Source of the DNA: Promethearchaeota archaeon
GTDB lineage: Archaea > Asgardarchaeota > Lokiarchaeia > Sigyniarchaeales > SOKP01
Assembly (NCBI GenBank): GCA_008080735.1
Contig: SHMW01000098.1
Coordinates: forward strand, 1 to 13,718
Reading direction: 5' to 3'
Length of the DNA stretch: 13,718 nt
The position numbers and the translations under genes were made by a program. Shown here piece by piece: positions 1-13,718 of this stretch. Within the stretch, counting starts at the first letter, position 1; each line of letters opens with the position of its first letter. A model generated the notes under the pieces. That model was not told where the DNA came from. It did not search any database and saw only the letters and a program-made list of their open reading frames with translations.

Positions 1-147
1 ATAGCAATTGGAATAGCCCTGGCAAAAATTATTTTAATACCGTTAGGAATCTTTCTATCAGATATAACTTCAGAGGAATTGGTAATTTCGATCGCCGGAG
101 TATTCTTTCTTATTAGCATTATTCCGCTAATGCTTCTAAAGAGATAA
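1..147 (+). CDS. 3' end of a membrane protein gene (partial, runs off window start; possibly a transporter)
   Basis: Frame 1 is open from base 1 to TAA at 145-147 and reads IAIGIALAKIILIPLGIFLSDITSEELVISIAGVFFLISIIPLMLLKR*. It has two hydrophobic TM-like segments and is followed by a T-rich tract. Confidence 0.75.
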   Translation: MAIGIALAKIILIPLGIFLSDITSEELVISIAGVFFLISIIPLMLLKR

Positions 148-162
148 ACAAATTAGTATTCA

Positions 163-224
163 ATTCTTTATTCTTTTTTCTTTCTAATCCCTATGATAAT
201 CATATAAAAATAAAAAAAGAAAAG
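163..224. terminator. Convergent oligo-T terminator region
   Basis: TTCTTTTATTCTTTTTTCTTT lies on + just after the stop at 147. AAAAATAAAAAAAGAAAA (206-223) is a T-tract on - just after the stop of the 235..888 gene. Both fit archaeal U-rich terminators. Confidence 0.5.
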
Positions 225-234
225 GAAATTATAT

Positions 235-888
235 TTAAATCCATCCTAGTGGAATAAAAACAATGAGAGCTACAATTCCGATGGCATAAATAATTCCCAC
301 AAATTTTATCTGTTCCTTTTTATCATCCATATCATACACATAAAACGCCCCAACGAAGAAATGGAAATATCCGATAAGAAAGATCAAAACAGGATTATAC
401 CAATGCCACCACCAATACTCCCAGATGAGATAATCCCCCCAATTTAATAAGATTTCAATAAAAACACAAAATGCCGCAAAAAGTGCTGCGTTAAACCATC
501 GATTTGGAATACGTCCAAATAATTTTTCATCTTTATCTTTGGGTAGAAATTTCGCAAATACGATTCCAGCAATAGAAAACATAAATAGAATCTCAATATT
601 CCAACCAATTAGTATCACAAATGCACTTGCTCCGGGAGTAGTCCAAAATGCGGAATAATCTGTAAAGGTGAACACAAGAGCATTCCAAATCTCATTGATT
701 AAATCTAAGCCTAATACTGTCAAACCTGCGAATATTGTACTCCAATCACCAGTCTCTCGGGCATTTTTAATCTCAACACCATAAATATAAAGGATTATTG
801 CTAACAAGGGAATTATATACCAACCGAAGTCTTCATTTAAAATACGCAATTTGCCAAGAGCTTCTAATGAAGCGGGTGTAGGAACCAT
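235..888 (-). CDS. Hypothetical polytopic membrane protein (~6-7 TM), function unknown
   Basis: 217 aa with multiple hydrophobic helices and polar/aromatic motifs within them (DLINEIWN, GWNIEILFMF, FIEILLN, WEYWWWHW). Confidence 0.85.
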   Translation of the reverse strand: MVPTPASLEALGKLRILNEDFGWYIIPLLAIILYIYGVEIKNARETGDWSTIFAGLTVLGLDLINEIWNALVFTFTDYSAFWTTPGASAFVILIGWNIEILFMFSIAGIVFAKFLPKDKDEKLFGRIPNRWFNAALFAAFCVFIEILLNWGDYLIWEYWWWHWYNPVLIFLIGYFHFFVGAFYVYDMDDKKEQIKFVGIIYAIGIVALIVFIPLGWI

Positions 889-1113
889 CGTTTATTTAAT
901 TCAATTTTGTAATTATGTTGTTAAATATTTTGGTTTGGTTATTATTTATAGTTTTGCTAAGGATTTGCAAACAAAAATTTTTAATCAATTTTTCTATCAT
1001 TTCTAATCTTATAATCCTACATATCTATATAGAATATACTCCATATTTAGTGAGCAAGAAAGTATGTAAGAAAGTGTTTTAAGACATTTTGATTAGATTT
1101 CAATAGGGAAGTA

Positions 1114-1138
1114 GAAAAGTTATAAACAGTTATAGGTG
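1114..1138 (+). promoter_or_regulatory. Putative archaeal BRE/TATA promoter plus SD-like motif for the glycosyltransferase pair
   Basis: GAAAAG (1114-1119) is followed directly by TTATAAA (1120-1126). AGGTG (1134-1138) sits 8 nt before the TTG start at 1147. Confidence 0.5.
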
Positions 1139-1146
1139 TTTTTTAT

Positions 1147-2193
1147 TTGAAAATATTATATGGAATAAACACGATTGGCTCGGGTCATATAAATCGCAGT
1201 AGTGTGGTTATTTCCCAATTACAAAAAGATGGTCATCATGTTGATTGCATTTTTAGTGGACCGAATCCACCTAAATATGCGTTAAAAATAGCGAACCGCT
1301 ATACTCAAGTTCATGGCTATCGAATGAAATTTAATGGCCAAAATCCCGATCCAATTATGACTTTTTGGGAAAATTTCAAAAAAGCACGCTCTATTTTAAA
1401 ATCCTTATTCAAATCTTTCCGAATCAGCCTAAGCCAAGATTATGATGCGATAATAAGCGATTTTGAATTATCCACTTGTTTAGCTGGATTTTTTCTGCGA
1501 AAACCTGTTATCATTGTCGATCACCAACATTCATTGATTCACCCCGGCGCATTACGAGCCCCGGGTAAGTTTTCCGATATCTTCAATGCTCTAATCGCGA
1601 TGGGGATGTCGAATCCATATTTTAAACATATCTTCGCATTAGATTTAGTAAACCAACCAATTCGAAGGTTCAAAGAAACCTTATTTCCATTGATTTGGAA
1701 GCCTGAAATGATAGACTTATCAGTTTCTGTTGAGGATCATTATTGTGTCTATCTTCCTTATATTCCAATAAATAAGATATGTAAAGTTTTTTCCGAATTT
1801 CCCGAGACAACCTTCCATGTATATGGGTTTGATATGGACAAAACTCATAGAAACATACATTTTAAACCAACTTCAAGATACGGTTTTTTAGAAGATATGG
1901 CAAGTAGTAAGGGTGTTATATCCCACACAGGATTTTCAATAACATGGGAGATTATGCTCCTTAAAAAACCTTTCTATACTATTCCTCTAGAACACCACTA
2001 TGAGCAGCAGACAAACGCCTATAGACTATCAAAAAAGAATTTAGCTTTTGTTGGAGATGATCTGTCAATTTATTATCTGAAAAGATTTATTGATCAATGT
2101 GAACAAGATAGTTTTCTAAATAAGGGCGATATTAGGATCTTAGAACCAAATACCTTGACCAAATGTATCTATAAAGAAATCGCAAAAGCATAA
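1147..2193 (+). CDS. GT-B glycosyltransferase, MJ1255/VC2487-like family
   Basis: N-terminal MKILYGINTIGSGHINRS, central IISDFE and IIVDHQH, and C-terminal ISHTGFSITWE...KPFYTIP...HYEQQTNA match the pattern of this family. TTG start. Confidence 0.85.
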   Translation: MKILYGINTIGSGHINRSSVVISQLQKDGHHVDCIFSGPNPPKYALKIANRYTQVHGYRMKFNGQNPDPIMTFWENFKKARSILKSLFKSFRISLSQDYDAIISDFELSTCLAGFFLRKPVIIVDHQHSLIHPGALRAPGKFSDIFNALIAMGMSNPYFKHIFALDLVNQPIRRFKETLFPLIWKPEMIDLSVSVEDHYCVYLPYIPINKICKVFSEFPETTFHVYGFDMDKTHRNIHFKPTSRYGFLEDMASSKGVISHTGFSITWEIMLLKKPFYTIPLEHHYEQQTNAYRLSKKNLAFVGDDLSIYYLKRFIDQCEQDSFLNKGDIRILEPNTLTKCIYKEIAKA

Positions 2194-2216
2194 TAATGAA
2201 AAAATTTTTATGAGAT

Positions 2217-3467
2217 ATGGGGTCGAAAAGGTTAAATATCGGCTTTTTTTCTTGTATGTACCATCAAATAAATGGATTATCTCACGCGCTGCGATCTATA
2301 TCCAATGCAATGGCAGAACGCGGACACAAGGTTCATATTTTTTGCCCAGGTTTACATGAGTATGAGAGTACTCCCCACAAGAATATTTATTTTCATAGCT
2401 TACCAGGACTCAAATTAAAAAATGGGACGGGTTTTCAATTGAGTGTCCCAATTCATAGATATTTTAATAATAATTATGATTTTTTAGATATTTGTCATAA
2501 TCACACTCATTATACAGTAGGAGCAATAGGAATAATCACAGCAAAAAAATTTGGAATCCCAATTATCGGAACTCATAGCAGTCCATTCCATTACTATAGT
2601 GCGCAATATATTCCAATTATTGGGTCGGTTCTCGTTCATTCTAAGTTTTTATGGCAATTTGAACGATGGATCCTTGATATATATGATTTTGTTCATGTCC
2701 CCACAAGATCCAAAAAAAATCTGTTACTATCGTATAAGTTTCGAGAACCCATAATCTACATGAGCAACGGTATCCCAGATTTTTACTATAGAGAGATAAA
2801 AGAAAATGGGATAAAGGAGAAATATAGTCTTGAAAACAAAAGGATATTGTTATATGTATCTCGACTATCTCCGGAAAAACATACGATTAAGGTAATAAAA
2901 TGTTTCAAAAACATTAATAAGAGAATTCCAGATGCTCAACTGGTTATTGTAGGAAGTGATGGTCCATTAACTAGTCATGTAAAAAATATAGTGAAGAAAG
3001 AAAAATATAAAGATAAAGTATCTTATCTTGGAACCGTTCCATATGAAGATATCTTGAAACTTTATCATGCTGCTGATTTGTCTTGCCTTTGGTCCTGGGT
3101 GGAAGCTGAAGGATTAGTGCTTTTAGAAGCAATGGCACAAGGCACTCCAAATGTCGGGGCAAATGCTTGTGGGATTGAAGATGTGATTCTGCATGGAAAA
3201 ACGGGGTATTTGGCGAATAATCTAAAACAATTTGAGAAGTATGTGATTGAATTATTACAAAATGAAGATTTGCGACTCAGATTTGGAAAAAATGCTAAAG
3301 ATAGAGCTCTGAGCTATCGAATCAGTGAAATAGCCAAAACTTGGGAAAGCTTATATAGATTTACAATAGAAGATTTCCATAAATACAAATCAAATAGTAT
3401 CCCCCGCATGAAAAGAGTTGAGTTGTTAAAACAATTTGTTAAAAAAATACCTAATTGTAACTTTTAA
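2217..3467 (+). CDS. GT4 family glycosyltransferase, resembling diacylglycerol glucosyltransferase-like GT4s
   Basis: Motifs QING...ERGHKVHIFCP, HNHTHY, LYVSRLSPEK, LVIVGSDGP and the EX7E signature EAEGLVLLEAMAQGTP. Starts 23 nt after the preceding GT, so probably co-transcribed. Confidence 0.9.
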   Translation: MGSKRLNIGFFSCMYHQINGLSHALRSISNAMAERGHKVHIFCPGLHEYESTPHKNIYFHSLPGLKLKNGTGFQLSVPIHRYFNNNYDFLDICHNHTHYTVGAIGIITAKKFGIPIIGTHSSPFHYYSAQYIPIIGSVLVHSKFLWQFERWILDIYDFVHVPTRSKKNLLLSYKFREPIIYMSNGIPDFYYREIKENGIKEKYSLENKRILLYVSRLSPEKHTIKVIKCFKNINKRIPDAQLVIVGSDGPLTSHVKNIVKKEKYKDKVSYLGTVPYEDILKLYHAADLSCLWSWVEAEGLVLLEAMAQGTPNVGANACGIEDVILHGKTGYLANNLKQFEKYVIELLQNEDLRLRFGKNAKDRALSYRISEIAKTWESLYRFTIEDFHKYKSNSIPRMKRVELLKQFVKKIPNCNF

Positions 3468-3474
3468 TAAATCT

Positions 3475-4266
3475 CTAATTCTTCTTACATCGTCTTGCTA
3501 TTAAGGCCGAAGATGCTCCCGCGCCAAATCCGTTATCGATATTTACAACTAACAACCCAGGACTGCACGATTGTAACATTGTGACTAATGCTCCTTCTCC
3601 TCTACCACCTTTCCCATATCCACTCGACACGGGTACTCCGATAACGGGCACATCTACTAATGCGGCAACAACACCTGGAAGAGTTCCCTCCATTCCTGCG
3701 CACACAATTATTACATCTACATTTTTTTGTACCATATCACTTAAGGGCTCGAAAATTCGATGAATTCCCGCTATCCCGATATCATAACTAGAGATAACTT
3801 CACAACCCATCGTATTTAAAATGATTTTTGCCTCTTCAGCGATTGGGATATCTGAACTTCCTGCAGTAATTAAACCCACAATTCCTTGATTTTTCTCAAA
3901 CGAATATTCCTTTTCTTGGATAATTATGGTTCTTGCTAACTCGTTAACTTCAATAGCATAGTTCTCATCAGAGAGATAGCGATTTTTAAGTAGTTCGTGC
4001 TGATGTTCAGTAAAACGAGATATAATCACAAATCGATTTTCTTCTAAATATGATTCAACGATTTTGATAAGAATTTCTGATTTTTTATTTTCAGCAAGAA
4101 TGACCTCTGGAACTCCAGTTCTCGTCTTACGGAATATATCTAGTTGTGCTAAACCATCAACTTCTTTAATAAAATTTGCTTTGAGTAATTTCTCTGCTTC
4201 ATCGAGCTGAATATTACCATCCAATAGATTTTTCAATATGTTTTTAATATTAACCATTTTTATCAT
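3475..4266 (-). CDS. larB: Nickel-pincer nucleotide cofactor biosynthesis protein LarB (PurE/AIR-carboxylase-like)
   Basis: LarB signatures LDIFRKTRTGVPEVILAENK, TAGSSDIPIAEEA, DIGIAGIHR, AGMEGTLPGVVAALVDVPVIGVPVSSGYG and MLQSCSPGLLVVNIDNGFGAG. The start could alternatively be the second Met (4257). Confidence 0.92.
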   Translation of the reverse strand: MIKMVNIKNILKNLLDGNIQLDEAEKLLKANFIKEVDGLAQLDIFRKTRTGVPEVILAENKKSEILIKIVESYLEENRFVIISRFTEHQHELLKNRYLSDENYAIEVNELARTIIIQEKEYSFEKNQGIVGLITAGSSDIPIAEEAKIILNTMGCEVISSYDIGIAGIHRIFEPLSDMVQKNVDVIIVCAGMEGTLPGVVAALVDVPVIGVPVSSGYGKGGRGEGALVTMLQSCSPGLLVVNIDNGFGAGASSALIARRCKKN

Positions 4267-6917
4267 CCAAATAATTTTGCTCGGCGAACAATAAACCCAA
4301 TCAAATACTTAAGTAAAAATCTCACTATTCTTCCGAAAAAGATTTCGATACCAGAAAAGTAGTACCCTTGGGCACCAAAATAATTTTGGGTCAGAGAGAT
4401 ATCACCTTTAAGGAGATCTGGCTTTTTCAAATCTCCATTCAAATTGGGAGGGGGTCCATAGGATTTGACATGTTCCCAAGAACTATCTTTAAACTCTAAA
4501 GATTTCCATTCTTCTATAGAATTATATATTTGTTTTTTTGAATAAACCCATAACTCATCTGATAAGATCTCAATTATAGAGCCATCTTCGAGTTCAATCT
4601 GACCAAATAAATTAAAAGCTCCCTTAAATCCCTCATAGCTAATAGCTTCTATGGCTAATATGTTTTCTCCTTTTTTTAGATGCTCAGTAATATCAAAAAC
4701 CTGTACTCGTAAAATTATTGGCAACCGAGATAATGAAAATCTGCCTAAAACTTCCCCCACATATTCTCGATTCACATAGATTTTCATATGATTGCAAACA
4801 GTTGTTTGGATTAATGCTCTATTAATCGGTTTCCTTAACTCAAATCTTTTTCTAAAAAATCGAAATTTCTTTGGACAGGTTCTCTCATTTGGCCCAATCC
4901 ATTCAGATTCCAAAAATGGATTTTTGAAAAAGATGTTATTTTTGAGCTGAGTAATTTTTTCATTATATGCTTTAATTAAATAGTCGAACATTTGCAAATT
5001 GTAATCAAGGCACGGTCTTTTTGCCGCATTTAGCCACAGACTTTCATATTTTTGTTTAAGATATTTGATTTTTTCCCGAATATATTCTATATTTTTGATT
5101 ATTTCATTGATTTGATCCTTTGATAAATTCGAATTTCTCAAAGTATCGGCAATTTGAACTGAAAATTTGATTTTTTCTCCACAATATTTTGCCAATTCTG
5201 CTCCAAATTCAATATACCCAAAATTACTTTTTTCAAATTTTACTTTAGGAAGAATTTGTTTATATAGTTCAATACAATTATCTCCCAATTTACGCAGCTC
5301 TTCATACTTTTTAAGACCAGGCTTGAATTTTTTAGCGGGAAAGGGGTGTTTAAAAAAATCGGTATAAAATAGTGGAGGTAATATCATCCGCAACCGATAA
5401 TAATATTCTGCTGAAGAGGAAAGATGAGTGTAAAGTTCGTTAAAGATTTGTAAATATTTCTCTTCAAGCCCATAAAAAAGAAATCCAAATTTTTGCTTAA
5501 ATCTTTTATAATCAAAAGCTTTTACATTCCAGGCTTTATCCGCAGTGATAATCGCTCCAAAAATTTCATTTTCTCTGAGTGAAAAATATCTTTGATCCCC
5601 CCAAGTCGAAGTTAATATACCCAGACATCCTCTACCACTGTATTTATAGGCAATATCAACCATATTTATTATATTTTTACTTGCATTTATGCTATCGGGG
5701 AAATTTCTATTCCAATTCAACATTGAAGGACTTACAATTACTTTATGACCAGCATCTAAAAATTTTTCTACAGGTTCTGGATCAACATCGGGATTATATT
5801 CCCAATACATTAAAATCATATCTCTGTTTAGTCTATTTAGTATTTCCTCATCTTTTCTGACCATATCATCATACATTATGATATTTTTATTTCCATATTC
5901 AGAAGTAATATCAAAAATCTGATTATAAAAATCGCTCATCACCTTACTCTGTCCGTGTTTTTCAATATAATTCTTTGATTTATATTTTCCCACGTCAAAA
6001 CTTTCATCGCATCCGATATGAAAATAATCTGTAGAAAAGCACTTACTCATTTCTGAGATATAATCGCGTAAAAAGGGATATATATCAGGATTAGAAATAT
6101 CTAAGGAATGTGCTCCAGGAAATTCTCCTAGGTGTTGATAATTCTTATGCTGTAAAATATTATCGAAATGACCCAGACATTCAAAAATCGGAACCAGTTC
6201 GACAAAATGTTCTCTAGCATATACATCGATTTCTCTTATTTCATCTGAAGTGAGCGCACCTCGATCTTTTCCGATAAGCGGATGATCTGGATGAGCAAAC
6301 ATATCTTCAAAATATAAGCAATAAAAATTCATTTTATAATGGCTTAAAATTTTAATATATCGCTTCGCATTTTCGACTGTGCATACTTGCCCACGAGAAA
6401 TATCTTGAGCAACCCCTCTGACTATTAAATCAGGACAATCTTTTATGATAAGTGAGGGTATTATAATATCTTTCGAAGGACTTAACTCTGGTCTAATCAA
6501 TGAGTTTTTAATGATTTGAATGAATGTTTGAATCCCATAAAAAAGACCCTTTTCATTGGTGCTATAAATTACGATTTTACTATTAGAGATCTCAAGATTA
6601 TATGATTCTTGGTTATTTAATCCGACTAAATCGGAACGATTATATCTACTTAGAAGGCTTGAATCGTTAAGTTCCATTTCGGTTTTTTCTAAAGAGATTG
6701 ATGTATAATCTTGCAAATGTTCGACTAAATTATTGAAAAGTAACTCAATATTATTCACATTTATAAAACTTACAAGGATGTTTTCTCTTATTCTAAAAAA
6801 GATTTCCTTTTCTATAGAAATACTTTTTGGTTTAGGAATAAATATAAGCTGGTCAATATCTCGACCTTCTGCCAATTGTAACCCATCAATTAGTATGAAT
6901 TTAAGCTGAGAATCCAT
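4263..6917 (-). CDS. GH20 beta-N-acetylhexosaminidase (GcnA/HexD-like) with a C-terminal galactose-binding-like beta-sandwich domain
   Basis: GH20 domain 2 (ESYNLEIS...GLFYGIQTFIQI), then a TIM barrel with RGVAQDISRG, YFEDMF, VPIFECLGH, the catalytic HIGCDE, YWEY and STWGD. The C-terminal part (FFRKRF...KIYVN...FDITEHLKKGENILAI...SDELW...WKSLEFKDSSW) resembles rhamnosidase-N/CBM67-like modules. No signal peptide. Confidence 0.88.
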   Translation of the reverse strand: MDSQLKFILIDGLQLAEGRDIDQLIFIPKPKSISIEKEIFFRIRENILVSFINVNNIELLFNNLVEHLQDYTSISLEKTEMELNDSSLLSRYNRSDLVGLNNQESYNLEISNSKIVIYSTNEKGLFYGIQTFIQIIKNSLIRPELSPSKDIIIPSLIIKDCPDLIVRGVAQDISRGQVCTVENAKRYIKILSHYKMNFYCLYFEDMFAHPDHPLIGKDRGALTSDEIREIDVYAREHFVELVPIFECLGHFDNILQHKNYQHLGEFPGAHSLDISNPDIYPFLRDYISEMSKCFSTDYFHIGCDESFDVGKYKSKNYIEKHGQSKVMSDFYNQIFDITSEYGNKNIIMYDDMVRKDEEILNRLNRDMILMYWEYNPDVDPEPVEKFLDAGHKVIVSPSMLNWNRNFPDSINASKNIINMVDIAYKYSGRGCLGILTSTWGDQRYFSLRENEIFGAIITADKAWNVKAFDYKRFKQKFGFLFYGLEEKYLQIFNELYTHLSSSAEYYYRLRMILPPLFYTDFFKHPFPAKKFKPGLKKYEELRKLGDNCIELYKQILPKVKFEKSNFGYIEFGAELAKYCGEKIKFSVQIADTLRNSNLSKDQINEIIKNIEYIREKIKYLKQKYESLWLNAAKRPCLDYNLQMFDYLIKAYNEKITQLKNNIFFKNPFLESEWIGPNERTCPKKFRFFRKRFELRKPINRALIQTTVCNHMKIYVNREYVGEVLGRFSLSRLPIILRVQVFDITEHLKKGENILAIEAISYEGFKGAFNLFGQIELEDGSIIEILSDELWVYSKKQIYNSIEEWKSLEFKDSSWEHVKSYGPPPNLNGDLKKPDLLKGDISLTQNYFGAQGYYFSGIEIFFGRIVRFLLKYLIGFIVRRAKLFG

Positions 6918-7077
6918 TTAAGTCAACTCATTGTAAAATTCCAATAGATATTATTAATTAATGCTTAATTAAAATTTTATAGTTATCAAGAAAAATAGGA
7001 GTTTCCTAAAAATAATTCCTTAGATGTAATATAATAAAGGAGAGTTATATTTTAAGGGATATAGAGTTTATTATTGA

Positions 7078-7779
7078 TTATTCATAATCATAAGTAATAT
7101 CTTCTTTATTTAGTGGATGTACTACGACTCTCAAATTTCCAAAGCGAGGGTTAAAATTTTGGATTACATTAGAAATCTTATTAAAAATCTTGAATGGATT
7201 ATCTTCATCATAGCCTTGAATCCAAATAATAACTTCATTACCATCTGGCGAATTTCCTATTTCGATTCCATCAAGTAATAACGATTCAGGCTTAATTAGT
7301 TCCATTTTTTCGCGTTCTTTTTCAAGTATCAGCTCTAACTTCTCTGCTAATTGGTTTAATACATCTTCCATATCATCATCAAATTCCCGCCCCCCCATCA
7401 TCCAAATAATAGTAATTAATCTTCGACTTACTCCAAATTTCTCCTCTTCCGCTTCGAGTTCAGCAGCTGCCTGATCCAACTTCATTTTATATGTTTCGAC
7501 TGCCTCTTCATATTCCGATTCAGATATAGTAATAAATACATTAGAATTGGTATTTGATGAATTTGATAATGAATAATATAGATGGGAGTATTCTTCTACG
7601 CGTCCCTCAGAAATAAGCTTTTCTAAAGCATTGTTGATCTCGGGGAGAGACACTAAGATACGCAATCGAAGATCTATCCATCCAATGAGATTGTTCAAAC
7701 TCATTGATTCGGACAATCCATTCATCTTAAGAGCCCATAAAATTGCTTTTTCTATTTGATTTTTATCTACCATTTCCAT
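7078..7779 (-). CDS. Acidic hypothetical protein (~233 aa); start probably ATG at 7779 rather than 7932
   Basis: The first 51 codons of the 284-aa ORF lie in the AT-rich divergent promoter region and overlap the putative pgk promoter. From MEMVDKNQIEK onward the sequence looks like a globular protein. Confidence 0.7.
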   Translation of the reverse strand: MEMVDKNQIEKAILWALKMNGLSESMSLNNLIGWIDLRLRILVSLPEINNALEKLISEGRVEEYSHLYYSLSNSSNTNSNVFITISESEYEEAVETYKMKLDQAAAELEAEEEKFGVSRRLITIIWMMGGREFDDDMEDVLNQLAEKLELILEKEREKMELIKPESLLLDGIEIGNSPDGNEVIIWIQGYDEDNPFKIFNKISNVIQNFNPRFGNLRVVVHPLNKEDITYDYE

Positions 7780-7917
7780 AGTAAAGTTATTTTTAATGAT
7801 TGATAAGAAATAAGGGGTTTGAAGATATATTAAGATTGCTAAGTGATATAAATCATATCCTACAAAGAATATGATTGTTTTTAATGCAAAATTCATAAAT
7901 TTAGATATCCTACATAA

Positions 7918-7930
7918 GAAAAGTTTATTC
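7918..7930 (+). promoter_or_regulatory. Putative BRE/TATA promoter of pgk
   Basis: GAAAAG-TTTATTC about 50-60 nt upstream of ATG 7980. It has the same GAAAAG-TT architecture as the motif at 1114. Confidence 0.4.
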
Positions 7931-7979
7931 ATATGCTTAAATTATTTTACCATAATAAAATCTAAAGAGTTGAAGTTTA

Positions 7980-9200
7980 ATGTCATTTGACTATGTTTCA
8001 TATAAAGATGTAGATTTAAAAGGGAAAAAAGTCTTAATCCGGCCAGATATTAACTCTAACATTGATGTTGAGAATATGACAATTCGGGAATCACCTAGAA
8101 TTCAAGCGCTCGGAGAAGCTTTAGCAGAATTCAAAGAGTGTGCGGTCGTGGTCATGGCACACCAATCTCGTCCAGGAAGTAAAGATTTCACTTCCTTAAA
8201 ACTCCATGCGGATGAATTAAAGAAATATACAGATATGCCGGTGAAATATGTGGAAGATATTTTTGGTGAGGACGCCGTCCAAGCGATTAAAGAACTTAAG
8301 GTTGGTGAAGTCTTGGTACTGGATAATGTTCGAAAATGGGATAAAGAAACAACTATATTTGATGATTTCTCTGAAGCAGAAAAGACAGAAATGATTCAAA
8401 CCCTAGCCCCTCTATTTGATTATTTCGTTGCTGATGCGTTTGGAGCAGCACATCGAGCACAACCGTCCATAATTGGCTGGCCAACCCTTATAGCAGGACC
8501 AACTGTTGTAAAGGAATTTGAATATATGACCAAACTGTTAGAGGATCCACAAAAACCCGTAGCAATGCTCATTGGTGGAGCGAAGGCGATTGACAAATAT
8601 AAGGCAATGAAATATAATCTTGAAAACGATAGATTAGACTATGGTTTATGTGCTGGATTAACGGCAGTTCTGATTTTGGAAGCGCTAGGAACGGATACTG
8701 GCGAACCAAATAAAAAGGCAGTGGGAAAGGATTTGGAAAAAGCTAAGGATGATATTGTTCAAACATATGAAAAATTCAAAGATCGGATTATCCTTCCAAA
8801 AGACCTCGTTATTGAAGAGGGAGGAAAAAGAGATGATGTACCTATTGACGAAGTTGGTAAATTAAATAAGGTCACCGGTGATATTGGAAAAGAGACAGCC
8901 AAGGATTTTGAAAAAAGGATGATGGAGTGTAAAACCATTGTTGCAAACGGACCTCCAGGGATTTTTGAGAAAGAAGTCTTCAGAAAGGGAACTAAAGAAA
9001 TGGCGGGTGCAATGGCAAAAGCAACTAAGAAAAATGATGCATTGACGGTAATTGGAGGAGGGGAAATGGGAACTGCCGCGGAAATGTTCGGATATGCTGA
9101 TGATGTATCATTCATATCAACTGGTGGAGGGGCTATGTTAGAAATTCTTAGTGGTAAAGATGTCCCATTAGTGAAAGCTCTAAGAGAAAAAAAACCCTAA
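7980..9200 (+). CDS. pgk: Phosphoglycerate kinase (archaeal type)
   Basis: GKKVLIRPDINS, AHQSRPG, DAFGAAHRAQPS, IGGAKAIDK, NGPPGIFE, IGGG and FISTGGGAMLEIL; 406 aa is a typical length. Confidence 0.96.
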   Translation: MSFDYVSYKDVDLKGKKVLIRPDINSNIDVENMTIRESPRIQALGEALAEFKECAVVVMAHQSRPGSKDFTSLKLHADELKKYTDMPVKYVEDIFGEDAVQAIKELKVGEVLVLDNVRKWDKETTIFDDFSEAEKTEMIQTLAPLFDYFVADAFGAAHRAQPSIIGWPTLIAGPTVVKEFEYMTKLLEDPQKPVAMLIGGAKAIDKYKAMKYNLENDRLDYGLCAGLTAVLILEALGTDTGEPNKKAVGKDLEKAKDDIVQTYEKFKDRIILPKDLVIEEGGKRDDVPIDEVGKLNKVTGDIGKETAKDFEKRMMECKTIVANGPPGIFEKEVFRKGTKEMAGAMAKATKKNDALTVIGGGEMGTAAEMFGYADDVSFISTGGGAMLEILSGKDVPLVKALREKKP

Positions 9201-9211
9201 AAAATACTCAA

Positions 9212-9230
9212 TTTTTCATTTTTTTACTTC
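9212..9230 (+). terminator. Oligo-T terminator after pgk
   Basis: TTTTTCATTTTTTTACTTC begins 11 nt after the stop codon. Confidence 0.55.
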
Positions 9231-9408
9231 TTACTTATAATCGACTCATACTCAAAAAGGAATTTTGAAAATTATAACCATTAGAGTCATGTATAACATT
9301 TTGAGAATCCCTTTCATAAAATAAGGAAGAACGGGATTATATCGGATATTATATTATTTTATCAATTTTTTTCTCTATTAATCTCTTCTATTAAGATCAA
9401 ATACTTGA

Positions 9409-9426
9409 ACAAAATTTATATATATA
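9409..9426 (+). promoter_or_regulatory. Putative BRE/TATA promoter for the 9496/10930 unit
   Basis: ACAAAA-TTTATATATATA is a strong TATA-like element preceded by an A-rich BRE-like tract. Confidence 0.45.
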
Positions 9427-9495
9427 GGAAAGATCAATTTTAATATTAATCGAAAAAAAGCGAGATCCCATCGGAAAATTCGAGATGATTTTTCA

Positions 9496-10908
9496 TTGTC
9501 TCCTAATCTACCTCATAAAATAATAAATTACAAAACTCCTTTGATTGAAACTAATATTCTATTAGTTATATTAAGTTGGAAGAATTGTATCAAATTGCCG
9601 ATTTCGGGTAGTTATCAACATCATTCGATAGAGAACATAAAAACCGACATTGTTATTTTCTTCGGTGGGAAAGAATGTTCTATCTCTACAGTTAACGGAT
9701 ATCTGCATTCTCTATTTGGGTTAGGGTATTATTACACCAAATTTGAAATACAATCTCAAAATTACATAACAGACAATCGTGAATTAACAGGTTTAGTGTT
9801 ATCTGATTTTGTCTATGATCATCTGTCAACTTCAAATAGTGTAGCGTTCCAAGAGGATGCCGATGTAATTTTTACAGACCTAGTTGTGAAAGTTCCTCTT
9901 AATCTTTCTTACAAATCAGACACTAAAAGAACTTTTATAAAGGGAACACTTATGAGAAATCTCTTCATACCCTATAAAGATATTTTTCTTGAAATGATGA
10001 ATCATATTAGAAAACCTGATACCTATCAAATCAAAAAAGATGGACCTATGATTCTTAATGCGGATTGGAATATTTTTAACACAATTTTAATCTCAAAGAG
10101 AATGCAGGAACGTAAAAAAAAGGAATTTATCAATCCGACTGCGGGTATCACTCAAATAGAAGTGGGAGTTGAGGAATATTTACAAAAGATTTTTTCTCCT
10201 TCAGAAATCTTAGAAATAGAGGAAAAGGTTGAAGATTTGAAAAAAATATTCGCTTCTATCGAATTAGATCCAACCTATCTATTCTCACTGATAGAAAATT
10301 CCTCTAAATATTTACCAATACCTCCAATAAACTCTGAAGAGTATCAAAAATCTTCTCCTTATAAAAAGTCAATTCTTATTTCAGCGGGAACTCGGTTAAA
10401 CGAATATAAAGCATGGCCTCTCAAACTAGAAGCTCATACTGAAAAGGGTTCTACTTCAAAAGTTAAAGTAAAATTTGAAGATAAGAATAAATTTAATTTT
10501 CAAATAGAAGAAGATTCAAACCAAAATAGTAATATGGAGAGTTATTCAACACCAAAAAAGGGAGATTTTATCTTAAGGAGTATGAGACCAAATATTGTAA
10601 AAGAGAAAAAGCTTCCCGAATCTTCTATGAATACGATTGATGAGATCTTAGATTATCTTATAAAGGTCATAAATGAGGATTATGATATGCCAACTATAGG
10701 TCGAGCTTTTGAAAATGCTCATCAAAAATTGCGGAAGATTGTTTTATATGTCGATTATATGTGGGAAATGAGCAAGTTAACAAATATTTACAAAAAAAAG
10801 AATCCGAACTTGGGCTTAAGTGAAAAAGAAAAAGAAAACTTGCTCCGTAAGGTATATGATTGGAAATCAAAAACTAAAAATAGTCAAATTAAAGTAGGAC
10901 CAAAATAA
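9496..10908 (+). CDS. Hypothetical soluble multidomain protein (N-terminal alpha/beta domain, low-complexity linker, C-terminal helical domain); true start may be TTG at 9595
   Basis: 470-codon ORF with no recognisable family motif. It has a globular region to ~aa 272, an S/K/E/N-rich linker, and an amphipathic helical region at ~aa 375-460 ending in EKENLLRKVYDWKSK. Confidence 0.8.
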   Translation: MSPNLPHKIINYKTPLIETNILLVILSWKNCIKLPISGSYQHHSIENIKTDIVIFFGGKECSISTVNGYLHSLFGLGYYYTKFEIQSQNYITDNRELTGLVLSDFVYDHLSTSNSVAFQEDADVIFTDLVVKVPLNLSYKSDTKRTFIKGTLMRNLFIPYKDIFLEMMNHIRKPDTYQIKKDGPMILNADWNIFNTILISKRMQERKKKEFINPTAGITQIEVGVEEYLQKIFSPSEILEIEEKVEDLKKIFASIELDPTYLFSLIENSSKYLPIPPINSEEYQKSSPYKKSILISAGTRLNEYKAWPLKLEAHTEKGSTSKVKVKFEDKNKFNFQIEEDSNQNSNMESYSTPKKGDFILRSMRPNIVKEKKLPESSMNTIDEILDYLIKVINEDYDMPTIGRAFENAHQKLRKIVLYVDYMWEMSKLTNIYKKKNPNLGLSEKEKENLLRKVYDWKSKTKNSQIKVGPK

Positions 10909-10929
10909 AAAGAGGAAAGAAAAGATAAT

Positions 10930-11625
10930 ATGGCAAGTATAAAATCTGCGATTAAATATCTCGAGAAAGCATTTCCAGATGTAATGGAAACAGCAGTATT
11001 TAACAAAGAGGGGAATATTTTGTACTCAAGTAATAATTGGAGCATCGAGAATGAGGTTAGGGCTCTTTTATCGGTTTGGTGGAGTGAGAATGCTCAATTT
11101 ATTAATATAAATGGTGTTAGATATTCAATTCTTCAGATGGAACCCGAGCGTTTCGTCGCAACAAATCGGAAAAAACAAGGCCATCTGGTCGGAGCAGCGA
11201 CTCCCAGTATGAATAAATTCCTTATAGCACATATTAGTCCGAAATCAAAAGGGTGGTTTCATGGGGCTTATCCTACTATAGCACGAGCAGCGGCTATGAT
11301 AGAAACGGGGTTGGAAATAAATATAGAAAAGGGAAATAAGCAGAAACTTTCCAGGCAGAAAAAAGATGTAAGAGATAAAATCTTTGAGGAGGATTATTTT
11401 GCTTCATTCATAGAATCCGCAAATAATCCAAGCACCTCTTTAGTCCAACAGAGATCGGAAATAGATCCTAACTTAGAAATTGAAGTTGAAACATTTTTGG
11501 AGTGGATTAAAGATCCCGAAGGTTTAGCTGGTTTCATAAAATATTATCTTAGGGAAAATGATTCTGAGATGATATCTCGTTTATCAAGAATATACCAACA
11601 ATTTTACAAAACATTTTATGGGTAA
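10930..11625 (+). CDS. Asgard-type profilin domain protein with a ~105-aa C-terminal extension
   Basis: aa 1-125 follow the Asgard profilin pattern as I recall it: AVFNKEGNILYSSNNWSI...W...ININGVRYSILQMEPERFVATNRKKQGHLVGA...LIAHISP plus a terminal helix. A basic linker and a helical domain (aa 178-231) follow. Confidence 0.82.
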   Translation: MASIKSAIKYLEKAFPDVMETAVFNKEGNILYSSNNWSIENEVRALLSVWWSENAQFININGVRYSILQMEPERFVATNRKKQGHLVGAATPSMNKFLIAHISPKSKGWFHGAYPTIARAAAMIETGLEINIEKGNKQKLSRQKKDVRDKIFEEDYFASFIESANNPSTSLVQQRSEIDPNLEIEVETFLEWIKDPEGLAGFIKYYLRENDSEMISRLSRIYQQFYKTFYG

Positions 11626-11969
11626 GATTTGAATAACTATTACCTTGATTCTCTATATTTTCAACGACAAAAATCCATTCAGGATTTTATTGAATTATAG
11701 ATTTAACCAATTCATTCTAATTAATTGTTCAAAATCTTTCAAAATGCTAGCTTCAATTAATCACGTTTTTGAGATATTAATAACTGAAACCTCTTGATTA
11801 AATACTAAAAAATCTTGTTTATTATATCCTTTTTTTTATAAAAACTTAATAGGAGATTTTCGAAATCAGAAGTTCGCCTTTTTTTAAAGGAATGAAAGCA
11901 AGGTCTTTTGATAAATAATTTATTTTTTGATATAATATTTAATTTAACTTCTTAACACGTGTATAAAAA

Positions 11970-11985
11970 AGATTTTAAAAAAAAA
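11970..11985 (+). promoter_or_regulatory. Putative TATA box of the tRNA gene
   Basis: TTTTAAAA at 11973-11980 is preceded by an A-rich tract and lies about 30 nt upstream of tRNA position 1. Confidence 0.4.
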
Positions 11986-12007
11986 TAGTAGATTTACTCA
12001 TTAAAAT

Positions 12008-12112
12008 GGGCTCGTGATCTAGCGGTATTAGTAATTAGTGTTGCTTCTTGCTGCCTAAGATGCCCGCTTGACGTGCGGGAAATCGAGGGTTCAATTCCCT
12101 CCGAGCCCACCA
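12008..12112 (+). tRNA. tRNA-Val(GAC) with a ~30-nt intron in the D-arm and genomically encoded CCA
   Basis: Acceptor stem GGGCTCG/CGAGCCC followed by ACCA. Anticodon stem CCCGC/GCGGG with loop TTGACGT (GAC at 12070-12072). T-arm GAGGG-TTCAATT-CCCTC. The D-arm ATCT-AGCGGTAT...GAT is interrupted by 30 extra nt. Confidence 0.93.
12029..12058 (+). other. tRNA intron at non-canonical position ~22/23 (relaxed bulge-helix-bulge)
   Basis: Inner helix AGTAA(12030-34)/TTGCT(12048-52), 3-nt bulge ATT(12027-29), central helix GGT/GCC with one C-T mismatch, and second bulge AAG(12057-59). Cutting after the 2nd nt of each bulge gives a normal 75-nt tRNA with ...GGTATGATG... Confidence 0.75.
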
Positions 12113-12137
12113 TTCTAACAATATAAAAGGTAATAAA

Positions 12138-12617
12138 ATGCCAATAAGAATCCGTTGGAGATCAAAAGATTATATAGGCTACGGATTAATTCTTTTAGGA
12201 GGGTGTGGATTATTTCAAACATTCTTTATTCTATTCGCTCAATATTTCCTACTAGTTGCTAACTATTTTATTATTATCATCATTCCCATTGGGACAACCT
12301 TAGCCCTTTTTTATTCATCTCTGATTATATTTGAGAGTTTTGCCGAGGTTCGACGGCGAAACAAATTGAGAAGCCAGTTTAGAAGACCATCCAAAGAGGT
12401 GCAAACACTTAAGAGATTTTTGGCATTCCCCATCACTCTTCCATTACTAATTTCATTTATTGTGTTTGTAATTCTTTTTATAGTAGCATATTTAATATTT
12501 GGAACCTTCCTCAATAATCAGTTGTCATTTTTGATCTCAGAAAATGTATCAGCCATTCTCCTTCTCCTAGTTGCAAATGGATTTGAGAGATATTATGCTA
12601 AAATTAGGAGATATTAG
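12138..12617 (+). CDS. Hypothetical 4-TM membrane protein with an Arg/Lys-rich loop
   Basis: 159 aa with two hydrophobic hairpins separated by EVRRRNKLRSQFRRPSK. Both termini are basic. Confidence 0.8.
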   Translation: MPIRIRWRSKDYIGYGLILLGGCGLFQTFFILFAQYFLLVANYFIIIIIPIGTTLALFYSSLIIFESFAEVRRRNKLRSQFRRPSKEVQTLKRFLAFPITLPLLISFIVFVILFIVAYLIFGTFLNNQLSFLISENVSAILLLLVANGFERYYAKIRRY

Positions 12618-12767
12618 CTTTTTGGTTTTAAGTAATTCCCTATTTCTTCTGCTTATAAAATTTGAGAGAAATGAAAAAACAATTAGTTTTTTATCGTAAT
12701 TCTTTTATATTAAATTAAGGATAGCCTTATATTAGCCGTATTTACTAATTTGTATATGTGATTTTTT

Positions 12768-13622
12768 ATGAAAGTTGAGATTCGTTGCCCTATTTGTTCT
12801 ACTACAGAAAACATCGAGATTTCTAAGAATGAATTAGAAAAGATTCAAAGAGGTCTATTAGCGATTAACATTCCAAAGTCTGTTGTATGTGAACACAATT
12901 TTGTGGCATATATTGATAGTAACTTTCATGTAAGGAATTATTGTACTACAGATTTTGAAATTTTAGTCCCTGAAGATCAATCAGAGATTCAAACGCCAGA
13001 CATTCCAATTAATAAAATGGATCCACTCTTATTAAAGATTAATTTACCTCCCTCCATTTTATCATATATTTTAAGAGGTATCTTTTCTAAACATAAAATT
13101 ATTATTATTTCAGATAAAGAATTTCTGATTCCACATTTAACCCATTTTTTTAAATATATAATGGAAAATTCATTTGAAATGGATTTGTCAATTATTTTGG
13201 AACAAGATTATATTAATTCTTCTAAAAATTATGAGGAGGCTCTTATCTTCTACGGAAATAAGATCATCACTAACGAATCTTCTGACAAAATTTTAGGAGA
13301 TATCAGCATTGAAGAGGCTATTGTTGAGAAATTTTTATCTGAAAAAGACTTGCAAACAGGTTTGATCATATTAAAAAATGAGATTAAGAAAGCCCATCAC
13401 ATCTCGGAAATTCTCATTGACATTATTAAAGACTCCGAGACAAAGAAAAAGAAAATGAATCCTGAAGAGGCTATTAGAATGCTCGAGGAAGGGCATAACA
13501 TCAAGATATCCTCCGAATACCTCGAATTCTTATACATCATCATAGAAAATTACTTTGGGATTGAAGTACCAAAGAAAATAAAAAAAGTTTTTCAATTATA
13601 CTTGGGAATTTCCTACTTTTGA
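12768..13622 (+). CDS. Hypothetical protein with an N-terminal Zn-ribbon (CxxC...CxH) and a possible DENN-like core
   Basis: C7-P-I-C10 and C41-E-H43-NFVAYID, a central LLKINLPPSILSYILRGIFSKHKIIIISD segment, and a helical C-terminus. Confidence 0.8.
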   Translation: MKVEIRCPICSTTENIEISKNELEKIQRGLLAINIPKSVVCEHNFVAYIDSNFHVRNYCTTDFEILVPEDQSEIQTPDIPINKMDPLLLKINLPPSILSYILRGIFSKHKIIIISDKEFLIPHLTHFFKYIMENSFEMDLSIILEQDYINSSKNYEEALIFYGNKIITNESSDKILGDISIEEAIVEKFLSEKDLQTGLIILKNEIKKAHHISEILIDIIKDSETKKKKMNPEEAIRMLEEGHNIKISSEYLEFLYIIIENYFGIEVPKKIKKVFQLYLGISYF

Positions 13623-13718
13623 AATTAATTAATAATACCATCGTAGGTAATTATAAGGAAAATTACTTTTAGGTTTACCCTCCCTTATAACATTAAATTT
13701 AAATCAATAATGTCTTAT

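Follow-up and report, generated by a model that had tools for sequence, protein, structure and literature searches.

Eukaryotes have their closest known relatives among the Asgard archaea, whose actin regulators have so far been viewed mainly as stand-alone profilins and gelsolins. A 13,718-nt contig of a Lokiarchaeia genome (GenBank SHMW01000098.1, assembly GCA_008080735.1), hereafter referred to as the window, carries a gene for an extended profilin (gene B, paralog class B1) directly behind a gene encoding a multidomain protein (gene A). This arrangement raises the question of whether the two genes form a functional unit and what the product of gene A might contribute to it. A sequence-only reading of the window had proposed a dedicated operon, the first product of which is a partner or regulator of the profilin and possibly binds it through the small helical C-terminal domains of both proteins. 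A literature search turned up no account of the A-B pair, of the A family or of a profilin extended in this way. Here, we examine the layout of the locus, the domain composition of both proteins and the conservation of their linkage, and weigh the readings that could account for it.

Organization of the A-B locus

The two genes had been described as co-oriented and separated by 21 nt of purine-rich sequence free of T-tracts, and this layout is confirmed, as both open reading frames (ORFs) are present on the same strand with AAAGAGGAAAGAAAAGATAAT between them (Table 1). The spacer contains a GAGG motif ~14 nt ahead of the ATG of B, which likely serves as the ribosome-binding site of this gene. 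The insulation of the pair from neighboring genes likewise holds. Upstream, 295 nt separate A from the stop codon of pgk at position 9200 (Pfam PGK, E value 4e-98), and downstream, a tRNA-like sequence at ~12008 follows 382 nt 3' of B, with the next ORF after B at a distance of 512 nt. An A/T stretch (TTTATATATATAGG) is located at ~9416-9429, ~70 nt 5' of the start of A; the promoter and terminator assignments around the pair, which were read from the sequence, are candidates.

In an alignment, the TTG at position 9496 matches the Met of homologues P0005 and P0007. The agreement of this codon with the start Met of the closest homologues shows that the coordinates originally given for A are right. 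The database record of A (P0003) begins 15 codons downstream of it.

Table 1. Coordinates of the A-B gene pair and its constituent features within the window
Feature	Position	Strand	Description	Basis
Candidate promoter of the A-B pair	9405..9435	+	TATA-like A/T-rich stretch TTTATATATATAGG	sequence reading
Gene A	9496..10908	+	470 aa, TTG start, short paralog class, Asgard-specific	ORF
A N-terminal domain	9541..10374	+	residues ~16-293, fold unmatched	AF2 model
A linker	10375..10623	+	mostly disordered; short motifs W-P, F-E-L-R and K-x-L-P kept	model and alignment
A C-terminal four-helix bundle	10624..10887	+	Vps28-C-like at fold level	structure search
Spacer AAAGAGGAAAGAAAAGATAAT	10909..10929	+	21 nt, purine-rich, GAGG, T-run absent	sequence
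Gene B (B1)	10930..11625	+	231 aa, ATG start, extended profilin	ORF
B profilin domain	10930..11307	+	residues 1-126	sequence and profile similarity
B linker	11308..11457	+	~50 residues, variable in length and sequence	alignment columns ~145-215
B C-terminal module	11458..11622	+	~55 aa, helical, portable	conserved alignment block

Gene B encodes an Asgard profilin with a portable C-terminal module

Searched as a single sequence, residues 17-120 of B match the Odin profilin 5zza_P with an E value of 2.3e-12, and further matches were obtained to 7pbh (2.9e-07), 5zzb (2.3e-05) and 5yed (3.4e-05). A profile of 25 B homologues yielded E values of 2.5e-16 for 5zza, 1.2e-14 for 5yed, 1.2e-13 for 5zzb and 3.1e-13 for 7pbh. 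The Pfam profilin model (PF00235) scores B with 14.6 bits (E value 0.036), under its gathering cut-off of 25, and is a weak criterion for Asgard profilins because it was built mainly on eukaryotic profilins. Judged by sequence and profile similarity, residues 17-126 of B are a genuine Asgard profilin. B resembles the solved Asgard profilins (5zza, 5yed/5yee, 5zzb and 7pbh; Akil and Robinson 2018, cited in PMC10933270) across the entire profilin domain. However, whereas these are single-domain proteins of 121-145 residues, B adds a ~50-residue linker and a ~55-residue helical module, and it also differs from them in belonging to a paralog class that is tied to gene A. The description of B as an extended profilin is thus well founded, with a linker and a conserved tail following a domain that matches solved Asgard profilins. 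In the alignment, the profilin domain is more conserved than the linker. The 51 homologues of B identified are 209-236 aa in length. An ESM Atlas model of B is of low confidence (pTM 0.55).

The C-terminal module of B (consensus IDPxLKxEIExFLxWIKxxxGLxGYIxYxLxxND...IS.L..IY) lacks sequence matches in Pfam and the PDB. It is present in all genomes of two families of one order (68/68 and 7/7) and in 0/226 genomes elsewhere in the phylum sample. Besides B, the module occurs behind Ras-family GTPase domains (Pfam Ras, E values 1.8e-35 and 5e-11), within a 729-aa Zn-ribbon-profilin protein and as free ORFs of ~54 aa. The genome under study encodes a second long profilin with a B-type tail (205 aa, contig C35), flanked by unrelated genes on either side, and also a short profilin. 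As the tail is found on an unlinked profilin, on Ras-family GTPases and as free mini-proteins, it is not specific to A.

Gene A encodes a multidomain protein with a Vps28-C-like bundle

Gene A is present in a single copy, since a search of its own genome with A matched A only. More than 372 homologues of 450-480 aa were found, exclusively in Asgard metagenome-assembled genomes (MAGs). The family comprises two classes, a short one of 455-485 aa and a long one of 600-750 aa, the latter carrying an additional ERLEK-type charged coiled-coil at both ends. Full-length A is confined to one order and has a range identical to that of the tail module of B. Outside this order, A is represented by its N-domain only, in proteins of ~345 aa from Heimdall, Hod and Odin MAGs, where it follows a small HTH-like domain and a charged coiled-coil. 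Searches of Pfam with single sequences and with all 41 aligned members, of NCBIfam, and of the PDB by sequence and by profile gave zero matches. The full-length AlphaFold model (pLDDT 79) consists of an N-domain, a linker and a C-terminal four-helix bundle. Both lines of evidence support the view of A as an undescribed multidomain protein. The shared architecture of a globular domain, a linker and a small helical C-terminal domain, which had been claimed for both products, is borne out by the model for A and by the alignment for B.

The N-domain, modelled alone with a deeper alignment (AF2), reached a pLDDT of 92.4 and a pTM of 0.90 and is predicted to be a 265-residue alpha/beta domain. The best match among 48,161 representative PDB chains had a Z score of 2.9, and the best Foldseek E value was 0.08. 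These scores are far under what such searches usually return, although they are no proof of a new fold. With nothing above Z 2.9, a longin-like or other known fold was rejected for this domain.

In one Hodarchaeota protein (P0241), the A-type N-domain is also found behind a gelsolin domain, which matches the Thor gelsolins 7c2h, 7c2f and 7c2g with E values of 1e-3 to 7e-3. Only one record of this fusion exists, and the 300 genomes contain no further example; the fusion itself was counted in favor of the model outlined below, and its being a singleton against it. P0241 recalls Thor 1DGelX and B35_GelX, which combine a gelsolin domain with an uncharacterised domain X (PMC7444086; bioRxiv 10.1101/2025.11.30.690169). 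A further likeness concerns B, which is a putative Asgard actin regulator extended, as GelX is, by an uncharacterised domain via a long linker. The genome under study encodes its own GelX (438 aa, contig C19), whose X domain is small, duplicated and different from the N-domain of A; the identification of the latter as domain X was therefore rejected in this genome.

The linker of A has a pLDDT below 50 over model residues 300-337. Invariant or nearly invariant positions in the alignment of A are W292, P293, F343, R346, K356, L358 and P359. A polyproline ligand for profilin was considered in A and rejected, as the LPIPP sequence is local and not conserved among homologues.

Vps28-C-like four-helix bundles are a type of protein-binding module. 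The bundle of A aligns with the C-terminus of yeast Vps28 (2j9u_A) over 88 of 94 residues with an rmsd of 2.4 A and a Z score of 10.3, a value to be read with the caveat that Z scores below ~13 are possible between unrelated helical bundles. The runner-up in the PDB scored Z 7.6, 2.7 Z under 2j9u_A, and a structure search of the ESM Atlas, which relies on a different model, returned a eukaryotic VPS28 cluster over residues 377-466 of A. Comparison of the modelled structures thus points to a Vps28-C-like bundle at the fold level only. At the sequence level, Pfam VPS28 (PF03997) gave nothing in A even at an E value of 10, and an hhalign comparison of the A family with the 214-aa Vps28 of the same genome gave a probability of 0.1%. 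The steadiness-box N-terminal core domain of Vps28 is absent from A, and the canonical Vps28 is encoded separately, on contig C15. A is not a Vps28, as sequence and profile similarity are nil and a canonical Vps28 is encoded elsewhere in the genome. Many multidomain proteins of Asgard archaea are known to carry Vps28-C modules; such proteins are abundant in Lokiarchaeia, and ESCRT-II has been put forward as their docking partner (Makarova et al. 2024, PMC10936438). A is like these proteins in being multidomain with a C-terminal Vps28-C-like module. However, the partner domains described in that study are adaptin appendage, longin, TPR, Ig-like and HTH/PCI domains, and the N-domain of A is none of these; profilin is not mentioned in this ESCRT survey (PMC10936438).

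Linkage of A and B across genomes

The match positions of A and B were compared in ~300 genomes of the phylum, and 12 loci were inspected at the ORF level, six adjacent A-B loci among them giving gap values. Of the 42 family genomes encoding a short A, 33 have this gene immediately 5' of a co-oriented B1 (genera g1, g2, g3 and g5). The two genes are non-adjacent in the g4 genomes, in three g2 genomes, in two g6 genomes and in one g8 genome; in g4, A is present and a close B1 is absent. The gaps at the six orthologous loci in other genomes are 14, 2, 73, 42, 20 and -4 nt. One genome of the same genus as the window retains the order GH20, orf284, pgk, A, B, orf159 and orf284, and in five genomes of other genera the A-B pair is retained while the other genes of the window are absent nearby. 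Across genera, the pair persists at 40-50% protein identity. Because adjacency recurs in 33 of 42 genomes amid unrelated flanks, the linkage of A and B exceeds what is expected by chance. Neither for the long A paralog nor for the Heimdall-type homologues were neighbors conserved beyond close relatives, so that of the A relatives checked, only A-B1 shows a conserved linkage.

Pairing of A and B is not obligatory, as each gene survives without the other in some complete genomes. Several complete genomes (for example G207) have B1 together with only a long A paralog, which is located elsewhere. In the sister family, A and B are adjacent in 0/7 genomes, with both kinds of gene present; in a complete 4.4-Mb genome of this family, they are ~0.85 Mb apart. 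Family genomes without A are mostly without B1 as well. This joint absence is not independent evidence, since it is expected of adjacent genes situated on an unassembled contig.

The sequence traits of an operon are all present, namely location on the same strand, short or overlapping spacing, lack of a T-run and adjacency that outlasts the flanking genes. Of the dedicated operon originally proposed, the tight, co-oriented unit with gaps of -4 to 73 nt stands, but the term dedicated is too strong for a pair that is split or incomplete in some genera. Likewise, synteny holds in that the pair is kept across four genera with changing flanks, but it fails in the sister family (0/7) and in g6 and part of g2, where the genes lie apart.

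An operon and a shared pathway are therefore the explanation that best fits the conserved, tight and flank-independent linkage, and we assign a probability of roughly 0.6 to the reading in which A and B1 are co-produced and serve a common pathway. The strongest alternative is that the A-B1 order was inherited from the ancestor of the family without functional coupling and has not yet been separated in most lineages. All adjacent cases fall within one family, so that shared ancestry does explain part of the 33/42 count; moreover, separation of the pair or loss of one member has occurred several times with the remaining gene kept, and the sister family, which has both kinds of gene, never has them side by side. 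A merely inherited order is nevertheless unlikely in view of the other neighbor relations of the window, which are lost outside the genus while A-B is kept at 40-50% identity, and of the A-B spacings, whose tightness or overlap resembles that of translationally coupled genes.

Possible relation between the two products

That A and B1 work together is probable. Direct binding between them is a more tentative proposition, which we consider possible and rather doubtful. Binding through the small helical C-terminal domains finds no support in the comparisons. Homology between the two tails was rejected, with an hhalign probability of 0.4%, and the tail of B is shared with proteins unconnected to A. 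The persistence of either gene without its partner in some complete genomes likewise speaks against direct contact. An A-B fusion of the Rosetta stone type was also rejected. The 600-750-aa paralogs of A contain no profilin and add only charged coiled-coil; relatives of B that are longer were also sought and none turned up, which is weak evidence.

A different interpretation assigns the pair to GTPase signaling or trafficking instead of actin. B1 would then be a roadblock- or longin-like platform, the tail of which docks to the hub that also receives the tail-bearing Ras-like GTPases, and A would be an ESCRT-linked adaptor. The occurrence of the B tail on Ras-family GTPases described above is in line with this interpretation, as is the finding that profilin, roadblock and longin domains have a common core fold (PMC10933270). 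Furthermore, B1 genes without A have small-GTPase genes nearby in 5 of 11 loci of related genomes, a proximity that is weak evidence given how abundant such genes are in these genomes. A preprint on L. ossiferum gives two profilins and does not comment on an extension; of these, Pro2 (14.5 kDa) was enriched with Lokiactin, and 'Pro1' (22.8 kDa), which is taken to be a long profilin from its size only, was not (log2 change 0.31, p 0.17). However, the best alignments of B1 over the whole domain are to profilins that were crystallised with actin, and we regard a role apart from actin as improbable.

It is highly improbable that A instead serves as a chaperone or inhibitor dedicated to profilin, contacting the profilin domain with its own N-domain or linker motifs and not through the tails. 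In favor of this idea are the conserved linear motifs in the otherwise disordered linker of A and the stronger conservation of the B1 profilin domain relative to the B1 linker. The idea is at odds with the lack of a conserved polyproline tract in A and with the several complete genomes that carry B1 without a short A.

In the shared-pathway model that we favor, A and B would constitute an operon of two genes that is conserved within one Lokiarchaeia-type family and that we infer to be co-transcribed. The profilin domain of B1 most likely binds Lokiactin monomers in the manner of the solved Asgard profilins, as suggested by homology. The flexible linker of B1 would carry a small helical docking module of the kind that is also present on Ras-like GTPases and on another profilin. 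A would be adaptor-like, combining an Asgard-wide N-domain, a disordered linker with short motifs and the putative Vps28-C-like bundle. Together, they would place or regulate profilin-actin at a particular site, possibly one of membrane remodelling.

Eukaryotic scaffolds that recruit profilin-actin include the formin FH1 and Ena/VASP proline-rich regions. They offer a working analogy in which a separate protein positions profilin-actin at an assembly site. However, A has no conserved polyproline tract and no homology to these scaffolds, and in the archaeal pair the profilin itself would bear the tether, in the form of a folded module. A more far-reaching version of the model, in which an A-B1 complex ties profilin-actin to ESCRT-type remodelling, with the bundle of A directed to ESCRT-II and the tail of B acting as a hub tag for profilins and Ras-like GTPases, is a long shot.

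Implications for Asgard actin regulation

At this locus, a profilin paralog comes with its own putative docking module, which also occurs on Ras-like GTPases, and is accompanied by a conserved partner gene. The product of the latter joins a domain without a fold match to a Vps28-like bundle of the protein-binding type. Should the products of A and B1 not interact, they would still represent two undescribed domain families occurring in Asgard lineages only. If they do interact, the pair would provide a concrete, testable handle on how actin dynamics were coupled to membrane or signaling machinery before the rise of eukaryotes. An A-B1 complex that links profilin-actin to ESCRT, if true, would represent an archaeal precursor of the coupling between actin, membranes and GTPases in eukaryotic trafficking.

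Sequences flanking the pair

Two 284-aa open reading frames (ORFs) flank the gene pair formed by A, encoding a protein with a Vps28-C-like four-helix bundle, and B, encoding the extended profilin. Neither matches any Pfam or NCBIfam family, and only the same-genus genome retains both of them next to the pair. A tRNA-like sequence, whose acceptor and T-arm are recognisable by eye, lies downstream of the pair. It was detected neither by ARAGORN nor by the Rfam gathering scan, and a permissive Rfam scan gave only a partial tRNA-like match in the tmRNA clan (E 8e-05), a pattern that would fit an archaeal tRNA interrupted by an intron.

Paralogs and orthologues of A

Long A paralogs, including P0112 and P0115, carry ERLEKERLEK-type repeats over 40-80 N-terminal and ~150 C-terminal residues, forming charged single-helix or coiled-coil ends; because of these repeats, one such record is named 'MAP7 domain-containing'. 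Genome searches also identified in-frame stops within the A orthologues of several genomes; these orthologues may be pseudogenes, or the stops may come from errors in sequencing or from misjoined alignments. B is intact 3' of the stop-bearing A in the four genomes examined (G276, G141, G104 and G222).

Profilin tail module on other proteins

The ~55-residue C-terminal helical module of the extended profilins is also found on Ras-family small GTPases in two genomes, in one of which a proline-rich linker joins it to the GTPase part. Furthermore, many genomes of the Lokiarchaeia-type family bearing the pair encode homologues of the module as free ORFs of ~54 residues (MSAEERQSVEYFLEWIKN...KIKQVFGF), none of which was identified in the own genome (GCA_008080735.1) at E 0.001.

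Gelsolin and Vps28-C proteins

The own genome encodes a GelX-type protein (gelsolin domain plus extra domain X) with one gelsolin domain and a long Ser/Lys-rich linker followed by two copies of a ~75-residue domain, and domain X of the Loki GelX is thus a duplicated small fold. A Hodarchaeota MAG record of 509 aa (P0241) combines a gelsolin domain, a Lys/Glu-rich linker, an HTH-like domain and an A-type N-domain; this is a single record, the gelsolin part being absent from its relatives across 300 genomes. The own genome also encodes a protein in which winged-helix-like segments are repeated and whose C-terminal part scores 24.7 bits against Pfam VPS28 (model positions 87-182), above the cut-off of that model. 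This protein exemplifies the Vps28-C multidomain proteins known from Lokiarchaeia.

Locations of the features described (G, genome; C, contig; L, excerpted locus with its own coordinates)
Feature	Location	Strand	Detail
284-aa ORF	window 7078-7932
284-aa ORF	window 12768-13622
tRNA-like sequence	window 12008-12112
Long A paralog P0112	G228:C9
Long A paralog P0115	G156:C55
A orthologue	G276:C12:13408-14724		five in-frame stops
A orthologues	G141:C139, G104:C5, G222:C39, G319:C119		single TAA each
Ras-family GTPase with tail module	G258:C172 (L058:1114-2535)		Pfam Ras 1.8e-35
Ras-family GTPase with tail module	G083:C118 (L059:1484-2503)		Pfam Ras 5e-11
Free tail-module ORFs	G279:C12 (L054:1424-1585), G207:C8 (L055:1247-1408), G195:C2 (L056)
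GelX-type protein	own genome, C19:36035-36241 region (L008:505-1821)	minus	438 aa
Vps28-C multidomain protein	own genome, C2:49965-50243 (L014:1474-3273)	minus	at least 599 aa

Follow-up and report, generated by a model that had tools for sequence, protein, structure and literature searches.

An order-restricted C-terminal domain on an Asgard profilin, predicted to form three helices and to dimerise

The archaeal DNA analysed here (13,718 nucleotides, hereafter the window) contains an open reading frame, P0001, that raises two questions: is the encoded protein a profilin, and what might be the use of the helical domain that follows the profilin-like part? A previous sequence-only reading of the window had described the protein as a modular profilin, with a series of Asgard profilin motifs at the N-terminus, a Lys/Arg-rich linker and a compact helical domain at the C-terminus. 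The reading frame and the quoted profilin motifs are real and are all found in the 231-residue translation: GNILYSSNNWSI, GVRYSILQMEPERFVATN and GHLVGA all lie within aa 28-89, the Lys/Arg-rich string EKGNKQKLSRQKKDVRDK corresponds to aa 132-149, and the helical stretch of 54 aa corresponds to aa 178-231. The coordinates of the gene, of its three parts and of the other loci referred to below are collected in Table 1, where CTD denotes the C-terminal domain.

Table 1 Features of the window and of other loci carrying or flanking CTD genes.
Feature	Sequence	Position	Strand	Remarks
Upstream gene	window	9496..10908	+	470 aa from TTG start, true start uncertain; no Pfam match
Profilin-linker-CTD gene (P0001)	window	10930..11625	+	complete, uninterrupted ORF; ATG start; 231 aa
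Profilin domain, aa 1-126	window	10930..11307	+	PDB sequence matches, AF2 model, Foldseek
Linker, aa 127-177	window	11308..11460	+	predicted disordered, variable; Lys/Arg-rich patch aa 132-149
CTD, aa 178-231	window	11461..11622	+	three predicted helices, conserved, no known family
tRNA-like element	window	12008-12112	+	in 500-nt AT-rich spacer after the profilin gene; Rfam tRNA-clan match below threshold (E 9.7e-8, 23.9 bits)
Open reading frame, 284 aa	window	12768-13622	+	no Pfam match; begins with CxxC...CxH zinc-ribbon-like motif
Open reading frame, 284 aa	window	7078-7932	-	no Pfam match
205-aa profilin-CTD paralogue	L002 (contig C35 of the window genome)	1486-2103	+	same architecture as P0001
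Free 53-aa CTD	L010 (contig C26 of the window genome)	1486-1647	+	about 20084-20245 of the contig
Arf/Ras-type GTPase gene	L006	5147-5656	-	divergently adjacent to a profilin-CTD gene
Second Arf/RagA-like gene	L006	2948-3892	-	about 2 kb further

The profilin domain and its C-terminal extension

For the N-terminal domain the closest matches are solved Asgard profilins. A phmmer search against PDB sequences gave the Odin profilin 5ZZA_P (E 2.3e-12 over aa 17-120), followed by 7PBH_A (2.9e-7) and the Loki profilins 5ZZB_A (2.3e-5) and 5YED_A (3.4e-5). The Pfam Profilin model (PF00235) scored 14.6 bits with the full-length protein and 16.4 bits with aa 1-130 and did not reach its gathering cut-off of 25, and the relative P0074 was also below the cut-off (20.3 bits). 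Because of the direct matches to solved Asgard profilins, we ascribe the sub-threshold scores to a limitation of the Pfam model rather than taking them to exclude the protein from the profilin family.

An AF2 model of the full-length protein, built on 26 homologues, shows aa 1-126 with a pLDDT of about 90 as a helix (4-14), seven strands and a second helix (109-126). Among the seven strands is the profilin-type three-strand insert which, replacing half of the central helix, separates profilin from Roadblock and longin (PMC10933270). When the model was compared with the PDB using Foldseek, the Odin profilin 5zza_P came first (TM 0.89, normalised to target; E 2.7e-11), then the Loki profilins (TM 0.78-0.80) and then eukaryotic profilins. 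The 50 best matches listed were all profilins; among them was no Roadblock-, longin- or GAF-like fold, in which a five-strand sheet goes with an intact central helix. Since the fold matches are all profilins and the three-strand insert is present, the alternative fold of that kind, which the earlier reading had named, fails, and the N-terminal domain is a genuine Asgard-type profilin. Gelsolins and an actin of the Lokiactin type (444 bits against Pfam Actin) are encoded in the genome of the window; from this, from homology and from the conserved strand block we infer that the window copy probably binds actin.

A word-indexed search returned 51 homologues of 209-301 aa (41-86% identity, nearly all covering 97-100% of the query), all from Loki/Promethearchaeota-type assemblies. 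An alignment of 26 homologues keeps the three-part layout, with conservation in the profilin part and over the final ~54 aa; conservation is higher in the CTD than in the linker. Seven CTD residues are invariant (E185, W192, G198, D211, I215, L218 and Y222) and six further positions are nearly so. The linker varies across homologues from 28 to 120 aa in length and from -5 to +18 in net charge, and in the window protein the AF2 pLDDT falls below 50 for aa 133-175. It is clear that the Lys/Arg-rich linker, correctly noted for the window protein, is not a trait of the family, since it is confined to the subclade of the window protein (P0001-P0007) and two long-linker relatives, whereas most homologues have net acidic linkers with charges of -2 to -5. 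The suggestion that the extension may target the membrane through its basic linker is without support, because the Lys/Arg patch is not conserved.

A compact helical domain at the C-terminus is borne out by a confident model. The full-length AF2 model (pTM 0.56) places CTD helices at 180-194, 199-208 and 212-230 with pLDDT values of 83-93 over aa 180-230, and the CTD modelled alone reaches a pLDDT of 90.4. A separate fold search of aa 178-231 gave no match to a solved fold: Foldseek against the PDB returned none below E 8.9, a VIA wide search reached a best Z of 5.3 with generic helical chains only, and in the ESM Atlas the domain found its own Promethearchaeota clusters, followed by HTH-like small helical models at TM ~0.5. 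The sequence searches agreed. Pfam gave no family for aa 131-231 and only scattered matches (E > 0.008) for 26 CTDs scanned singly, and the sole match of a CTD profile to PDB sequences was 3JQH, a biased repeat with no stretch passing. The villin headpiece was considered as a counterpart; here Foldseek gave no match below E 8.9, VIA wide only generic helical chains (Z ≤ 5.3) and the PDB profile nothing meaningful. As modelled, the CTD is a small domain of three helices that folds independently and belongs to no known family. The term modular profilin is thus right, because the matches of the N-terminal domain are to profilins rather than to Roadblock, longin or GAF folds, and because the extension is kept in the 51 full-length homologues and in 148 of the 153 genomes of the order.

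Distribution, paralogues and genomic neighbourhood

We searched 400 genomes of the phylum with the CTD profile. Positive genomes were found in all four families of the order: 132/134 in f1, the family of the window genome, 1/1 in f2, 12/14 in f3 and 3/4 in f4. This amounts to 148/153 genomes in the order versus 0/~247 elsewhere in the phylum (0/7 in other orders of the class and 0/~240 in other classes). A positive genome usually has 1-3 matches and at most 4. The CTD arose within a single order, to which Promethearchaeum syntrophicum, Lokiarchaeum ossiferum and the window genome belong.

The window genome (4.1 Mb in 140 contigs, 93% complete) carries three CTD genes, namely the window gene, the 205-aa paralogue, which is ~34% identical over its full length, and the free 53-aa CTD-only reading frame. 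It also encodes a short profilin of 124 aa on contig C1. The 205-aa paralogue is flanked by a gene for a zinc-ribbon protein and by an N-acetyl-gamma-glutamyl-phosphate reductase-like gene. Free CTD reading frames of 50-54 aa occur in four genomes from three families: the window genome, P. syntrophicum (L029), Ca. Harpocratesius (L030) and one further genome (L031). The free CTD is a conserved micro-protein and may escape annotation.

Three closed genomes of the order, all of family f3, carry CTD profilins, and all of these are annotated as hypothetical protein: UYP46361.1 (NEF87_002646, 207 aa) in L. ossiferum, QEE14768.1 (DSAG12_00584, 208 aa) in P. syntrophicum and a 214-aa protein in Ca. 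Harpocratesius repetitus. In a maximum-likelihood tree, taken from a quick search only and with an unreliable root, the 205-aa paralogue groups with the proteins of L. ossiferum, P. syntrophicum and Harpocratesius in a clade apart from the window-type proteins (SH-aLRT 99). The window gene seems to have arisen by duplication of an older profilin-CTD gene at the level of the family, since the window-type loci that we fetched are all from family f1 and the three closed f3 genomes have no window-type copy.

The L. ossiferum protein UYP46361.1 is listed as the profilin B35_Pro1 in a motility study of that organism (bioRxiv 10.1101/2025.11.30.690169; Nature 2026, PMC13716822). In the tables accessible to us, and by our reading of their unlabelled columns, it has a mass of 22.8 kDa and five peptides and occurs both in the total proteome and in the Lokiactin co-immunoprecipitation (bioRxiv 10.1101/2025.11.30.690169). 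Reading the unlabelled columns of these tables as mean log2 intensities gives ~19.5 for B35_Pro1 versus ~17.4 for the short profilin B35_Pro2, and the CTD-bearing profilin is apparently the more abundant of the two. Read in the same way, the unlabelled columns for the Lokiactin co-immunoprecipitation give log2 fold changes of ~0.3 (p ~0.17) for B35_Pro1 and 1.07 (p ~0.002) for B35_Pro2 (bioRxiv 10.1101/2025.11.30.690169). The accessible text of the published version agrees with the B35_Pro1 values in reporting the detection of a second profilin below significance (PMC13716822). It follows from this listing and detection that the family has already been recognised as profilin and that the protein is made; the CTD itself is not described in the accessible text on B35_Pro1.

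The start codon of the window gene lies 21 nt past the stop codon of a co-directional upstream gene. In 5 of 12 related loci a homologue of the upstream protein (37-40% identity) is encoded directly 5' of the profilin gene and in the same orientation, and a gene pair is weakly suggested. Conservation of the upstream protein covers aa ~140-460. Its Pro-rich motif YLPIPPINS was considered as a profilin ligand and rejected, as it is not conserved in three homologues; the Atlas model of the protein is poor (pLDDT 0.37) and gave no usable fold match. The remaining genes of the window encode two glycosyltransferases, a LarB/AIRC-like protein, a GH20 hexosaminidase and phosphoglycerate kinase, none of them cytoskeletal, besides the two 284-aa proteins in Table 1. 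No neighbours are shared with the group of 49% identity: on the 186-kb contig of L006, which carries a 49%-identical profilin-CTD gene, the flanking genes of 293 and 457 aa are unrelated to those of the window. The arrangement in L006, with an Arf/Ras-type GTPase gene next to the profilin-CTD gene and an Arf/RagA-like gene beyond it, does not occur in the window. ARAGORN found no tRNA in the window; the element at 12008-12112 is consistent with a tRNA gene split by a non-canonical intron.

Architectures that carry the CTD

An exhaustive search with the CTD profile through 1.84 billion cluster representatives yielded 53 proteins, and most of the full-length matches among these have the order profilin-linker-CTD. 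Several short matches, P0080, P0084 and P0100 among them, represent only the C-terminal end of a profilin-CTD protein. In P0070, P0073 and P0083 the CTD follows a Ras/Roc-type small GTPase (Pfam Ras, E 5e-11 to 2e-34), from which spacers of Pro-rich and zinc-ribbon type separate it, and in P0088 it stands between a small GTPase and a gelsolin domain, the gelsolin segment being close to the head of a GelX-type gelsolin of the window genome. P0069 has the CTD first, followed by a polyproline stretch and a profilin; P0098 has it after leucine-rich repeats (LRRs), and P0076 and P0102 have it after other unknown regions. One match was discarded. P0053, the top profile match with 6164 aa and 36 matching stretches, is spurious: a cadherin-like repeat meets only profile positions 28-49 through 'NSND.PIISQLSD'.

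Short metagenome contigs are the source of the GTPase and gelsolin fusions. The two that were traced, P0083 and P0088, are both on ~2-kb contigs of one sample (fusion genes at L033:730-2019 and L034:296-1462, + strand in each case); one fusion additionally includes a gelsolin domain and a stub of a truncated profilin, and after the other comes a second small-GTPase gene. We considered whether P0088 could be read as GTPase-CTD-gelsolin-profilin and rejected this, as there is a true stop after a profilin-like stub of 20 residues and no continuation in another frame. In species genomes nearly all of the CTD matches listed, about half of all matches, are in open frames of ~200-250 aa, and because of this the GTPase and gelsolin fusions look uncommon among species genomes.

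Taken together, profilin-linker-CTD is near-universal in the order, and the CTD occurs additionally on GTPases, on a gelsolin domain, on LRRs and free. Modularity is therefore wider than the sequence-only reading could tell. Judging by these matches the CTD behaves as a module that is portable between architectures, and it is most simply seen as an interaction module, since its sequence is kept while the partners change and since it exists alone.

Possible roles of the CTD and comparison with known systems

Oligomerisation, partner docking and membrane targeting had been put forward as roles for the extension. The first of these finds computational support in a two-copy fold test of the CTD, run with the 26-row alignment, in which the CTD scored 0.43 versus 0.01 for the best of three controls. 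Three runs gave 0.43, 0.44 and 0.24; the score only just reaches the mark of 0.42. This mark is attained by 20/30 proteins solved as same-chain pairs and by 1/23 solved as single chains, counts that are only a rough guide here because our own alignment was used. Contact agreement was at least 92% and partner pLDDT at least 73. In the predicted interface of ~97 contacts helix 1 packs against helices 2 and 3 of the partner copy, giving an intertwined dimer; the interface takes in about two thirds of all residues, and its overlap with conserved positions is therefore no independent support. Small helical domains are also easily over-predicted as dimers. Partner docking fits the mobility of the CTD between architectures.

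We put a probability of roughly 0.55 on the reading that pairing of CTDs makes profilin bivalent or couples it to other CTD proteins. In such a pair the helices of the two CTDs would intertwine, and the dimer would carry two flexibly tethered profilin heads. The CTD could also pair with that of a paralogous profilin or with the free 50-aa mini-CTD, and in some lineages with a GTPase- or gelsolin-bearing CTD protein, and would thereby link profilin to those partners. The outcome would be a bivalent or recruitable carrier of profilin-actin in a lineage whose characterised profilins lack polyproline binding. Dimerisation and every downstream consequence are what we infer. A bolder version, which we hold only tentatively and think rather unlikely, is that the CTD constitutes an order-specific code of homo- and heterodimerisation that couples profilin-actin to Ras-type GTPases, gelsolin and LRR proteins, with the free mini-CTD as a competitive regulator. 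If true, such a code would be an archaeal, non-polyproline way of recruiting profilin-actin to signalling sites, and a link from GTPases to actin that predates or parallels the logic of the eukaryotic formins and Ena/VASP.

A different reading, possible although we would bet against it, is that the CTD docks to a common partner without a CTD, such as the side of Lokiactin filaments, a membrane or a scaffold protein, in the manner of the villin headpiece or of domain X in 1DGelX, for which side binding is proposed. Profilin, GTPases, gelsolin and the mini-CTD would then be brought to, or would compete for, the same site. It agrees with this that the identifiable fusion partners (profilin, gelsolin, Ras-type GTPase and LRR) are all cytoskeleton or signalling domains, and the free mini-CTD would suit a competitor or an adaptor. 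Precedent exists in 1DGelX, an Asgard actin regulator with a C-terminal accessory domain (PMC7444086), and according to the accessible text of the L. ossiferum study an ARF GTPase and gelsolins co-purify with Lokiactin (PMC13716822). The CTD, however, showed no likeness in fold or sequence to the villin headpiece or to a known actin-binding module in these searches (best VIA Z 5.3), its profile does not match the C-terminal domains of the GelX-type proteins of the window genome, and in the co-immunoprecipitation tables mentioned above B35_Pro1 is not significantly enriched with Lokiactin.

Less probable still is that the CTD binds the profilin domain, either in cis as an autoinhibitory lid or in trans as a lineage-specific ligand that replaces polyproline when carried on a GTPase or mini-CTD. 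Most CTDs are indeed attached to a profilin through a flexible linker, a different means of recruitment is plausible for Loki and Odin profilins as they lack polyproline binding (PMC8410842), and the extensions of the Heimdall and Thor profilins modulate ligand binding (PMC8410842). Against this, the full-length model (pTM 0.56) with its disordered linker gives no confident packing between the domains, and a CTD on an LRR protein without profilin requires the trans version. Both docking and binding to the profilin head are compatible with dimerisation, and neither excludes it. That the extension is an artefact of read-through, mis-assembly or gene-call fusion, or a non-functional tail, has a negligible chance: the tail is not recognised by Pfam, but the same architecture in 148/153 genomes of the order, three closed ones included, rules out an artefact, the invariant and nearly invariant CTD positions persist at 41-86% overall identity, the CTD is modelled with a pLDDT of 90, the window genome has a paralogue and a free copy, and the accessible proteome tables of L. 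ossiferum contain the 22.8-kDa form.

The reading we prefer, pairing of CTDs, would matter for the regulation of actin in these archaea. The CTD is near-universal in the order to which all three closed genomes examined belong, and most copies are on profilins. If it pairs profilins or docks them to GTPase or gelsolin proteins, a layer of Lokiactin regulation would have been missed by truncated or single-domain constructs. To our knowledge the biochemistry to date has been done on single-domain profilins. Such a layer, if real, would answer how profilin-actin is recruited in a lineage without polyproline-binding profilins. Since the CTD is small, confidently folded in the models and present in cultivated strains, the question is directly testable, and the domain offers an experimental handle on the wiring of the actin regulators of L. 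ossiferum and P. syntrophicum.

Published work on Asgard profilins covers those of Loki, Odin, Heimdall and Thor, with no polyproline binding by the Loki and Odin profilins (PMC8410842). In the literature searched, some subscription papers being outside our reach, we found no description of a C-terminal domain on Asgard profilins, of its restriction to one order, of its free form or of its fusions. What is new here is an undescribed, order-restricted and portable domain on a bona fide Asgard profilin, predicted to form three helices and to dimerise.

Closest in architecture are B35_Pro1 and QEE14768.1, which share the profilin-linker-CTD order with the window protein but belong to the other paralogue group and are only ~27-31% identical to it. 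Among solved structures, the Odin profilin 5ZZA, crystallised with rabbit actin, and the Loki profilins 1 and 2 (5YED/5YEE, 5ZZB) have the same fold (TM 0.78-0.89, E 2e-12 to 3e-5), and the strand block RYSILQ..PER..TN..GHLVGA of the window protein aligns with the equivalent Odin strands. These solved chains, however, have 121-136 residues and match only aa ~17-120, leaving the linker and the CTD unmatched; the window protein thus has ~105 residues, a disordered linker and a predicted three-helix domain, beyond the solved Odin and Loki profilins.

The same design logic is seen in the Thor/Loki 1DGelX proteins, with a gelsolin domain, a linker and a helical domain X (PMC7444086), which are the nearest analogue. 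Domain X is not the CTD, as the GelX-type proteins of the window genome end in a different domain: the CTD profile finds three loci only in that genome, none of them in the gelsolin genes on contigs C19, C1, C88 and C21. In three of these GelX-type proteins (L037, L038 and L039, on C19, C1 and C88) a single gelsolin domain is joined through a long linker of low complexity to a conserved C-terminal domain, in one or two copies, which contains the motif 'LIVG..LYGAISK...FGE' and is unrelated to the CTD. 'ProGel', considered as a precedent for a profilin-gelsolin fusion, was set aside since the name stands for 'prototypical gelsolin'.

The Heimdall and Thor profilins (6YRR, 7PBH) are likewise Asgard profilins with an appended segment that tunes their activity (PMC8410842). 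Their extension is N-terminal, ~20 aa long and disordered, and is thought to have arisen independently (PMC8410842), whereas that of the window protein is C-terminal, folded according to its model, strongly conserved and common to other protein families.
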